From contig JAFXDO010000037.1 in NCBI GenBank assembly GCA_017563195.1, positions 1-53,327 on the forward strand: a DNA stretch of 53,327 nucleotides. Reading direction: 5' to 3'. This document shows, piece by piece, positions 1-53,327 of the stretch (positions within the stretch are counted from its first letter, which is position 1; each line of letters opens with the position of its first letter). This DNA is from Clostridia bacterium (GTDB lineage: Bacteria; Bacillota; Clostridia; Oscillospirales; CAG-382). The position numbers and the translations under genes were made by a program. The notes beneath the pieces are model-generated. The model was not told the origin of the DNA, searched no databases, and saw only the letters and a list, made by a program, of their open reading frames with translations.

Positions 1-7
1 CATCAAA

Positions 8-42
8 AATCCGCGATATACGCTCGTATTATCGCGGATTTC
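8..42. terminator. Intrinsic terminator-like hairpin
   Basis: aaatccgcgata...tatcgcggattt inverted repeat with A-rich and T-rich flanks, downstream of glnA. Confidence 0.6.
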
Positions 43-76
43 TTCTTTGTCTTGCGACAAAACTATCTGATTTTAA

Positions 77-217
77 GGTGCGTAGCAGTTTTGCGCGTAT
101 GCGATTTGTTCTGTAACGACGGCGAAAAACGAAGGAATACCAGCGTATTTCAAGGTTTTTTGACTAAGTTACAGGGCAAAGCGGTAGCGCAAAACCGTTT
201 TCTCACTGTGGCGCATC
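77..217. repeat. Nested imperfect palindrome (REP/MITE-like intergenic element)
   Basis: Nested arms ggtgcg/cgcatc, gttttgcgc/gcgcaaaac, tttgttctgtaac/gttacagggcaaa, aaaaac/gttttt, gaatac/gtattt around a cagc loop. Confidence 0.55.
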
Positions 218-246
218 GCCCAACCGCAGGCGTTTTTTATTGCGAA

Positions 247-1671
247 TTATAAATTGTAATACTTATCGAATTCCGCAGGATGAGGGATCTGCGAAAGCTG
301 ACGGCATTCCTCACGCTTATTCTTGATGAAGCTGTTGAGCAGCTCCTTCGGGAATACTCCGCCCTCGGTAAGGAACGCGTTGTCCTTTTCAAGTGCGTCA
401 AGTGCTTCCTCAAGCGACGCAGGAAGGTGATGAAGCTTTGCCTTTTCCTCGTCACTGAGGTGATAAAGATTGACGTCGTAGGGACCCCATCCATTTGCGT
501 GAGGATCGATCTTGTTCTTGACACCGTCGAGACCCGCCATAAGGATAGCTGCATAGCAGAAGTAGGGGTTGCAGGTCGCATCGGGGTTACGAAGCTCGAA
601 GCGACGCTTGTCAGGGCTCTTCGCATATGCGGGTATACGGATGACCGCACTTCTGTTAGAGGTTGCGTAACCGACGGTAACAGGCGCCTCAAATCCGGGA
701 ACAAGACGCTTGAAGGAATTGGTACTCGGGTTGGTTATAGCACAAAGAGCGGCGATATGCTTCAGCAATCCGCCCATAAAGTAATGTGCAGTTTCGCTGA
801 GGTGTGCGTATCCGTTATCATCGGAGAAGACAGGCTGACCGTCCTTAAGGAGAAGCATATGAACGTGCATACCGCTGCCCGCCTCACCATAGATGGGCTT
901 GGGCATAAATGTCGCGGTCTTGCCGTACTTGAGCGCGGTGTTATGGATGATATATTTGATCAACATGGTCGCGTCAGCCATAGTGGACATTTTTCCGAGC
1001 TGAGGCTCGATTTCAAACTGTCCCGACGCAGCAACCTCGGGGTGATGGTAGTTGATCTCGATGCCCGCATCCTTCATATGCATGCACATTTCGCTTCTGC
1101 ATTCATATGAAACGTCAAACGGCTTTGCGATATGGTAAGCCTTCTGCTTGGGAACAACGACACCTCTTCCCTCGCAGGAGCTGTTCCAGTATGACTGAAC
1201 AGCGTCGAGGTTAACGCCGATGCTGTTGGACTCGACCGACCAGCCTACGTTATCGAAAAGATAGAATTCAAACTCGGGAAGGATAAGCATCGTATCCGCG
1301 ATACCCGAATCCTGCATATACTTTTCTGCCGCAAGAACTATATTTCGCGGGTACTGAGCAAGCGGACGGTTTTCGGGCGAATCGATAATCATCGCATTAC
1401 CCGTCATTGTAAGCGTGGGAATCGAGCAGAAGGGGTCGATAAGCGCCGTGTCGGGATCGGGTATAAATACCATATCACTCTTTTCAACGACTGCATATCC
1501 ATAGTTTGAAGCATCAAAGCCGATACCGCTTTTCAAGGTATCCTCCGAAAAGTTTTCGGCAGGTATCGTCACGTGGCGATACTGACCGTTGATATCGACC
1601 ATCTTGAAGTCGACCATCTTGATTCCGTTATCTTTGATTATATTGAGTATATCCTGAACAGTTTTTGCCAT
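247..1671 (-). CDS. glnA: Glutamine synthetase type I
   Basis: FDASN, EFEFYLF, HHPEVA, TFMPKP..GSGMHVH, NRSAVIRIP, RFELRNPD motifs. Start moved to MAKT (1671) behind an AAGGAG RBS. Confidence 0.95.
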   Translation of the reverse strand: MAKTVQDILNIIKDNGIKMVDFKMVDINGQYRHVTIPAENFSEDTLKSGIGFDASNYGYAVVEKSDMVFIPDPDTALIDPFCSIPTLTMTGNAMIIDSPENRPLAQYPRNIVLAAEKYMQDSGIADTMLILPEFEFYLFDNVGWSVESNSIGVNLDAVQSYWNSSCEGRGVVVPKQKAYHIAKPFDVSYECRSEMCMHMKDAGIEINYHHPEVAASGQFEIEPQLGKMSTMADATMLIKYIIHNTALKYGKTATFMPKPIYGEAGSGMHVHMLLLKDGQPVFSDDNGYAHLSETAHYFMGGLLKHIAALCAITNPSTNSFKRLVPGFEAPVTVGYATSNRSAVIRIPAYAKSPDKRRFELRNPDATCNPYFCYAAILMAGLDGVKNKIDPHANGWGPYDVNLYHLSDEEKAKLHHLPASLEEALDALEKDNAFLTEGGVFPKELLNSFIKNKREECRQLSQIPHPAEFDKYYNL

Positions 1672-1696
1672 ATTTTTACTCCTTTGCGTTTTTTTC

Positions 1697-1725
1697 AGTA
1701 TATCATATTGAAAAATATCTGTCAA
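1697..1725 (-). promoter_or_regulatory. Sigma-A promoter of glnA
   Basis: TTGACA-17 bp-TATACT with TG extended -10 on the minus strand. Confidence 0.7.
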
Positions 1726-1761
1726 CAAACAACAAAAGAGGACCACTCAAATCCCTTCGAT

Positions 1762-1899
1762 TCAAAACAAAAAGCCGCACTTCGTACGGTTCTTTCTTTT
1801 GGAGCTGGTGGAGGGATTTTTTGTTTTAGAAAACTCCTCGTAAAACAATACGACCTGTGTTGCAAAATCAAGAGATTTATCGAGCAAAGGAATGTTCAT
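1762..1899 (-). pseudogene. Truncated four-helix-bundle (23S rRNA IVS-protein/Avd-like) gene fragment
   Basis: Hand translation MNIPLLDKSLDFATQVVLFYEEFSKTK, then runs into the duplicated tRNA 3' end. GAGGTG RBS. N-terminus resembles the L.DKS..FA.. start of four-helix-bundle proteins. Confidence 0.5.
1797..1819 (-). repeat. Duplicated tRNA-Thr 3' end (att-like direct repeat)
   Basis: ttttggagctggtggagggattt occurs at 1797-1819 and again at 2100-2122 (tRNA 3' end). Confidence 0.85.
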
Positions 1900-1940
1900 T
1901 CATCATCACCTCTGAATGCATTATACCATATTGTACGACT

Positions 1941-2102
1941 TAATTCAATGCTTTGCGAAGCAAAGCTACCTTTTCTTTTATCTCTTCTCTCTTATCTTTT
2001 CTCTGGAAACGACAATTTGAGAGAAGAGAGAAGAATGAAAAGAGAAAAGTGAAAAGAACAAAAAGAAACGACAATCTTCTGTCGAAAATTGTCGTTTCTT
2101 TT
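1941..2102 (-). mobile_element. 162-bp tRNA-3'-associated structured element, copy 1
   Basis: Starts right after the tRNA-Thr CCA. Ungapped match to 3521-3682 with 10 mismatches in 162 nt by manual alignment. Confidence 0.75.
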
Positions 2103-2177
2103 TGGAGCTGGTGGAGGGATTTGAACCCTCGGCCTATTGATTACGAATCAATTGCGCTACCCCTGCGCCACACCAGC
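2103..2177 (-). tRNA. tRNA-Thr(CGT)
   Basis: Cloverleaf GCTGGTG...CACCAGC-T-CCA, anticodon arm ATTGA-TTCGTAA-TCAAT, GGTTCAAATCC T-arm. Confidence 0.95.
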
Positions 2178-2207
2178 ATAGCACCCACATCTGCAGGCGC
2201 AAAATGG

Positions 2208-2236
2208 ATTATAACATTTTTTTGAAGGCTTGTCAA
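2208..2236 (-). promoter_or_regulatory. Consensus sigma-A promoter of tRNA-Thr
   Basis: TTGACA-17 bp-TATAAT with TG extension. Confidence 0.85.
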
Positions 2237-2281
2237 TACAATTTTCGGATTATTCGGGCTTTCATTCCCAAAAGCAGAGGA

Positions 2282-3301
2282 TCAGACGAAGTGCTTACAT
2301 CTTACCGAGAAAAAGTCCTTTACGTTCTTATTTTTCATAGGAGCAAGTACGATTATTCCTATCGCAAACACGACCGTCACGCCCAACCCGCCCTCGGGTC
2401 CGAAGGCGCCTCCGCTCCAAAGCGTCGAGCCGTTGTGAACAGTTGTAAACAGCGTTTCGGAAACGTCTCCGCCGCTGACGCTGCAGCCGAAAATATTACC
2501 CTGCGCGAAGTTCCAAACAGAATGTATCGCACATATCCCCCAGATGCTTCCTCTGCGAAGATAAAACAACGTAGCGAAAACGCCGAAGAGGAAGAGATTA
2601 AAAACTGCGAGCGGAGTTATGCCGGGATTTGCGAAGTGAAGCCAAGCAAAAACACCCGAATTAAGCAACAACGCTATCAATACACCTTGGTTCGCCGCAA
2701 CGGTCGTAAACAAAAAGCCTCGCAACATTATCTCCTCGCTTGCGCCCTGTATTATATATGCAAGGAAGAAGATCAAAATGCTTTCATACGACACGCCTGC
2801 ATTAAAGCCCCCGAAGGAAATATCTCCGCTCAAAATAGCACATCCGTACGCGAAGGAAAACATCAAGACACCGATGAGAAGCCCGACAAGGTACTCTCTA
2901 AGCATTCCCTTCTTAGCAAGCCCTACTGTGAAAAGGCGCCGCTTTTCGACTATAACGCAATATGCAACCACCGCAATGATGACAGCAACTGTCGAAAACA
3001 GGTTGACATAATTCACCCAAATCGGTGCATCTGCGTAAAATCTGGTAAGTGCCTCGTCGAGAGTCTTGGACATCGTTTCGTTATCGACGTCGCTTTGAGA
3101 CATAAGCGCGACCACCTCGGGATCTTCGGATACGGCGGCATAGGTCGGAATGGCTATGATAAAATTCGAACCGAGAGCACCAACCATATAGACGACGAGG
3201 CATATCAAAGCAATCAAAATCAGACTGCGTTTTTTTGTAGTCGCAGCCGTTTCATCTATTGCAGAATTTGTACGAAAGAAGCGAAGCATCAAGCAATTCA
3301 T
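2282..3301 (-). CDS. CPBP family (Abi/CAAX) intramembrane metalloprotease
   Basis: EEIMLRG, FAWLH and HSVWN motifs, multiple TM segments, GGAFGPEG tail. Confidence 0.9.
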   Translation of the reverse strand: MNCLMLRFFRTNSAIDETAATTKKRSLILIALICLVVYMVGALGSNFIIAIPTYAAVSEDPEVVALMSQSDVDNETMSKTLDEALTRFYADAPIWVNYVNLFSTVAVIIAVVAYCVIVEKRRLFTVGLAKKGMLREYLVGLLIGVLMFSFAYGCAILSGDISFGGFNAGVSYESILIFFLAYIIQGASEEIMLRGFLFTTVAANQGVLIALLLNSGVFAWLHFANPGITPLAVFNLFLFGVFATLFYLRRGSIWGICAIHSVWNFAQGNIFGCSVSGGDVSETLFTTVHNGSTLWSGGAFGPEGGLGVTVVFAIGIIVLAPMKNKNVKDFFSVRCKHFV

Positions 3302-3374
3302 CCTTTAGAGTTTCTTGGTATATTTTATCACAATATATTTTATTAGTCAACACGAACTCTTGATGAAAAAGTAC

Positions 3375-3403
3375 TTGCAAAATGAAAAACTATGTGATAT
3401 AAT
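3375..3403 (+). promoter_or_regulatory. Sigma-A promoter of tRNA-Leu
   Basis: TTGCAA-17 bp-TATAAT with TG extension. Confidence 0.8.
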
Positions 3404-3433
3404 ACACCTTGCGCGATGAAGGCGCAAGCAATT

Positions 3434-3520
3434 GCCGGAATGATGGAATTGGCAGACGTGCTGGACTCAAAATCCAGTGGTAGCGATACCGTGCGGGTTC
3501 GACCCCCGCTTCCGGCACCA
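3434..3520 (+). tRNA. tRNA-Leu(CAA)
   Basis: GCCGGAA...TTCCGGC-A-CCA acceptor, anticodon arm CTGGA-CTCAAAA-TCCAG, long variable arm, GGTTCGACCCC T-arm. Confidence 0.95.
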
Positions 3521-3682
3521 AAAAGAAACGACAATTTTCGACAGAAGATTGTCGTTTCTTTTTGTTCTTTTCACTTTTATCTTTTCGTTCTTCTCTTTTC
3601 TCACAAATTGTCGTTTCCAGAGAAAAGATAAGAGAGAAAAGTGAAGAGAAAAGGTAGCTTTGCTCCGCAAAGCGTTGAATTA
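3521..3682 (+). mobile_element. 162-bp tRNA-3'-associated structured element, copy 2
   Basis: Starts right after the tRNA-Leu CCA. Terminator hairpin, 7-nt periodic pyrimidine and purine arms, gctttgc-tcc-gcaaagc hairpin, terminal TTGAAT. Confidence 0.75.
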
Positions 3683-3724
3683 TATAATAATTTGTGATAC
3701 AATTAACATAAAGAGGTGATTTCT

Positions 3725-4210
3725 ATGGTAAATAGCAACTTCAAACATATTGACCCAGATGAATTTCATGACAAAGAACTTATTTTTCACGATTGCGTAG
3801 CGGATCATGTTTCATGCGTAGATGGTATACTCCGCTTCCATTTTCCGGACGGTTTTTGGGTTACTCCTAACCATAAAGAAAGTCACTGTGATAAAGTAGT
3901 ACGGACAAATGCATCAGCTGTTGTTTTTTCTCTCAAAAACATTAATAATGCCTATGTTCGTGTGTTCACTCGGAATATTTTCAAGAAAACATATACAGAT
4001 GTTTGGGAAATAAATAAGCTTGTTTCCACAATAAACAACGGAGAATGTTCGATAGAATTTATTTATCAGTACAGAACCTATTTCGAGCAGATGTGGCATT
4101 GTGTAATTCATTCCAAGAAAAAGCCGTATTATAGGGAATGCCAACTGCACTTGCCGGAAACAGAAGCAACTTTCTTTTGGAATGATCTTCGTCCGGATCG
4201 TGAATGGTAG
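3725..4210 (+). CDS. Hypothetical protein (AT-rich accessory gene)
   Basis: ORF with AGAGGTGA RBS before the ATG at 3725. No family recognised. Confidence 0.75.
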   Translation: MVNSNFKHIDPDEFHDKELIFHDCVADHVSCVDGILRFHFPDGFWVTPNHKESHCDKVVRTNASAVVFSLKNINNAYVRVFTRNIFKKTYTDVWEINKLVSTINNGECSIEFIYQYRTYFEQMWHCVIHSKKKPYYRECQLHLPETEATFFWNDLRPDREW

Positions 4211-4331
4211 TCTGCACTACTTTTAGGCTTTTTTACCTGCCCGACGGGGTTCGGAAAACCGCAAGTTTATGCGGAATGGGCGGTTATAAGTGATATATAG
4301 AAACTGTCAAATGATTTGGTAGGAGAGCGGT

Positions 4332-4796
4332 ATGTCAAGGTATGAAGAAATCGAGCTGACAAATATGTGTATGATTTGTGACGGCAAAGGAAACGTACTT
4401 GTCCAGAACAAGAAAAATCATCCAACCTGGTGCGGTTGGAATTTTCCGGGTGGGCACGTAGAAAGAGGGGAATTTGTCACACCGTCCGTAATCCGCGAAA
4501 TGAAAGAAGAAACCGGATTGACCATAGATAGTCCAAGGCTATGCGGAATTAAAGAGTTCCACAAATCAAAGGACGGAAAAAGATACATTGTTTTTTTGTA
4601 CGTTGCCAACCATTTCTCCGGTGAACTTAAATCATCCTCAGAGGGAGAAGTATTTTGGCACCCGTTATCTGAGCTGACGCACTCGGATAAGCTTATCGAC
4701 GGTTTTAGAGAAATGTTGCCCGTTTTTATTTCCGATGAAATTAACGAGGTTTACTACGAACGCTGTGAAGACGAACTGAAGACCATATTTTGCTGA
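4332..4796 (+). CDS. NUDIX hydrolase (MutT-like)
   Basis: Nudix box GGHVERGE...REMKEETG, AGGAG RBS. Confidence 0.92.
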   Translation: MSRYEEIELTNMCMICDGKGNVLVQNKKNHPTWCGWNFPGGHVERGEFVTPSVIREMKEETGLTIDSPRLCGIKEFHKSKDGKRYIVFLYVANHFSGELKSSSEGEVFWHPLSELTHSDKLIDGFREMLPVFISDEINEVYYERCEDELKTIFC

Positions 4797-4802
4797 TTTC
4801 AT

Positions 4803-4827
4803 AAAAGACGAGCAACGCTCGTCTTTT
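4803..4827. terminator. Bidirectional terminator
   Basis: aaaagacgagc-aac-gctcgtctttt between convergent genes. Confidence 0.8.
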
Positions 4828-5971
4828 ATTTATATTCCTTCGCTTTTTCAAGCAGCTCTTCCCTGCTATTATTGATTTCCTCATTAATGACAGCGCGCAG
4901 GAGCGACGCAAGTACGGCCCCGAGCTGCTTGGGTGCAAGACCCAATGCGAGCAGATCGTTACCCTTTATCGCAAGGTCTGATATAAACAAAGGCTCGTTT
5001 GACGATAAGACGCGCGATGAATTGTATTCCTCATCCTCTCCGTAAACCGCCTTGCGATAAGAGACGACGATTTCGGCATCATCCCGTCCGAGCGATGAGA
5101 TATACAGCTTCAGCTCGGGTAAAGACGGGGGGATCGGAGTCGAAACGGAAAGCAATCTGCAGATATGCTTTGTACGATTATCGGCACGCAAGGCAGAAAG
5201 CGTCGCCTCAATGCCTTCACCGCATAGACAATACAAACGCATCGCCGCATCGCCCGGACAACGCGAAACCGACTTGAAGTCGCCGTTTGCGGGAATTATT
5301 GCTCTGATCGCGTCGATATATTCGTCGATAACGTATTGACAGTTCTTGCCGAGGAGAAGCTTATTTAGCTCGGTATAGATACGCTCACCCGAAACAGACT
5401 TGACCGTATGCGCAAGTGTATTTATTGCTTTTGCGGTTTCTGCTTCTATTTGAAATCCGAGAGTGGACGAAAAGCGGAGCGCGCGAAGAATTCGCAACGC
5501 ATCCTCGGAAAAACGCTTGTAGGGGTCACCGACGGCTCGTATAACACGTTTTTCTATATCTTCCCTGCCGCCGTGCGGATCGACGATACCGACGGACGGT
5601 GAATAGGCAATTGCGTTAACGGTAAAGTCGCGTCTCGCGAGATCTCGATAAACCTCGCGCACAAACGTCACCGAATCGGGGTGGCGCGAATCGCTGTAGC
5701 CCGACTCGACGCGAAAGGTAGTCACTTCAAAAGGCTGTCCGTCGACCATAACCGTCACGGTCCCGTGCTTGATGCCGGTTTCCAAAACACGCAAGTCCGA
5801 AAACACCGACTTTGTCTCCTCGGGAAGCGAAGAGGTAGTTATATCAAAATCATTGACTTCCCTACCCATCAGCATATCTCTTACGCATCCGCCGACGACG
5901 TACGCCTCGAAGCCTGCAGTCTCGAGTCGTTTTATGATAAATTCTGCATTTTCGGGTAAATCAAGACGCAT
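4826..5971 (-). CDS. cca: CCA tRNA nucleotidyltransferase (class II)
   Basis: VGGCVRD, DFDI, RRDFTVNAIA, FSEDALRILRALRF motifs. Confidence 0.88.
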   Translation of the reverse strand: MRLDLPENAEFIIKRLETAGFEAYVVGGCVRDMLMGREVNDFDITTSSLPEETKSVFSDLRVLETGIKHGTVTVMVDGQPFEVTTFRVESGYSDSRHPDSVTFVREVYRDLARRDFTVNAIAYSPSVGIVDPHGGREDIEKRVIRAVGDPYKRFSEDALRILRALRFSSTLGFQIEAETAKAINTLAHTVKSVSGERIYTELNKLLLGKNCQYVIDEYIDAIRAIIPANGDFKSVSRCPGDAAMRLYCLCGEGIEATLSALRADNRTKHICRLLSVSTPIPPSLPELKLYISSLGRDDAEIVVSYRKAVYGEDEEYNSSRVLSSNEPLFISDLAIKGNDLLALGLAPKQLGAVLASLLRAVINEEINNSREELLEKAKEYK

Positions 5972-6069
5972 TTTTCCACCTCCCTGCCTTATTTTATCAC
6001 ATACCGACTACTTTTGCAACAACGCATTTTTTTATCGGTATTGAAATAGACTCTAACAGGTGATAAAGG

Positions 6070-7329
6070 TTGAAAAGAATAATGATGATAATCATTTGTA
6101 TGCTGTTGCTTGCCTCCTGCGAGGACTCGATAGTTACAAAAGAAAGTGAAATCGAAAAGCGATACAGAGTCGTGCCGATTGGTATGATTGCTGAAGACGA
6201 TGCAAGCGACGAAGCCTTGCGCGCAGTATGGGTCTCGCAATTCGATATGCACCCGATATACCGCGACGGCGGCAGACAGAGGGCCAAGCAGGACTACGCA
6301 AGGTTAGTTGAAGTTATGCTCGACAATCTTATAAGAGACGGATTTAACACAGTGCTGTTGCAGGTACGTCCGAACGGCGACAGCATGTTTGTAAGCGATA
6401 TCTATCCCACATCCAAGTACGTTGCGGGAAGCTACGGAGGCTCCGTCGAATACGACGCTGTCGGGATTTATCTTGACAGTGCAAAGAAAAAGGGCATATC
6501 CGTACACGCCTGGATCAATCCATACAGGCTTTGCTATGAGGAAGAGCTGATCGCATACGGCAGAGGAATCCTGTACGAATGGTATTGCGAAGGAATCGGA
6601 AAACGGATCGAGCGCGCTCCTGACGGACTGCTGTACCTCGACCCGAGCTATGACGAGGTGCACAGCCTGATCGCAGACGGTGCTTCGGAAATACTTGCCG
6701 AATACGACTTTGACGGCATACATCTCGACGACTACTTTTACCCAACCGAATTCGAATTCGACGACCTTTATGAATTCTCTCAAAGCGGTTATTCCGACTT
6801 AGGCGAATTTCGACGAAGCAACACCGAAAAGACGGTAAGAGCGCTTTATGAAGCGGTGCACGGCTATGACGGAAGGGTGTTCGGCGTTGCACCCGCAGGA
6901 AATATATATTCGCTTGAGTCGGGATGGTATATAGATATTTACGGTTGGCTGTCGTCAGACGGTTACGTAGACTACATTATGCCGCAATTATATTACGGCT
7001 TCAACAACGCAACCTGCCCGTTTGATACCGTTCTTACCGACTGGTGCAATGCCGTAAAGAACGACGGAATAAAGCTCTATATCGGGCTTTCGGCGGCGAA
7101 ATGCGCGCTCGGAAGCGAGGGCTTCGCAGACGCATATGCCGGAAGTAGCGGCAAATACGAGTGGCGCGACAGCAAGGATATACTTGCTCGCTCCTGCAAA
7201 GCCGCGCTGAACGTTTCAGACGGCGTATGTATCTTCTCCTATTCATCGTTTTACGACCCCATCACAGGAAAAAGCAACCCTCTGACCGACGAAGAGAGGA
7301 CTGCGTTTATCGAAGTAAAAGGCTCCTGA
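6070..7329 (+). CDS. GHL10 / YddW-like glycoside hydrolase lipoprotein
   Basis: Lipobox LLASC, LRAVWVS, QVRP.GD, HAWINPY, DGIHLDDYFYP, VDYIMPQLY. Confidence 0.85.
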   Translation: MKRIMMIIICMLLLASCEDSIVTKESEIEKRYRVVPIGMIAEDDASDEALRAVWVSQFDMHPIYRDGGRQRAKQDYARLVEVMLDNLIRDGFNTVLLQVRPNGDSMFVSDIYPTSKYVAGSYGGSVEYDAVGIYLDSAKKKGISVHAWINPYRLCYEEELIAYGRGILYEWYCEGIGKRIERAPDGLLYLDPSYDEVHSLIADGASEILAEYDFDGIHLDDYFYPTEFEFDDLYEFSQSGYSDLGEFRRSNTEKTVRALYEAVHGYDGRVFGVAPAGNIYSLESGWYIDIYGWLSSDGYVDYIMPQLYYGFNNATCPFDTVLTDWCNAVKNDGIKLYIGLSAAKCALGSEGFADAYAGSSGKYEWRDSKDILARSCKAALNVSDGVCIFSYSSFYDPITGKSNPLTDEERTAFIEVKGS

Positions 7330-7347
7330 GAAAAACTCAAGAGCCTT
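7318..7347. terminator. Bidirectional terminator
   Basis: aaaggctcctgag-aaaaa-ctcaagagccttt between convergent genes. Confidence 0.65.
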
Positions 7348-7351
7348 TATC

Positions 7352-10138
7352 TTATTTCTTTTTCTTTTTGACTATCGCAACCACGACAACGATCACGGCT
7401 GCTGCGGCTGCTGCGGCGAGTATTATAGGCAACGCTTTGTTGCTCTTATTTTCCTCGGATTCACCGGATTCGTCGATTATGCTTTCCTCGGGATCATAGC
7501 GGTTGTAAGCATCGATTGCATTCGTAAGCTCGGCATACAATGCTTCAAGGTTTGCGGTAAACATAACCGATTCATTAAGATAAGCAGAAAGCTCGTTACT
7601 CTTGGTGCGTATCTCCCTAAACGAGGGATTATCCTTATCTCCGTTTGTAAGAATATATTCTGCATCCTTGATTATCGCATTATAGCGCGCCTCGTCGAAG
7701 CTGTATGCGCGGAACTCGCAGATGCCGCCGCTGTAATAAGTGTTCCAATCTGCCATATACCAGCGTTTGAGCTGTACGTACTTGATATATCTCGCTTTAA
7801 CGGAGTTTTCAAGCTTTATCACGTCGGTTTGGCGCATACCCTCGGTCGTATCCGATACCTCGTAAATCTTTTCAAAGCTTTCACCGTCTGTCGATGCGTA
7901 TATCTCGTACTGCGGCACGCGCTCGAAGAAGTCGATCTCGATCACCGACAGGTCGTATTCCTTACCAAGATCGAGCATCAGCCATTGTGTGTCGACGTCG
8001 CGCGCGAAGGAAAGCCTTGTGTTTTCGTTGCCGTCAACAGCCATTTCTGCGGTAAATCTGCCGTCGTTGACCTCCAGTCCCGAAACCGTCGCGTGTGCAT
8101 TATAAGCGACATTCGCCTTTGCAAGGATGCTCTTTGCGTCGACCGCATAAGGGACGACCTTGATATTGTCGATGCTTCCCTTTGTGCCCTTGCCGATTTC
8201 TGCAAGAGGTATGGTCAGGGTATTAAGCTTGGTGCCGTTCCTGTTAAGATCGTTTTTCGGCGCATAAAATTTTTCGCCGTTCACAGAAAGATAGGTGTTC
8301 TTAAGGTCGCTCGAAAGACAAATATGCGTCCTTTCATTAAGCGGTATCCGATAATCGAACACAAACGTATAGAATTCGGTCTTATAGCCGAAATTGCCCC
8401 TACCGTCTGCATCGGCAAGTATCTCTACCCCGTCGCCCGAAAACAGAGGCGAGTCGTTTATCTCGGTCAAGGTTACGTCAAATTCAAGAGTATTGGGGAA
8501 TCCGACCGCCTTTGGGGTAAGCGTCAGGTAGGATTCACCGTCGAGCAAGAATTCACCGTCCTTGATATCGCCGTAAAGCGCAGCATATTCGGGTACGTTG
8601 GATTCAAAATCGACAAGCAGTTCACTATCAACCAACGAATGTCTTCCCGGATCGGCATCACCCGCCCTCAAAGACAGAGTCTCGAAACGGGATATGAAGT
8701 CCTTTACGTCTCGATTTGCGGTATCTTCACCGCACCAGCTCTTTTCCGATACGAGGCATACCATACCGCGTAATCTGTCGAATATGTCAAATTTGGTTAC
8801 ACCCAAATATTCGGTATGCAGATCGTTCCACAAAGCGAAGCAGGCACCGAGGAGACGCTCGTCGTCGGGATCCATTTTACATTCCCTGTTATACATATCG
8901 AACATATTTACCTGCCAATTGCTATACAGGTATTCAAGATCGAAATAATCGGGAAAGCCGTAATTGGTAGTGGGAACCGTGTAAAGTATCATATTCACGG
9001 TGTTGATCACGTCAAAATCGCTTTCAAGCACCTTGTCAAGTCCCGAAATGTTAACGTCCCAGAAGTTCATTTGAGCATTTTGAGAAATAGGCGTTTCACC
9101 CGGGAAGCCCGCCTCTCCCAATCCGCCCCAGAAGCGCGGTGTATATCCGAGCGAATTTACGTAATCGATAAGCTCGTCTGTATACTTACGCATCTGCTCG
9201 GCGTATTCACGCGGGTATTCGTCGGTACCGATATGCACCACCTTTCCGACAAACACGGGGTCGTCGCCGGTCATATACTCGGCGAAAAGGTTCTTTACAA
9301 ACTCAAGTGTTTCGGGCTTCGAAATATCGAGACAGCGGTTATTACCCTCGAGGTAAGGAGGGGGATTTTCCGCTTTGGAATAACAGCTCGAGTGGAACGG
9401 GGTGTCGATCTCGGTGACGACGGTCACGCCGTATTCAAGCATCTTCTTTTGGTATGCGCGGTATTCGTCCTTGGTGTAGTAGCCGTCCTCAGACGAAAGC
9501 CCCTTGACATCGCTTTCAAGGCGGAAGCCCGAATAGCCGTTTGCGCCGTCGTCGTTAATATGGAGATGTATTTCATTCATCTTGAAATACGCCATATAAC
9601 GAGTAATCTCCTCAACGTAGTCGAGAGGGATCCACGCCCTGCCGACGTCGAGCATACCCGATCTTACCTCATATTCGGGATAATCGACAGCTCTGCCGCA
9701 GGGGAATTCTTTATCTGCAGTAAGGCACTGCACGACGGTAATACCGCCGTAGAGAAGCCCTGTATCGGACGACGCCTTAACGTTGATGGCATTTTCCTCG
9801 GCTACAAGCTCATAGCCCTCGCCCCCGACGCTTGAAGCAAGGCTCTCGTCAAGCGTGAATATGATTTCATTGCCGCCGCGTGACGAATCGACCGTTTCGA
9901 GCTCAAGCGAAAGCATCTCCTTAAAGAAAGTCGAAACCTTTTCGACCGAAGCTGAGCCCGAAACGTTTACAAGCACGGTATTTGAATCGGCAACAAAGCT
10001 GCCGCTTGAACCATACCATTCACGTATTGAGGGAATTACTGTGGGAGCATCATTAACGCTCTTTTCTGCAAAAGAGGATATTGAAAGCGGGTTCAACATA
10101 AATATCACCGTTAAGATAAAAGCGCAAAATCTTTTCAT
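7352..10138 (-). CDS. Membrane-anchored GH20 beta-N-acetylhexosaminidase with F5/8 (CBM32-like) domain
   Basis: Signal peptide, RSGMLDVGR, HLHIND, EIDTPFH, HIGTDE, discoidin-like AVDGN...WLMLDLG...ARYIKY, C-terminal TM followed by KKKK. Confidence 0.9.
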   Translation of the reverse strand: MKRFCAFILTVIFMLNPLSISSFAEKSVNDAPTVIPSIREWYGSSGSFVADSNTVLVNVSGSASVEKVSTFFKEMLSLELETVDSSRGGNEIIFTLDESLASSVGGEGYELVAEENAINVKASSDTGLLYGGITVVQCLTADKEFPCGRAVDYPEYEVRSGMLDVGRAWIPLDYVEEITRYMAYFKMNEIHLHINDDGANGYSGFRLESDVKGLSSEDGYYTKDEYRAYQKKMLEYGVTVVTEIDTPFHSSCYSKAENPPPYLEGNNRCLDISKPETLEFVKNLFAEYMTGDDPVFVGKVVHIGTDEYPREYAEQMRKYTDELIDYVNSLGYTPRFWGGLGEAGFPGETPISQNAQMNFWDVNISGLDKVLESDFDVINTVNMILYTVPTTNYGFPDYFDLEYLYSNWQVNMFDMYNRECKMDPDDERLLGACFALWNDLHTEYLGVTKFDIFDRLRGMVCLVSEKSWCGEDTANRDVKDFISRFETLSLRAGDADPGRHSLVDSELLVDFESNVPEYAALYGDIKDGEFLLDGESYLTLTPKAVGFPNTLEFDVTLTEINDSPLFSGDGVEILADADGRGNFGYKTEFYTFVFDYRIPLNERTHICLSSDLKNTYLSVNGEKFYAPKNDLNRNGTKLNTLTIPLAEIGKGTKGSIDNIKVVPYAVDAKSILAKANVAYNAHATVSGLEVNDGRFTAEMAVDGNENTRLSFARDVDTQWLMLDLGKEYDLSVIEIDFFERVPQYEIYASTDGESFEKIYEVSDTTEGMRQTDVIKLENSVKARYIKYVQLKRWYMADWNTYYSGGICEFRAYSFDEARYNAIIKDAEYILTNGDKDNPSFREIRTKSNELSAYLNESVMFTANLEALYAELTNAIDAYNRYDPEESIIDESGESEENKSNKALPIILAAAAAAAVIVVVVAIVKKKKK

Positions 10139-10154
10139 CGCTTATCATTCCTTG

Positions 10155-10538
10155 TTATTTATTGAGCTTCGCATAGGTCTTTTCGGTAAAACGCTCGGAT
10201 AAAACAATGAAGCGCTCGTGTATACCCTCACCGATAACACCGCATTCGTCGGACGCAGACACGTTAAATACAAGGCGTCTGCCATCGCGCTCTATCAGCT
10301 CAGCCGTGGCTGAGACGTTCATTCCGACAGGTGTTGCCGCAAGATGCTTAACGTTCAAAAGAGTACCTACAGAGGTTTCCTCTTCCGATAAAACGCCCTC
10401 CAATGCGACACACGCCGCCTTCTCTATCAACGCAAGCATAGCAGGAGTCGCGTACACGTTAAGACTGCCGCTTCCGACAGATTTTGCAGTATTGTTTTCA
10501 GTAACCGCTTCGTTTACGGTTGCTTTGATATTTTCCAT
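10155..10538 (-). CDS. Fluoroacetyl-CoA thioesterase (FlK)-like hotdog thioesterase
   Basis: GSG.L.V.ATP.M.ALIE, TSVG...VKHLAATPVG, GEGIHERF. Confidence 0.88.
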   Translation of the reverse strand: MENIKATVNEAVTENNTAKSVGSGSLNVYATPAMLALIEKAACVALEGVLSEEETSVGTLLNVKHLAATPVGMNVSATAELIERDGRRLVFNVSASDECGVIGEGIHERFIVLSERFTEKTYAKLNK

Positions 10539-10628
10539 AAAATTCACCCTTTTTGATTGATATTTAAAGTTTATCATATCGCAGATATACTGTCAATCGA
10601 AAATATTTTTATTTTTTTAAAAAAACTA

Positions 10629-10657
10629 TTGACAAAATTGGTTGGTTGTTATAGACT
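10629..10657 (+). promoter_or_regulatory. Putative sigma-A promoter of the blaI-like operon
   Basis: TTGACA-17 bp-TAGACT. Confidence 0.55.
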
Positions 10658-10748
10658 AATAGCGAGGTTGGTGATCGCAAACCATTTCGGCCGAATGGTT
10701 GGCATCCGCAAACCCGTGTGCACACAAATAAACAACGAAGGTGAAATT

Positions 10749-11111
10749 ATGGAAAATTTGAAGTTATGCGAAAGCGATTACCGTTTTATGTCGGTCATTT
10801 GGGATAATGAGCCGCTTCCTTCCGGAAAGCTTGTCGAGCTTTGCAATGAAAGGCTCGGCTGGAAAAAACCCACGACCTACACTACGCTGAAAAAGCTTTG
10901 CGAAAAGGGATTTGCGCAGAACAAGGACACCGTTGTTAGCGCGCTCATTCCCCGCGACAGAGTGCAGACCTATGCGAGCGAGCATTTTGTCGAGCATACC
11001 TTTGAAGGATCGCTTCCAAAATTTCTTGTTTCATTTCTCGGCGGCAAAAAGCTGAGCGAGGACGAGGCGGAGGAATTGAAGAAGCTTATCGACGAACACA
11101 AGGAGGATTAG
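10749..11111 (+). CDS. BlaI/MecI/CopY family transcriptional repressor
   Basis: LCESDYRFMSVIW, WKKPTTYTTLKKLCEKG, FEGSLPKFLVSF, LSEDEAEELKKLI. Directly upstream of an M56 peptidase. Confidence 0.92.
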   Translation: MENLKLCESDYRFMSVIWDNEPLPSGKLVELCNERLGWKKPTTYTTLKKLCEKGFAQNKDTVVSALIPRDRVQTYASEHFVEHTFEGSLPKFLVSFLGGKKLSEDEAEELKKLIDEHKED

Positions 11112-11112
11112 T

Positions 11113-12900
11113 ATGGTAGATTTTTTCAATACCATACTTGAAATGAGCGTCAAGGGCGCGGTAGTTGCACTTGTCGTTATGCTCCTGCGCGTGATTCTTT
11201 ACAAGGCACCGAAGAAGTATTCCTATCTTCTTTGGGGCGTTGTCGGATTTCGACTCGTTTGTCCGATAAGCTTTGCGTCGGTTATGAGTATATTCAGAAT
11301 CGCGTCTCCGAAGGCTCCTACGTTGCCCGGCGTCGGCGGCGATATAGTCGTCAGCAGAGGTAATGAGTTTGGCATTTCGGTAGACAGTGACGATTTTGTA
11401 AGCAACGGATTTGCAAGCGTCGAATTTGCTCAAAAGCTTGATTTTATCGATATCTTCAACAGAATTGTAATGATAATATGGGTCATCGGAGTGATCATTG
11501 CACTCGGTTACAATTTCGTTTCGTATTTCAGGCTTAAGGCAAGGATGGAGTTTGCGGTACGCTACAAAGACAACGTTTTTATGTCCGAAAGCGTCAGCTC
11601 GCCGTTTGCTTTGGGTTTTTTCAGCCCAAGGATATACCTGCCCTACGGTCTCGACGACAACACGATGGAGCAGATAATTGCCCACGAGAAATGTCATATC
11701 AAAAGGCTTGACCATATCGTAAAGCCTCTGGCGTTTCTGATACTTTCAATACATTGGTTCAATCCGATTTGCTGGTTGGCTTTCAGGCTTATGAGCCTCG
11801 ATATGGAAATGAGCTGTGACGAAAAGGTTCTGAAAATTCGAGGAGATGAAGTCATGAAGAAAAACTATACGAGAGCATTGCTCTCTTTTGCAAGCAACAA
11901 GCGCTTCCCTGCCCCGAGTCCCATTGCATTCAGCGAAAGCAGCGGAAACGCAAAAAAGCGCATCAAGCACGCACTTTATTGGAAAAAGCCCAAGCTGGCT
12001 GTAAATCTCATTTGCATTTTCATTTGTGTAGCCGTCCTTGTTGCCTGTGCGGCAGATGCAGGTGACTACAAATGGAAGGACGTAAAGACCGAAGTCTTCG
12101 GCGACGTACCCTACAACATAGTTTACGTTTCGAACGGCGACGGCACCTGCTACGTCAGCGAGATACGAGTTGATAAGGATCACAACGGCAATATTCACCT
12201 TGTTATACCCGAAAAAGCTCCCAACGGCGACACGGTAACGGCGATAAAAAACCACTGGGGACTTACAAGCGGCGAAACAAAGGTCAACCTTCCGACTTAT
12301 CTTACCTTTGACAGCATGAAGGCGATAATCAAGCGCATCGAAACTGCGGACGTCAAAGCGACGACGGTCGGTCGATTCACCTACGGAAGCTCTACCGAGC
12401 GTGATGCCAAGATCTTTAACGCGTTTTACGCCGAAAGGATCGGTGACGACGGTACGGGCTACTACGAGCTTGAGCCTTTTATGAATCTCGAGGAAAAGAA
12501 CAGACTTGCGTATATGCTCGATTTCTACGGATACGACGAGGAGGCGTGCTACGAGGACACAGTCAGCTTCCTTAACAGCCTTAAGGTCGAGGACGACGTA
12601 CGTAACAGCTTCGCACGCGAGGCATTCAAGTATATGTATCATTACGGAAGCAGCATTACCGAGATCACTCTGCCCTCAACCGTGAAGCTTATCGACTACG
12701 GCTCGTTCGACGGCTGCAACAATCTTAAAAAGGTCCGTGGCATCAGCGACGACTGCGAATTGTTCGTCTATGCAGAGCAGCTCACGACCGGTCTGCAGGC
12801 AGACTATACGGTGGTTATCAACGGAACTCCCAAGGAAAAGCTATACAGCGACGTTCCCGATCACGATGCGAACGAAGACTTTATAAAAGCGCTTGACTAA
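11113..12900 (+). CDS. M56 family (BlaR1-like) metallopeptidase with a non-penicillin-binding C-terminal domain
   Basis: HEKCH zinc motif, HWFNP, EMSCDE, KKRI. C-terminus has BspA/LRR_5-like pieces (EITLPSTVKLIDYGSFDGCNNL). Confidence 0.9.
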   Translation: MVDFFNTILEMSVKGAVVALVVMLLRVILYKAPKKYSYLLWGVVGFRLVCPISFASVMSIFRIASPKAPTLPGVGGDIVVSRGNEFGISVDSDDFVSNGFASVEFAQKLDFIDIFNRIVMIIWVIGVIIALGYNFVSYFRLKARMEFAVRYKDNVFMSESVSSPFALGFFSPRIYLPYGLDDNTMEQIIAHEKCHIKRLDHIVKPLAFLILSIHWFNPICWLAFRLMSLDMEMSCDEKVLKIRGDEVMKKNYTRALLSFASNKRFPAPSPIAFSESSGNAKKRIKHALYWKKPKLAVNLICIFICVAVLVACAADAGDYKWKDVKTEVFGDVPYNIVYVSNGDGTCYVSEIRVDKDHNGNIHLVIPEKAPNGDTVTAIKNHWGLTSGETKVNLPTYLTFDSMKAIIKRIETADVKATTVGRFTYGSSTERDAKIFNAFYAERIGDDGTGYYELEPFMNLEEKNRLAYMLDFYGYDEEACYEDTVSFLNSLKVEDDVRNSFAREAFKYMYHYGSSITEITLPSTVKLIDYGSFDGCNNLKKVRGISDDCELFVYAEQLTTGLQADYTVVINGTPKEKLYSDVPDHDANEDFIKALD

Positions 12901-12903
12901 AAA

Positions 12904-12931
12904 AATCACCCCAAGAATTCTTGGGGTGATT
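12904..12931. terminator. Bidirectional terminator (28-bp perfect palindrome)
   Basis: aatcaccccaagaattcttggggtgatt between convergent genes. Confidence 0.8.
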
Positions 12932-12940
12932 ATTTATTGT

Positions 12941-13702
12941 TTAGCCTAAAAGCACGTCGGTCGCAAGCATTATGCAAAAGCCTACAAGCAACGAATAGGT
13001 TGCGCCGCGCTCGTTACCGTGGGCGTGTGTTTCGGGTATCATTTCATCGCTGATGACGTAAAGCATCGTGCCTCCTGCAAACGCAAGCGCAAACGGAAGT
13101 ATAAACGTCGCCACGCTGACTGCAAAATAACCGATAAAGGTTCCTATAACCTCGATCACACCTGTAAATGCCGCACACATGAAGGTCCTGCGCGGAGATA
13201 CGCCCGCAGAAAGCATCGGGCCGATTATGACCATACCCTCGGGTATTTTCTGAAGCGCGATACCGCCCGCAATAAGCAGCGCCTGCGTATTATCGCCCGA
13301 GCCGAAGCCTACGCCCGCAGCTATGCCCTCGGGCAGGTTGTGAATAGCTATAGCAGTCACGAACAGCAGCACCTTATCTACGTTTGTGTGTTCGTGCGAT
13401 TCGTTGTGGACGTCGTCGGAGCCGATCATCTTATGCAGGTGCGGAACAAGCTTATCGATGAGATTCAGGCAAAGTGCGCCTGTAAAAATTCCTGCAACCG
13501 TGATAAGCAATCCGTATTTTCCGCCGTATTCCAGAGAAGGAAGCACAAGACCCAACACAGCAGCTGCAAGCATTACCCCTGCCGCGAAGGAAAGGACGAT
13601 ATCTGAAAATTTATGTGATATTTTCTTAAAGGCAAAGCCAATGAGAGATCCGAACACCGTTGCGCCACCAACTCCGAGCGCGGTGATCAAAACCATTTCC
13701 AT
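12941..13702 (-). CDS. ZIP family (ZupT/GufA) divalent metal transporter
   Basis: FAAGVML, HNLPEG, QKIPEG, FAGGTMLYV..EMIPE, His-rich loop. Confidence 0.92.
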   Translation of the reverse strand: MEMVLITALGVGGATVFGSLIGFAFKKISHKFSDIVLSFAAGVMLAAAVLGLVLPSLEYGGKYGLLITVAGIFTGALCLNLIDKLVPHLHKMIGSDDVHNESHEHTNVDKVLLFVTAIAIHNLPEGIAAGVGFGSGDNTQALLIAGGIALQKIPEGMVIIGPMLSAGVSPRRTFMCAAFTGVIEVIGTFIGYFAVSVATFILPFALAFAGGTMLYVISDEMIPETHAHGNERGATYSLLVGFCIMLATDVLLG

Positions 13703-13761
13703 ATAATCCACCTCGTTAAAGAGAGATCGGGAAGGAATTTTGATCCTCCCCGATTATTATT

Positions 13762-13977
13762 TTATGCGTTATCTGCAGAGGGCGCCATCATAAGCTCGGA
13801 GATGATGTCGAGAACCTTCTGATGACAGCCGCCGCAGCCGGTAGAGCACTTCGTTGCGAGCTGTACGCCCTTGAATGCCTCGAGTACGCTCGGGAAGGTT
13901 TCGTGGGTGTGAAGCGCATCCTCGATATCGCCGTAGCTGACCTGCATACAATTACATACCATATAGTTTTCTTTCAT
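13762..13977 (-). CDS. Bfd-like (2Fe-2S)-binding protein
   Basis: VCNC...TKCSTGCGGC cysteine pattern. Confidence 0.85.
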   Translation of the reverse strand: MKENYMVCNCMQVSYGDIEDALHTHETFPSVLEAFKGVQLATKCSTGCGGCHQKVLDIISELMMAPSADNA

Positions 13978-13989
13978 TTAATTTACCTC

Positions 13990-14145
13990 TTATTCTTCGC
14001 TGAAATTGTCCTTGCCGACGCCGCAGAGCGGGCATTCAAAGTCTTCGGGAAGGTCAGAAAACAGGGTGCCGGGCTCGATTCCGAAGTCGGGAGCACCGAG
14101 CTCCTCGTCGTATTCCCAGCCGCATACCTCACATACGTACTTCAT
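13990..14145 (-). CDS. Rubredoxin (51 aa, below the ORF-track cutoff)
   Basis: Hand translation [60 protein letters not shown]. Confidence 0.95.
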
Positions 14146-14163
14146 GTCAGTTGTCTCCTTTTA

Positions 14164-14544
14164 TTAAAGTTCGGTCTTCCACAAGCCGTGGAGATTGCAA
14201 TACGCGTAAACAGCAACAGGAGTTTCCCCCTCAAGTGCAAACACAACGTTGGGTGCATCGCCTGCATTGAGGCACTTTCTCTGTCCGCCTCTGTCGGTCT
14301 GAAGGTATACCCATTCGATAAGATGCTCTTCGGTCATGGGATGATCTACCGAGCCTACGTTTACGATAACCTTACCGTTTTCAACGGTGACAACGGGAAT
14401 ATGCTTTTCCTTACTTGCTTCAACGGTACCGGGAACGATATGTGTCATCTTCTTGCCGCAACACATCATCGGAACACCCGATTCGTTTATCATCCCCACG
14501 AGATTACCGCAGGTCTCACATACAAAAAACTTTGCTTCTTTCAT
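14164..14544 (-). CDS. dfx: Desulfoferrodoxin / superoxide reductase
   Basis: CETCGN...CCG, EKHIP, HPM...HLIEW, YCNLHGLW. Confidence 0.93.
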   Translation of the reverse strand: MKEAKFFVCETCGNLVGMINESGVPMMCCGKKMTHIVPGTVEASKEKHIPVVTVENGKVIVNVGSVDHPMTEEHLIEWVYLQTDRGGQRKCLNAGDAPNVVFALEGETPVAVYAYCNLHGLWKTEL

Positions 14545-14576
14545 AGCTAATTTCCTTTCTAAGCTGTTATATTGTT

Positions 14577-16376
14577 TTATTCTATAGGTTCAAAATCACT
14601 TGCGGGGTGCTTGCAAAGCGGGCAGATGAAATCGTCGGGGATCGGGTCTCCCTCATAAACGTATCCGCAGATCTTGCAGACCCAGCCCTTCTTGCCCTCT
14701 GTTTCGGGCTTGGGCTTAACGTTGCTCTGGTAGTAGCTGTAGGTCATCGTTTCAGCGTCCGAAATGACGCGCGACTCGGTTATCGAGCAGATAAACATTC
14801 CGTGAGTATCAAGATCAACGTACTGCTCGACCTTCAGGGACATAAACGAGTTAATGTACTTGGGAAGGAACACGAGCCCGTTATCCGAACGAAGGGGTGT
14901 GCAGTTGGCGAATTTATCAACGTTTCTGCCGCTTTGGAATCCGAAGGTCTCGAACACCTTAAAGGGCGCCTCGACCGAGAGGCAGTTGACGTTCATAATG
15001 CCGGTCTGCTTGATAACGTGATGCGAGTAATTATCCTTATTGATGGTTACCGCGATCCTATTGGGAACGTTGGTGACCTGAGAAACCGTATTAACTATAA
15101 GGCCGTTATCCTTCTTACCGTCGTTACTCGTAACCACGTAAAGTCCGTAGCCGATCTTGAACAGCGCGGTAAGGTCGTTTTTATTCGCGGTCGCATCCTG
15201 ACGTGCAAGGTATTCCTTGCAAAGCTCGTCGGCAAGTGCATCGATCTGCTTATTGCTTTCATCATTGATGGCGGACATTATCCTTACTGTATTGTCTGCA
15301 AAGGTGATATTTTTGCTGTTTTCAAGCATCGATTTCATAACCTTTGCCGCCAAAGGCGCCCAGCTGCCGTTTTCGATAAAAGCAACGGTACGGTTCTGAT
15401 AGTTACGTTCGGTGAGGTGATTGATAAACTCACGCATAAACGGGAAAATATCTGCATTGTAAGTCGTGGTTGCAAGGACAAGCTTTCCGTAACGGAAGGC
15501 ATCCTCTACAGCCTCTGCCATATCGCAGCGTGCAAGGTCGTTAACGACCACCTTGGGGCAACCGTTTGCCTTAAGCTTTTCGGCAAGCTTCATAACAGCC
15601 TTTTTGGTGTTGCCGTACACCGAGGTGTAAGCGATTACGATACCGTCGGATTCGACGCCGTAGCTCGACCAGGTATTATACAGGTCGAGATAATAGCCGA
15701 AATTCTCGGTAAGAACAGGACCGTGAAGCGGACATATGATAGAAATATCCAGGCCGGATGCCTTCTTAAGAAGCGCCTGCACCTGTGCGCCGTACTTACC
15801 GACGATTCCGATATAGTAGCGTCTTGCCTCGCAAGCCCAGTCCTCCTCGACGTCGAGAGCGCCGAATTTGCCGAAGCCGTCTGCCGAAAAGAGAACCTTG
15901 TCGGTGCTATCATAGGTTACGATAACCTCGGGCCAATGAACCATAGGAGCGGTCACAAAGGTAAGGTTATGCTTACCGAGAGAAAGCGTACTTCCCTCGC
16001 CTACTACGATCTGTCGCTCTGCAAAGTCGGTTCCGAAGAAATTCTTCATCATAGCGAACGCCTTTACCGAGGAAACGATCTTTATATCGGGATAAGCCTT
16101 GACGAAGTTGAAAATATTTGCCGAATGGTCGGGCTCCATATGCTGAACCACAAGATAATCGGGCTTTCTGCCGCCGAGCAGGTTTTGAATGTTATCGAGC
16201 CATTCGTGACCGAAATTGGCGTCCACCGTATCCATAACCGCGATCTTTTCATCAAGTATTAGGTAGGAATTGTACGCCATACCGTTGGGAACAACGTACT
16301 GTCCCTCAAAAAGATCAACGGAATGGTCGTTTACGCCAACGTATTGAATATCGTTCGTTATCTTCATAATAGCCAT
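14577..16376 (-). CDS. Flavodiiron protein fused to flavin reductase and rubredoxin domains
   Basis: HMEPDHS, HWPE, SADGFG, PLHG, flavodoxin TSVYGNT, flavin-reductase GYGLYVV...THGMFI, C-terminal CKICG...CPLC. Confidence 0.9.
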   Translation of the reverse strand: MAIMKITNDIQYVGVNDHSVDLFEGQYVVPNGMAYNSYLILDEKIAVMDTVDANFGHEWLDNIQNLLGGRKPDYLVVQHMEPDHSANIFNFVKAYPDIKIVSSVKAFAMMKNFFGTDFAERQIVVGEGSTLSLGKHNLTFVTAPMVHWPEVIVTYDSTDKVLFSADGFGKFGALDVEEDWACEARRYYIGIVGKYGAQVQALLKKASGLDISIICPLHGPVLTENFGYYLDLYNTWSSYGVESDGIVIAYTSVYGNTKKAVMKLAEKLKANGCPKVVVNDLARCDMAEAVEDAFRYGKLVLATTTYNADIFPFMREFINHLTERNYQNRTVAFIENGSWAPLAAKVMKSMLENSKNITFADNTVRIMSAINDESNKQIDALADELCKEYLARQDATANKNDLTALFKIGYGLYVVTSNDGKKDNGLIVNTVSQVTNVPNRIAVTINKDNYSHHVIKQTGIMNVNCLSVEAPFKVFETFGFQSGRNVDKFANCTPLRSDNGLVFLPKYINSFMSLKVEQYVDLDTHGMFICSITESRVISDAETMTYSYYQSNVKPKPETEGKKGWVCKICGYVYEGDPIPDDFICPLCKHPASDFEPIE

Positions 16377-16468
16377 TCCTTTGAATTTGTTGTCTTCATT
16401 ATATCACATTTTTTCATTTTGTAAAGGGGGTTTTGTGAAATTTATTGATAATTTTTCTTATTAAGAAC

Positions 16469-16505
16469 AAAAAACAAGACCGCAGATGCAGTCTTGTTTC
16501 TTTTT
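16469..16505 (-). terminator. Intrinsic terminator
   Basis: aaacaagac-cgcagatgca-gtcttgttt flanked by A and T runs. Confidence 0.65.
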
Positions 16506-16532
16506 GATTATTGTTGCTTTTTCAAAAGCTTA

Positions 16533-19505
16533 TCAACCGATCTTGTAGGTGCCGAAATAGTGACGACAGATAAGGATGTAGTCGTACTGGTTAACAACGT
16601 TGTCCTTATTAACGTCACCACGGACCATTTCGTCATCGGTAAGATAACGGGTCTCGAAGTAGTGGCGCTTAACGAGGATATAGTCGTACTGATCAACGCT
16701 ACCGTCATTGTTAACGTCACCGAGGATGCCTTCGTCGGGATCGGGATCGGGTTCATCGCCAAGGCGTTCATAGGTGGAGGTGCAGACGTAGCCTGCGTCG
16801 TACCAGTTAAGAGTTGCCGTAGTGGTGGGAACCGTCTTGCCAACCAGGTCGAGATTACCGAAAATGAACTGATCTCCGAGCTTCCATGTCGCAACGATTT
16901 CGATCATATCGAAGCAGTTATCCGAGGTGTAGTTAGGCATATCGGGGAACTGACCAATGGTATCGCCCGTAGAGTTAAGCTTGGGATAGTCGTTACCGGG
17001 GTTGATTGCATAAAGGAATCCGCCCTCGGGGATCGTGGGCATTACTGCCTTACCGGTGCCGATACCGGTATCGTCAATAGCAACAAGCTCATATGCGTTG
17101 GTGCCTGCAACGGGCGCGAATGCGTAGTAGTTGTTCCAGGGAGAGTGAGGAATGGTGCTGTCGGTTACGATTGCGCCTGCACCCTCCTGCTTAACGTTAT
17201 TGAAGTGGGTTATCCAGAGACTGTTTTCGTAAATGGTGGTGTCGTAATCGGGCTCTACTGCGGTAGAGTTGTACATTACGTAGTTAGCGGTGCACTTATA
17301 AGCATCATCATACCAGTAAAGCGTGGGAGTAGTAGTGGGTATAACCTTGGATAAGGTATTGATACCGCTGATCTTCAGCTGATCGCCGATCTTCCAGGTA
17401 AGTGCATCGATGATAGCGGCAGTACAGGTGGGCGAGGTGTAGTCGGTACCGCTGCCGTCCGCGTTGATAGCGGGATAGTTATTACCGTAGTTAAGTGCGT
17501 ATACAAAGCCGCCCGAGGGGATCGAAAGTGCGGTTGCATCGCCGATATCGGTACCGTCGGAAATAGCGGTTACCTCATATACATTAGCAACATCGGTAGG
17601 CTTGAATGCGATGTGGAGCCACCAAGAGCCGCCGGTATATGCCTCGGTGAAGATAACGCCTGCACCCTCATCCTTATTGTTGTTGTAGTGAGTGAGCCAG
17701 AAGGTCTTACCGCCTACAAGCTGCTCGACGTCGGAGCCGCCGACGGTGCCGGAAACGTTGGAATCGGTGGAAACGTAAGCACCTATATTAATGAAGGAGT
17801 AATCGATGTTGATACCGCTGAGATAGATGATATCGCCGGGCTCGAGTGCGCCGACCTTCCTGAAGTTATCGGCACTGTCGCCTACGGGATTGTCCGCACC
17901 GTCTTCCCACGCGTGAGCCGCGATGAGGATCTCGTCAGATGCAAGATTGTAGGTTACGCTCGAATCGCCGTTACCTGCAGCAACCTTCAAAACGGTGTAG
18001 GAGCCGTCTGCATTCTTTCTTGCGACCGCGTTCATAGTCCAAACGAGGTTTGCAGCATCGTATGCAGTGGAGACTGCGCCGTTATTGAACTTGGGCGTGA
18101 AGATCTTGGTTTCGCCTGCCTTGACTGCAGAGTTAACACCGTTGACGTAGATACCGTTATTGATATGCTCAGCGGTATAGCGAGAAACCTCGACCTCGTC
18201 GATCCAGATATGAGATGCGTCGGCATCAAAGTTCTTGATCACAAACTTGACGTATCTTGCGTCGAGCTGAGTATCCGAGGTTGCAGTGATCGTATGATTG
18301 GACCAAGCGGATCCGGGAGAGCCGGTGCCGTTTACGAGAAGTGCCGCTGTAGAGCTTGCCGCCTTTACGTATTCCGAATTATCGGTGGAAACGTAAACGT
18401 CAACGTACATATGCTTGGGAGGAAGGATTCCCCAAAGACCGGACGAGAAGTATACCTTATAGCTGTCGGTCTTTTCGACGTTACCGAGGTCGACAACGAT
18501 CTCGGTGCTGCCGGAAAATCCGGAATAGTAGCTGGTGCCGCCGTCCTTATTGCCCTTCGAGCCGTCGGTAAGACGCTTTCCGTCATCTGCGAAATCGTCG
18601 GTTCTGGTTACGTTGGATGCGGTGTAGGACTTGCCGGTCGAAAGAATGGTTCTCGAGCTGGTGTTAAGGAGAGCATTAACGAGAGCATTCTTAGCTGCGT
18701 CAACCTCGGACTGGGTAGCGGAGCCATTATTGTAAACGGTGACAGCAGAGTCATATGCTACACGAAGAGTCTGAAGGTTGGTAGCGTTGTAATCCTTGTG
18801 AGACACGTAGGACGCACGGTTGATTACGCCTTCAAGAGTAGACTTATCAACGGTGGGAACCTTTTTGGTAGCCGAGAGGAGACAGAACCAGTCAAGCTTA
18901 AGCTTGCCGGTGGAGAGTCTGGACTGAGTTACCCAGCAGTCACCGAGACCGGTCGCACCGTAGGTTGCAGTACCTCTCGAGGAGCTGGGAGCACTGTCGT
19001 AAACGTGGAACTTATTGGTCGAATAGTCGTATCCGACGATAGCGATGAAGTGACCGGGAACGTGACCGATAGCAACACCGCCGTTTGCAAGGTGATTCTT
19101 AAGAGTCGTGCTCGCTGCGGTTGCCCAGTAGCCCGAGCCGCCTGCTACGTCGCAGGTGAAGCCGTAGGTCGCGCCGTACTTCTTCTGAATCTTGGGATAC
19201 AGCGCACTTCTGTCGGTGCCGCCAAATCCTGCGTTAAACGCGCCTATAGAGTTAGCCCATTTAGCCGCGGAATATACTTCGGGAGCGTCACCGGTCAGAT
19301 AACCGATAGCGTTGACCATGGAGAAGATACCGCACGCAGTCGCGTACATGGTTCTTCCGCCTACGTAGTAGTTTTTCCATTTTGCATCCCACTGACGCTG
19401 AATCGTAAATGCAGCGGCGGAAGCGGAAATGGACGTACCCACGAAGATCGTGAGCAGCATCGTTGCAACAAGAAGTAAACAAACTGATCTTTTCAGAAGC
19501 TTCAT
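16533..19505 (-). CDS. Secreted modular protein: C39-like peptidase, FIVAR, F5/8-like domain, tandem unknown repeats, dockerin
   Basis: Signal peptide, Q..W...TACG, GHFIAI, VYD, ATQSEVDAAKNAL, LTDG...VDLG...ARYVKF, duplicated GDVN.D..V.QYDY dockerin. GGAGG RBS at the MKLL start. Confidence 0.8.
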   Translation of the reverse strand: MKLLKRSVCLLLVATMLLTIFVGTSISASAAAFTIQRQWDAKWKNYYVGGRTMYATACGIFSMVNAIGYLTGDAPEVYSAAKWANSIGAFNAGFGGTDRSALYPKIQKKYGATYGFTCDVAGGSGYWATAASTTLKNHLANGGVAIGHVPGHFIAIVGYDYSTNKFHVYDSAPSSSRGTATYGATGLGDCWVTQSRLSTGKLKLDWFCLLSATKKVPTVDKSTLEGVINRASYVSHKDYNATNLQTLRVAYDSAVTVYNNGSATQSEVDAAKNALVNALLNTSSRTILSTGKSYTASNVTRTDDFADDGKRLTDGSKGNKDGGTSYYSGFSGSTEIVVDLGNVEKTDSYKVYFSSGLWGILPPKHMYVDVYVSTDNSEYVKAASSTAALLVNGTGSPGSAWSNHTITATSDTQLDARYVKFVIKNFDADASHIWIDEVEVSRYTAEHINNGIYVNGVNSAVKAGETKIFTPKFNNGAVSTAYDAANLVWTMNAVARKNADGSYTVLKVAAGNGDSSVTYNLASDEILIAAHAWEDGADNPVGDSADNFRKVGALEPGDIIYLSGINIDYSFINIGAYVSTDSNVSGTVGGSDVEQLVGGKTFWLTHYNNNKDEGAGVIFTEAYTGGSWWLHIAFKPTDVANVYEVTAISDGTDIGDATALSIPSGGFVYALNYGNNYPAINADGSGTDYTSPTCTAAIIDALTWKIGDQLKISGINTLSKVIPTTTPTLYWYDDAYKCTANYVMYNSTAVEPDYDTTIYENSLWITHFNNVKQEGAGAIVTDSTIPHSPWNNYYAFAPVAGTNAYELVAIDDTGIGTGKAVMPTIPEGGFLYAINPGNDYPKLNSTGDTIGQFPDMPNYTSDNCFDMIEIVATWKLGDQFIFGNLDLVGKTVPTTTATLNWYDAGYVCTSTYERLGDEPDPDPDEGILGDVNNDGSVDQYDYILVKRHYFETRYLTDDEMVRGDVNKDNVVNQYDYILICRHYFGTYKIG

Positions 19506-19562
19506 TGCAAATACCTCCGTATAATTTTGGGAAACAGAGTTTCCCCTTTTATTAACTATGTA

Positions 19563-19591
19563 ATTATACAATTTTGTGAACAATTTGTCAA
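19563..19591 (-). promoter_or_regulatory. Consensus sigma-A promoter
   Basis: TTGACA-17 bp-TATAAT. Confidence 0.8.
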
Positions 19592-19644
19592 CGCAAAAAG
19601 CCTTTAATTATTTTTTTCGTCAAAAGCAACAAATTTCAAAGGAA

Positions 19645-19671
19645 AAAGTCGGGACAACAGGCCCCGACTTT
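19645..19671 (-). terminator. Intrinsic terminator
   Basis: aaagtcggg-acaacaggc-cccgacttt with a T-run on the minus strand. Confidence 0.7.
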
Positions 19672-19677
19672 GTCTAT

Positions 19678-21129
19678 TTAGTCCTTTAAGAATTCATCGA
19701 GCATAGGCGCAAGCTGCTTTTTGAAGCCGGGTATTGCATCGCGGCTTATCCAGCTCGACCAGAAGGTATAACCACCGAGAGTAAGCGAGCGCGGCGTAGC
19801 CACGTAATTATAATATCCGCCGCACTGATCCACCGGAATCGTCTTCGTGCCGGTAAAGCGAGAGCGCATCCAGATCGACATATCAACCAGACTTTCGCCC
19901 GGTACACCTACAAACAGATATCCGCCGAAGCGAAGCGCGGAAACGTATACCGTTACCTTGTGCGTCCTGAGCTCCTCATCGGTAAAGCCGTACTGTGCAC
20001 CGCGGACCATATGATTGAGGTGTCCCGCGCGCCAGAGATCGTCAATTATACGCTTTACCTCGTATGCGGGACGCTTTTCGGCGACAGCCGCTTCAAATTC
20101 CTTCTGCAGCTCGTTGAATCTGTCCCAGCATTTGGGCATATCGGCATAATTATCGGGAATATCCTCATTCATCGGCATTACGATCTCAAAGGTTTCGGTC
20201 TTGAACACTGCGTCGCAATCAAGCTTGACTGCAGTCTTGTCAAACACCTCACGTATACGCGAGCCGATCGACTTTGCAAGCCGTCTGCACTCTGCCGCAG
20301 AGGTCTCGTAGGTTCCGTGTCCCGGCGAGCAGTCCTTCTTGGTGGCAAGGTCGGCGCAGGGACCGTTTATATACATACCGATACCGCCGTATACCTCAGC
20401 CATATCGTCGGCGAGATATCCCGTCCAGTCGTAATCGTAGTGATACTCGGTCAGGCGATCGGGATTTTCGCTGTGCTCGAAAAGCACGCCGACGTCGGGA
20501 TGCGCCGCAAATCTGGATACGGTACCGATCGTTTCGCCGTTTTTGTTGACGAATCTGAACATATACGCCATCTGATCGACGTTGTTGTCGAAATAAATCG
20601 GCTTATCGAATACGGGAAGCTCGGGCTTATAGCCGCGGAGAAGCATTATATCGGGGTTTTGGGTGAATGCCCTTCCCTGCTCGTCGAATTCCATTCCGCG
20701 CCAGACGGTAACGCCGCCCAAGCCTTCCACGTACTGCTCACGATTGAAGGAATAGTCGGTGCCCATATCGATCTCGGCAGCATAAACGTCGCATTCCTCG
20801 GCACGAGCGATGAGGTCCTTGACGGTTTCGACCGATTTATCGATAAGCTTGTCCATCGCCTCGCCCGCAAGCATATCGTGATAGGGTGCTGCGTGTATCT
20901 GAAGCTCGTGATACCAGACCGATTTTTCGGGAATACCCGTACGCTCGGCAACCTCGCGTCTCCAGCGGTCTGCCTCGCGAGGATACGTCGCGTTGAAGTC
21001 GAATCCGGCGATAAGCACACGCTCGTTTCCCTGCTCAAGATAAATAAATCGTCCGTAAATATCGGTCCCATAGGGCCATTCGGGCTTAAAGGTGCCCTTT
21101 GTTGACATTTTAGCAAAGCTGCATTTCAT
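19678..21129 (-). CDS. Hypothetical protein, neutral/alkaline ceramidase-like fold
   Basis: Degenerate motifs ELQIHAAP (cf. THTHSGP), RFAAHP (cf. NFACHP), GPCADL, VPGESL. Confidence 0.55.
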   Translation of the reverse strand: MKCSFAKMSTKGTFKPEWPYGTDIYGRFIYLEQGNERVLIAGFDFNATYPREADRWRREVAERTGIPEKSVWYHELQIHAAPYHDMLAGEAMDKLIDKSVETVKDLIARAEECDVYAAEIDMGTDYSFNREQYVEGLGGVTVWRGMEFDEQGRAFTQNPDIMLLRGYKPELPVFDKPIYFDNNVDQMAYMFRFVNKNGETIGTVSRFAAHPDVGVLFEHSENPDRLTEYHYDYDWTGYLADDMAEVYGGIGMYINGPCADLATKKDCSPGHGTYETSAAECRRLAKSIGSRIREVFDKTAVKLDCDAVFKTETFEIVMPMNEDIPDNYADMPKCWDRFNELQKEFEAAVAEKRPAYEVKRIIDDLWRAGHLNHMVRGAQYGFTDEELRTHKVTVYVSALRFGGYLFVGVPGESLVDMSIWMRSRFTGTKTIPVDQCGGYYNYVATPRSLTLGGYTFWSSWISRDAIPGFKKQLAPMLDEFLKD

Positions 21130-21143
21130 TTCTGTTTCCCTTT

Positions 21144-22880
21144 CTATCCGAGGATGGGTGTATCGGTAAATTCAATTTCGGGTGCGCCCTTTAAGCCGTC
21201 CGATTCAAATACTACGATCTCATTTCTGCCTGCCTTAAGTAGTGACGCAGGCAGATAGAGCGTCCGCTGAGGTCCGATCTCCCAATATCTGCCGATATTG
21301 AAGCCGTTCACCGTCACGAAGCCCTTCTTGAAATTATCGAGCTTGACAAAGGTATCCGCAGGCTCGTCGACGTCGAGATATCCGCGATAGAAGCAGGAAT
21401 CCTCAACGCAGCCTTCACTCGAATAAACAACCGAATCGAGGTTGTCCATAGGAAGCGGATAAACCTCCCAATTGAAATGTATCTTATTATTGAGCAGACA
21501 TCTGCCCGCAATACCCTTCTTGCGCATCATCTTTGCGCCGAAGTTTGCTCTGCCCATATTCTCGCAAAGCACGGTCAGAACGTCGCCCTCCTTAGCGCTG
21601 ATATCGATCTGAAGAGAATCGTTGATATATACGACTCCGACGAGGGATCTGTTAATATATATCTGTGCTCTGTCGCCAAGGCTTTCAAAGGTGAGGCTCG
21701 CATTTTCGTAGTCGCGGTTAAGACGGGTTCTGTACGCGATATATCCGTAGCCGCAGCCGTAATGCTCCATACAACGCGGAACGTTCGACATAATCGGCTT
21801 GGAAAGCCTGTCATGGTTATCGAAAATACCCGAGGACTCGTCAAGAGAGATCCTTCCGTATGCCTTTTTTCTGCGGTTTTCGGGTATTTCGGGAAGTTCT
21901 TCCTTGCAGTATTTTTTGAATATCTCGCGAAGCGCAAGATACTTCGGGGTGATATCGCCGCATTCGGTAAGCACTGCGTCGTAGTCGTAGCTCGTGACGT
22001 CGGGCAGGAATTTATCAAAGTGGTTCGCGCCGTTCATAAAGCCGAAGTTTGTGCCGCCGATGAACATATACATATTCAGGCTGCCGCGTTTGAGCATATC
22101 GTCGACTGTTTTGCAGTAATCATCGACAGTCGTGGTATGGTGATATCCGTCGCCCCAGGCGTCGAACCAGCCGTCCCACATTTCCATACACATTTTAGGC
22201 ATATCGGGGAACATTTCGTCGTGGTCCCTGAAGCGATTCTCGACGTCAGAGCCGAAGTTGAGCGTGACGAGAGTACCTTCGATCATACCGTCGAGCATAT
22301 CCGCCCTGCTCGTGCCGTCGGATGTGAAAAGAGGAACGTTCATTCCGCGGCGGAGATAGCCCTCCTTCAGATAAGCAAGGTATTCCTTATCATCGCCGTA
22401 GTAGCCGTATTCGTTTTCGCATTGAAGCATTATGACGTTGCCGCCGTTTATCGAAAGCAGCGGGCGTATTTCCTCGAAAAGCCTATCAAGATAGCGGTCG
22501 AAATATTTTATGTAGGTAGGGTTCAAGCAGCGTATCTCCAAATCGGGCTCGGTCTGTATCCACCACGGAAGCCCGCCGAATTCCCATTCCGCGCAAATGT
22601 AAGGACCCGGGCGCACTATCGCCATCAGCCCCTCCTCCTCCGCGGTGCGCAGGAATTTCGCAATGTCGAGTATTCCCGAAAAATCAAAAGCACCCTTCTG
22701 CTTTTCGTGCATGTTCCACGCGCAGTAGGTCTCTACGCAATTACAGCCGAGCGCACGCAGCTTTTTGAAAATATCGCGCCAGGTGTCCGGCAGATTGCGG
22801 AAATAATGAACGGCGCCCGAGATTATCTTTATCGGCTCACCGTCTTTGATAAATTGATTGCCTTGAATTCTGAAATCCAT
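21144..22880 (-). CDS. Beta-galactosidase, GH35
   Basis: ISGAVHYFR, VRPGPYICAEWEFGGLP, QCENEYG, MEMWDGWFDAWG, TSYDYDA, GRYWEIGPQRTLY. Confidence 0.95.
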   Translation of the reverse strand: MDFRIQGNQFIKDGEPIKIISGAVHYFRNLPDTWRDIFKKLRALGCNCVETYCAWNMHEKQKGAFDFSGILDIAKFLRTAEEEGLMAIVRPGPYICAEWEFGGLPWWIQTEPDLEIRCLNPTYIKYFDRYLDRLFEEIRPLLSINGGNVIMLQCENEYGYYGDDKEYLAYLKEGYLRRGMNVPLFTSDGTSRADMLDGMIEGTLVTLNFGSDVENRFRDHDEMFPDMPKMCMEMWDGWFDAWGDGYHHTTTVDDYCKTVDDMLKRGSLNMYMFIGGTNFGFMNGANHFDKFLPDVTSYDYDAVLTECGDITPKYLALREIFKKYCKEELPEIPENRRKKAYGRISLDESSGIFDNHDRLSKPIMSNVPRCMEHYGCGYGYIAYRTRLNRDYENASLTFESLGDRAQIYINRSLVGVVYINDSLQIDISAKEGDVLTVLCENMGRANFGAKMMRKKGIAGRCLLNNKIHFNWEVYPLPMDNLDSVVYSSEGCVEDSCFYRGYLDVDEPADTFVKLDNFKKGFVTVNGFNIGRYWEIGPQRTLYLPASLLKAGRNEIVVFESDGLKGAPEIEFTDTPILG

Positions 22881-23143
22881 ACTTAACTCCCGTTTTTAGG
22901 ATCTTCATAGCTATTATACACGCAAGTAATGCAAATTGCAAATGTTTTCTTCAACGCGCGTGACGATAATACGTGCTGATATTGACATTGATCGGCGCAT
23001 TTTATATACTAAAACTGTGAACAATAAGATTTTTTTGCATTTTTAAAAAATTTCTTATAGACGTTTTTGCTTTTTTTGACATTTATATAGTGAACGGAAA
23101 AATACTCTGCCGTTTAACTAAATATATAACTAGGAGATTGATC

Positions 23144-25939
23144 ATGAAAAAAGCAAAAAGACTCAGCAAACTCGTGTCGTATCTATTGACTCTATGTTTT
23201 CTATTTGCAGCCCTCACTTATGCATTGCCGACATATGTGCTCGGCGAAATCGAAGCTGATTCCGGTGATGATATTTCATCTTCCTCACATGAAAATGTAT
23301 TCGAAAGCAAATTGATTTTGGCTGCAGATGATGTTCCCGAAGTAATAGATTTTGCCGAAGCACAGAAAAAAGGGCACGTTTTAAGACTTCGTGAAAAAGA
23401 GCCCGATGAGCATACGGTTATTTTCCTCAACGATAACAACACCGAAACAATGTATGTTTTCGCAGAACCCATCAAATATACCGATTCAAACGGTAATATT
23501 AAAGACAAAAGCACAACTCTTTCTCTCTCGAATAACGCATATGTTACAGAGCAAAATGATATATGCGTTCGTTTTCCGAACAACGTAAACGATGGCGTTT
23601 CTGTTTCTAAGGACGGCATAAGTATATCCGTCACGCCGATATTCACACAAGGCAACGGTACTATGTCAACAGGTCTACTTGCAAACGACAACATTTCTGC
23701 GAGCGATATCGTTTCAATTGTAAGTGACAATAAAATGACATATGTTAATACATTCGGTCAAGGTGTCGACCTTCAGTACACCCCGCTTTATTCCGGCTTC
23801 AAAGAAGACATCATTCTTGATTCTTACACCGGTGTAAGCGAGTTTTCGTTTGCAGTAAAAACCAACGGACTTTATCCCGTAGAAAACGAAAACGGAAGTG
23901 TAAGCTTTTACGCTCCAGCTACAGACGCAATTAAAGCTGAAATGATGCAGGTTGTCTGCTATGATGCAAATAACCGTTTCGCTGACGGCAGTATAAGAAT
24001 AACACCAGTAAAAGAAAATCAGCTGTATTTATTTACCGTAATTGCAGATGTAAATTTTCTCACCGATGAGAACACAGAATATCCTGTTTCCGTCGACCCT
24101 ACAATAACGCTCAACACCGAATCTGCAATTGAAGACACCGCGGTTTATTCAGGAAAGCCAAACAATAACTATGCAAGTCACAAATACCTCAACGTAGGTT
24201 ACGTAGATTCGACCTATAAGATCGGATATCTGTTTGTAAAATTCCCTACGCTTGCAAGTAATGCGGTATTCAATCAACTCAGCAGTACCGATATCACGTC
24301 CGCTACACTTTCTCTTTATACCGCAAGCGGAGGTAGCGGAGACGAGATTTTACGTTGCTTTCAGCATAATGGCTCCGCATGGGACGTTTCAACTGTAACG
24401 TATAGTAATATCACATTTGGTAGTATGCCCATGGAAATGCCGCGTCCTGACGTGCCTTCAAGCGGCGGCGCAGAAATGCAGATCAATATGCTCGCTCCTG
24501 TGCGAAACTGGGCTAACGACAGCACTATTACAACGCCAAATAAAGGTATTTTTATTGGAAATTACAATAATTCTTCCTCAAGTGAATGTAGGGATTTTTT
24601 AAGCGTTGAATATGCACAGTCTTCCTCATCCAGGGCACAATATATGCCAACATTAGAAATAACCTTTAACAGTTTCTCAAGAATTGTTGTGACAAACTAC
24701 CCCACCACAATGTATACCGGCGAAACCTATGCTTGCGACGCTAAATATATAGTCGATGGGGTCGTTATAGCTACACATAACGGTACCAGTTTTACTTTTA
24801 CTTCAGGTGATACCACCAAACTAACAACAACACAGGGAAATCTAAAAGGTGTATTAACTGCAAAAAAAGCCGGAACTGTTAGAGTTACCGTATCCTTCAA
24901 TGGCGCAAGCACTTATTTTAATGTTCAAATACTGGCCACAGTAGTCAAAAGCGGAGCTTCGCAAGACACTTATACCATTAACAACGATCAACCAAATCCA
25001 TATTGCGATATTGATGCGTATATTTCACGAGGCGCCACTAGTTACGAATATGACCAAGATATAACATATTCTATTTATTCATATGGTGATTACGATGGTG
25101 ACGTTTCGGTCAACGCAAATACAGGTGTGGTCACAGTAACTCACCCCTCGGATCATAATCCTCTATTTGCCCATGAATGTGGCAGTATTACTGTTCGCGC
25201 TACATCACCTTATGCAATCAAAGATATCACAGTAGATATAGATTGTCTTGAACCTCTTGACCAAACCAGCGGTACATCACAGGTGCCGCTATATGACGGA
25301 AGATACATTAGAATAGCCTACCCATCAGAATATACTGATGATGACATAGACAATGAGATTTTTAGAGGTCTTACCGAAGTGTTTAGAAGTTTAGTCGAAG
25401 CATTCTCCCCAGAACGAACATTCGAAAAAATTGATACCAATTTTACTTTCGAAAATGGTTGGTGGCAATACGATGATCCACAGGGATATGGTTACGACCG
25501 CAGATTTTTCGAATTGATTCGAACCTCCAAAGTCGTCTTCATTACCACTCACGGAGAAACCGGAAGCATATCTATTAATACCGCGGGCAATGATGAATAC
25601 AAAATATATGTAGATGATATTTTAGCACTTCATAAGGGCTATTTCAGATATTGCGATTTAATTGTACTTACATCATGCAATGGTGCAACGCCAAGTACAA
25701 ACGCGATGAGTTTAGCAGAGGCTTTTTACGAACGCGGCGCAAAATGCGTCATCGGTTTCGGCTTTAGCATCAGCTATACGAATCACGAAGCATTCGAAAA
25801 TGAATTTTTTAATTATGCTTTAGAGAATAATGCTACGAAAACAGTAGGTGAAATATTGGCAGAAATTAACCCTAATAACAATTTCGAAGGCGAGATTATT
25901 GTTTTCGGAGATGAAGAAATTGTACCGTTTGGAGGCTAA
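23144..25939 (+). CDS. Large secreted protein: WapA/Rhs-type N-terminal region, DNRLRE-like domain, Ig-like domains, C-terminal caspase/CHAT-fold protease-like domain
   Basis: Signal peptide, GFKEDIIL and YPVSVDPT, IEDTAVYSG.PNNNY...ITSATLSLY...PTLEITF, GVLTAKKAGTVRVTV, FITTHG...LIVLTSC. AGGAG RBS. Confidence 0.7.
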   Translation: MKKAKRLSKLVSYLLTLCFLFAALTYALPTYVLGEIEADSGDDISSSSHENVFESKLILAADDVPEVIDFAEAQKKGHVLRLREKEPDEHTVIFLNDNNTETMYVFAEPIKYTDSNGNIKDKSTTLSLSNNAYVTEQNDICVRFPNNVNDGVSVSKDGISISVTPIFTQGNGTMSTGLLANDNISASDIVSIVSDNKMTYVNTFGQGVDLQYTPLYSGFKEDIILDSYTGVSEFSFAVKTNGLYPVENENGSVSFYAPATDAIKAEMMQVVCYDANNRFADGSIRITPVKENQLYLFTVIADVNFLTDENTEYPVSVDPTITLNTESAIEDTAVYSGKPNNNYASHKYLNVGYVDSTYKIGYLFVKFPTLASNAVFNQLSSTDITSATLSLYTASGGSGDEILRCFQHNGSAWDVSTVTYSNITFGSMPMEMPRPDVPSSGGAEMQINMLAPVRNWANDSTITTPNKGIFIGNYNNSSSSECRDFLSVEYAQSSSSRAQYMPTLEITFNSFSRIVVTNYPTTMYTGETYACDAKYIVDGVVIATHNGTSFTFTSGDTTKLTTTQGNLKGVLTAKKAGTVRVTVSFNGASTYFNVQILATVVKSGASQDTYTINNDQPNPYCDIDAYISRGATSYEYDQDITYSIYSYGDYDGDVSVNANTGVVTVTHPSDHNPLFAHECGSITVRATSPYAIKDITVDIDCLEPLDQTSGTSQVPLYDGRYIRIAYPSEYTDDDIDNEIFRGLTEVFRSLVEAFSPERTFEKIDTNFTFENGWWQYDDPQGYGYDRRFFELIRTSKVVFITTHGETGSISINTAGNDEYKIYVDDILALHKGYFRYCDLIVLTSCNGATPSTNAMSLAEAFYERGAKCVIGFGFSISYTNHEAFENEFFNYALENNATKTVGEILAEINPNNNFEGEIIVFGDEEIVPFGG

Positions 25940-25941
25940 TT

Positions 25942-26892
25942 ATGAAAAAAATACTTTGCATAACGTTGATTGCTTTTATCTGCTTAACAGGTTGTAGCAA
26001 AGAGGTTGACCTTGATCAGTTAAAAGGAGATATCTTAATCGGTATACGCGCCGCTAAAATTCCTACAATTAAATGTGAAACTCCGGAGGAATATATCGGC
26101 AGAGGTGCCGACGCTTTCGGCCCCGATAGCGTATTCCAAGAACCACCGTTTCAAGCAGAAAACGAAACGTATGGATTTATTGAACAATACAACGTGAGTC
26201 CTCGCTGGTTATATGAAGACTACGAACGCTTAACCGGCGAAACAATTGTTGATCTTACCGGCGAGGATTCTAACGGTGTACTTCGTATTGTTTTTGGAAA
26301 AAACTCAGGCGAGATTTATTCATTGAAAAGAAACATTCAAAAAGAAGGAGAAGAAATCACACAAGAGGAAGCTCTCGACATTGCGAAATCGTTCATACAA
26401 AATACGCTCATAACGGATTATAACAAAAAATTCGACCTATCAAACTACGAACTAATCACAGCCGATAACAAAGAATCATCTCCAAACTATTATTATTTCT
26501 ATTGGTTTTGGAAAAAAAACAACGTCACTTTTCATGACTTTTCCATCACCGTTTCAGAATACGGTGACGTCATTAAATTTGACGCAAGACCGATTTTCAA
26601 CACAAAATTATTAAAAAAAATCCCCGATATAACCGAAGAACAATATTGCAACATTATTCACGGTATTTTAACAGACTTTTACAAACAGACCGAGGAATCG
26701 TTCGAACTGGACGTTCAGTTAAACAGATCTCAGAGAACCGCATCTGAATATGAAATCCTACGCATAGTACGACTTTTTTCACCCGAAATATATGCTATTG
26801 AAATTGACGCGAAATGGACTGTATCGACTCCCGATGGCAGAAGCGATACAGGTCAGCAGCACTTTTATCTGCCGATTGCAGATGCGGAATAA
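25942..26892 (+). CDS. Lipoprotein with PepSY/YcdB-like motif, putative cognate inhibitor or immunity protein
   Basis: Lipobox CLTGC, ITQEEALDIAKSFI, starts 2 nt after the upstream stop. Confidence 0.7.
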   Translation: MKKILCITLIAFICLTGCSKEVDLDQLKGDILIGIRAAKIPTIKCETPEEYIGRGADAFGPDSVFQEPPFQAENETYGFIEQYNVSPRWLYEDYERLTGETIVDLTGEDSNGVLRIVFGKNSGEIYSLKRNIQKEGEEITQEEALDIAKSFIQNTLITDYNKKFDLSNYELITADNKESSPNYYYFYWFWKKNNVTFHDFSITVSEYGDVIKFDARPIFNTKLLKKIPDITEEQYCNIIHGILTDFYKQTEESFELDVQLNRSQRTASEYEILRIVRLFSPEIYAIEIDAKWTVSTPDGRSDTGQQHFYLPIADAE

Positions 26893-26929
26893 ACCGATTA
26901 CGCGTAGCGATAACTTAGCAAACAGCATC

Positions 26930-26965
26930 AAAAAGGAGAAGCATCGCGCTTCTCCTTTTGTTTTT
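26930..26965. terminator. Bidirectional terminator
   Basis: aaaaggagaagc-atcgc-gcttctcctttt. Confidence 0.85.
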
Positions 26966-26971
26966 GAAATA

Positions 26972-28000
26972 TTAAAGCTTTTCTGCCAATTCGAGAACTA
27001 ATTTTTCGGTCTTTTCCCAGCCGAGGCAGGGGTCGGTAATCGACTTACCGAAGACGTGCTCGCCGATCTTCTGGGCGCCGTCCTCGATATAGCTTTCGAT
27101 CATCAAGCCCTTTACGAGCTTTTTGACGTCGTTGTTATACTTACGGCTTTCGACTATCTCGTTGGATATTCTTATCTGCTCGAGGTAGCGCTTGCCGGAG
27201 TTATTGTGGTTGGTGTCAACGATTACGCTCGGGTTTGCAAGTCCCGATGCAAGGTAAAGTTCGTTAAGCTTTACGAGGTCCTCATAGTGATAGTTGGAAA
27301 CGCTCTTGCCTGCAAAGTCGACGTAGCCGCGAAGGATCGCGTGTGCATAAGGGTTGCCTGCGCTCTTTACCTCCCAGCCGCGGTAGATAAAGGTATGGCT
27401 CGCGTGTGCGGCACGGATGGAATTCATCATTACGGTAAGATCGCCGCCCGTGGGGTTCTTCATACCGACGGGAACGTCGAGGCCGCTTGCGGTAAGGCGG
27501 TGCTGCTGGTCCTCAGCCGATCTTGCACCGACTGCAACGTATGCGAGCAGGTCGGAGAGATAGCGGTGGTTTTCAGGATAAAGCATTTCGTCCGCACAAG
27601 TGAAGCCGTAGTCCTTTAGCGCGCTCATATGGAGCTCGCGGATAGCAACGATACCCTTGTACATATCGGGCTTTTCATCGGGGTCGGGCTGATGGAGCAT
27701 ACCCTTGTAGCCCTCGCCCGTGGTGCGGGGCTTGTTTGTATAGATTCGGGGGATTATGAATATTTTGTCCTCTACCTTATCCTGAAGCAGACGGAGTCTC
27801 GAGATATATTCGAGCACCGGCTCGCGGTGGTCTGCCGAGCAGGGACCGATAACGAGAATAAATTTATCGGACTCACCCTTGAATATCGCCTGTATCTCCT
27901 CATCACGCGCGTCCTTTGTCGCCTTCATTTCGGGACTGACGGGGTAATCCTGCTTAACCTGCTGAGGAATAGGCAGCTTGCGGAAGAATTCCATGTTCAT
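26972..28000 (-). CDS. aroF: 3-deoxy-7-phosphoheptulonate (DAHP) synthase, class I
   Basis: IGPCS, KPRTTG, VGARS, GMKN, SITDPCLGW. Confidence 0.92.
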   Translation of the reverse strand: MNMEFFRKLPIPQQVKQDYPVSPEMKATKDARDEEIQAIFKGESDKFILVIGPCSADHREPVLEYISRLRLLQDKVEDKIFIIPRIYTNKPRTTGEGYKGMLHQPDPDEKPDMYKGIVAIRELHMSALKDYGFTCADEMLYPENHRYLSDLLAYVAVGARSAEDQQHRLTASGLDVPVGMKNPTGGDLTVMMNSIRAAHASHTFIYRGWEVKSAGNPYAHAILRGYVDFAGKSVSNYHYEDLVKLNELYLASGLANPSVIVDTNHNNSGKRYLEQIRISNEIVESRKYNNDVKKLVKGLMIESYIEDGAQKIGEHVFGKSITDPCLGWEKTEKLVLELAEKL

Positions 28001-28020
28001 GATTAGTGCCTCTTTTTTGC

Positions 28021-28884
28021 TTATTTCTTTTCTTTATTGAATTTGCGGCGGCGTGCTGTGGAAAGTCGCATCATATCGCGCATTTCCTCGCGGTCTCCGT
28101 TTTTGATAGTGTCATAAAGCTTATCGAAGGATCTGCGGTAATTATCCATCTCCTCGAGAAGCGTTTCTCTGTTTGCCAAGAACAGCTCCGACCACATTTC
28201 GTCGTTGATGTTCGCAATTCGGGTAAGATCCCTGAACGAGTCGCCGGTATAGCGCTCAAGGTCGGGCTCATCGCATGCGCACATAAGCGAAACCGCGATG
28301 CAGTGGGTAAGCTGAGACAGAAACGCGATCATTTTGTCGTGCTTCTTGGGGCTGAGCACAGATATCTCACGGAAGCCGAGCGTCTCGCCCAGATCGCCGC
28401 AAAGCTCTACCGTATCGAGAGAATTTTGCTCGGTCGGGACAACAATGTAGTTGGCGTTTTTGAATATCGACTCGTCGGCGAATTCCACACCCGCGGTCTC
28501 CTTGCCCGCCATAGGGTGAGCAGCTATAAACTCTACCCCCTGCGGAAGCATGGACTGTATCTCGTAAACTATGCATTCCTTTACGCCGGTAACGTCGGTG
28601 ATAACCGTCTTCGGTGCGATAAGATGCCCGTACTGCTTTATCCAATCGACGAAAATATGAGGATACAGGGCGAAGACGATTATATCCGCTTCTTTTATGA
28701 GCGACTCGTCAACGAACGAGGAGCCCTTGGTTATCAGATCGTGCTCGACAGCGTAGTCGATGGTCGACTGCTTTCTGGTGATCGCGGTCACGTAATATCC
28801 CTGCCGCGTAAGGCTTTGAGCATAGCTACCGCCCAAAAGACCGAGGCCAACGATCAATATTTTTTTAGATTTATCAAGTTTCAT
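28021..28884 (-). CDS. tyrA: Prephenate dehydrogenase
   Basis: GLGLLGGS, HPMAGKE, HDKMIAFLSQLTH, SFRDLTRIA. Confidence 0.93.
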   Translation of the reverse strand: MKLDKSKKILIVGLGLLGGSYAQSLTRQGYYVTAITRKQSTIDYAVEHDLITKGSSFVDESLIKEADIIVFALYPHIFVDWIKQYGHLIAPKTVITDVTGVKECIVYEIQSMLPQGVEFIAAHPMAGKETAGVEFADESIFKNANYIVVPTEQNSLDTVELCGDLGETLGFREISVLSPKKHDKMIAFLSQLTHCIAVSLMCACDEPDLERYTGDSFRDLTRIANINDEMWSELFLANRETLLEEMDNYRRSFDKLYDTIKNGDREEMRDMMRLSTARRRKFNKEKK

Positions 28885-30092
28885 ATCCGTTCCAGCTTAA
28901 CGTTTAATTTTTCTATATCGTCAAAGAAGCCCCTATAGCTCTTTCCGCAAGCCTCGGCATCCTTGATCTCGCCGCCCGTAAGCGTGCAGAGCACGGCAAG
29001 CGACATAACTATGCGATGATCGTTATGGGCATCGAGTACTTCGGTCGGGGTCTTCAGCTCGGCGTCGCAAACGCTAACGCTGTTTTCCTTGACGATGACG
29101 GGAACACCGAATTTTGCAAGCTCAGTCGCCATTGCCTCGGCACGGTCGCTTTCTTTGATCTTAAGTCTTGCCGTGCCCGTAAACTCGGCGCCGCCCTTTG
29201 CCGAAGCCACGGCAAAAAGGATGGGTGCCAGATCGGGGCAATCGGACAGATCGAAGTGTCTCTCCCCTCTTTCCATCGCCGCGAAAATATCCTTATAAAC
29301 CCTGTCGCCCTGATGGGTCGAGTCGGAGATGCCGTTAACCGTGACGTCGCCGCCGAGGAAGTCAAGCGCCTGCAGGAACGCCGCATTCGAGCAATCACTC
29401 TCGACCGTATATTCGCTGCTTTGGTACCTTTGGTTACCGAGTATCACGAATCGATTCCCGTTGCGGGTGACCTTAATGCCAAATTCGGCTAGCGTATCAA
29501 GCGTCAGATCGACGTATGATGCGCTTTCGAACTTACCGGTGACCTCGATTATGCTGACACCGTCGAGCAGAGGGAGCGCAAAAAGCAGACCCGTTATGAA
29601 CTGGCTCGAAATATCGCCGGGAACCTTATAAATACCGCTCTTCAGCTTTCCGCATAGAGTAACGGAATTTTTGGATTTCTCAAAGAGGATGCCCTGCTCG
29701 CGGCAGATGTCCTCGTAAACTCCGAGAGGTCGCTCGAAAAGCCGTTCCGCACCGCGAAGCGTGATCCTTTTTCCGCAAAGCAGGCAAAGAGGAATCAGGA
29801 AGCGAAGCGTGCTTCCGCTTTCGACGCAGTCGAGCTCGGTATCGGTTTTCGGATCAAACGGGTTGAAATTGCCTATCTTGACCTTCAAGCCGTGAACGCA
29901 GATGTCGGCTCCGAGATTGCAAAGACAATTAAGCGTCGCACCGACGTCCCCCGACTGATGTCCGCCGAAGACGTTATAAAGCGTACTTCCGCCCGAGAGT
30001 GCTCCGCAGATCAGGGCGCGGTGCGACAGACTTTTTGAGGGCGGCGCGGTTATTTCACCGCTTGCCCTCGAGGGGTATATTTTGACGTTCAT
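28881..30092 (-). CDS. aroA: EPSP synthase
   Basis: PPSKSLSHR, ESGSTLRF, SSQFITGLL, KESDR, HNDHRI. Start at MNVK. Confidence 0.95.
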   Translation of the reverse strand: MNVKIYPSRASGEITAPPSKSLSHRALICGALSGGSTLYNVFGGHQSGDVGATLNCLCNLGADICVHGLKVKIGNFNPFDPKTDTELDCVESGSTLRFLIPLCLLCGKRITLRGAERLFERPLGVYEDICREQGILFEKSKNSVTLCGKLKSGIYKVPGDISSQFITGLLFALPLLDGVSIIEVTGKFESASYVDLTLDTLAEFGIKVTRNGNRFVILGNQRYQSSEYTVESDCSNAAFLQALDFLGGDVTVNGISDSTHQGDRVYKDIFAAMERGERHFDLSDCPDLAPILFAVASAKGGAEFTGTARLKIKESDRAEAMATELAKFGVPVIVKENSVSVCDAELKTPTEVLDAHNDHRIVMSLAVLCTLTGGEIKDAEACGKSYRGFFDDIEKLNVKLERI

Positions 30093-30094
30093 AA

Positions 30095-30520
30095 TTACTC
30101 TCCAAGCAGAAAATCGATAGCCTCGGTATATCCGTCGAAGCCATGTCCGCATATGGTTTTTTGACAGTAAGCGCGAACGTAGCTTATCTGTCTGAAATCC
30201 TCGCGCTTGGACATGTCGGAGATATGTACCTCGACTGTCGGAATGCTGACCGACTTAAGCGCATCGAGGATCGCGACGCTTGTGTGAGTATACGCCGCGG
30301 GGTTGATGACAATGCCGTCGGTATTACCGTAGGCAGACTGTATCTTATCGACGATATCGCCCTCGTGGTTCGATTGAAAGAGCTCGATTTCGATGCCTCT
30401 GTCGTTGGCGTGTGCGCGTATTTTATCGCAAAGATCGGCATAGGTGGAATTGCCGTATACCGACGGCTCGCGAATGCCGAGCATATTGATGTTCGGCCCG
30501 TTAATTACAAGAATTTTCAT
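30095..30520 (-). CDS. aroQ: Type II 3-dehydroquinate dehydratase
   Basis: NGPNINMLG.REP..YG, QSNHEG, NPAAYTHTS, EVHIS. Confidence 0.95.
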   Translation of the reverse strand: MKILVINGPNINMLGIREPSVYGNSTYADLCDKIRAHANDRGIEIELFQSNHEGDIVDKIQSAYGNTDGIVINPAAYTHTSVAILDALKSVSIPTVEVHISDMSKREDFRQISYVRAYCQKTICGHGFDGYTEAIDFLLGE

Positions 30521-31754
30521 ATTTAAGATCCTCCAGGATCGCATTTGCATTTAACTGCTTACCGTCGACTGCGACTATTCGCTTATCACAGCAGGAGCAA
30601 TATATTTCGTAGCGTTCGTCATAACGCTTCTTAAGGCTTTCGTACGTCGAAGAAAGCGGTCTGTCGCTCGTGATGCAAAGATGCTCTATATCACGGTCAA
30701 GGAAATAAATCCTGCCGTTCGAACGAAGATTATCGATATTTTCTTTTCTCAGAATCGCACCGCCGCCGGTGGAAATAACTCGAGACTGAAGCTTCGAAAC
30801 GTCTTTAATTACCTCGGACTCGATATCGCGGAACGCAGGCTCGCCCGATTCGGTGATGATCTCGTTGGGAGTTCTTCCGGTACGTGCTTGGATCTCCTTG
30901 TCGGTATCGACGAATTCAAAGCCGAGTGCCTCGGCAATGAGCCTGCCGGTGCTTGTTTTTCCACAGCCCGGCATTCCGACGATAACGACGTTTTGCTTCG
31001 CAGCGAGCATATCGCGGAATATTTCGTCGACACGCTCCTTTTCGACCGTCTTATCGACAAAAAGCTCAGCCGCATACGCCGCCTGTGCGACGAGCATATA
31101 CAGCCCACCGACCGCCTTGACGCCTTTATTCAGCGCATCTGTAACAAGCTTACTTCTCAACGGATTGTACACGGCGTCGACAACAGCCTCAAGTCTCGGG
31201 TAATCGTTCACGTCAACCGCCGCAACGCCTGTTTCGGGAAACATTCCGCAGGGCGTCGTGTTTATTATGACCTCGGCATCGGAATGTAACGTTCGTGCAT
31301 TTTCATACGTTATGCAACCGTCCCTACCGCTGCGCGAAACGCGATAAGCGTCTACACAGCCAAGCTCACGTGCAACGAACATAGCGGTCTTTGAGGTACC
31401 ACCGCTGCCGAGAACAAGAAACTTTTTACCCGAAAGCTCGATCCCCTCACGTCTTATCATCGCGAGCATTCCCATGAAGTCGGTATTGTAGCCGTAAAGC
31501 TTGCCTCCGCGTTTCACAACGGTGTTTACAGCGCCTATCTCCAACGCCTTGGGGTTGACATAATCAAGAAACGGAATGACCGCCTCCTTGTAAGGTATCG
31601 TCACGTTTATCGCATCGAACTCGCGTGTTTTCAGGAATTCATCAAGAGAGTCGCGACTTATCGCCTTCAGCTCGTAATCGTAGCCGAAGAGTCTTTTGTG
31701 AATATCCGCAGAAAAGCTGTGACCTACTCTCTCGGCTATTAATCCGTATTTCAT
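30501..31754 (-). CDS. aroE: Shikimate dehydrogenase-shikimate kinase fusion
   Basis: N-terminal HSFS, NVTIPYK, GAVNT, NTD, LGSGG. C-terminal GMPGCGKT, FRDIE, STGGG, RPL. Confidence 0.9.
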   Translation of the reverse strand: MKYGLIAERVGHSFSADIHKRLFGYDYELKAISRDSLDEFLKTREFDAINVTIPYKEAVIPFLDYVNPKALEIGAVNTVVKRGGKLYGYNTDFMGMLAMIRREGIELSGKKFLVLGSGGTSKTAMFVARELGCVDAYRVSRSGRDGCITYENARTLHSDAEVIINTTPCGMFPETGVAAVDVNDYPRLEAVVDAVYNPLRSKLVTDALNKGVKAVGGLYMLVAQAAYAAELFVDKTVEKERVDEIFRDMLAAKQNVVIVGMPGCGKTSTGRLIAEALGFEFVDTDKEIQARTGRTPNEIITESGEPAFRDIESEVIKDVSKLQSRVISTGGGAILRKENIDNLRSNGRIYFLDRDIEHLCITSDRPLSSTYESLKKRYDERYEIYCSCCDKRIVAVDGKQLNANAILEDLKYENSCN

Positions 31755-32842
31755 TTTGCCAACCAGTCCGTTCCGTATTTACCCGAAAGCGCGTCGGCAA
31801 TTACCAAGGCGGTGACGCAATCGACGACTATACGTGCACGGTGTACGATGCAAGGATCGTGTCTTCCCGCAGCAGAAAGCGTCGCGCTTTCTATGTTTAC
31901 ATAATCAATTGTTTCCTGTTCCTTGGATATGGTGGGAGTGGGCTTTACTGCAGATCTGAAAACTATGGGCATTCCGTTCGTGATGCCGCCGTTTATGCCG
32001 CCTGCATTGTTGGTCTTGGTGCAAACCCTGCCGGACTCGATACAGAACGCATCGTTTGCCTCGGAGCCGCGCATTCTTGCAAATTCAAAGCCCGCGCCGA
32101 ATTCTATTCCCTTGATAGCCGGAATCGAGAAGACCGCGTGGGATATCATACCCTCGAGAGTGTCGAACCAGGGCTCGCCGATGCCTGCGTCAAGACCTAC
32201 GACCGCGGTTTCGAGCACTCCGCCGACTGAGTCGCCTTCCGACCTTGCATCAAGTATCCTTGCTTTCATTGCGTCTGCCTTTTCGGTATCGAGCACGGCA
32301 AATTCCATGCCGCTCAACACCTTAATATCATCGCAAATATCGCCAAAATCTCTATCACTCACGCCCGCACATTCCTTTACGTGTGTGCCGATAAAAATGC
32401 CTTTTCTGTTCAGCGCGGGGATCAATATGCCGCCTGCGGCTACAAGCGCTGCGGTTATCCTGCCGCTGAAATGTCCGCCGCCGCGATAATCCTCGTACCC
32501 GCTATATCTGACGTGTGCGGTATAGTCTGCATGAGAAGGACGTGCAAGGCGAGCCATAGCGCCGTAATCGGCAGATCGAGTGTCCTTGTTGGGTATCGTT
32601 ATGCATATCGGTGTGCCGGTGGTACGTCCGTTGAACACGCCGCTGAGTATTTCGAATTTATCCTCTTCTCTTCTCGCCGTCGAGATCGCGCCGGCGGGTC
32701 TGCGAAGAGAAAGCAGTCTTGATATCTCGTCTTCGTTCACCTCAAGCCCCGAGGCGATGCCGTCGATAACGCAGCCTATGGCATTACCGTGGCTTTCGCC
32801 GAACAGTGTGAGGGTTACGTTATTACCGAAAGTATTCTTCAT
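31751..32842 (-). CDS. aroC: Chorismate synthase
   Basis: GESHG, RPSHAD, GGGHFSGR, NNAGGINGG, GRHDPC. Confidence 0.96.
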   Translation of the reverse strand: MKNTFGNNVTLTLFGESHGNAIGCVIDGIASGLEVNEDEISRLLSLRRPAGAISTARREEDKFEILSGVFNGRTTGTPICITIPNKDTRSADYGAMARLARPSHADYTAHVRYSGYEDYRGGGHFSGRITAALVAAGGILIPALNRKGIFIGTHVKECAGVSDRDFGDICDDIKVLSGMEFAVLDTEKADAMKARILDARSEGDSVGGVLETAVVGLDAGIGEPWFDTLEGMISHAVFSIPAIKGIEFGAGFEFARMRGSEANDAFCIESGRVCTKTNNAGGINGGITNGMPIVFRSAVKPTPTISKEQETIDYVNIESATLSAAGRHDPCIVHRARIVVDCVTALVIADALSGKYGTDWLAK

Positions 32843-33855
32843 CAGCGAATAACCTCTCTGATCGTTTTTTCGTATTCATCGAACGCCATTTTTCGGAATT
32901 CAAAGCTGCCGATTTCGTTAACGTAAACTACCGTAATATCCTTACCCGTAAGCTTTTTATCGTGTGAGCAGGCGTCTATGAGCGCGTCGACGCTTTCGCC
33001 GCCAAGCTCGTAAGGAAGCTCGAGCTTCTTAAGCACGGGAATAAGCCTTTCCCTGACAGCCTGCGAGCACATAGGCACCATACCTATTGCGACGCATTCG
33101 CCGTGGTAGTAGTTTTCCATGCCGTTGGCAGTCTCTACAGCGTGTGCAAGAGTGTGTCCGAAATTCAACACTCTGCGGAGGCCCGATTCCTTTTCATCCT
33201 CCTCTACAACGCTTTTCTTAATCATCAGCGAGCGCTCGATGATCGTATCGATCGCTTCGTCAACGTCAGCATTTTCAAATATATCAAAAAGAGTCGCGTC
33301 GCTAGTCAACGACATCTTCAGCGCCTCGGAAAGACCGTTGGAGACCTGACGCTTCGGAAGCGTTTTAAGCGTTTCGGGGTCGATTATGACCTTCTTCGGC
33401 GGATAAAACGCACCGACTATATTTTTTATGCCCATAAAATCAACAGCGGTCTTACCGCCGATGGAGGAATCCACCTGCGATAACAGCGTCGTGGGGATAT
33501 TTATAAAATCTATTCCGCGCATATACGCACTTGCGGTGAAGCCCGCAAGGTCTCCGACAACACCGCCGCCGACCGCTATTACTCTGTCGGAGCGGGTAAA
33601 GCCGTATTCGACGAGCTTAGAAAGCAGATGCTTAAAGCTATCGAGAGTTTTTGATGCCTCACCCTGCTCTATCGTAACGGTGTATGCGCTTTCGCATTTC
33701 TCGGCAACCGACTCTGCATACCGAGACGGAACCCCGCTGTCGGTGACGACCAGCGTTTTACCCGAAAGGCAGAGGTACTCTTCTATTTTGCCGATTGCGC
33801 CTCTTTCGAGGATTATATCGTATCCGCCCGTCGAGGTTTTTACCGGAATTATCAT
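32842..33855 (-). CDS. aroB: 3-dehydroquinate synthase
   Basis: GGGVVGDLAGF, PTTLLSQVDSSIGGKT, LNFGHT, HGECVAIG. Confidence 0.96.
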   Translation of the reverse strand: MIIPVKTSTGGYDIILERGAIGKIEEYLCLSGKTLVVTDSGVPSRYAESVAEKCESAYTVTIEQGEASKTLDSFKHLLSKLVEYGFTRSDRVIAVGGGVVGDLAGFTASAYMRGIDFINIPTTLLSQVDSSIGGKTAVDFMGIKNIVGAFYPPKKVIIDPETLKTLPKRQVSNGLSEALKMSLTSDATLFDIFENADVDEAIDTIIERSLMIKKSVVEEDEKESGLRRVLNFGHTLAHAVETANGMENYYHGECVAIGMVPMCSQAVRERLIPVLKKLELPYELGGESVDALIDACSHDKKLTGKDITVVYVNEIGSFEFRKMAFDEYEKTIREVIR

Positions 33856-33873
33856 TATGAACGCTCCAATTCG

Positions 33874-34962
33874 CTAAATTTTGATTTCCTTTTCGTAGCT
33901 TGCGATTATCTTTACGCTGCTGCAGCAGGAGCTGAGATCGGCAAGCATCGCCTTTCCCTCGAACGTTCCGAGGTTACCGTCGCCCTCTGCATAGAAGTAA
34001 TATTCCCAGTTAAGATCCTTTGTGGGACGGCTCTTAAGCGCACGGAGATTAAAGCCGTGCTCGCCGATGACCGAAACGGCACGACCGAGCGAGCCTGCCG
34101 TATTGTTAACCGTAAAGAGCATAATGAAGTGCTTGTCGTTTGCGGCGAAATCGCGGTGATTACGTGAAAATACGGCGAATCTCGTGGTGTTGTTTCCGCT
34201 TTCGTTGATTCTGCCCTCGAGCTTGACGAGCCCGAACTTCTCCGCAGCCTCCTCACTTCCGATCGCGGCAAGATTCTTCCTCCCCGATTCGGCAACCACC
34301 TTTGCGGCAACCGCGGTATTGACCGCCTCGACCGGCTCAAAGCCGTGCTTTTCAATATATTGGGCACACTGACCCAGAGCCTGAGGATGAGAAATGACCT
34401 GCTCGATATCTTCGATCGTGCTGCCCTTCGGTCCGAGAAGATTTTGAACTATTTCCGCTTCATAAACTCCATTTATGTACAAAGCACCGAAGAAGGCGAG
34501 ATCAAGCACCTTGCCGACGTCTCCGTTGAAGCTGTTTTCTACGGGAAGCAGGGCGCAATCGCATTCACCCGAAAGCGCCGCATTATATGCCGCCGCGAAA
34601 TCGGGATATCCTATGCAAGTGGCATCGGGGAAAATCTTCTCCGCCGCAATGTTAGCAAACGCGCCGACGACGCCGCTGTATGCAACTCGCATACCGTCGA
34701 GAAGTCTATGCTGATATCGCTTGGAAACCTCAATGTTATTTCTCAGAAAATCCACGTAATAGGAACGGTAATCGTCGTTTTCGACTATTTCGGAGTTCTT
34801 TGCGATTATATCCGCCTCTCTGCCGAGGTCGTCAACGGGAAGCCCGTGCTCCTTTTTGTAATGCGCAACCATTCTTACCGCGTCCATACGCTGCTCAAAC
34901 AGCTTCGCCATTTCCCTATCGGTCGCGTTGATAATATTCCGTGCCTTATCCAGTTCGGTCAT
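33874..34962 (-). CDS. pheA: Chorismate mutase / prephenate dehydratase (P-protein) with ACT domain
   Basis: CM domain R..I...D....LF..R, PVENS..G, SHPQALGQC, NTTRF, SRP...WEYYF. Confidence 0.92.
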   Translation of the reverse strand: MTELDKARNIINATDREMAKLFEQRMDAVRMVAHYKKEHGLPVDDLGREADIIAKNSEIVENDDYRSYYVDFLRNNIEVSKRYQHRLLDGMRVAYSGVVGAFANIAAEKIFPDATCIGYPDFAAAYNAALSGECDCALLPVENSFNGDVGKVLDLAFFGALYINGVYEAEIVQNLLGPKGSTIEDIEQVISHPQALGQCAQYIEKHGFEPVEAVNTAVAAKVVAESGRKNLAAIGSEEAAEKFGLVKLEGRINESGNNTTRFAVFSRNHRDFAANDKHFIMLFTVNNTAGSLGRAVSVIGEHGFNLRALKSRPTKDLNWEYYFYAEGDGNLGTFEGKAMLADLSSCCSSVKIIASYEKEIKI

Positions 34963-34976
34963 AATGCTCTCCTTCA

Positions 34977-35033
34977 AAATAAAAAATCCGCCATCATATG
35001 CTTCAAAAGAGCATAGCGGATGCGGACTGCCGT
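34977..35033 (-). terminator. Attenuator terminator of the aro/phe/tyr operon
   Basis: Minus strand agtccgcatccgctatgct-cttttga-agcatatgatggcggat followed by a U-run just before the pheA RBS. Confidence 0.75.
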
Positions 35034-35049
35034 TTGTAGTGAACCTTGC

Positions 35050-35112
35050 TTACGCGTTCAGAGCAGACGAGCAGTCCTTTATAAAATAATAAAAGTATGC
35101 GTTAAAGAACAT
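35050..35112 (-). CDS. Phe/Tyr-rich leader peptide MFFNAYFYYFIKDCSSALNA
   Basis: AAAGGAG RBS. 4 Phe and 3 Tyr among the first 10 codons. Lies between the promoter and the terminator upstream of pheA. Confidence 0.85.
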   Translation of the reverse strand: MFFNAYFYYFIKDCSSALNA

Positions 35113-35148
35113 CTCGTGTACTCCTTTCGTGAAAACTAAGATGCGTTC

Positions 35149-35177
35149 ATAATAGTACTTTTTTTGCAATTTGTCAA
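35149..35177 (-). promoter_or_regulatory. Sigma-A promoter of the aromatic amino acid operon
   Basis: TTGACA-17 bp-TATTAT. Confidence 0.75.
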
Positions 35178-35347
35178 TAGTAAATTGCAATTTTATGAGC
35201 GTTTATTCCATAATAATCCTATTATTTTCATAATTTTTGCAATTTTGTAACCTCCAATACACCATTTAAGTCCTTACGCTCTTGATTTTTATGCAGATAT
35301 ATAGTATAATCGATATAAGAATTCCTTTAAGAAAGCGAGGCAGTAAG

Positions 35348-36703
35348 ATGAAGTATTCCGACATCACTCCTTATATTGCCGAAATGGCGGAGATCTCAAA
35401 CCGCAACAATCATATAGAGCCTTCAATGTACGTCCATCACTGCGTAAACAAGGGCTTGCGCGATATGAACGGCAACGGCGTCGTTACCGGACTTACCGAA
35501 ATATCAAAGATCAAGGCAAAGGCCACCGACGAAAACGGCGCGGTCATCCCCTGCGACGGTCAGCTTTGCTACCGCGGTATCGACGTGCGCGATCTTGTCA
35601 AGGGCTTCCAATCCGATGACCGTTTCGGATTTGAGGAGACGGTTTATCTACTTCTGTTTTCCGAGCTCCCCAACAAGGAACAGCTTGCGCGCTTTTCCAA
35701 GGAACTGACAAAATACCGCAGTCTTCCGAAATCGTTCGTACGCGATATGATACTCAAGGCACCCGGCAAGGATATGATGAATATCCTTTCGAGATGTGTG
35801 CTTGCGCTTTACGCTTACGACGATAATCCCGACGACATTTCGATACCCAACGTGCTGAGACAGAGCATGCAGCTCATTGCCATGTTCCCGCTTCTTGCCG
35901 TCTACGGTTATCAGTCCTACAGGCACTATCACCGCGGAAAGAGCCTTCACATACGTCTCCCGAAGCCTCAGTTCTCGACTGCCGAAAACCTTTTACATAT
36001 CCTTCGTAAGGACGGCACCTTTACCGACCTTGAGGCTAAGATACTGGACCTTGCAATGGTGCTTCATGCAGAGCACGGCGGCGGTAACAACTCGACCTTT
36101 ACCACCCACGTCGTCACCTCCTCGGGAACCGACACGTACTCATCGGTTGCTGCGGCGCTCGGCTCGCTCAAGGGACCGCGTCACGGCGGCGCAAACATCA
36201 AGGTCGTTAAGATGTTCGAGGATATGAAAAAGAGCATCAACGTCAAGAAGAAGGGCGAGATCGAGGATTACCTGAAGAAGCTTCTCGACAAGCAGGCGTT
36301 TGACAACGCGGGTCTTATCTACGGTATGGGACACGCAGTATATTCTCTGTCCGACCCCAGATCCGATATTCTTAAGGAATGTGCGAAGATGCTTTCCAAG
36401 GAAAAGGGCCGCGAGGAGGAATACGCGCTTTACGAAACTGTAGCCAAGATGGCACCCGAGCTTATCGCAGAAAAGCGCAAGATGTATAAGGGTGTCAGCG
36501 CGAACGTCGACTTTTACTCGGGACTTATTTATAAGATGCTCAACCTACCGAACGAGCTTTACACCCCGATCTTCGCAGTATCGCGCATCGCAGGCTGGTC
36601 GGCGCACCGCATCGAGGAGATACAGAACGCGGGCAAGATAATAAGACCCGCGTATATCAGCGTCATCGACGACAGAAAGTATATTCCGCTGAACGAAAGA
36701 TAA
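35348..36703 (+). CDS. gltA: Citrate synthase
   Basis: LHAEHGGGNNSTF, GPRHGGAN, GMGHAVY, NVDFYSG, SRIAGWSAH. Confidence 0.9.
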   Translation: MKYSDITPYIAEMAEISNRNNHIEPSMYVHHCVNKGLRDMNGNGVVTGLTEISKIKAKATDENGAVIPCDGQLCYRGIDVRDLVKGFQSDDRFGFEETVYLLLFSELPNKEQLARFSKELTKYRSLPKSFVRDMILKAPGKDMMNILSRCVLALYAYDDNPDDISIPNVLRQSMQLIAMFPLLAVYGYQSYRHYHRGKSLHIRLPKPQFSTAENLLHILRKDGTFTDLEAKILDLAMVLHAEHGGGNNSTFTTHVVTSSGTDTYSSVAAALGSLKGPRHGGANIKVVKMFEDMKKSINVKKKGEIEDYLKKLLDKQAFDNAGLIYGMGHAVYSLSDPRSDILKECAKMLSKEKGREEEYALYETVAKMAPELIAEKRKMYKGVSANVDFYSGLIYKMLNLPNELYTPIFAVSRIAGWSAHRIEEIQNAGKIIRPAYISVIDDRKYIPLNER

Positions 36704-36743
36704 AGAAATTTCCGTTCTGTTTTACACAGAGCGGAAATTTTCT
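36704..36743 (+). terminator. Intrinsic terminator
   Basis: aatttccgttctgt-ttt-acacagagcggaaatt followed by T-rich sequence. Confidence 0.75.
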
Positions 36744-36831
36744 GTTTCTATTAATAAATTTGTAAAAATATAGTGATTTTTTGTTTTTGTTGTGCTATAA
36801 TAGAAGCATCACAGCAATACGAGGCTTGCTT

Positions 36832-37752
36832 ATGAACATCATCCATATGAAATACGCCGTTGAGGTTGCAAAATTCGGCTCGATCAACAAAGCGAGTGAA
36901 AGCCTCAGCATGGCTCAGCCGAACATAAGCCGCGCGATAAAGGACCTTGAGGCCGATATCGGAATAATAATATTCGACCGATCGGCAAAGGGCATGAACC
37001 TCACACCCGAGGGAAAGGATTTTATCGCAAGGGCGCAGAATATCCTCAATCAGATCAACGATCTCGAATACGTTTATCGCGGCGGACTTCCCAACAAGCA
37101 AAAGTTTTCGATATCGGCACCGAGAGCAGGATATATCGCAGAGGCATTCGCGGAGTTTTCCAAGTCGATAGATGCCCCTCACGCCGAAATCGTGCTTGAT
37201 GAGACCGGCACCTTCAACACCATCAAAAAGGTTATCTCCTCAGACTGCAAGCTCGGCATAATCCGCTATGAGGTTGCGGCAGATGCATACTTCAAGGAGA
37301 TGCTCGAGAAAAACGAGCTCGAGTACAGATCGATATCGACCTTCAAATACGCTGTTATAGCAAGCAAAAACGGTCCGCTTGCAGGTATGGATACAGTCCG
37401 CGAGTCCGAGCTTCACGGCTTGGTGCAGGTAACCCACAATTCTCCTTATGAAGCTACACTCACAGCGAGCGATGCCCCTCCCAAGGAAGAAACCCGCAAG
37501 TGTGCCGACAGATCGGTATACGTGCTCGACAGCGCGGCTCAGCTCGAATTGCTTTCCGAAAACACCGAAAGCTTTATGTGGGTCTCCCCTGCTCCGAAAA
37601 AGCTGCTTGACAGGTATGGGCTTATACAGCTTAAGAGCGACAGCAAAAAGACCTATATCGACGTATTGATATATCGCAAGGGTTACAAGCTGAGCGAGCT
37701 TGACGAAAGATTCGTTTCGGCTCTTGAATCCGCGAGCATCGCGCTTAAATAA
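36832..37752 (+). CDS. LysR family transcriptional regulator
   Basis: GSINKASESLSMAQPNISRAIKDLEADIG..IFDRS.KGM.LT HTH. Confidence 0.93.
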   Translation: MNIIHMKYAVEVAKFGSINKASESLSMAQPNISRAIKDLEADIGIIIFDRSAKGMNLTPEGKDFIARAQNILNQINDLEYVYRGGLPNKQKFSISAPRAGYIAEAFAEFSKSIDAPHAEIVLDETGTFNTIKKVISSDCKLGIIRYEVAADAYFKEMLEKNELEYRSISTFKYAVIASKNGPLAGMDTVRESELHGLVQVTHNSPYEATLTASDAPPKEETRKCADRSVYVLDSAAQLELLSENTESFMWVSPAPKKLLDRYGLIQLKSDSKKTYIDVLIYRKGYKLSELDERFVSALESASIALK

Positions 37753-37756
37753 ACTT

Positions 37757-37801
37757 AAAACACTGCAACAGGCATTCGTTTTGCCCGCTGCAGTGTTTTT
37801 T
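37757..37801. terminator. Bidirectional terminator
   Basis: aaaacactgca...tgcagtgtttt between convergent genes. Confidence 0.75.
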
Positions 37802-37804
37802 CTG

Positions 37805-38104
37805 TCAGAACTCGCTTACTGCAGTAGCCTCAGTCAGCTCCGCCGCATCGTATCTTTTGTTAATGAAATATACGAACAGATTAGTACATACGCACAGCAG
37901 ATTGAAGAGATATGCTATAAGCACGTAATTAACGTTTCCGCTCACCACCTTTGCGGTTATTCCGGCAACGTAGCCTACGATTATCAGCAAAATAAACTGA
38001 AGGCTCATGGATTTCGCCGTTTTCGAGCGTATATTCTTGACCACGGAAATCGGCCAGGACGCACCAAAGCAAAGCAACATCAAAGTTTCCAAAATTTCCT
38101 GCAT
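37805..38104 (-). CDS. Small three-TM membrane protein (PQ-loop/SemiSWEET-like)
   Basis: CFGASWP.S..K.IRSKTAK..S pattern, three hydrophobic helices. Confidence 0.7.
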   Translation of the reverse strand: MQEILETLMLLCFGASWPISVVKNIRSKTAKSMSLQFILLIIVGYVAGITAKVVSGNVNYVLIAYLFNLLCVCTNLFVYFINKRYDAAELTEATAVSEF

Positions 38105-38213
38105 AACATCAGCACCTCACATTCTTTTGCTATATAATACCATTGACAAACGATAATGTCCAATATATAATTAAGCCGTATTCTATAACATTTTTGTTAT
38201 GATTGGAGAAGCT

Positions 38214-39104
38214 ATGGAGATTACAGAGATCAGATACTTTTTAGAGGTAGCCGAAACACAGCACATAACCGCAAGCGCCGAAAGGCTTCATATCGCACAG
38301 CCTGCGCTTTCCAGATCGATACATAAGCTTGAAAAATCCCTCGGGGTCAAGCTTTTCGAATCCAAGGGACGCAACATTGTGCTGACCGAAAGCGGGAAAT
38401 ATTTGCAGGAAAAGCTGAAGCCGATACTGTGCCGGCTTGATGAATTGCCCGAGGACTTAAAAAGAATAGCGAAGCTGCAGGACGAGACTATTCATCTCAA
38501 CGTGCTTGCCGCCTCTCCTTTCATCACGAGCGCAATAATAGAATACAAGAGCAGGCACGAAAACCTGAATTTCCAGCTGCTGCAGAACAGCGAAAGTGAT
38601 ATTTTCGACATCGAGATAACGACTCGGGCGGGGTACACCAAGACCGCAGAGGAAAAGCAGAACAGGTTCGTGTGCAACGAAAAGATATTCCTCGCGGTTC
38701 CGAAAAACGACTATTTTCGCAGCAAAAGCAGCATTTCGCTTAAAGAAGCGGGCGAATTCGGCTTTATACGCGTTTCGGGAGCACGACAGTTCGGAAGCAT
38801 TTGCGACAGATTCTGCAGAAATGCCGAGATCACACCGAGAATCATATTCGAGAGCGATAACCTTACCGCCGTACGGAATATGATCGCAGCGAATATGGGC
38901 GTCGGTTTCTGGCCCGAATTCACTTGGGGCAGGCTCGACAGCGACAGCGTAAAGCTGCTTGAGATAACCGATCCGTCCTGCAGCAGAGATCTGATCATCA
39001 ACTATAATCAAAGACGTGCGGACGGTAAAAAAACAGTCGATTTTTTCAATTTTTTAATGGCTTACTGCAACGAACAGAAGCTCGAGGTCGCAGAATGCCG
39101 ATAA
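38214..39104 (+). CDS. LysR family transcriptional regulator
   Basis: HITASAERLHIAQPALSRSIHKLEKSLGVKLF...GRNIVLT. Confidence 0.93.
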   Translation: MEITEIRYFLEVAETQHITASAERLHIAQPALSRSIHKLEKSLGVKLFESKGRNIVLTESGKYLQEKLKPILCRLDELPEDLKRIAKLQDETIHLNVLAASPFITSAIIEYKSRHENLNFQLLQNSESDIFDIEITTRAGYTKTAEEKQNRFVCNEKIFLAVPKNDYFRSKSSISLKEAGEFGFIRVSGARQFGSICDRFCRNAEITPRIIFESDNLTAVRNMIAANMGVGFWPEFTWGRLDSDSVKLLEITDPSCSRDLIINYNQRRADGKKTVDFFNFLMAYCNEQKLEVAECR

Positions 39105-39334
39105 CCGCAAAACCAGACATTATGTAAATCGCCGAAAGTGCCTGTATTTATGCTGTGTTTCAAATTCGTTACAGGGTATATCAATACACATAATATCGAT
39201 ATACAAAATTCATAATTCCCAAACGGCGATTTTTTTGATAGAATATTGTCGATAAACTGCGGCGTTATGGGCTTTTACGGTCTTAACGTTCGCATAAGCC
39301 CGCGGGCATCACATTTCGAAACGGAGGAAAGCGT

Positions 39335-39964
39335 GTGAAGCAGACTGCTGTTATGAGATCCACACTCGGCAGACTTCCTGCATATCTGCAGTATTTAAGA
39401 AGTCTTGACCGTGAAGAAAACGCGAATATTTCCGCAACGGTCATCGCAAAGGCGCTCGGCCTCGGCGAGGTACAGGTGCGCAAGGATCTGAGTGCTGTCA
39501 GCGGAGCGGGGCGGCCCAAGCTCGGCTATCACACTAACGACCTTATCAAGAGGCTTGAGGAGGTGCTCGGACAGTACTCGCTCGCAAAGGCTGTAATAGT
39601 CGGTGCGGGCAGACTCGGAAACGCGCTTCTCGGCTACAATGGGTTCGCCGATTACGGTCTGGAGATCTCGGCGGCATTTGATTCGGATCCCTCGAAGCTT
39701 AACGACACCAACGCAGGCAAGGCTGTATATCCCCTCTCGATGCTTGAGGAATACTGCAAGCGCGAGGATATCAAGATCGCCGTCATAACCGTTCCCGCTG
39801 TCGCGGCGCAGGATATTTGCGACAGACTCGTGGCGTGCGGCATCGATGCGATACTCAATTTCGCACCCTGCACTCTGAGCGTCCCGGATAACGTCATCCT
39901 GCAAAACGAAAACCTTGCTCTTTCCCTGGCACATCTGAAGCATCAGATGGACAACAAACAGTAA
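39335..39964 (+). CDS. rex: Redox-sensing repressor Rex
   Basis: RLPAYLQYL, QVRKDLS, G...LGY, VGAGRLGNAL, ILNFAP. Confidence 0.93.
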   Translation: MKQTAVMRSTLGRLPAYLQYLRSLDREENANISATVIAKALGLGEVQVRKDLSAVSGAGRPKLGYHTNDLIKRLEEVLGQYSLAKAVIVGAGRLGNALLGYNGFADYGLEISAAFDSDPSKLNDTNAGKAVYPLSMLEEYCKREDIKIAVITVPAVAAQDICDRLVACGIDAILNFAPCTLSVPDNVILQNENLALSLAHLKHQMDNKQ

Positions 39965-39997
39965 TTTTAAATTTTAACATATTAAGGAGTATTCACC

Positions 39998-40237
39998 GTG
40001 AAAGTAACCATTTGCATCGGAAGTTCTTGTCATCTCAAAGGCTCTCGTCAGGTCGTAGAGTCGCTTCAAAAGCTTGTAGCTGACAACAAATTGGAAGACA
40101 AGGTCGAGCTCAGCGGCACCTTCTGCATCGGAAAATGTCAGCAGGGAGTCTGCGTTAACGTAGACGACGAGTTTTTCTCGGTAAGCCCCGAAACCGTAAA
40201 CGAGTTCTTCAACACTCAGATACTCGCCAAGGTATAA
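39998..40237 (+). CDS. Thioredoxin-like (2Fe-2S) ferredoxin (HfsA-like)
   Basis: ICIGSSCHLKGS...FCIGKC. Confidence 0.85.
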   Translation: MKVTICIGSSCHLKGSRQVVESLQKLVADNKLEDKVELSGTFCIGKCQQGVCVNVDDEFFSVSPETVNEFFNTQILAKV

Positions 40238-40273
40238 TCCCATCACCCCGCAAAACAACCAAGGAGGGATTTT

Positions 40274-41962
40274 ATGCCAAACTGTCTTACGCTGAAAAAA
40301 TCCAACTGTAAAAACTGTTATAAATGCATCAGGTACTGTCCCGTCAAGGCGATCCGCTTTTCGGGAAACCAGGCGCATATAATCGGCAACGAATGCATCC
40401 TTTGCGGACATTGCTTTGTCGTATGTCCCCAGAACGCTAAGGAGATCGTTAACGAAACCGAAAAGGTACGCGTTCTTCTCCAAAGCGGCGATCCCGTGAT
40501 CGTAAGCCTCGCACCTTCGTTCATTGCGAACTATGAGGGCGTGGGCATCAAGTCGATGCGCGAGGCTCTTAAGAAGCTCGGTTTTTACGACGTTGAGGAA
40601 ACTGCCATCGGCGCTACGATGGTCAAAAACGAATATGAAAGAATACTGCGCGAGGAAAACCGCGATATCGTCATCGCGTCCTGCTGTCACTCGATAAACC
40701 TTCTTATCCAGAAGCACTTCCCGCGTATGCTCCCCTATCTTGCAGACGTTGTTTCACCCATGCAGGCACACTGCAAGGATATCAAGTCGCGCTTCCCCAA
40801 TGCAAAGACCGTGTTTATCGGTCCCTGTGTTGCAAAGAAGGATGAGGCTGAGCATTACGAGGGCATCGTTGATGCGGTGCTCACCTTTGAGGAGCTTACC
40901 GAATGGCTCAATAAGGAAAGCATCGAGCTCAAGCAGGAGATATTCCCCAACGAAAACAGCCGTGCAAGATTTTTCCCGACAACCGGCGGTATTCTCAAAA
41001 CCATGAAGCAGGACGCACCCGGATATACCTATATGGCTATTGACGGCGTCTCAAACTGCATACAGGCACTCAAGGACATCGAAAAGGGCAACGTACACAA
41101 ATGCTTCATCGAAATGTCCGCGTGCGTGGGCAGCTGTGTTGGCGGACCTATTATGGAAAAGCTTCACAAGAGCTCCAGCACCATAAGAGACTATATGGCT
41201 GTTGCAAGCTTCGCGGGCACGAAGGACTTCGAGGTCGATCAACCCGATATGCTTACCATGAAGAAGCATTTCGAGTTCATCGAACAGCGCTCTCCGATAC
41301 CTACCGAGGACGAGATTTGCGAAATACTTCAGCAGATGGGCAAGTTCAAGCCCTCTCAGGAGCTCAACTGCGGCTCCTGCGGATACGATACCTGCCGCGA
41401 CAAGGCAGTTGCTATCTATCAGGGAAAGGCGGAGATTTCCATGTGTCTCCCCTTCCTTAAGGACAAAGCCGAAAGCTTCTCGGACACCATCGTCAAGAAC
41501 ACGCCCAACGGTCTGTTCGTTCTGAATGACAAGATGGAGGTACAGTCCATCAACAACGCCGCGCTCAAGATAATGAATCTGCGCTCCGCCAAGGACGTCC
41601 TCGGTGATCAGGTAGTACGCATACTCGATCCCGGCGTGTTCATGAGCGTTCAACGCACGGGCAAGGGCGTATATAACGAACGAGTTTATCTTGCCGAATA
41701 CGACAGATACGTCGAGCAGACGGTCGTACCCGACAAGGAAAGCCATATGCTCATATGCATTATGCGTGACGTGACCGATGAAGAGCACGAGAGAGACAGA
41801 AAAGAATCAATAAGCCGTCAGACAGTAGAGGTTGCCGACAAGGTCGTTGAAAAGCAGATGAGAATCGTTCAGGAGATCGCATCGCTTCTCGGCGAAACGG
41901 CTGCCGAAACAAAGATCGCCTTGGCAAAGCTCAAGGAATCGATCACCGACGACAACGATTAA
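40274..41962 (+). CDS. Sensory [FeFe]-hydrogenase with PAS domain (HydS/HfsB-like)
   Basis: 2x[4Fe-4S] N-terminus, variant H-cluster motifs ASCCHS, GPCVAKKDE, EMSACVGSCVGGP, LNCGSCGY..C FeS domain, PAS, VVEKQMRIVQEIASLLGET tail. Confidence 0.88.
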   Translation: MPNCLTLKKSNCKNCYKCIRYCPVKAIRFSGNQAHIIGNECILCGHCFVVCPQNAKEIVNETEKVRVLLQSGDPVIVSLAPSFIANYEGVGIKSMREALKKLGFYDVEETAIGATMVKNEYERILREENRDIVIASCCHSINLLIQKHFPRMLPYLADVVSPMQAHCKDIKSRFPNAKTVFIGPCVAKKDEAEHYEGIVDAVLTFEELTEWLNKESIELKQEIFPNENSRARFFPTTGGILKTMKQDAPGYTYMAIDGVSNCIQALKDIEKGNVHKCFIEMSACVGSCVGGPIMEKLHKSSSTIRDYMAVASFAGTKDFEVDQPDMLTMKKHFEFIEQRSPIPTEDEICEILQQMGKFKPSQELNCGSCGYDTCRDKAVAIYQGKAEISMCLPFLKDKAESFSDTIVKNTPNGLFVLNDKMEVQSINNAALKIMNLRSAKDVLGDQVVRILDPGVFMSVQRTGKGVYNERVYLAEYDRYVEQTVVPDKESHMLICIMRDVTDEEHERDRKESISRQTVEVADKVVEKQMRIVQEIASLLGETAAETKIALAKLKESITDDND

Positions 41963-41987
41963 CGGCTTGAAACAGGAGATATTATAA

Positions 41988-43412
41988 ATGAGAAAGTTTG
42001 ATACAAAGGTACAGCACCTCAAATATAAGGTGCTGCGCGAGGTGGCAAGGCACGCCTGGGACGACAGTCTATACGATAAAATCTTGGACATACCTTCCAT
42101 TATTTCCCCGGGTAAGACTCCCACGATGCGTTGCTGTGTATACAAGGAACGCGCGATACTCACCGAAAGAGTAAAGCTTGCCATGGGCGGCGATAAGTCG
42201 AATCCCAACGTCATCGAGGTAATCGACATTGCCTGCGATGAATGCCCTGCAGCGGGATATGAGGTCACCGACTCCTGCCGCGGCTGTCTCGCTCACAGAT
42301 GCGAGGACGTATGCAAGCGCGGCGCGATCACCTTCGACCAGTACCACGTCGCACATATCGACAAGTCCAAGTGCGTCGAGTGCGGTCAGTGTGCAAAGGT
42401 CTGCCCCTTCAGCGCTATCGCAAACCGCAAGCGTCCCTGTCAGAACGCTTGTAAGGTTAAGGCAATCTCGATCAACAGCAACAACGCCGCGCACATCGAC
42501 AACAGTAAGTGCATATCCTGCGGCGCCTGTGTATATCAGTGCCCTTGGGGTGCGATTTCCGAAAAGTCGTTCATTCTCGACGTTATCGCGACACTCAAGG
42601 CAAGCAAGAGCGGAAACAACAAGGTCTATGCGGTAGTTGCACCCACCATCTCGAGCCAGTTCACCTATGCTAAGCTCGGACAGGTCATCACCGGTCTCAA
42701 GGAGCTCGGCTTCCACACGGTTATCGAGGCGGCTCTCGGCGCGGATATGGTCGCGCTCAGCGAATCGAAGGAGCTTGTGGAAAAGGGATTCCTCACCAGC
42801 TCGTGCTGTCCAGCGTTCGTAATGTACATCCAGAAGACCTTCCCCGAGCTCGTGCCCTTCATTTCGCACAACCCCTCGCCTATGACTGCGATCTCCGAGC
42901 ACATAAAGAAGATGGACCCCACCGCGAAGGTCGTATTCATCGGTCCCTGCACGGCTAAGAAGATGGAATTCCAGCTTGACAGCGTTAAGCCGTTCGTCGA
43001 TTCGGTCATCACCTTCGAGGAGCTTCAGGCACTGTTCGACAGCAAGGGCGTCGACATCACCGAGCTTGACGAGGGCGTGCTCGATAACGCTTCTTACTTC
43101 GGTCGTATCTTTGCTCGCTGCGGCGGCCTGTCAGACGCGGTAACCGAGGCTCTCAAGGAGCAGGGCATCGAGGACTTCGTGCTCAAGGCGTTCGCCTGCG
43201 ACGGCATCGAGGAATGCCGCACGGCGCTTCTCAAGAAGAGCAAGAACGTGCTTGACGCAAACTTCATCGAGGGTATGGCGTGCGTAGGCGGCTGTATCGG
43301 CGGCGCCGGCTGTCTCACCCACGGCGAAAAGAACAAGTCCGAGGTCGACAAATACGGCAGAGAGGCATTGGAAAAGACCATTCTCGACGCTACCAGCGTT
43401 CTCAATATGTAA
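41988..43412 (+). CDS. [FeFe]-hydrogenase with multiple 4Fe-4S domains (group B / HfsD-like)
   Basis: RCCVYKER, several CxxCxxC motifs, TSSCCPAF, GPCTAKKME, EGMACVGGCIGG. Confidence 0.88.
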   Translation: MRKFDTKVQHLKYKVLREVARHAWDDSLYDKILDIPSIISPGKTPTMRCCVYKERAILTERVKLAMGGDKSNPNVIEVIDIACDECPAAGYEVTDSCRGCLAHRCEDVCKRGAITFDQYHVAHIDKSKCVECGQCAKVCPFSAIANRKRPCQNACKVKAISINSNNAAHIDNSKCISCGACVYQCPWGAISEKSFILDVIATLKASKSGNNKVYAVVAPTISSQFTYAKLGQVITGLKELGFHTVIEAALGADMVALSESKELVEKGFLTSSCCPAFVMYIQKTFPELVPFISHNPSPMTAISEHIKKMDPTAKVVFIGPCTAKKMEFQLDSVKPFVDSVITFEELQALFDSKGVDITELDEGVLDNASYFGRIFARCGGLSDAVTEALKEQGIEDFVLKAFACDGIEECRTALLKKSKNVLDANFIEGMACVGGCIGGAGCLTHGEKNKSEVDKYGREALEKTILDATSVLNM

Positions 43413-43473
43413 TATTATATATAATTGAAAGTATCACTGCAAAAAGAATTACTGTAATATAAAGGAGCTTACT

Positions 43474-44418
43474 ATGACTAAGATCACTATTATCGGTACC
43501 GGCAGCGTCGGTTCCACCATCGCTTACACCCTCACCGTTCAGGGTATCGCATCCGAAATCGTCATGATCGATATCAACGGCGAAAAGGCAATGGGCGAAG
43601 CGCTCGACATCCGTCAGGGCACCCCCTTCTGTCATCCCTGCACCATCTACGCAGGCAGCTATTCCGACGCAGCAGGCTCGGACATCGTCATTCTCACCTC
43701 CGGCGTTGCAAGAAAGCCCGGTCAGTCGAGACTTGACCTTGCTCAGATCAACGTTAACATCACCAAGCAGATCATTCCCGAGATCACCAAGTATGCACCC
43801 GATGCAACTTACGTTATCGTAAGCAATCCCGTTGATATTCTTACCTACACCTTCTGCAAGTACTCGGGACTTCCCCAGGAACGCATCATTGGCTCGGGCA
43901 CTATTCTCGACACCTCGAGACTTCGCTCGAGAATCTCCGAATACTATCAGGTCAACCAGCAGAACGTTCACGCATACGTGCTCGGTGAGCACGGCGACAG
44001 TTGCTTCGTTCCCTGGTCGCTCGCTAACATCAGTAACGTTCCCGTTAAGGATTACCGCGACTCCGTCCTCGGCACCGAGGGCGTATATCCCGAGCTCAAC
44101 GAAGCTGAGGTCGAGGAATACGTTCGCAAGTCCGGCGCACGCGTTATCCAGCGTAAGGGTGCGACCTTCTATGCGGTATCCATCTCTGTTTGCCGCGTAG
44201 TAAAGGCTCTTCTTTCGGGCATCGATACCACTCTAACCGTTTCCACCATGTGCAACGGCGAATACGGTATCGACGACGTTTGCCTCTCGCTTCTTAGCGT
44301 AGTCGGCAACAAGGGTGCACACGGCAAGGTCCTCCTTCCCTTGAACGACAAGGAAATCCAGCTTCTCCACAACAGTGCAAACGCGCTCAAGGAAGTTATC
44401 AACGCTATCGAGTTTTAA
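43474..44418 (+). CDS. mdh: LDH/MDH-family dehydrogenase, probably malate dehydrogenase
   Basis: GTGSVG, GVARKPGQSRLDL (Arg at the specificity position), SNPVD, GTILDTSR, GEHGD. Adjacent to fumC. Confidence 0.72.
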   Translation: MTKITIIGTGSVGSTIAYTLTVQGIASEIVMIDINGEKAMGEALDIRQGTPFCHPCTIYAGSYSDAAGSDIVILTSGVARKPGQSRLDLAQINVNITKQIIPEITKYAPDATYVIVSNPVDILTYTFCKYSGLPQERIIGSGTILDTSRLRSRISEYYQVNQQNVHAYVLGEHGDSCFVPWSLANISNVPVKDYRDSVLGTEGVYPELNEAEVEEYVRKSGARVIQRKGATFYAVSISVCRVVKALLSGIDTTLTVSTMCNGEYGIDDVCLSLLSVVGNKGAHGKVLLPLNDKEIQLLHNSANALKEVINAIEF

Positions 44419-44443
44419 TAGATATTGAAAGGAAGCATCAGAA

Positions 44444-45820
44444 ATGGAATACCGCATAGAACACGATTCCATGGGCGAAATGAAGGTCCCTGCCGACAGA
44501 CTTTGGGCGGCACAGACTCAGAGAAGCCATGAGAATTTCGAAATCGGCGTAGGTATCGAAACCATGCCCGCCGAAATCATCCACGCCTTCGGTGTACTCA
44601 AAAAGGCTGCCGCCATCACCAACAACGCTCTCAAGCCCGAAAAGATGACCGACGAAAAGCTCGGAGCACTCAAGCAGGCTTGCGATGAGGTTATGGCAGG
44701 CACGCTCAACAGCCACTTCCCTCTCGTTGTCTGGCAGACCGGCTCGGGCACTCAGTCCAACATGAACTCGAACGAGGTTATTGCCAACCGTTCGAATCAG
44801 ATACTCGGCAAAAAGCTTCTTCATCCCAACGATGACGTTAATATGAGCCAGTCGTCCAACGACACCTTCCCCACCGCAATGCACATTGCGGCTGTCATCG
44901 CACTTGAGGATAAGCTTATCCCCGCGGCAGAAAGGCTCATCGAGACCTTTATCCGTCTCGAAGCAGAAAACGAGGGCATCGTTAAGAGCGGCAGAACCCA
45001 TCTTCAGGATGCTACCCCCATTAAGTTCAGTCAGGAAATCAGCGGCTGGAGATCCAGCCTTCAGAAGGACGTTGAGCTCATCAAGCGCTCTATCGATCCC
45101 CTTCGCGAGCTTGCGCTCGGCGGCACCGCAGTAGGCACCGGCCTCAACGCGCCCAAGGGCTTTGCCGAAAGAGTTGCAGAGGAAGTCAGCAACATCACCG
45201 GCAAGAAATTCATCACCGCAGAAAACAAGTTCCACTCGCTCACCTCGAAGGACGAGCTTGTATTCGCGCACGGTGCTATCAAGGCTCTCGCTTGCGATAT
45301 GATGAAGATAGCCAACGACGTTCGTTGGCTCGCTTCCGGCCCCAGAGACGGCTTGGGCGAGATCTTTATTCCCGAAAACGAGCCCGGCTCCTCGATTATG
45401 CCCGGCAAGGTCAACCCCACTCAGTGTGAGGCTGTTACCATGGTTGCCGTTCAGGTCATGGGCAACGACGTTGCCGTCAGCATGGCTGCTTCGCAGGGCA
45501 ACTTCGAGCTTAACGTATTTATGCCCGTTTGCATCTACAACTTCCTCCAGTCGGCAAGACTTCTTGCAGAGGCTATCGTTTCCTTCAACGACAAGTGCGC
45601 TGTAGGCATCGTTGCAAACAGAGAAAAGATGCATCACAACCTTCACAACTCTCTTATGCTCGTTACCGCGCTTAACCCCTACATCGGTTACGAAAACGCT
45701 GCAAAGACCGCAAAGAAGGCATACAAGGACAACATCTCGCTTAAGGAAGCCTGCGTAGAGCTCGGATTCCTTACCGCGGAACGCTTTGACGAGGTATTCC
45801 ACCCCGAAGAAATGGCTTAA
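44444..45820 (+). CDS. fumC: Fumarate hydratase class II
   Basis: WQTGSGTQSNMN, HPNDDVNMSQSSND, GRTHLQDA, GSSIMPGKVNP. Confidence 0.96.
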   Translation: MEYRIEHDSMGEMKVPADRLWAAQTQRSHENFEIGVGIETMPAEIIHAFGVLKKAAAITNNALKPEKMTDEKLGALKQACDEVMAGTLNSHFPLVVWQTGSGTQSNMNSNEVIANRSNQILGKKLLHPNDDVNMSQSSNDTFPTAMHIAAVIALEDKLIPAAERLIETFIRLEAENEGIVKSGRTHLQDATPIKFSQEISGWRSSLQKDVELIKRSIDPLRELALGGTAVGTGLNAPKGFAERVAEEVSNITGKKFITAENKFHSLTSKDELVFAHGAIKALACDMMKIANDVRWLASGPRDGLGEIFIPENEPGSSIMPGKVNPTQCEAVTMVAVQVMGNDVAVSMAASQGNFELNVFMPVCIYNFLQSARLLAEAIVSFNDKCAVGIVANREKMHHNLHNSLMLVTALNPYIGYENAAKTAKKAYKDNISLKEACVELGFLTAERFDEVFHPEEMA

Positions 45821-45873
45821 TTGCCGTATTCAAGGCTGATACAAAATATTTTAAAACTTACCGGAGGTAAAAT

Positions 45874-46662
45874 ATGAAGTTCAGTTATTTCCCCGGATGT
45901 ACTCTTAAGAACAAGGCGAAGGATCTTGATATATACGCAAGAAAGTGCGCCGAGGTCTTGGGTGTCACTCTGGAAGAAATAGAAAACTGGCAATGCTGCG
46001 GCGGCGTATTCACTACCGCCAAGGATGAGGTTGCCACCAAGCTTTCTTCGGTCCGTATCCTTAAGGACGCTCAGAAGAACAACTTAGACCTTGTAACCGT
46101 CTGCTCTGCCTGCCACAACGTTGTCAAGCAGACCAACTACGCAATGCAGAACGACGCCGAATTTGCAAGCAAGGTCAACAGATATATGGCTGAGGACGAG
46201 TACAACGGTGAAACCAAGATCTACCATTATCTTGAGCTTATCCGTGACGTTATCGGCTATGACAAGGTCAAGGAATGTGTCGTTAATCCCCTTGCAGGCA
46301 AGAAGATCGCCGCTTATTACGGTTGCCTTCTTCTCCGTCCCAACTCGGTAATGCGTATGGACGATCCCGAAAACCCCACCATTATCGAGGATCTTATCAA
46401 GGCTTTGGGTGCTACTCCCGTTGTTTACTCCTACCGCAACGAATGCTGCGGCGGCTACGTAAGAATGGAAAGCCCCGAATTGGCTGTCAAGAAGAGCAAC
46501 ACCGTCATCGAGTCGGCAAAGAAGGCAGGTGCGGAGGTTATCGTTACCGCTTGCCCGCTTTGCAAGTACAATCTCGAAAAATCGGGCTGTGACATTCCCG
46601 TAGTATATCTCACCGAGCTTCTCGCAGAGGCTTTGGGCGTCAAGGAGGATACAAATGAGTAA
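45874..46662 (+). CDS. hdrB: Heterodisulfide reductase subunit B-like (two CCG domains)
   Basis: YFPGC, CCGG, CSAC, YYGC, CCGG, ACPLC. Confidence 0.88.
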   Translation: MKFSYFPGCTLKNKAKDLDIYARKCAEVLGVTLEEIENWQCCGGVFTTAKDEVATKLSSVRILKDAQKNNLDLVTVCSACHNVVKQTNYAMQNDAEFASKVNRYMAEDEYNGETKIYHYLELIRDVIGYDKVKECVVNPLAGKKIAAYYGCLLLRPNSVMRMDDPENPTIIEDLIKALGATPVVYSYRNECCGGYVRMESPELAVKKSNTVIESAKKAGAEVIVTACPLCKYNLEKSGCDIPVVYLTELLAEALGVKEDTNE

Positions 46663-47047
46663 CAGCAAGAAGTATCTTCGGGAAGAGATCATCCGCATCA
46701 GCGGTGTTAACCCCAAGAAGTGCATGCGTTGCGGCAAGTGCTCCGCCACCTGCCCCGCATACGACGAGATGGAATACCATCCTCATCAGTTCGTTTATAT
46801 GGTTGAAAACGGCAACATCGAGCCGCTCCTCGAATCCGAGTCGCTTTACAGATGCCTCACCTGCTTCGCATGCGTCGAAAGATGCCCGAGAAGCGTTGAG
46901 CCTGCAAAGCTCGTCGAGGCAGTACGCCTTGCCGCTGTCCGCAAGCAGGGCAACAACCGTATGACCGCAAACGACGTTCCCGAGCTTATCGACGACGAGA
47001 CCCCTCAGCAGTTGATAGTTTCGGCATTCAGAAAGTACACTAAGTAA
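46655..47047 (+). CDS. hdrC: Heterodisulfide reductase subunit C-like
   Basis: CMRCGKCSATCP and CLTCFACVERCP. Confidence 0.88.
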   Translation: MSNSKKYLREEIIRISGVNPKKCMRCGKCSATCPAYDEMEYHPHQFVYMVENGNIEPLLESESLYRCLTCFACVERCPRSVEPAKLVEAVRLAAVRKQGNNRMTANDVPELIDDETPQQLIVSAFRKYTK

Positions 47048-47062
47048 GGAGGAAAAGACAAA

Positions 47063-49057
47063 ATGCAAAGAATCGGTGTATTTGTATGCTGGTGTGGCAG
47101 CAACATCGCGGGAACCGTCGACGTTGTGGCTGTTGCCGAGGCTTTGAAGAAAGAGCCCGGAGTAGTCTTTTCCGCCAACTATCAGTATATGTGCTCGCAG
47201 GCAGGTCAGGATCTTATCAAGCAGGCCGTTAAGGAACACAACCTTACCGGTATCGTAGTTTGCTCCTGCTCTCCCCGTATGCACGAAGCAACCTTCCGCA
47301 AGACCGCGGCGGCTGCAGGCCTCAACCCCTATATGGTTGAAATCGCTAACATCCGTGAGCAGTGCTCCTGGGTCCACAAGGAAATGCCCATCGGTACCGA
47401 AAAGGCTATCATCCTCGGTAAGGCGGCTATCGCTAAGGTAAACCTCAACGTACCCCTCACCCCCGGTGAATCGCCGGTTACCAAGCGTGCCCTCGTTATC
47501 GGCGGCGGTATCGCAGGTATCCAGACCGCTCTCGACATCGCTGACGCAGGCTTTGAGGTAGACATTGTAGAAAAGAAGCCCACCATCGGCGGTAAGATGG
47601 CTCAGCTCGACAAGACCTTCCCGACGCTCGACTGCGCGGCTTGTATCCTCACCCCTAAGATGGTTGACGTCGCTCAGAACGAAAAGATCCGCATCTTCTC
47701 GTACAGCGAGGTGACCGAGGTCAAGGGCTTCGTCGGCAACTTCGACGTTAAGATCAAGAAGAAGGCTCGTTACGTTAAGGAAGAGCTTTGTACCGGCTGC
47801 GGTGCTTGTACCGAAAAGTGTCCCATGAAGAAGGTTCCCAACGACTTTAACCTCAACATGGACACCAAGCGTGCGATCTATATTCCCTTTGCACAGGCGG
47901 TTCCGAAGGTCGCGACCATCGACCCCGACTACTGTAATATGCTCAAGAACGGCAAATGCGGTGTTTGCTCCAAGGTTTGTACCGCAGGCGCTATCGATTA
48001 TACTCAGAAGGACGAATTCATCGAGGAAAAGTACGGTGCAATCGTTGTTGCGACCGGCTTCAATCCCATCAGCATGGATAAGTTCGACGAATTCGCTTAC
48101 AATCAGTCCAAGGACGTTATCACCTCTCTTGAATTCGAGCGTCTTACCAACGCCGCAGGTCCTACCGCAGGTAAGCTTCTCCGTCCCTCCGACGGAAAGC
48201 ATCCCGAAAAGATCGTTTTCGTACAGTGCGTAGGCTCGCGTTGCGATGCTTGCAACGAAAAGGGCAAGGAATATTGCTCGAAGATCTGCTGTATGTACAC
48301 CGCTAAGCACGCAATGCTTACCCGTGACAAGTATCCCGACACCGACGTTACCGTATTCTACATAGACGTAAGAACACCCGGTAAGAACTTCGACGAATTC
48401 TATCGCAGAGCAGTCGAGGAATACGGCGTTCACTACATCAAGGGTATGGTCGGCAAGGTCAGCCCCGAGGGTGACAAGCTTATGGTTCAGGCCTCCGATC
48501 TTCTTGACAACAAGCAGCTCAAGATCGAAGCAGACCTTGTAGTTCTTGCCGCGGCTATCGAGCCCGACAAGTCGGCACGTCCTTTAGCGACCATGCTTAC
48601 CGCAAGCATGGACACCAACGACTTCTTCACCGAAGCGCATCCCAAGCTTCGTCCCGTAGAGAGCCCCACGGCAGGCGTATTCCTTTCGGGCGCGTGCCAG
48701 GGTCCCAAGGACATTCCCGAAACCGTTGCTCAGGCAGGTGCCGCAGCATCTAAGGTTATCGGTCTTCTTGCAAAAGACAAGCTCACCGGCAACCCCTGCG
48801 TTGCTCACTCGAACGAGCTTATGTGTAACGGCTGCTCGAGCTGTGAAAGAGTATGTCCCTACGGCGCTATCACTTACGAGGATAAGGAATTCCGTATGCC
48901 CGACAGAACCACTCAGATTCGCAGGATCGCAGTAGTAAATCCCGCAGTCTGCCAAGGCTGTGGATGCTGTACAGTTGCTTGTCCTTCGGGCGCAATGGAT
49001 CTCAAGGGATTCGCAAGCGAACAGATCATGGCGGAGGTTGATGCAATATGCAAGTAA
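47063..49057 (+). CDS. hdrA: Heterodisulfide reductase subunit A
   Basis: RIGVFVCWCG.NI, ANIREQCSWVH, GGGIAG, DKTFPTLDC, QCVGSR, CSKICC, GPKDIP. Confidence 0.95.
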   Translation: MQRIGVFVCWCGSNIAGTVDVVAVAEALKKEPGVVFSANYQYMCSQAGQDLIKQAVKEHNLTGIVVCSCSPRMHEATFRKTAAAAGLNPYMVEIANIREQCSWVHKEMPIGTEKAIILGKAAIAKVNLNVPLTPGESPVTKRALVIGGGIAGIQTALDIADAGFEVDIVEKKPTIGGKMAQLDKTFPTLDCAACILTPKMVDVAQNEKIRIFSYSEVTEVKGFVGNFDVKIKKKARYVKEELCTGCGACTEKCPMKKVPNDFNLNMDTKRAIYIPFAQAVPKVATIDPDYCNMLKNGKCGVCSKVCTAGAIDYTQKDEFIEEKYGAIVVATGFNPISMDKFDEFAYNQSKDVITSLEFERLTNAAGPTAGKLLRPSDGKHPEKIVFVQCVGSRCDACNEKGKEYCSKICCMYTAKHAMLTRDKYPDTDVTVFYIDVRTPGKNFDEFYRRAVEEYGVHYIKGMVGKVSPEGDKLMVQASDLLDNKQLKIEADLVVLAAAIEPDKSARPLATMLTASMDTNDFFTEAHPKLRPVESPTAGVFLSGACQGPKDIPETVAQAGAAASKVIGLLAKDKLTGNPCVAHSNELMCNGCSSCERVCPYGAITYEDKEFRMPDRTTQIRRIAVVNPAVCQGCGCCTVACPSGAMDLKGFASEQIMAEVDAICK

Positions 49058-49482
49058 AAGAATATAAGCCGCTTATCGTGGCATTCTGCTGTAACTGGTG
49101 CTCATACGCAGGCGCAGACCTTGCGGGCAACAACAGACTTAACTATCCCGCGGACGTAAAGATCATCCGTGTTCCCTGCTCCTGCAGAGTAAACCCGATG
49201 TTCGTTCTTCGCGCTTTCCAGCGCGGTGCCGACGGTGTTATCCTTTGCGGATGCCACCCCGGTGACTGCCACTACACCTCCGGCAACTACTACACCCGCC
49301 GCAGAATGGCGTTGCTCTTCTCTATGCTCGATTACCTCGGCATTGAAAGAGAGCGCACCAGAGTTGAATGGGTTTCTGCAGCTGAGGGTGCAAAGTTTGC
49401 CGCAACTATGAACGATTTCGCCGAAAAGGTCGCTGCCTTGGGCGAAAACAAGAGATTGGAGGACCTCCGATGCAAAAAATAA
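49048..49482 (+). CDS. MvhD-like [2Fe-2S] subunit (FlxD-type)
   Basis: FCCNWCSYAGAD, RVPCSCRV, GCHPGDCHY..GN, WVSAAEG. Confidence 0.9.
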   Translation: MQVKEYKPLIVAFCCNWCSYAGADLAGNNRLNYPADVKIIRVPCSCRVNPMFVLRAFQRGADGVILCGCHPGDCHYTSGNYYTRRRMALLFSMLDYLGIERERTRVEWVSAAEGAKFAATMNDFAEKVAALGENKRLEDLRCKK

Positions 49483-50456
49483 CTCGTGACGTATTGGTCG
49501 AAAAGGCGGTATCTCTTCTCGAAAACGGCAGTGTATCCTGTGTTCTCGGTTGGAAGAAGGGCGAATTCGACTACGACATAACTCCCGCGGTTTTCGAAAG
49601 CAAGGAGGAGCTCGTTAGCGACTTCATTTTCGATGATTTCTGCGGCGCAAACTTTTCCAAATATCTTGTTCAGAAGACTCGCAAGGTGGAAGGCAAAATC
49701 CTTGTTTTCCTCAAGCCCTGCGACACTTACAGCTTCAACCAGCTCCTCACCGAGCATCGTTTTGACAGAGAAAAGGTCTACGCGGTTGGCATCCCCTGCG
49801 AGGGCATGGTTGATATCGGTAAGATCAAGGCTATCACCGGCGATGGTATATCGAGCATCGTTTGCGGCGATACCATCAAGGTAAATACCATTTACGACGA
49901 AAGCTTCGATATCAACGCTAAGGACGTACTTCTCGAGCGTTGCATCAACTGCAAGAGCAAGAAGCACGTCGCTTACGACGAGCTCATCGGCGAAGAGGGC
50001 GAGGTAATCGAATCCAACAGATTCGACGAGGTCGCAAGACTCGAGGCTATGACTCCCGACGAAAGATTCGCATTCTGGCAGAACGAGCTTTCCAAGTGCA
50101 TCCGTTGCAACGCTTGTCGCGACGTATGCCCTGCCTGCACCTGCGAAAAGTGCGTATTCAACAACCCCAAGTCGGGTGTTGAAAACAAGGCTCCCGCAAA
50201 CGAATTCGAGGAAAAGATGTTCCACATCATCCGCGCATTCCACGTTGCAGGCCGTTGCACCGACTGCGGCGAATGCTCGAGAGTATGTCCCCAGAACATT
50301 CCTCTTCACCTCCTGAACAGAAAGTTCATCAAGGACATCGACAGCTTTTACGGCGAATATCAGGCAGGTGCAGAGGTTGGCTCGCGCGCACCGCTTGTCA
50401 ACTACACCACCGAGGACATCGAGCCCTGCGACGTTTTTGAAAGGGGGAACGACTGA
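49470..50456 (+). CDS. 4Fe-4S protein of the Flx/Hdr cluster (FlxC-like)
   Basis: KPCD, CIRCNACRDVCPAC.C, FHIIRAFHVAGRCTDCGECSRVCP. Confidence 0.8.
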   Translation: MQKITRDVLVEKAVSLLENGSVSCVLGWKKGEFDYDITPAVFESKEELVSDFIFDDFCGANFSKYLVQKTRKVEGKILVFLKPCDTYSFNQLLTEHRFDREKVYAVGIPCEGMVDIGKIKAITGDGISSIVCGDTIKVNTIYDESFDINAKDVLLERCINCKSKKHVAYDELIGEEGEVIESNRFDEVARLEAMTPDERFAFWQNELSKCIRCNACRDVCPACTCEKCVFNNPKSGVENKAPANEFEEKMFHIIRAFHVAGRCTDCGECSRVCPQNIPLHLLNRKFIKDIDSFYGEYQAGAEVGSRAPLVNYTTEDIEPCDVFERGND

Positions 50457-51472
50457 TGCTTAAGTGTTCTATCGACGCATTAAACGGCGTTTTCGCGAAG
50501 ATCGCGGCTGACGCTACCCTTTATCTCCCCACCGACAAGGACGGTAGTACCGTTTACGCAGAGTGGTCCGAGGGCGTAGAATTGAGCAATGCGCTCAATA
50601 CCGCCAAGAGCCCCAAGGATTTCTTCTTCCCTCAGGTCGAGGATCTTATGAAGTTCAAGGTTGAGGGCAAGAGCATCTCTGTAGACGACATACGCTCCGA
50701 ATCCGAGGATTTCGTGGTATTCGGCGTTCGCGCTTGCGACGTAAGAAGCTTTGACATTCTCGACAGAGTTTTCCTTGTCGAGCCCTACGACAGCTATTAT
50801 GCATCCCGCAGAGAGCACGGCGTTATCATCTCGATGGCGTGCTCCAAGCCTGCTGAAACCTGCTTCTGCCGTACCTTCGGCATCGATTGCACCAACCCCG
50901 GCGGTGATATTGCAGTCTGGAAGACCGAGGATTCGGTTTATTGGAATGCTAACACCGAAAAGGGCGAAAAGCTTTTGAGCAAGCTCGGTCTTGAGGAATG
51001 CTCCGACGACGCGGTCAACGCTCAGAAGGAAAAGACCGAAAAGATCATGAGCAAGCTTCCGCTTGCAGGTCTCACCACCGACGGCTTCGGCGGCGGCAAG
51101 ACGCTCGATCTCTTCAACCGTCCCGAATGGAAGTCGCTTTCGGAATCCTGCTTGGGTTGCGGCACCTGTACCTTTGTATGCCCCACCTGTCAGTGCTACG
51201 ACGTGAAGGACTTCAACACCGGTAACGCGATTATCAGATACCGCTGCTGGGACTCCTGCATGTATTCCGACTTCACCAAGATGGCACACGGCAACAACCG
51301 TAACAGTCAGGTTGAAAGATTCAGACAGAGATTTATGCACAAGCTTGTTTACTATCCCGAAAACAACGAAGGTATTTTCGGTTGCGTAGGCTGTGGCAGA
51401 TGTCTTGCCAAGTGTCCCATCTCTATGAATATCGTTAAGGTTATGAAAACTATCGGAGGTAACGCAGAATGA
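50456..51472 (+). CDS. AsrA-like 4Fe-4S protein (FlxB-like)
   Basis: GVRACD, TCFC, CLGCGTCTFVCPTCQC, WDSC, RFRQRFMHK, CVGCGRC...CP. Confidence 0.85.
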   Translation: MLKCSIDALNGVFAKIAADATLYLPTDKDGSTVYAEWSEGVELSNALNTAKSPKDFFFPQVEDLMKFKVEGKSISVDDIRSESEDFVVFGVRACDVRSFDILDRVFLVEPYDSYYASRREHGVIISMACSKPAETCFCRTFGIDCTNPGGDIAVWKTEDSVYWNANTEKGEKLLSKLGLEECSDDAVNAQKEKTEKIMSKLPLAGLTTDGFGGGKTLDLFNRPEWKSLSESCLGCGTCTFVCPTCQCYDVKDFNTGNAIIRYRCWDSCMYSDFTKMAHGNNRNSQVERFRQRFMHKLVYYPENNEGIFGCVGCGRCLAKCPISMNIVKVMKTIGGNAE

Positions 51473-52302
51473 ATACACGTAAAGAGCCGTTGATTCCTAC
51501 TGTCGGCGTTATCACCGACGTACGTCTTGATACACCCGATATCAAGACCTTCCGTGTTGTAACTCCCGACGGAAAGAAGGCGTTTGACCATATGCCCGGT
51601 CAGTGCGCTATGCTTTCCATCCCCGGTGTGGGCGAGGCGATGTTTTCCATCACCTCCTCCCCCACAAACACCGAATATATGGAATTTTCCATTAAAAAGT
51701 GCGGCTGTGTAACCGAATGGTTGCATCAGGCAGAGGTTGGTCAGAACATCACCATCCGCGGTCCGTACGGCAAGCCCTTCCCCGTTGATACCGAATTTGC
51801 GGGCAAGAACCTCCTGTTCATCGCAGGCGGCGTTGCGCTTGCTCCGCTCCGCTCGGTCATCAACTACGTTCGTCACTACAAGGACAGATACGGTAAGATC
51901 GACATCGTTTACGGTGCAAGAAGCAAGGAAGACCTTCTTCAGTACCGCGAGATCATCGAGGAATGGTCTGTTGACGAGGGTGTAACCGTTCACCTTACCA
52001 TCGACCGTGAGCAGGAGGGCTGGGACGGACACGTTGGATTTGTTCCCAACTACGTCAAGGAGCTTGGATTCGATACCGACAAGACCGTTATACTTTGCGG
52101 ACCTCCCATTATGATCAAGTTCACGCTCGCAGGTCTTACCGAGCTCGGCTTCGTCAAGGATCAGGTCTACACGACGCTCGAGCTTAAGATGAAGTGTGCG
52201 ATCGGCAAATGCGGCAGATGCAACGTCGGCTCCAAGTACGTCTGCAAGGACGGTCCCGTTTTCCGTCTCGACGAGCTTGACGAGCTTCCCAATGAGTATT
52301 AA
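51469..52302 (+). CDS. FAD/NAD-binding subunit, AsrB/PyrK-like (FlxA-like)
   Basis: PGQ, RGPYG, AGGVALAPLR, CGPPIMI, MKCAIGKCGRC...CKDGPVF. Confidence 0.88.
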   Translation: MNTRKEPLIPTVGVITDVRLDTPDIKTFRVVTPDGKKAFDHMPGQCAMLSIPGVGEAMFSITSSPTNTEYMEFSIKKCGCVTEWLHQAEVGQNITIRGPYGKPFPVDTEFAGKNLLFIAGGVALAPLRSVINYVRHYKDRYGKIDIVYGARSKEDLLQYREIIEEWSVDEGVTVHLTIDREQEGWDGHVGFVPNYVKELGFDTDKTVILCGPPIMIKFTLAGLTELGFVKDQVYTTLELKMKCAIGKCGRCNVGSKYVCKDGPVFRLDELDELPNEY

Positions 52303-52319
52303 TAAAGGAGATTCCGAAA

Positions 52320-52994
52320 ATGTCTAATATGGTAAATATTTTCCTGTTCGGTAAAAAGTACGAGGTTCCGGACAATTTAACTATAATGAACGCAATGGAA
52401 TACGCCGGCTATCAGCTCGTTCGCGGTTGCGGATGCCGTAACGGCTTCTGCGGTGCCTGCGCTACCATCTACCGCATCAAGGGCGACAAGGAACTGAAGT
52501 CCTGTCTCGCTTGCCAGACCAAGGTAGAGGACAATATGTACATTGCGACCCTTCCCTTCTTCCCTCTCGTGAAGCAGGTATACGACATCAACAAGGTTCC
52601 CGTAACCGAAACCGTTATGATGCAGCTCTATCCCGAGATCTATGCCTGCATCGGCTGTAACGCCTGCACCAAGGCTTGTACTCAGGAGCTCAACGTTATG
52701 CAGTACATTGCATACGCTCAGCGCGGCGACTTTGAAAAGTGTGCTGAGGAATCCTTCGACTGCGTAATGTGCGGCGTTTGCTCGTCGCGTTGCCCCGCAG
52801 GCATTTCGCATCCTCAGGTTGCAATGCTCGCGCGCAGAATCAACGGTAAGTACCTTGCTCCCGACTGCGGACATCTTAACGACCGCGTTCAGGAGATCAA
52901 GGACGGCACTTTCACCGAGCTCATCGAGGCTCTCATGCAGAAGCCCGTTGAGGAAATGAAAGAGCTTTACAACAACCGTGAGATCGAGAAATAA
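52320..52994 (+). CDS. Fumarate reductase/succinate dehydrogenase iron-sulfur subunit-like protein
   Basis: 2Fe-2S GCRNGFCGAC...LAC plus CIGCNACTKAC and CVMCGVCSSRC. Directly before an FAD-binding gene. Confidence 0.7.
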   Translation: MSNMVNIFLFGKKYEVPDNLTIMNAMEYAGYQLVRGCGCRNGFCGACATIYRIKGDKELKSCLACQTKVEDNMYIATLPFFPLVKQVYDINKVPVTETVMMQLYPEIYACIGCNACTKACTQELNVMQYIAYAQRGDFEKCAEESFDCVMCGVCSSRCPAGISHPQVAMLARRINGKYLAPDCGHLNDRVQEIKDGTFTELIEALMQKPVEEMKELYNNREIEK

Positions 52995-53008
52995 GGAGGG
53001 CTGACGAG

Positions 53009-53327
53009 ATGTATTCCGAAAAATTCCAAAAATCCTTAGCGGCAGTTGAGGCTGCAAGAGAAAAGAACATCGCTCTTGAGCCCGCTCGTATGACCGCACA
53101 GCAGAAGACCGATCTTCTCGCCGAATACCATCCCGACTACAAGCAGGATGAATTCGAGCTTCTTCAGATTGGTCCCAACAAGGGTGACAAGGTTCCCAAG
53201 GAGCTTGCGGCTACCCTTCAGGCTCACAGCAGAATATGTCCCTGCTGCGTTGATCTCGAAAACCCCGACTACGACGTTGACGTTCTCGTCATCGGCGGCG
53301 GCGGTGCAGGTTCCTCTGCAGCTATCG
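53009..53327 (+). CDS. FAD-binding protein, probable fumarate reductase flavoprotein (5' part, truncated by the window edge)
   Basis: AAGGAGG RBS. Hand translation MYSEKFQKSL...YDVDVLVIGGGGAGSSAAI with the Rossmann GxGxxG motif typical of FrdA/SdhA/NadB. Confidence 0.7.
   Translation, partial: MYSEKFQKSLAAVEAAREKNIALEPARMTAQQKTDLLAEYHPDYKQDEFELLQIGPNKGDKVPKELAATLQAHSRICPCCVDLENPDYDVDVLVIGGGGAGSSAAI

What the first reader, a model, noticed from the sequence alone, without database searches (positions are those of the whole stretch)
1941..3682. The same 162-bp structured element is docked on the CCA ends of two unrelated tRNAs
Seen: 1941-2102 (minus) and 3521-3682 (plus) align without gaps with 10 mismatches in 162 nt. 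Each begins at the base after the CCA of a different tRNA (Thr-CGT, Leu-CAA), whose 3' sequences are otherwise dissimilar. Architecture: a terminator hairpin built from GAAACGACAAT/ATTGTCGTTTC; five 7-nt pyrimidine units; a third ATTGTCGTTTC copy in the loop; five 7-nt purine units able to pair with the pyrimidine arm; a GCTTTGC-nnn-GCAAAGC hairpin; and TTGAAT. Inference: a non-autonomous element that targets tRNA 3' ends by position or structure rather than by a long att sequence. The third 11-mer allows an alternative pairing that would disrupt the terminator, and the three 11-mers could also be recombinase binding sites. I know of no named element with this layout.
Basis: partly seen in the sequence, partly recalled or inferred. 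Interest (0 to 1): 0.85.

Follow-up and report, generated by a model that had tools for sequence, protein, structure and literature searches.

The report
Mobile gene cassette docked on tRNA ends
The 162-base repeat is the head of a small, widely spread gene cassette of gut Clostridia that sits exactly after the CCA end of many different tRNA genes and of tmRNA genes; it brings its own terminator and promoter, and no enzyme that could move it was found nearby.

Summary
Window 1941-2102(-) and 3521-3682(+) match at 152 of 162 bases without gaps, and each starts at the base after a tRNA's CCA.

It is not a local duplication. The same element ("E") turns up in 19 of 41 related genomes and in at least 119 stretches of gut Clostridia MAGs. 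Of 77 copies that could be judged, 59 abut an ARAGORN-called tRNA, covering 24 anticodon species. Three more abut tmRNA.

E consists of:
- a terminator hairpin (H1);
- a pyrimidine/purine heptamer hairpin (H2);
- a small hairpin (H3);
- the -35 box of an outward promoter.

That promoter usually drives a PF05635 four-helix-bundle (Avd-like) gene (50 of 122 copies).

The H2 loop is a perfect 10-14 nt complement of the H1 5' arm in eight unrelated H1 sequence types.

E is far better conserved than its flanks, is AT-rich, and carries variable cargo. No integrase, Y1/Y2 transposase or reverse transcriptase travels with it. I read it as the docking head of a non-autonomous mobile cassette. How it moves is unknown.

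The parts
2103..2177 (-). tRNA-Thr(cgt). Copy A starts at the base after its CCA.
   Evidence: ARAGORN; Rfam tRNA 73 bits
1941..2102 (-). Element E, copy A (162 nt)
   Evidence: Alignment; fold; BLAST
2059..2104 (-). H1 of copy A: a 20-bp stem with an A tract and a T tract. It is terminator-like, and its foot includes the CA of the CCA.
1969..2057 (-). H2 of copy A: an arm of pyrimidine heptamers, the loop, then an arm of purine heptamers
   Evidence: Fold. The register is not conserved across copies.
2006..2018 (-). Loop motif AAATTGTCGTTTC of copy A, a perfect complement of the H1 5' arm
1950..1966 (-). H3 of copy A (7 bp, 3-nt loop). On the opposite strand it is terminator-like.
1920..1948 (-). 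Promoter-like site: TTGAAT, 17 nt, TG, TATAAT
   Evidence: 10 of 12 positions match
1819..1899 (-). 5' fragment (about 27 codons) of the PF05635 four-helix-bundle gene, cut off at an A run
   Evidence: same reading frame as the full gene after the C18 copy. Pfam on a full homologue.
1800..1819 (-). Direct repeat of the last 20 nt of tRNA-Thr (mid T-loop to CCA)
   Evidence: the only other occurrence in the genome
1748..1789 (-). Terminator hairpin (1775-1789) followed by an inverted copy of the T-loop and T-stem (1748-1757). This is the 5' piece of a 'Y' module.
3434..3520 (+). tRNA-Leu(caa). Copy B starts at the base after its CCA.
3521..3682 (+). Element E, copy B (162 nt)
3519..3564 (+). 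H1 of copy B
3566..3654 (+). H2 of copy B
3605..3617 (+). Loop motif of copy B
3657..3673 (+). H3 of copy B
3675..3703 (+). Promoter-like site: TTGAAT, 17 nt, TG, TACAAT
   Evidence: 9 of 12 positions match
3725..4210 (+). Cargo gene of copy B: 161 aa, no Pfam family, 37% GC against 51% for the genome. It was not found in the 60 other genomes of the genus.

Best explanation
E is the tRNA-proximal head of a small, non-autonomous gene cassette that spreads horizontally. The cassette is inserted exactly between the CCA end of a tRNA or tmRNA gene and whatever followed it.

What each part does:
- H1 takes over as the intrinsic terminator of the tRNA (inferred from its form).
- H3 together with the T-rich complement of the purine arm looks like a terminator for transcription coming from the other side (inferred).
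- TTGAAT, a 17-nt spacer and TGnTAtAAT form the cassette's own promoter (consensus only). It drives the payload, which is most often a PF05635 four-helix-bundle (Avd-like) gene, followed by variable small genes.

The H2 loop carries a strictly Watson-Crick complement of the element's own first 10-15 bases. In three sequence types the complement also covers the tRNA's CCA. My inference is that this pairing, formed in single-stranded DNA or in read-through RNA, marks or presents the left junction to an enzyme supplied in trans.

Some cassettes end in a conserved right end: a hairpin, 8 nt, then CCA or ACA. This has the same layout as a tRNA's T-arm, 8 nt, CCA. The most likely way of moving is therefore cutting and joining guided by structure, right after a 'helix-N8-CCA', in the manner of HUH single-strand transposons. 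The enzyme was not identified.

Shown: the copies, the docking at CCA, the covariation, the gene content, the conservation and the composition. Inferred: the terminator, promoter and insulator roles, and the whole mechanism of movement.
For: Copies and docking
- G000 holds further copies: one after tRNA-Ser(gga) on C18, and a partial copy at the end of C57.
- 19 of 41 related genomes have matches. 18 of the first 30 loci start right after a tRNA.
- An interior 27-mer finds at least 119 stretches in named gut Clostridia, Oscillospiraceae and Acutalibacteraceae MAGs.
- Of 83 motif hits, 77 could be judged. 59 abut a called tRNA of 24 anticodon species, and the CCA-to-motif distance is most often 87 nt. 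Three abut tmRNA. In one more the loop motif is duplicated. Seven follow the CCA of a tRNA 3' fragment.

Mobility
- E is 98% identical between G000 and G009. Their tRNA-Thr genes are 81% identical, and the neighbouring protein gene does not align by blastn.
- The same tRNA is occupied differently in related genomes. tRNA-Ser(gga) is empty in G059, holds a Y module in G017, and holds E in G000 and G026.
- GC is 34-37% for the 4HB gene and the cargo, against 51% for the genome.
- The cargo gene of copy B is in 0 of 60 other genus genomes.
- In two gut DNA metagenomes the E bins reach a summed depth of 452-702, against 5.3-5.8 for the unique flank.

Structure
- Fold z-scores of -8.1 and -8.6.
- In H1, 1324 of 1328 non-gap cells are Watson-Crick or G.U across 95 copies.
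- Loop against H1 5' arm: cognate matches of 10-14 nt, non-cognate at most 9 nt over 56 pairs. Only 1 of 20000 permutations reaches the observed sum. A ninth type turned up in another family (L190).
- Terminator-like and promoter-like sites.

Payload
- A PF05635 gene lies directly downstream in 50 of 122 copies; the genes in second position vary.
- Class-wide, 7 of 30 sampled PF05635 genes lie about 195-290 nt downstream of a same-strand tRNA or tmRNA.

Right end
-.
Against: - No mobilising enzyme was found. No recombinase, transposase or reverse transcriptase recurs within 3.5 kb downstream of 122 copies.
- The Y1 transposases in 21 of 61 genus genomes belong to ordinary IS200 copies with other ends and another target.
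- Y2_Tnp was found in 0 of 61 genomes, but the control rang nowhere, so this negative is weak.
- Reverse transcriptase is in 16 of 61 genomes, and in neither of the E-rich, 97-98% complete genomes G009 and G011.
- The right-end motif follows only 15 of 122 copies, so most copies have no defined right boundary.
- I have no clean empty-versus-filled pair with both flanks for E itself. The clean pair I found is for the neighbouring Y module.
- H2 has no conserved pairing register, which weakens any reading of it as a precise RNA or DNA structure.
- No inverted or excised forms were seen.
- The RNA data are contigs only and settle nothing.
- Six of the 77 copies do not follow a tRNA or a tRNA fragment.
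Confidence: 0.55

Rival explanations
1. E is the leftover arm (attL side) of ordinary genomic islands that a tyrosine integrase placed in the T-loop of tRNA genes. The islands were later deleted down to a few hundred bases.
For: - Direct repeats of the tRNA's last 20-21 nt, starting in the T-loop, bound the insert at window 1800-1819 and in L003 and L020.
- Insertions stack at one tRNA.
- From recall, not looked up here: T-loop-to-CCA identity blocks are typical of integrase sites in tRNA genes (Williams 2002).
Against: - Only 8 of 70 judged E copies have a repeat of 12 nt or more in the locus, and in 3 of those E lies after the repeat.
- The repeats belong to a separate module (Y) that also occurs without E.
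- One E sequence at 89-98% identity follows at least 24 tRNA species and tmRNA.
- No integrase gene recurs within 3.5 kb. G000 has a single PF00589 gene, on another contig.
Confidence: 0.15
2. E is copied through RNA. A cassette transcript is reverse-transcribed with the help of the Avd-like protein and joined to tRNA CCA ends by template switching or target priming.
For: - The junction lies exactly at the CCA of any tRNA and of tmRNA.
- The right end imitates a tRNA 3' end.
- The payload is an Avd relative.
- From recall: the Neurospora Mauriceville retroplasmid joins tRNA-CCA ends to its own sequence.
Against: - No reverse transcriptase was found in G000 (73% complete), G009 (97%) or G011 (98%). 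It is present in only 16 of 61 genus genomes.
- E lies upstream of the cassette's own promoter, so the transcript would have to read through H1.
- The truncated copies keep the head and lose the tail. This is the opposite of what abortive reverse transcription from the 3' end would leave.
Confidence: 0.1
3. E is a host-kept regulatory or insulator region, or a small RNA gene. Selection conserves it, and it spreads only by recombination between tRNA flanks.
For: - Strong predicted structure.
- Terminator-like sites facing both directions plus a promoter-like site.
- The neighbouring module type is a listed RNA motif, Gut-1.
Against: - There is no shared sequence in the tRNAs that could guide recombination to the exact CCA.
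- AT-rich composition and accessory cargo.
- Near-identity across species whose genes barely align.
- H2's pairing register is not conserved.
- No Rfam family matches E.
Confidence: 0.1
4. The two copies in the window come from a local inverted duplication or a misassembly.
For: They lie 1.4 kb apart in inverted orientation.
Against: - There are copies on other contigs and in many other genomes and records.
- G009 has E at tRNA-Leu only; there the tRNA-Thr has its own terminator.
Confidence: 0.01

Closest known systems
Genomic islands and prophages integrated in tRNA or tmRNA genes by tyrosine integrases
   Same: The target is the 3' end of tRNA and tmRNA genes and the tRNA stays intact. The cargo is AT-rich and accessory. 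Insertions stack. Some neighbouring modules carry 20-21 nt repeats of the tRNA 3' end.
   Different: No integrase travels with E. One near-identical sequence follows at least 24 tRNA species. The junction is at the CCA itself. Most copies have no repeat (8 of 70). The size is 0.16-1.3 kb.
IS200/IS605-type single-strand transposons and their small derivatives (PATEs, REP/REPIN with RAYT); what I say about these families is recalled, plus the abstracts listed
   Same: No terminal inverted repeats and no target duplication. Hairpins lie next to both ends. Insertion is just 3' of a short fixed motif. Where a right end is present, it finishes with that same motif a few bases after a hairpin.
   Different: The Y1 transposases of this genus belong to ordinary IS200 copies with unrelated ends that insert after TTTTGATT. 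E-rich genomes such as G018 and G002 have none. The internal complement is 10-14 nt long, where IS608 uses 4-nt guides (recalled).
Intervening sequences of 23S rRNA that encode a PF05635 protein
   Same: The payload family is the same, and the host is again a stable-RNA gene. This rests and on passages of PMC10053308 read.
   Different: E lies after the tRNA, not inside the RNA. It has its own terminator and promoter. No flanking stem that would be cut out of a precursor was seen.
Gut-1 RNA motif (Rfam RF01706; Weinberg et al. 2010, PMC2864571, passages read)
   Same: In G000 and in other Clostridia, Gut-1 arrays hold the same place as E. They come right after the CCA and a long terminator hairpin, and they often lie upstream of a promoter and a PF05635 gene.
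   Different: E does not match the Gut-1 model. Gut-1 is an array of short GC hairpins, not a pyrimidine/purine hairpin, and I saw no loop complementary to its terminator.
Intergenic repeats that carry terminators or promoters, and that IS3-family elements target (Correia elements; BIME with IS1397) - recalled
   Same: E is a repeated intergenic palindromic unit with terminator-like and promoter-like parts. An IS3-family element abuts its purine arm in 9 loci.
   Different: Those repeats are scattered between genes and are not tied to tRNA ends.

Membership tests
Any Rfam 15 family | Match to a curated covariance model at its gathering score | tested here: not met
   over E there are only sub-threshold miRNA and Phe_leader noise matches (25-33 bits against gathering scores of 55-104).
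MITE | Terminal inverted repeats and a target-site duplication | tested here: not met
   The ends AAAAGAAACG... and ...CATTGAATTA are not inverted repeats. No duplication flanks the copies.
IS200/IS605-derived element (PATE or REP type) | Insertion 3' of a fixed short motif, with neither TIR nor TSD | tested here: met
   Copies start after CCA: 59+3+1 of 77 after a complete tRNA or tmRNA, and 7 more after the CCA of a fragment.
IS200/IS605-derived element (PATE or REP type) | A cognate Y1 transposase whose own ends resemble the element | tested here: not met
   Y1 genes are in 21 of 61 genus genomes. The six I inspected are plain IS200 copies with unrelated hairpin ends and a TTTTGATT target.
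IS91 / rolling-circle transposon | A Y2 transposase in the genomes that carry the element | tested here: inconclusive
   PF04986 was found in 0 of 61 genomes, but the control rang in none of 14 genomes.
tRNA-integrating island (tyrosine integrase) | Direct repeat of the tRNA 3' segment at the far end | tested here: not met
   8 of 70 copies have one. It is present at window copy A and absent for copy B.
tRNA-integrating island (tyrosine integrase) | Integrase gene inside the island | tested here: not met
   No recombinase appears among the recurrent genes within 3.5 kb. G000 has one PF00589 gene, on contig C37.
23S rRNA intervening sequence | Lies inside a 23S rRNA helix and carries a PF05635 ORF | tested here: not met
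   The ORF family matches, but the site is after a tRNA or tmRNA.
Intrinsic terminator (H1) | GC-containing stem followed by a T run | tested here: met
   20 pairs followed by TTTTT in both copies. Actual termination was not measured.
Sigma-70-type promoter | -35 and -10 hexamers 16-18 nt apart | tested here: met
   10 of 12 and 9 of 12 positions match, both with TG upstream of the -10. The site is conserved ahead of the payload in many copies. No transcription start was measured.
Invertible DNA switch | Both orientations of the segment between the inverted repeats are found | tested here: not met
   106 copies are in the normal order and none has the H1-to-loop segment inverted. This was checked in assemblies only.

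The most novel reading that the evidence does not exclude
E, the Gut-1 arrays and the Y modules are members of one undescribed class of integrase-less 'CCA-to-CCA' mobile modules. Each starts with an A-tract hairpin right after a CCA and ends in a helix, 8 nt and CCA. They recognise the folded 3' end of tRNA and tmRNA genes rather than a sequence. The internal complement of their own junction acts as a guide. The PF05635 (Avd-like) protein is their dedicated factor, which would also explain why this protein family turns up inside 23S rRNA intervening sequences.
Probability: 0.25. Interest if true: 0.9.

Novelty: new variant of a known kind. Interest (0 to 1): 0.72.

Why it matters
- It would give the orphan Gut-1 RNA motif a genomic setting.
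- It would link PF05635 proteins, known only from rRNA intervening sequences and as relatives of Avd, to a second kind of stable-RNA gene.
- It would point to a way of placing genes at the exact 3' end of almost any tRNA gene without a resident integrase.
- These modules fill many tRNA flanks in abundant gut Clostridia and break assemblies there (C57 ends inside a copy). They therefore also matter for MAG quality, and for anyone who uses tRNA flanks to find islands.

Tried and rejected
Partner enzymes
- Y1 transposase: rejected.
- Y2 transposase: none found, weak negative.
- Reverse transcriptase: no fit with the genomes that hold E.
- Tyrosine recombinase next to E: none.

Vehicles
- No BLAST match in 50,697 phage records or 72,556 plasmid records. 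The low-complexity filter may mask the arms.
- No exact 27-mer match in IMG/VR.

Defence role of the cargo
- No PADLOC family for 8 cargo proteins.

Invertible switch between the H1 arm and the loop
- No inverted copy among 106. The first regex simply found the reverse strands.

Consensus fold of H2
- RNAalifold on 95 copies gave no fixed register.

RNA evidence
- Four runs were laid, and all are contigs. RNA contigs cover both tRNAs and 3721-4237. There is some cover in 1961-2134 and almost none in 3527-3700. This allows no conclusion on termination or read-through.
- A 60-base skip at 1965-2026 in two DNA runs has only 21 letters on its shorter side, so I do not use it.

Empty site for E
- The pattern search found a terminator module that is itself repeated after several tRNA-Ser species. 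It gave a clean empty/filled pair only for the Y module.

Classical antiterminator reading of the loop motif
- Rejected on the order of parts.

Literature
- Searches found no description of E.
- I read passages only of PMC2864571 and PMC10053308.
They may mention tRNA neighbours.
- Williams 2002, IS608, IS91/Helitron, IS1397/BIME, Correia and Mauriceville are recalled, not looked up.

Full report
**1. The observation**

The two stretches align without gaps, with 152 of 162 positions identical. ARAGORN places tRNA-Thr(cgt) at 2103-2177(-) and tRNA-Leu(caa) at 3434-3520(+), so each copy begins at the base after CCA; Rfam confirms both tRNAs.

As RNA, each copy folds into three hairpins. The energies are -66.2 and -64.4 kcal/mol, z = -8.6 and -8.1, and none of 200 shuffles folds as well.
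- H1 is a 20-21 bp stem built on GAAACGACAAT/ATTGTCGTTTC with an A tract before it and a T tract after it.
- H2 pairs a pyrimidine arm with a purine arm, both made of 7-nt units. Its 17-nt loop holds a third ATTGTCGTTTC.
- H3 is GCTTTGC-nnn-GCAAAGC.

A consensus scan calls H1 terminator-like in both copies. It also shows that the final TTGAAT is the -35 box of a promoter-like site: 17-nt spacer, TG, then TATAAT in copy A and TACAAT in copy B. On the opposite strand, H3 followed by the T-rich complement of the purine arm is terminator-like as well.

**2. Not a local duplication**

BLAST against the 76-contig genome (1.71 Mb, 73% complete) finds further copies. One lies right after tRNA-Ser(gga) on contig C18. 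A partial copy lies at the very end of contig C57.

A search of 41 related genomes finds matches in 19, among them 15 of 24 other genomes of the genus and 3 genomes of other families of the order. In 18 of the 30 loci returned, the element starts right after a tRNA of 14 different anticodon species. The remaining loci are cut by contig ends, are weak partial matches, or follow a tRNA fragment.

All the listed titles are gut or faecal MAGs labelled Clostridia, Oscillospiraceae, Acutalibacteraceae or Eubacteriales, apart from one labelled Thermotogae and one Anaerovoracaceae.

In the first 80 loci there are 83 motif hits, and 77 have room upstream to be judged:
- 59 have an ARAGORN tRNA ending 79-92 nt before the motif (most often 87), which means the element abuts it. 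These tRNAs cover 24 anticodon species.
- 3 abut a tmRNA gene, confirmed.
- 1 abuts tRNA-Leu but has a duplicated loop motif.
- 1 follows a tRNA-like sequence that ARAGORN does not call.
- 7 follow the CCA of a tRNA 3' fragment.
- 6 do not follow any such end; one of these still follows GGCCA.

**3. E moves between genomes**

Between G000 and G009 the element is 98% identical. Their tRNA-Thr genes are 81% identical, and the protein gene between the tRNAs does not align by blastn.

G009 has E after tRNA-Leu only, and its tRNA-Thr has a plain terminator. tRNA-Ser(gga) is followed directly by a terminator in G059, by a different module in G017, and by E in G000 and G026.

The payloads are AT-rich: 34.5% GC for the C18 four-helix-bundle gene and 37% for the gene after copy B, against 51% for the genome. 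The gene after copy B has no Pfam family and was not found in any of the 60 other genomes of the genus.

In two gut DNA metagenomes the summed contig depth over E is 452-702, against 5.3-5.8 over the unique flank. E is therefore present many times over in those communities.

**4. What the unit is**

The similarity continues past the 162 nt through the promoter and a ribosome-binding site. Directly downstream, 50 of 122 copies carry a gene of about 115 aa. It matches PF05635 (23S_rRNA_IVP) at 1.9e-24 and the uncharacterised PDB entry 2rld. Passages of PMC10053308 say that this family resembles Avd, the accessory protein of diversity-generating retroelements, and that some members lie in 23S rRNA intervening sequences.

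In window copy A only the first 27 or so codons remain (1819-1899). They are joined at an A run to a 20-nt repeat of the end of tRNA-Thr.

The gene in second position varies: an unknown 231-aa protein (10 loci), a 112-aa protein (9 loci), three clusters of GNAT acetyltransferases, and others.

Fifteen of the 122 copies are followed, 249-1278 nt after their start, by a conserved right end. It reads GAGTTCGAATTCATACGCAAAA...TTTTTyGTAGCCCATAGnCA, that is, a hairpin, 8 nt, then CCA or ACA. An A-tract terminator or the next module comes straight after it. A tRNA's T-arm, 8 nt and CCA have the same layout; I read this off the sequences and no tool tested it.

**5. The loop motif**

I took eight H1 types with unrelated sequences, one representative each. 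For each I measured the longest exact Watson-Crick complement of the H1 5' arm within the 105 nt after H1.
- Cognate pairs give 10-14 nt (mean 12.25).
- The 56 non-cognate pairs give at most 9 nt (mean 5.5).
- One of 20000 random pairings reaches the observed sum.

A ninth type was found in another family of the class (L190).

In at least five types the H1 3' arm pairs through a G.U wobble, while the loop copy is a perfect complement. Two types differ by one base in the 5' arm: the loop carries the compensating change and the 3' arm does not. In three types the complement runs across the junction into the tRNA's CCA (...TTTTTGG).

So the pairing of the loop with the element's first bases is under tighter constraint than the terminator stem itself. 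The loop lies after the T tract, so it cannot decide termination of the same transcript.

H1 itself is almost always paired: 1324 of 1328 non-gap cells across 95 copies. No common register is found for H2, whose arms are heptamer repeats that can slip against each other.

**6. How it may work**

The terminator, the reverse terminator and the promoter make sense for a cassette that parks behind a strongly transcribed gene. These roles are inferred from consensus only.

For movement, the evidence is as follows:
- insertion exactly 3' of CCA;
- no terminal inverted repeats and no duplication;
- hairpins at both ends;
- a right end that repeats 'helix, 8 nt, CCA';
- truncated copies that keep the head;
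- variable tails.

This recalls HUH single-strand transposons (recalled knowledge). I could not find the enzyme.
- The Y1 genes of the genus (21 of 61 genomes) are plain IS200 copies.
- Y2 was not found, though the control failed too.
- Reverse transcriptase is in 16 of 61 genomes and not in the E-rich, nearly complete G009 and G011.
- No recombinase recurs next to E.
- E is not in the phage, plasmid or IMG/VR collections searched.

I therefore give 0.55 to the overall reading, a mobile non-autonomous cassette head. I put much less on any particular enzyme.

**7. The integrase reading**

20-21 nt repeats of tRNA 3' ends that start in the T-loop do occur, and window 1800-1819 is one. They belong to a second module family, Y. 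A Y module consists of a terminator, an inverted copy of the T-loop and T-stem, a GC-rich core holding GTGTCGGGGACAC, and then the repeat. Y modules occur with or without E.

Only 8 of 70 E copies have such a repeat in their locus. For E I therefore keep this reading as a minor rival.

**8. Wider setting**

In G000 many tRNA 3' flanks carry E, Y or a third module type. That third type matches the Rfam Gut-1 motif at up to 90.9 bits. Gut-1 was described only as a putative non-coding RNA from human gut metagenomes (PMC2864571, passages).

In a sample of 150 genomes of the class, 48 have PF05635 genes. Of the 30 loci returned, 7 have a same-strand tRNA or tmRNA ending about 195-290 nt upstream, and 2 more have one at 516 and 1051 nt. 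The leaders are Gut-1-like or, in one case, E-like. This is a small sample taken from the best-scoring hits, so it is not a measured rate.

**9. Limits**

- The genome is a 73%-complete MAG.
- All RNA data are contigs.
- No experiment supports the terminator, the promoter or the pairing.
- The right boundary of most copies is unknown.

Noticed in passing
G000 C32 (L033), C40 (L032), C51 (L031); L003, L020, L005, L200; window 1748-1819: 'Y' modules of about 130-150 nt lie right after a tRNA's CCA. Each holds a terminator, TTTTGTTTTG, an inverted copy of that tRNA's T-loop and T-stem, a GC-rich core with GTGTCGGGGACAC, and then a direct repeat of the tRNA's own last 20-21 nt. They stand in tandem on C40. 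There is a clean empty/filled pair at tRNA-Ser(gga), G059 against G017. No Rfam family matches.
   Followed up: partly
G000 C18 10940-11256, C56, C59, C68, C32, C51 (L034, L037-L039, L033, L031): Arrays of short GC hairpins spaced by GTGAAAT or ATGATG follow a long terminator right after the CCA. They match Rfam Gut-1 (RF01706) at up to 90.9 bits. The array after tRNA-Glu(ctc) is followed by a promoter and a 27-codon fragment that looks like the start of a four-helix-bundle gene (by eye; PF05635 did not ring there). In other Clostridia, Gut-1-like arrays lie between a tRNA or tmRNA and a PF05635 gene.
   Followed up: partly
L004, L011, L013, L030, L045-L048, L067, L075, L084, L088, L091, L092, L096, L121, L126, L129, L150, L158; G000 C32:13657, C51:2519: A conserved 55-60 nt right-end motif, TTCGAATTCATACGCAAAA...TTTTTyGTAGCCCATAGnCA. 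It closes both E cassettes and Gut-1 modules and is followed at once by an A-tract hairpin.
   Followed up: partly
L007, L008, L028, L046, L068, L085, L097, L104, L151: An IS3-family insertion sequence of about 1.2 kb abuts the purine-rich arm of H2, or the complement of the pyrimidine arm, in nine loci from several genomes. It has orfA, a frameshift and a DDE orfB, and its end reads GAAAGTTGTATAGTAAAAGTGGACAC. It may prefer this repeat as a target.
   Followed up: partly
L070 / L005 and L097: Tandem E copies. In L097 the second copy starts directly after the TTGAAT of the first, so there the repeat unit is the 162-nt block itself.
   Followed up: no
G000 C41:1-604 (L036): Another PF05635 gene is preceded by a duplicated array of hairpins spaced by CATAAC/GTTATGA. 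The contig starts inside the array.
   Followed up: no
G000 C29:3990-4300 and L005/L070: A further module after tRNA-Pro(cgg), CACGGGACCAAGGG...GAGGTTCAAATCCT, ends in a copy of a tRNA-Pro-like T-arm and CCA.
   Followed up: no
G000 C57:31312-31362 and several loci: Contigs end inside E or its neighbouring modules, so these repeats break short-read assemblies at tRNA flanks.
   Followed up: no
window 4826-5971 (-): A CCA-adding enzyme / poly(A) polymerase family gene lies 1.1 kb from copy B. I take this to be coincidence.
   Followed up: no
L115: One copy has its loop motif duplicated in tandem (AAATTGTCGTTTCAAATTGTCGTTTCC).
   Followed up: no

Follow-up and report, generated by a model that had tools for sequence, protein, structure and literature searches.

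Organization of the locus

The window, by which we mean the whole 53,327-nt stretch of DNA analyzed here (contig C52 of its genome), carries two tRNA genes on opposite strands: tRNA-Leu(caa) at 3434..3520 (+; ARAGORN, and Rfam tRNA at 50.6 bits) and tRNA-Thr(cgt) at 2103..2177 (−; ARAGORN and Rfam). Each anchors one copy of a leader element designated E1. Copy A (3521..3674, +) was delineated by repeat and terminator scans, RNA folding, and pair counts on 62 copies, and copy B (1949..2102, −) by repeats and by alignment A1, which covers 62 copies; the two are 94% identical over 162 nt and lie within an inverted repeat (arms 1920–2128 and 3495–3703, 209 nt, 87% complementary in the repeat search). 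Copy A consists, on the plus strand, of a terminator hairpin (T1, 3520–3564), a pyrimidine arm (3565–3602), a second copy of the T1 3′ half within the loop (3607–3617), a purine arm (3619–3652), and a small hairpin (3657–3673). The arms are period-7 arrays, and the predicted RNA fold of copy A has an energy of −66.2 kcal/mol (z −9.3). The 5′ half of T1 and the loop copy covary across the 62 copies; a simple attenuator was considered on this basis and rejected, because the second pairing partner sits downstream of the T1 U-run.

E1 occurs in four copies in the window's own genome and was matched in 22 of 61 genomes, that one (G000) included. E1 starts immediately at a tRNA end in 13 of the 21 copies examined, and its small hairpin lies 123–138 nt farther on. 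Querying Rfam with positions 1600–4400 (E ≤ 1) returned only the two tRNAs above threshold; the rest, sub-threshold matches of the low-complexity arms to leader models and to plant and animal miRNA models, were treated as noise. An Rfam search of eight relatives' loci found no family for a second tRNA-tail module. Separately, sub-threshold matches to Gut-1 were seen in locus L054 (46 bits, against a 50-bit cut-off).

The gene behind copy A, ORF161 (3725..4210, +), encodes 161 amino acids without a Pfam or NCBIfam family and is a sporadic accessory gene associated with tRNA flanks. It is followed by a NUDIX hydrolase gene (4332..4796, +; Pfam PF00293, 3.3e-18), which lies within the block between tRNA-Leu(caa) and a convergent CCA-adding enzyme gene; in a related locus (L063) the cca gene begins about 190 nt after tRNA-Leu(caa). 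No NUDIX gene was found beside the ORF161 homologs. Behind copy B lies a stub of about 27 codons (1820..1899, −) of a gene for a PF05635 four-helix-bundle protein (4HB), homologous to a full gene on contig C18 of the same genome.

Geometry of the two putative promoters

A preliminary description of this DNA had reported that both E1 copies run into the same arrangement of TTGAAT, 17 bp, TG-n-TAYAAT, AGAGGTGAT, and an ATG, and this geometry was confirmed. In copy A (+), a promoter scan places the −35 element TTGAAT at 3675–3680, a 17-nt spacer ending in TG-a at 3681–3697 (TG at 3695–3696), the −10 element TACAAT at 3698–3703, and the Shine–Dalgarno (SD) sequence AGAGGTGAT at 3712–3720, ahead of the ORF161 ATG at 3725. 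In copy B (−), TTGAAT at 1948–1943 is followed by a 17-nt spacer, TATAAT at 1925–1920 preceded by TG-g, AGAGGTGAT at 1913–1905, and an ATG at 1899–1897. In alignment A1, a comparison of the two rows finds them closely alike as far as TTGAATTA; identity falls across the spacer, resumes at TG-n-TA-AAT, and resumes again at AGAGGTGAT. Both sites carry the sequence features of sigma-70/sigma-A extended −10 promoters (a −35 element, a spacer of 17 ± 1 bp, TG at −15/−14, and a −10 element), with the −35 TTGAAT matching TTGACA at 4 of 6 positions.

Generic promoter-like matches are common in this region, where a consensus scan returned about twice the shuffled rate (10 observed, against 5.5 ± 2.6 in shuffles), so that two similar sites might be thought to reflect chance resemblance in AT-rich intergenic DNA, with neither being a promoter. 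However, TGNTANNNT, which has a background frequency of about 0.001 per position, stands at 17-bp spacing behind only 2 of the 37 TTGAAT sites on both strands of the window, and these two are copies A and B; moreover, across more than 60 copies from many species, hexamers, TG, and spacer length are maintained whereas the bases of the spacer change. A chance origin of the shared geometry is excluded, and the reading in which neither site is a promoter is scarcely credible. Comparison with four public RNA runs yielded assembled contigs; pieces 90–99% alike match parts of ORF161 in three metatranscriptomes, which come from two studies, with transcript starts and strand unreadable and DNA carry-over possible; the public RNA runs contain a fraction of 0.07–0.27 of the sampled words.

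The cassette in related genomes

A search of GTDB species genomes identified 315 relatives of the 4HB protein, the best 80 of which, at 86–98% amino acid identity, were examined with their flanks. The protein has 115–116 amino acids and matches PF05635 (1.7e-23), TIGR02436 (1.7e-27), and the PDB relative 2rld (1.1e-23). Among these best 80 loci, the 4HB ORF starts 190–230 nt after a same-strand tRNA or tmRNA end in 62; of the remaining 18, the tRNA lies farther away in six and nearer in two, six have no same-strand upstream tRNA, and four have too little upstream sequence to place one. The anchors comprise at least 27 kinds of tRNA or tmRNA in gut Oscillospirales of many species; most of the genomes are MAGs, in which repeats often fall at contig ends.

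The layout that recurs is E1 (about 155 nt, comprising the tRNA terminator, the hairpin with 7-nt-repeat arms, and the small hairpin), a promoter, the 4HB gene, and usually a second gene. Many units end in a conserved right-end motif that abuts the native tRNA terminator. Units at different tRNAs share 87–98% nucleotide identity over approximately 1,060–1,100 nt together with this motif, and one near-identical unit is present at more than 20 tRNA identities. The type-1 units examined have no tRNA repeat; they follow the CCA end and adjoin the native terminator. Repeated tRNA 3′-end sequences (20 nt, 0 mismatches) were detected in L120, L144, and L154 and in none of the other relatives' loci; nested or tandem accretion of units was also seen. 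The right-end motif was not found in the window at up to 4 mismatches in 21 nt. Phage collections gave one weak 98-nt match, and plasmid collections none.

A complete −35, spacer, −10, and SD arrangement was recognized by regular expression upstream of the 4HB gene in 69 of the 80 loci; the other 11 appear by eye to be mostly SD or hexamer variants. These 69 include 66 with a 17-bp spacer, 61 with the TG, 57 with TATAAT as the −10, and 63 whose −35 reads TTGAAT or TTGATT. Conservation in alignment A1 is complete or no lower than 90% in the −35, TG, −10, and SD columns, whereas spacer sequences differ from copy to copy. At 63 of the 80 loci the 4HB stop codon overlaps the ATG of the next ORF as ATGA, and the ORFs in this position fall into 29 clusters that include GNATs, T5orf172, AAA, YjbR, and lipoprotein-like proteins as well as unknowns. 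The anchoring to tRNA ends, the ATGA coupling, the pattern of conservation, and the sequence relationships among the copies are all direct observations.

These data bear on the central proposal of the preliminary description, namely that the E1 platform has its edge just after an outward-facing −35 and that each cargo supplies its own −10, RBS, and ORF, as in IS hybrid promoters. Two observations favor it: the −10-to-ATG segment of copy A matches the upstream regions of ORF161 homologs that lack E1, and one other locus (L035) has a non-4HB ORF directly behind the E1 promoter. However, resemblance between copies would end 2 nt past the −35 in such a platform, whereas the entire promoter precedes the same 4HB gene in the 69 loci above, with its functional columns conserved across the 62 copies. 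The DNA downstream of the −35, described as unrelated in the two window copies, has exact or near-exact counterparts elsewhere in the cassette family for both spacers, both −10 boxes, and both RBSs. Truncated copies (L004, two in L029, L033, L047, and L049) are interrupted at varied positions, none with a −10 at 17 bp; the copy B allele is a standard one; a −35 at 17 bp is present in the ORF161 parent promoter to begin with; and the usual point of attachment for cargo is the 4HB stop codon. This proposal is largely refuted, and we regard it as quite improbable. What survives of the expression platform is a constant, tRNA-anchored module with exchangeable genes, but the cargo joins after the 4HB gene at ATGA; likewise, copies collected across genomes do keep the 17-bp spacing and do vary in cargo, but their promoter normally serves the conserved 4HB gene.

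Copy B: A putative standard promoter with a truncated gene

The promoter and leader of copy B (1897–1948, −) represent a standard E1-4HB allele, as judged by the promoter scan, alignment A1, and recurrence in relatives: the same spacer allele stands with the 4HB gene in L094, L099, L101, L102, and L106. Since it recurs with 4HB genes in this way, copy B is read as the element's own promoter in front of the element's own truncated gene. The full-length version of that gene is found in the C18 copy of the window's genome, behind a tRNA-Ser; there the spacer is that of copy A except for a G/A difference at the last base, and the −10 is TATAAT as in copy B. Spacer alleles of both window copies recur upstream of 4HB genes elsewhere.

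Downstream of the stub, a direct repeat of the tRNA-Thr 3′ end (1797..1819, −; family D8), 23 nt long and 100% identical to 2100–2122, forms the right edge of a 303-bp insert. Beyond it lies the displaced native tRNA-Thr terminator (1775..1789, −), orthologous to the terminator that stands right after tRNA-Thr in L053, an empty site. The 4HB gene of copy B would have been deleted from about codon 27 to the duplicated tRNA-Thr 3′ end.

Copy A: A probable chimeric promoter

Copy A has no 4HB gene, and no repeat of the tRNA-Leu 3′ end was found downstream of it in the window at up to 5 mismatches in 20 nt. Its promoter (3675–3703, +) was dissected by promoter scan, alignment A1, and segment mismatch counts. 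The first segment (3675–3687, the −35 plus 7 nt) has 0 mismatches to 11 of the 12 best-matching E1-4HB rows and at most one mismatch in 13 of 61 E1-4HB promoter rows, while it differs from every ORF161-homolog upstream region at 3–6 of 13 positions. The middle segment (3688–3704, 17 nt around the −10) is identical in two E1-4HB promoters (L104 and L097) and in two ORF161-homolog loci (L162 and L163). The last segment, the ORF161-type leader with SD AGAGGTGAT and ATG (3705..3727, +), has at least 5 mismatches in 23 positions to all 61 E1-4HB leaders and only 2 in 23 to L162 and L163. Judged by these counts, the copy A promoter appears to be a real chimera, a patchwork by descent with an E1-type front and an ORF161-type leader. 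The earlier suggestion of a hybrid promoter built on a donated −35 thus holds for copy A as to patchwork, but copy B carries the allele that is standard with 4HB genes; on the sequence evidence, only copy A is a true patchwork and copy B is not hybrid.

Could the copy A promoter instead be wholly the cassette's own, with ORF161 and its leader as a variant of the E1 family, L162 and L163 having lost E1, and no recombination of two promoters? The identity of the 17 nt around the −10 in L104, L097, L162, and L163 fits this reading, as do the location of ORF161 homologs at a distance of 231–304 nt from an upstream tRNA in 5 of 15 loci and the presence of one homolog (L127; 53% identity, 161 aa) directly after a 4HB gene. 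However, L162 and L163 differ from E1 at 4–5 of the 13 positions formed by the −35 and the adjoining 7 nt of the spacer; they lack E1 and are preceded by different terminator and hairpin arrays; and none of the 61 E1-4HB leaders comes close to that of copy A. We consider this reading unlikely. The shared 17 nt do mean that the ORF161 promoter could itself have descended from an E1 promoter, in which case the presence of two parents would be only a matter of degree.

We consider it probable, from sequence comparison, that 3675–3727 and its twin 1948–1897 (−) are putative housekeeping-sigma extended −10 promoters of a tRNA-tail cassette, each running into a strong Shine–Dalgarno leader, A being recombinant and B standard; we infer their promoter activity and likewise the recombination and deletion histories. 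The two would represent spacer alleles of one promoter family, with their resemblance stopping 2 nt after the −35 because the functionally unconstrained 17-nt spacer begins there. Copy A would be a recombinant of an E1 promoter and a complete, in-register ORF161 promoter, joined inside the 17-nt stretch around the −10 that is common to both parents. Because the join would lie within a shared stretch in register, the 17-bp spacing would be kept automatically; and as the ORF161-homolog parent promoter is complete (TTGAAA-17-TACAAT), the donated −35 would not have been needed. The promoter by itself is unremarkable, and the interest lies in the cassette.

Comparison with known systems

No unit was seen to have a recombinase, transposase, or reverse transcriptase linked to it. 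The earlier statement that the window contains no recombinase stands: the single Phage_integrase match in its genome (73% complete), a tyrosine recombinase, is on another contig (C37) and beside no E1 copy. Readings of the unit as an IS200/IS605 element or as a diversity-generating retroelement (DGR) were set aside, as neither Y1_Tnp nor RVT_1, respectively, was found in the window's genome; because that genome is 73% complete, these absences are not proof. Given that no such enzyme is linked to the units, the case for mobility of the cassette is drawn solely from its distribution.

Some 23S rRNA genes, for example in Coxiella and Leptospira, contain ORF-bearing intervening sequences (IVS) that encode an S23p/23S_rRNA_IVP four-helix-bundle protein and that RNase III cuts out of the precursor RNA. 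The cassette resembles these in encoding the same PF05635 family (represented in the window only by the 27-codon stub of copy B), in forming a discrete insert of small size linked to a stable-RNA gene, and in having long inverted short-repeat arms adjoining its gene. However, it lies behind tRNA and tmRNA genes and not inside a 23S rRNA helix, both arms are upstream of the ORF instead of bracketing it, and it has its own promoter and SD, coupled variable cargo, and a right-end motif.

Integron gene-cassette arrays combine a Pc promoter, attI and attC sites, and IntI. As in integrons, a constant promoter-bearing module precedes interchangeable small accessory genes; by contrast, IntI was found beside none of the units, another conserved motif occurs at their ends, a tRNA 3′ end serves as the anchor, and cargo follows a conserved leader gene through an ATGA overlap. 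Hybrid promoters can arise from insertion sequences that carry an outward-facing −35. ISPpu9 (PMC12288879) is one example. Copy A is similar in that its −35 comes from a repeated element and the sequence from the −10 onward is shared with the upstream region of another gene. However, the element has a full promoter of its own, with homology through the −10 and SD into the 4HB gene in most copies; the join in copy A lies inside a 17-nt stretch of two complete promoters, and copy B is not hybrid; and the units examined contain no transposase. The likeness to integrons and IS hybrid promoters drawn in the preliminary description is not borne out: in most copies the homology runs on past the −35, and neither a transposase nor IntI was found with the units examined.

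Tycheposons are among the integrative islands that target tRNA genes (10.1101/2020.12.28.424599). The cassette shares with such islands insertion at tRNA or tmRNA 3′ ends, nested or tandem accretion, and, in some copies, repetition of part of the tRNA 3′ end at the far border (copy B, L120, L144, and L154); it differs in that units are only about 0.3–1.6 kb, without integrase and with no genes other than 4HB and small cargo, in that a near-identical unit serves so many tRNA identities, and in that many copies have no tRNA duplication. PF05635 is also reportedly mentioned in work on Avd, the DGR accessory protein (PMC10053308). The likeness to Avd extends to the four-helix-bundle protein family, but the 73%-complete genome yielded no reverse transcriptase, and no pair of template and variable repeats was seen.

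Implications

A full-text literature search, judged by title and abstract, returned no description of a tRNA-tail 4HB cassette and no match for an intervening sequence protein inserted at tRNA genes. The E1-4HB-cargo-right-end units may, tentatively, be a new class of integrase-less mobile cassettes that home to the junction of CCA end and terminator of any tRNA or tmRNA, with the 4HB protein and heptad-repeat arms as a mobility or maintenance factor and with cargo swapped at ATGA; we hold this to be possible, though doubtful. If true, rRNA intervening sequences and tRNA-tail cassettes would be one kind of element colonizing stable-RNA genes.

The idea of a donated −35 does not generalize, but checking it exposed a compact and very widespread cassette, which would combine a built-in terminator, an insulating hairpin, a strong promoter, and a 4HB frame whose translation is coupled to that of accessory genes of more than 20 kinds. 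The family provides natural sites both with and without an insert, units with defined ends, and natural deletion derivatives, so that the function of the 4HB family and the route by which inserts reach stable-RNA genes can be tested. In practical terms, the cassette would make tRNA tails a hot spot at which gut Clostridia express small accessory genes from a portable promoter.

Paired predicted promoters behind outward-facing tRNA genes

In the window, the genes for tRNA-Thr(cgt) (2177–2103, minus strand) and tRNA-Leu(caa) (3434–3520, plus strand) are oriented outward, with a CPBP/Rce1-like membrane protease gene between them. A copy of E1, a repeat of ~155 nt, starts at the base after the CCA of each: copy B behind tRNA-Thr, copy A behind tRNA-Leu. 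A repeat search recovers an inverted pair at 1920–2128 and 3495–3703 (209 nt, 87% complementary). Downstream of E1, both copies read TTGAAT, 17 nt ending in TG-n, TAYAAT, 6–8 nt, AGAGGTGAT, and ATG. Only 2 of the window's 37 TTGAAT sites—those of copies A and B—have TGNTANNNT at 17 bp, so the paired geometry reported in the preliminary description, which holds to the nucleotide, is not a chance observation. The promoters themselves are predicted to be of the ordinary, textbook extended −10 type. A consensus promoter also precedes tRNA-Thr (2236–2208, minus strand; TTGACA-17-TATAAT, 12/12, with TG), and a near-consensus one precedes the glutamine synthetase gene (1725–1697, minus strand; TTGACA-17-TATACT, 11/12).

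E1 comprises a long bidirectional terminator hairpin (T1), an arm hairpin of ~33 bp whose pyrimidine and purine arms are each an array of 7-nt units, and a small GC hairpin. The predicted RNA fold (165 nt) has an energy of −66.2 kcal/mol (z = −9.3 vs. shuffles). Pairing in the three hairpins reaches 91.3% across 62 copies (slid controls, 56–62%), with both-sided changes in 17 of 56 pairs. The 5′ half of T1 is additionally complementary to a copy of the T1 3′ half inside the arm-hairpin loop (alignment columns 12–22 with 114–125; 3525–3535 with 3607–3617 in the window); 97.4% of cells are paired across the 62 copies, and both sides have changed in 6 of 11 pairs (slid controls, 22–56%), although the variants are few and related and amount to only a handful of independent events. 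This complementarity could equally come from homogenized direct repeats.

The gene to which the promoter belongs

Two further E1 copies occur in the window's own genome, a metagenome-assembled genome of 1.71 Mb in 76 contigs (73% complete). On contig C18 the order is tRNA-Ser(gga), E1, the spacer of copy A with a single G/A difference at its last base, TG-g-TATAAT, AGAGGTGAT, and a full ORF of 115 aa encoding a four-helix-bundle (4HB) protein (PF05635 23S_rRNA_IVP, E = 1.7e-23; TIGR02436, E = 1.7e-27); 2rld (E = 1.1e-23) is the protein's sole sequence relative in the PDB. Copy B's ORF corresponds to the first 27 codons of this full ORF. At the level of sequence, this third copy settles what the predicted promoter belongs to. 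The remaining copy lies at the end of contig C57; it retains E1 as far as TTGAATTAT and then passes into unrelated DNA, in which no −10 was found at 17 bp. Two additional PF05635 genes are present in this genome (C41:1–640, locus L176; end of contig C33, L177). One, of a different subfamily, is preceded by tandem hairpin arrays, and no promoter is evident there; the other is truncated at the contig border, and the next gene, another unknown cargo, has its ATG overlapping the stop codon of this PF05635 gene.

E1 matches were found in 22 of the 61 genomes searched, this one included; of the genus's 36 other genomes, 17 are among the 22. Among 21 copies examined, 13 begin immediately where a tRNA gene ends (Leu, Thr, Ser, Trp, Met, Arg, Gln, Pro), and their small hairpin lies 123–138 nt from that point; three lie 286–411 nt behind a tRNA with other modules intervening, and for five, usable upstream sequence or a same-strand tRNA is missing. 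A search of GTDB species genomes returned 315 relatives of the 4HB protein, the best 80 of which (86–98% amino acid identity) were examined; these derive from MAGs labelled Oscillospiraceae, Acutalibacteraceae, Eubacteriales, Clostridia, and others. The ORF starts 190–230 nt past a same-strand tRNA or tmRNA in 62 of the 80 (27 kinds, four of them tmRNAs); six lie farther and two nearer, six have no same-strand tRNA upstream within the locus, and four have too little upstream sequence.

A pattern of −35, 16–18 nt, −10, and Shine–Dalgarno (SD) sequence matched 69 of the 80 loci, with a spacer of 17 bp in 66 and 18 bp in three, TG before the −10 in 61, and TATAAT in 57; most of the 11 unmatched loci look by eye like SD or hexamer variants. 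In the 62-row alignment, the TTGA of the −35, TG, −10, and GAGGTG columns are invariant or at least 90% conserved, and the spacer falls into several unrelated "alleles." Conserved boxes around a variable spacer look like the pattern expected from purifying selection on a working promoter. The spacer allele of copy A recurs in nine loci (L080–L084, L087, L089, L097, L104) and that of copy B in five (L094, L099, L101, L102, L106), with the same 4HB gene behind each; both are standard for the family. Similarity between the window copies therefore stops 2 nt after TTGAAT because the unconstrained spacer begins there; homology resumes beyond it, and the earlier placement of the element's end at this point was mistaken. 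Nor is a −35 donor whose cargo brings the −10 the rule, since the matched loci have the same 4HB gene behind a complete promoter.

Copy B as a probable remnant and copy A as a chimera

The 4HB frame of copy B is homologous to the full gene over ~27 codons and then meets a perfect 23-nt repeat of the tRNA-Thr 3′ end (1797–1819 = 2100–2122). A terminator (1789–1775) and a short motif follow, both orthologous to the DNA directly behind tRNA-Thr in L053, the empty site of the closest relative. The truncated frame, the repeat, and this native flank identify copy B as a probable 303-bp cassette remnant at the tRNA-Thr tail, with a standard promoter and a truncated standard gene, contradicting its description as a hybrid. 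E1 occupies one of 14 orthologous tRNA-Thr(cgt) sites seen beside the CPBP gene (the window's only) and three of 19 tRNA-Leu(caa) sites (the window, L072, and L073).

Behind the promoter of copy A lies ORF161 (3725–4210), for which no Pfam or NCBIfam family was found. It is sporadic, occurring in 16 of 401 genomes of the order (the window's included) and 11 of 177 genera, and its best outside match, 93% identical, is from another family. In L127 a homolog (53% identity over 161 aa) sits directly behind the 4HB gene of an E1 unit. In five of the 15 other loci the homolog lies 231–304 nt behind a tRNA without E1 or 4HB, preceded by a different terminator and hairpin arrays; four of these five, read by eye (L161–L164), have their own −35/17 nt/TG/−10 promoter (TTGAAA-17-TACAAT in L162).

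The 53 nt of copy A were split into three segments, and mismatches were counted against 61 E1-4HB promoter rows and the upstream regions of ORF161 homologs. The −35 plus 7 nt (3675–3687) has no mismatches to 11 of the 12 best E1-4HB rows listed and at most one to 13 of the 61, versus 3–6 of 13 against every ORF161-homolog upstream region. TG and the −10 (3688–3704) match two members of each set perfectly (L104 and L097; L162 and L163). Leader, SD, and ATG (3705–3727) differ from all 61 E1-4HB rows at 5 or more of 23 positions, versus two for L162 and L163 and three for L161. Copy A thus reads as a real chimera. In the simplest history, an E1 promoter and an in-register ORF161 promoter would have been joined by recombination or deletion inside the shared 17 nt, which would keep the 17-bp spacing automatically. 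The constant tRNA-anchored module previously proposed does exist, the −35 of copy A is that of E1, and its −10, RBS, and ORF do travel together; however, both parents appear to be complete promoters, and the chimera a single event, not the element's design. Besides copy A, L035 has an ORF other than 4HB immediately after its E1 promoter.

Just past the ORF161 stop codon lie 23 nt (4215–4237) that are also present in L163 and, diverged, in L164, in both cases upstream of the terminator that precedes the homolog; DNA-like contigs of one run (X1) continue past 4238 with the sequence that follows the motif in L163. This hints at the right-end motif of an ORF161 cassette. Contigs 90–99% alike from three metatranscriptome runs (two studies) cover parts of ORF161 (within 3721–4237); they show no start and prove no transcription.

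Cargo, unit ends, and mobility

The 4HB gene and the ORF that follows it overlap by 4 nt at the 4HB stop codon (ATGA) in 63 of the 80 loci. The ORFs following 4HB form 29 clusters, and a few of those lacking the overlap could be spurious or resident genes. Pfam matches include four different GNAT clusters, T5orf172 with or without an HTH domain, an AAA kinase-like protein, DUF6678, YjbR, a Big_14 lipoprotein, and GreA, the last probably resident; many clusters match no Pfam family. Collecting copies across genomes thus upheld the 17-bp geometry but not the variable cargo at the promoter: exchangeable cargo normally attaches after the 4HB gene.

Units with the commonest cargo are 87–98% identical over ~1,060–1,100 nt at different tRNAs in different species, and close with a conserved right-end motif directly abutting local terminators; these look native, with a common one at both tRNA-Ser(gct) sites. 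The motif (~60 nt, starting with the T-loop-like GAGTTCGAATTC) closes units of differing cargo and was found at 35 places in the stored loci (e.g., L080 4808, L083 4583, L144 5031 and 5433), but not in the window; in L037 it is fused directly to the E1 pyrimidine arm. Units in L120, L144, and L154 are followed instead by a perfect 20-nt tRNA 3′-end repeat.

The distribution points to mobility: orthologous sites are filled in some genomes and empty in others, near-identical units occur at tRNAs of many identities, and the cargo is sporadic. No recombinase was found within any unit examined; the window's genome, at 73% completeness, has a single Phage_integrase match, on another contig, and no Y1_Tnp or RVT_1 match. 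The unit was not found in a plasmid collection and barely in phages.

Other modules recur at tRNA tails. One, seen within this genus in L031, L047, L053, L054, L059, L063, L068, L069, and L144, and as a stub in the window (1747–1758, minus strand), is a structured stretch of ~100–250 nt that follows a tRNA and its terminator. The 5′ arm of the stretch shows complementarity to the T-loop and 3′ T-stem of the particular tRNA ahead of it, covarying with the identity of that tRNA (Ala, Leu, Thr, Ser, Met), and the stretch closes with a second copy of the tRNA 3′ end through CCA. No Rfam family matches it. A further recurrent module comprises short-hairpin arrays resembling the Rfam Gut-1 RNA below threshold (46 vs. 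50 bits; L054 913–1082 and 3277–3442). Such arrays likewise follow many units (L083, L092, L098) and precede ORF161 homologs (L161–L164).

Relation to known systems

Models of an IS-type hybrid promoter and of an integron both fail their defining tests. Among known systems, the cassette is closest to the ORF-bearing intervening sequences (IVS) of 23S rRNA, with which it shares the protein family and repeat-built arms. Unlike these, it lies behind tRNAs, has both arms upstream and a predicted promoter of its own, is coupled to cargo, and has a right-end motif. No description of it was found in the literature at title and abstract level. The cassette family is a new variant of IVS-type 4HB cassettes, and it is this family, rather than the ordinary promoter, that deserves follow-up.

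Follow-up and report, generated by a model that had tools for sequence, protein, structure and literature searches.

A candidate Phe/Tyr leader-peptide attenuator upstream of a pheA-first aromatic operon in an uncultured Clostridia lineage

The DNA analysed here, referred to below as the window, is a stretch of 53,327 nt comprising contig JAFXDO010000037.1 of assembly GCA_017563195.1 from a Clostridia bacterium (Oscillospirales; CAG-382), a MAG of 1.71 Mb that is 72.85% complete. Its minus strand carries an operon of eight tightly packed genes which Pfam matches identify, in order, as pheA-aroB-aroC-aroE/K-aroQ-aroA-tyrA-aroF. The first of these, pheA, lies at 33874..34975 when its Shine-Dalgarno sequence GAAGGAGAG (34975-34967) is included, begins at the ATG at 34962, and encodes a 362 aa chorismate mutase/prephenate dehydratase/ACT protein (Pfam). 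The ORF list and Pfam place aroB, aroC, an aroE-aroK fusion, aroQ (a type II dehydroquinase), aroA, tyrA and aroF (a DAHP synthase) at 26972..33855. On the opposite side, the neighbouring gene encodes citrate synthase and is read divergently, so the hairpin and U-run described below are not the terminator of an upstream gene.

The leader of this operon extends from 35177 to 34963 on the minus strand and consists of a promoter, a short upstream ORF (uORF), a hairpin designated P1, a second hairpin designated T and a U-run, after which pheA begins. The sigma-70-type promoter (35149..35177) is composed of a −35 box, TTGACA (35177-35172), a 17-nt spacer and a −10 box, TATTAT (35154-35149); in a promoter scan of the locus the boxes matched the consensus at 11 of 12 positions, and TTGACA together with a −10 box is visible at the corresponding place in the upstream DNA of relatives. 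A Shine-Dalgarno sequence, AAAGGAG (35121..35127), is located 8 nt upstream of the ATG at 35112, and the form (A)AAGGAG is retained in all 17 further same-genus loci as well as in the leader alignment. This ATG opens a uORF of 20 codons followed by TAA (35052-35050), which occupies 35050..35112 and reads MFFNAYFYYFIKDCSSALNA. Its regulatory codons 2-10 (35083..35109) specify four Phe and three Tyr residues and no Trp.

P1 is 54 nt in length (35024..35077) and is proposed to act as the antiterminator. Its outer helix, GGACUGC:GCAGUCC, is formed by pairing of GGACTGC (35077-35071) with GCAGTCC (35030-35024). The 5′ strand of P1 coincides with uORF codons 12-19, the TAA sits in the apical part, and the 3′ strand ends in GCAGUCC. 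The terminator hairpin T (UCCGC...GCGGA) spans 34987..35026 and shares its first 3 nt (35026-35024) with the 3′ end of P1. Directly 3′ of T is a U-run of composition U6-A-U4 (34976..34986), which is conserved in the leader alignments, and T plus the U-run end 14 nt upstream of the pheA ATG. Each of the elements listed in the original prediction, namely a promoter, a strong RBS, a 20-codon uORF, a hairpin and a U-run before pheA, is present in its place, and both the sequence and Pfam agree with its description of seven Phe/Tyr codons and no Trp codon among codons 2-10, ahead of an operon that contains pheA as well as tyrA.

The density of Phe and Tyr codons in this uORF is exceptional. Among 15,336 ATG-initiated ORFs of 8-40 codons in the whole genome, it is the only one with at least 7 Phe/Tyr codons in a 9-codon window, and it is therefore more than a chance frame. 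Six Phe/Tyr codons per 9 occur in seven other short ORFs, none of which has a Shine-Dalgarno sequence. Leader peptides for Trp, His, Leu, Thr and other amino acids were also sought elsewhere in the genome; the ORFs listed resemble chance frames, and none has a convincing terminator.

Known RNA families do not account for the leader. When positions 34000-36000 were searched with all 4227 Rfam families at E values up to 10, the only matches were two weak and irrelevant ones inside pheA, and under this threshold the T-box model (RF00230) likewise gave no match there. The models scanned presumably included the Phe, Leu/Phe, His, Thr and Trp leaders. The loci of 19 relatives had no match to Rfam at the gathering score, T-box included, and 20 named loci, searched both with the gathering score and with an E limit of 0.01, returned nothing relevant. 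The T-box model does match five places on other contigs of the same genome, so this organism uses T-boxes, though not at this locus. The statement that the leader lacks a T-box motif, initially made by inspection of the letters, is thus confirmed by the scan of the locus and of the 19 relatives' loci.

Phe/Tyr-rich uORFs recur upstream of pheA and aro operons in related Clostridia. In a search of the genus, a PheA match with E up to 1e-90 was found in 27 of 61 genomes. A uORF of 18-23 codons with a Shine-Dalgarno sequence, an ATG and a Phe/Tyr run lies directly upstream of pheA in 19 of 19 genomes whose PheA is at least 65% identical (the genome studied here included), and this leader is absent directly upstream of pheA in the eight genomes with PheA 48-53% identical. 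Two of those eight (L053 and L055) have a clearly related leader (..FYFYYFKKGCP..) approximately 1.25 kb upstream of pheA, as do four other family members (L024, L028, L033 and L067). It precedes a DAHP-synthase gene located before pheA, an assignment confirmed with Pfam for L024 and L053. Of 101 genomes sampled from the family, 90 contained a PheA match with E no higher than 1e-30; among the best 30 of these pheA loci, all of which were inspected, the leader was present in its short form in eight, in its long form in nine and before aroF (about 1.25 kb upstream) in three, and none was seen in ten.

The named public relatives are uncultured MAGs assigned to Acutalibacteraceae, Oscillospiraceae, Clostridia or Eubacteriales, many from ruminants and others from the guts of other animals. 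The uORF adjoins pheA in 19 of 80 named public loci. Ten of the other 61 were inspected, and in all ten a coding sequence runs up to pheA; three of these upstream genes are the 3′ ends of aminotransferase or DAHP-synthase genes (Pfam). Because pheA is not the first gene in the inspected loci, they are uninformative with respect to a leader further upstream.

A covariance model, R1, was built from 28 leaders (alignment A3). R1 matches a single place in the genome studied here. Of 151 genomes sampled across the order, 9 from six families were matched, a count which is a lower bound because R1 is narrow and the filters were strict. All eight foreign matches have a promoter, a Shine-Dalgarno sequence and a Phe/Tyr uORF; the start codon is ATG in seven, and the one without ATG may use GTG. 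For seven foreign matches the gene after the leader was checked with Pfam, and it encodes a DAHP synthase in two, PheA in one and a class I/II aminotransferase in four.

Patterns of conservation distinguish the parts of the leader. Among the 19 same-genus genomes, pairwise identity reached 0.90 in the YFYYF block, 0.83 in the P1 5′ strand and 0.87 in the T 5′ arm, against 0.29 in the P1 loop, 0.41 in the T loop and 0.29 in the interval from the U-run to pheA. Within pheA, identity was 0.47 at third codon positions and 0.85 at first and second positions. The uORF, the Phe/Tyr run, P1 and T are conserved across genera and families, while loops and flanks drift. In the 21-sequence alignment A2, 82% of P1 cells are paired; both partners have changed in seven pairs, a result equalled by 4 of 500 shuffles. 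For the lower stem of T, taken in the UCC-sharing register, 90.5% of cells are paired, with five doubly changed cells and 1 of 500 shuffles equal. These shuffle counts are not probabilities, since the aligned sequences are related. Covariation supports both P1 and T. A second register of T, discussed below, is 92.9% paired but covaries little (2 cells; 124 of 500 shuffles).

Folded alone, P1 has a predicted free energy of −21.6 kcal/mol (z −4.0; 0 of 200 shuffles equally stable) and T one of −14.9 kcal/mol (z −2.6; 3 of 200 shuffles equally stable). A simple terminator scan of the locus did not return the bulged hairpin T among its results. The relative positions of these structures were computed by script for 33 leaders. 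In all 33, a gap of 0-7 nt (mostly 5) separates the Phe/Tyr run from a hairpin that contains the stop codon, and the 3′ end of this hairpin reaches 2-12 nt into the terminator's 5′ arm, with the run end or the terminator mis-set by the script for L045 and L052. Among the more distant members (L012, L015, L018, L141, L142, L144, L145 and L147) the two structures overlap by 5-10 nt, and blocking the overlap in these eight weakens the terminator, whose energies lie between −11.8 and −27.4 kcal/mol beforehand and between −1.6 and −11.1 kcal/mol afterwards.

The overlap in the present copy is 3 nt only. When these shared nucleotides are blocked, T refolds at −12.2 instead of −14.9 kcal/mol, a cost of 2.7, and still abuts the U-run; this second register is bulged and is made possible by the conserved repeat CCGC-AU-CCGC. 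With the overlap blocked, a hairpin adjoining the U-run persists in 11 of 19 same-genus leaders and in 12 of 33 overall, and in the remaining same-genus leaders 2-8 unpaired nt precede the U-run. Since the overlap is so short and register 2 is compatible with P1, the predicted switch is not a strict choice between two folds. Of the alternative folds predicted to arise from GGACTGC and GCAGTCC, the pairing and its overlap with the 5′ arm of the terminator are present, but the overlap amounts to 3 nt and a shifted T can coexist with P1. A model in which P1 and T exclude one another is well supported by the predicted folds of the distant members and weaker for this copy, and judged on predicted thermodynamics alone the switch looks weak within this genus.

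Constrained folds and the consensus structure contained no 1:2 protector or pause helix between the Phe/Tyr run and the P1 5′ strand. Other pairings were considered and rejected. Neither the constrained folds nor the consensus fold showed the P1 loop pairing with the terminator arm as an antiterminator, and GCAUA (codons 5-6), as a mimic of the 3′ arm of the terminator, could be seen by eye in only about 9 of 21 aligned leaders.

We consider it quite probable, judging from the sequence and its relatives, that the leader is a ribosome-mediated Phe/Tyr transcription attenuator which adjusts expression of the eight-gene operon to how much charged tRNA-Phe and/or tRNA-Tyr is available. The original prediction had proposed such a leader-peptide attenuator for the whole aromatic operon, and the conservation of uORF, run, P1 and T across genera and families, together with the lack of a T-box, argues in its favour. 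Transcription would start about 30 nt upstream of the well-initiated 20-codon uORF. If Phe or Tyr were scarce, a ribosome would stall within codons 2-10, and at all but the last one or two codons of the run its front edge would not reach GGACUGC, which is separated from the run by 5 nt. Approximately 10-13 nt past a starved A-site codon are covered by the stalled ribosome, and a stall at any of these positions would therefore leave the P1 5′ strand free. P1 could then form and sequester the UCC required for the bottom base pairs of T, termination would be weakened, and the operon would be transcribed. If both amino acids were plentiful, the ribosome would enter the P1 5′ strand and halt at the apically placed UAA; with P1 blocked, the full T could fold and transcription would end at the U-run. 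A stall at the last one or two codons of the run should, given the size of the ribosome, cover the start of P1 and favour termination. In terms of classical roles, the Phe/Tyr run would be segment 1, P1 the 2:3 antiterminator and T the 3:4 structure, giving a scheme of three strands with no 1:2 helix.

We infer from this arrangement that the uORF is translated, that ribosomes stall in it, that the switch operates in the direction given and that it responds to both amino acids. Of 24 sequencing runs listed, 20 contain the stretch or part of it, and none of those is recorded as RNA. Bacillus subtilis RNA polymerase reportedly outruns ribosomes (Johnson et al. 2020), and if this were so here, ribosome-timed attenuation would depend on pausing. 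We tentatively suggest that in this genus P1 may not abolish T but act by moving it from its well-zipped register to the bulged register 2, making the leader a graded three-strand 'register-shift' attenuator; this is a possibility to which we attach limited weight. Regulation would be graded if the bulged register terminated poorly, and slight if it terminated well. If true, the register-shift reading would mean that an amino-acid operon in Clostridia can be attenuated by ribosome timing, with polymerase pausing presumably in the U-rich Phe/Tyr run or at P1.

The codon content of the uORF, and that content only, points to sensing of both Phe and Tyr, and an attenuator that answers to one amino acid, most likely Phe, with the other codons as tolerated filler, is a rather unlikely alternative. 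Most same-genus leaders have Phe at codons 2-3, and all 21 aligned rows share an invariant ATG-TTC. Moreover, a Corynebacterium leader with the codons Phe-Tyr-Phe responded to limitation for Phe and not for Tyr, as summarised in a review (PMC11802643), so dual sensing is not to be assumed. Against a single sensor, the 33 short leaders compared contain 2-6 Phe, 2-5 Tyr and no Trp codons, such that every one of them has at least two of each, the most conserved block, YFYYF, mixes both residues, and the operon contains both pheA and tyrA.

Another alternative is that T is a constitutive partial stop or an mRNA-stabilising 5′ structure and that the leader regulates little or not at all. The minimum-energy fold of the whole stretch, which holds P1 and register-2 T together, and the small cost of blocking the overlap in this copy are what such a structure would predict. 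We nonetheless judge it improbable, as it leaves unexplained why an in-frame Phe/Tyr run with a Shine-Dalgarno sequence and ATG is retained by all 33 leaders while other parts of the peptide drift (the N-terminal sequence varies freely among the 33, with Phe/Tyr content kept), why the 3′ end of P1 always abuts or overlaps T, and why the 5-10 nt overlaps in distant members destroy T.

Recognition of the RNA by a protein or by uncharged tRNA, in the manner of a T-box, TRAP or PyrR, would make the triplet run a binding site and the ORF incidental. The segment UAC UUU UAU UAU UUU is indeed repetitive and conserved at third positions too, and Firmicutes often use such factors, but no Rfam family, the T-box included, matches at E up to 10, a strong Shine-Dalgarno sequence and ATG are kept in every member for the one Phe/Tyr frame whereas the other two frames hit stops there, and the stop codon is always inside P1; we regard this reading as very improbable. 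It is equally hard to credit that the uORF encodes an arrest peptide or functional micropeptide that senses the free amino acid through its conserved ..KDCSSALNA tail, either inside the ribosome tunnel or in trans, for although the C-terminal half is well conserved in the genus, it is conserved as nucleotides, third positions included, and forms the P1 5′ strand, with compensatory changes in relatives, and in other groups the tails are wholly different (..AMDCTAQGLAR, ..HHCGLSAFAKIG) with pairing kept.

The preferred reading, a ribosome-mediated Phe/Tyr attenuator, has several known counterparts. The pheL-pheA system of Escherichia coli and other gamma-proteobacteria resembles it in having a Phe-rich leader and a terminator directly before a chorismate mutase/prephenate dehydratase gene. 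The pheL leader encodes Phe only, controls pheA alone and follows a four-segment scheme of 1:2, 2:3 and 3:4 pairings, whereas the present leader mixes Phe and Tyr codons, stands before the whole pathway, has no 1:2 helix and matches no Rfam leader.

The novelty implied by the original prediction proved to be overstated, in that candidate Phe/Tyr uORFs at shikimate genes were published in 2019 and 2021 and aroR has been tested in Corynebacterium. The legend to Fig. 6b of Stav et al. 2019 (PMC6429828) describes candidate Phe/Tyr uORFs associated with shikimate genes, and the five genomes analysed in that study include Clostridium novyi NT. Going by that description, which is the basis of the comparison, these uORFs are like the present leader in being short upstream ORFs with Phe and Tyr codons, in their association with shikimate genes and in being classed as regulatory. 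Brewer et al. 2021 (PMC8632094) report uORFC-13-1 upstream of aroF in Acholeplasma, with 24 representatives, and propose control by ribosome speed. According to the passages devoted to it, uORFC-13-1 shares with the present leader a promoter, an RBS, a start codon, a Phe-coding U-run, an extra base-paired element and an intrinsic terminator before a shikimate gene. It belongs to another lineage and differs, on a comparison of descriptions only, in that those passages give at least one Phe codon and do not mention Tyr. The parts found here (Phe/Tyr uORF, RBS, terminator, shikimate genes) fit the descriptions that both papers give, and the element is a pheA-first member of an already published kind of leader.

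The Corynebacterium glutamicum aroR leader mentioned above (Neshat et al. 2014, cited from the review PMC11802643) lies before the aroF operon, and transcription of the operon was raised under Phe limitation, Tyr being without effect (PMC11802643). As that review describes it, aroR resembles the present leader in being a mixed Phe/Tyr leader before a DAHP-synthase operon in which ribosome stalling raises transcription; it differs in coming from an actinobacterium, in having three regulatory codons as opposed to seven here and in its response to Phe only, the likeness being one of description. In Firmicutes, His leader-peptide attenuators have been predicted by comparative genomics (Naville and Gautheret 2010, PMC2965389; Ashniev et al. 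2022, PMC9413887). They too are predicted leader-peptide attenuators in place of T-boxes, but they carry His codons, precede his genes and have no sequence relation to the present leader as far as the Rfam search could tell. Work on Bacillus subtilis concerns ribosome-mediated transcription attenuation at bmrCD (PMC4191407) and NusG-dependent pausing (PMC6851288). Searches of the literature turned up no study that had tested a Phe/Tyr leader experimentally in Clostridia.

Since the principle is textbook and the idea of Phe/Tyr uORFs is in print, what is gained here is coverage and detail and not a new concept. The leader as interpreted would explain how the whole Phe/Tyr pathway could be controlled from a single promoter in an uncultured lineage of gut Clostridia. 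For annotation pipelines it is a small and easily missed regulatory gene covered by no Rfam family, and the covarying, well-populated set of leaders before aroF-, pheA- or aminotransferase-first operons could become a family model. The set could also serve as a natural test bed for ribosome-mediated attenuation in Firmicutes and for the reading of two amino acids by one leader.

The composition of the leader can be compared with the biosynthetic capacity of its hosts. Trp_syntA (PF00290) and Chorismate_bind (PF00425) had no match in the MAG studied here, which is incomplete as stated above, or in five leader-carrying relatives that are 91-97% complete, and all 14 control genomes were matched in the same search for the Trp branch. 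If no Trp is made, chorismate would feed only Phe and Tyr, and a Phe/Tyr leader without Trp codons would then be a logical sensor for the whole pathway. The aroF gene of the operon is the only DAHP_synth_1 match in the genome.

A single leader family stands at the head of operons whose first gene differs, encoding DAHP synthase, PheA or a class I/II aminotransferase, as judged by comparing the leader in the window (34976–35112) with the loci L024, L028, L033, L053, L055, L067 and L149–L156 in related genomes. Operons beginning with pheA and operons beginning with aroF both occur inside the window's own genus. Since aroF is the final gene of the operon in the window and the first in those of some relatives, the leader has kept its place at the 5′ end despite changes in gene order.

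Within the leader, the 5′ arm of the terminator carries a direct repeat, CCGC-AU-CCGC (35011–35025, minus strand), which is conserved in most same-genus leaders. Owing to this repeat the terminator can pair in two registers; covariation was seen for the first register only, the one that includes a UCC common to the upstream hairpin P1.

A longer form of the leader was found approximately 90–350 nt upstream of pheA at nine loci (L009, L010, L011, L013, L014, L016, L017, L021 and L022) from three other genera of the same family. Here the frame containing the Phe/Tyr run is open over 68–95 codons, with a GGAGG-type Shine-Dalgarno sequence and an ATG close to its start, giving ORFs of approximately 66–84 codons. 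Immediately 5′ of the run lies a conserved internal hairpin followed by U6–7, and this U-run itself reads in frame as Phe codons (..VSFFAF..). A scripted search located a second hairpin and U-run 5′ of pheA in 7 of the 9 loci and detected none at L016 and L021. The long form may be a two-checkpoint attenuator.

Elsewhere in the window's own genome (G000), five T-box matches were obtained (L001–L005, on contigs C48, C53, C68, C43 and C62), one of which scored above the Rfam cut-off. Neither Trp_syntA nor Chorismate_bind had a match in the whole of G000, a metagenome-assembled genome only 72.85% complete, or in five leader-bearing relatives that are 91–97% complete (G080, G112, G143, G006 and G017). 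The result for Chorismate_bind implies that all six lack anthranilate synthase, PabB and isochorismate synthase, and they are probably tryptophan auxotrophs.

One gene of the operon (30501–31754, minus strand) encodes a 417-aa shikimate dehydrogenase–shikimate kinase fusion with Shikimate_dh_N and SKI domains. Divergent from the leader is a citrate synthase gene (35282–36703, plus strand), and the two have a promoter region of approximately 170 bp in common. A promoter scan returned a plus-strand promoter-like site (TTGATT, 17 nt, TATAAT; 35282–35310) that falls at or within the listed start of the citrate synthase ORF.
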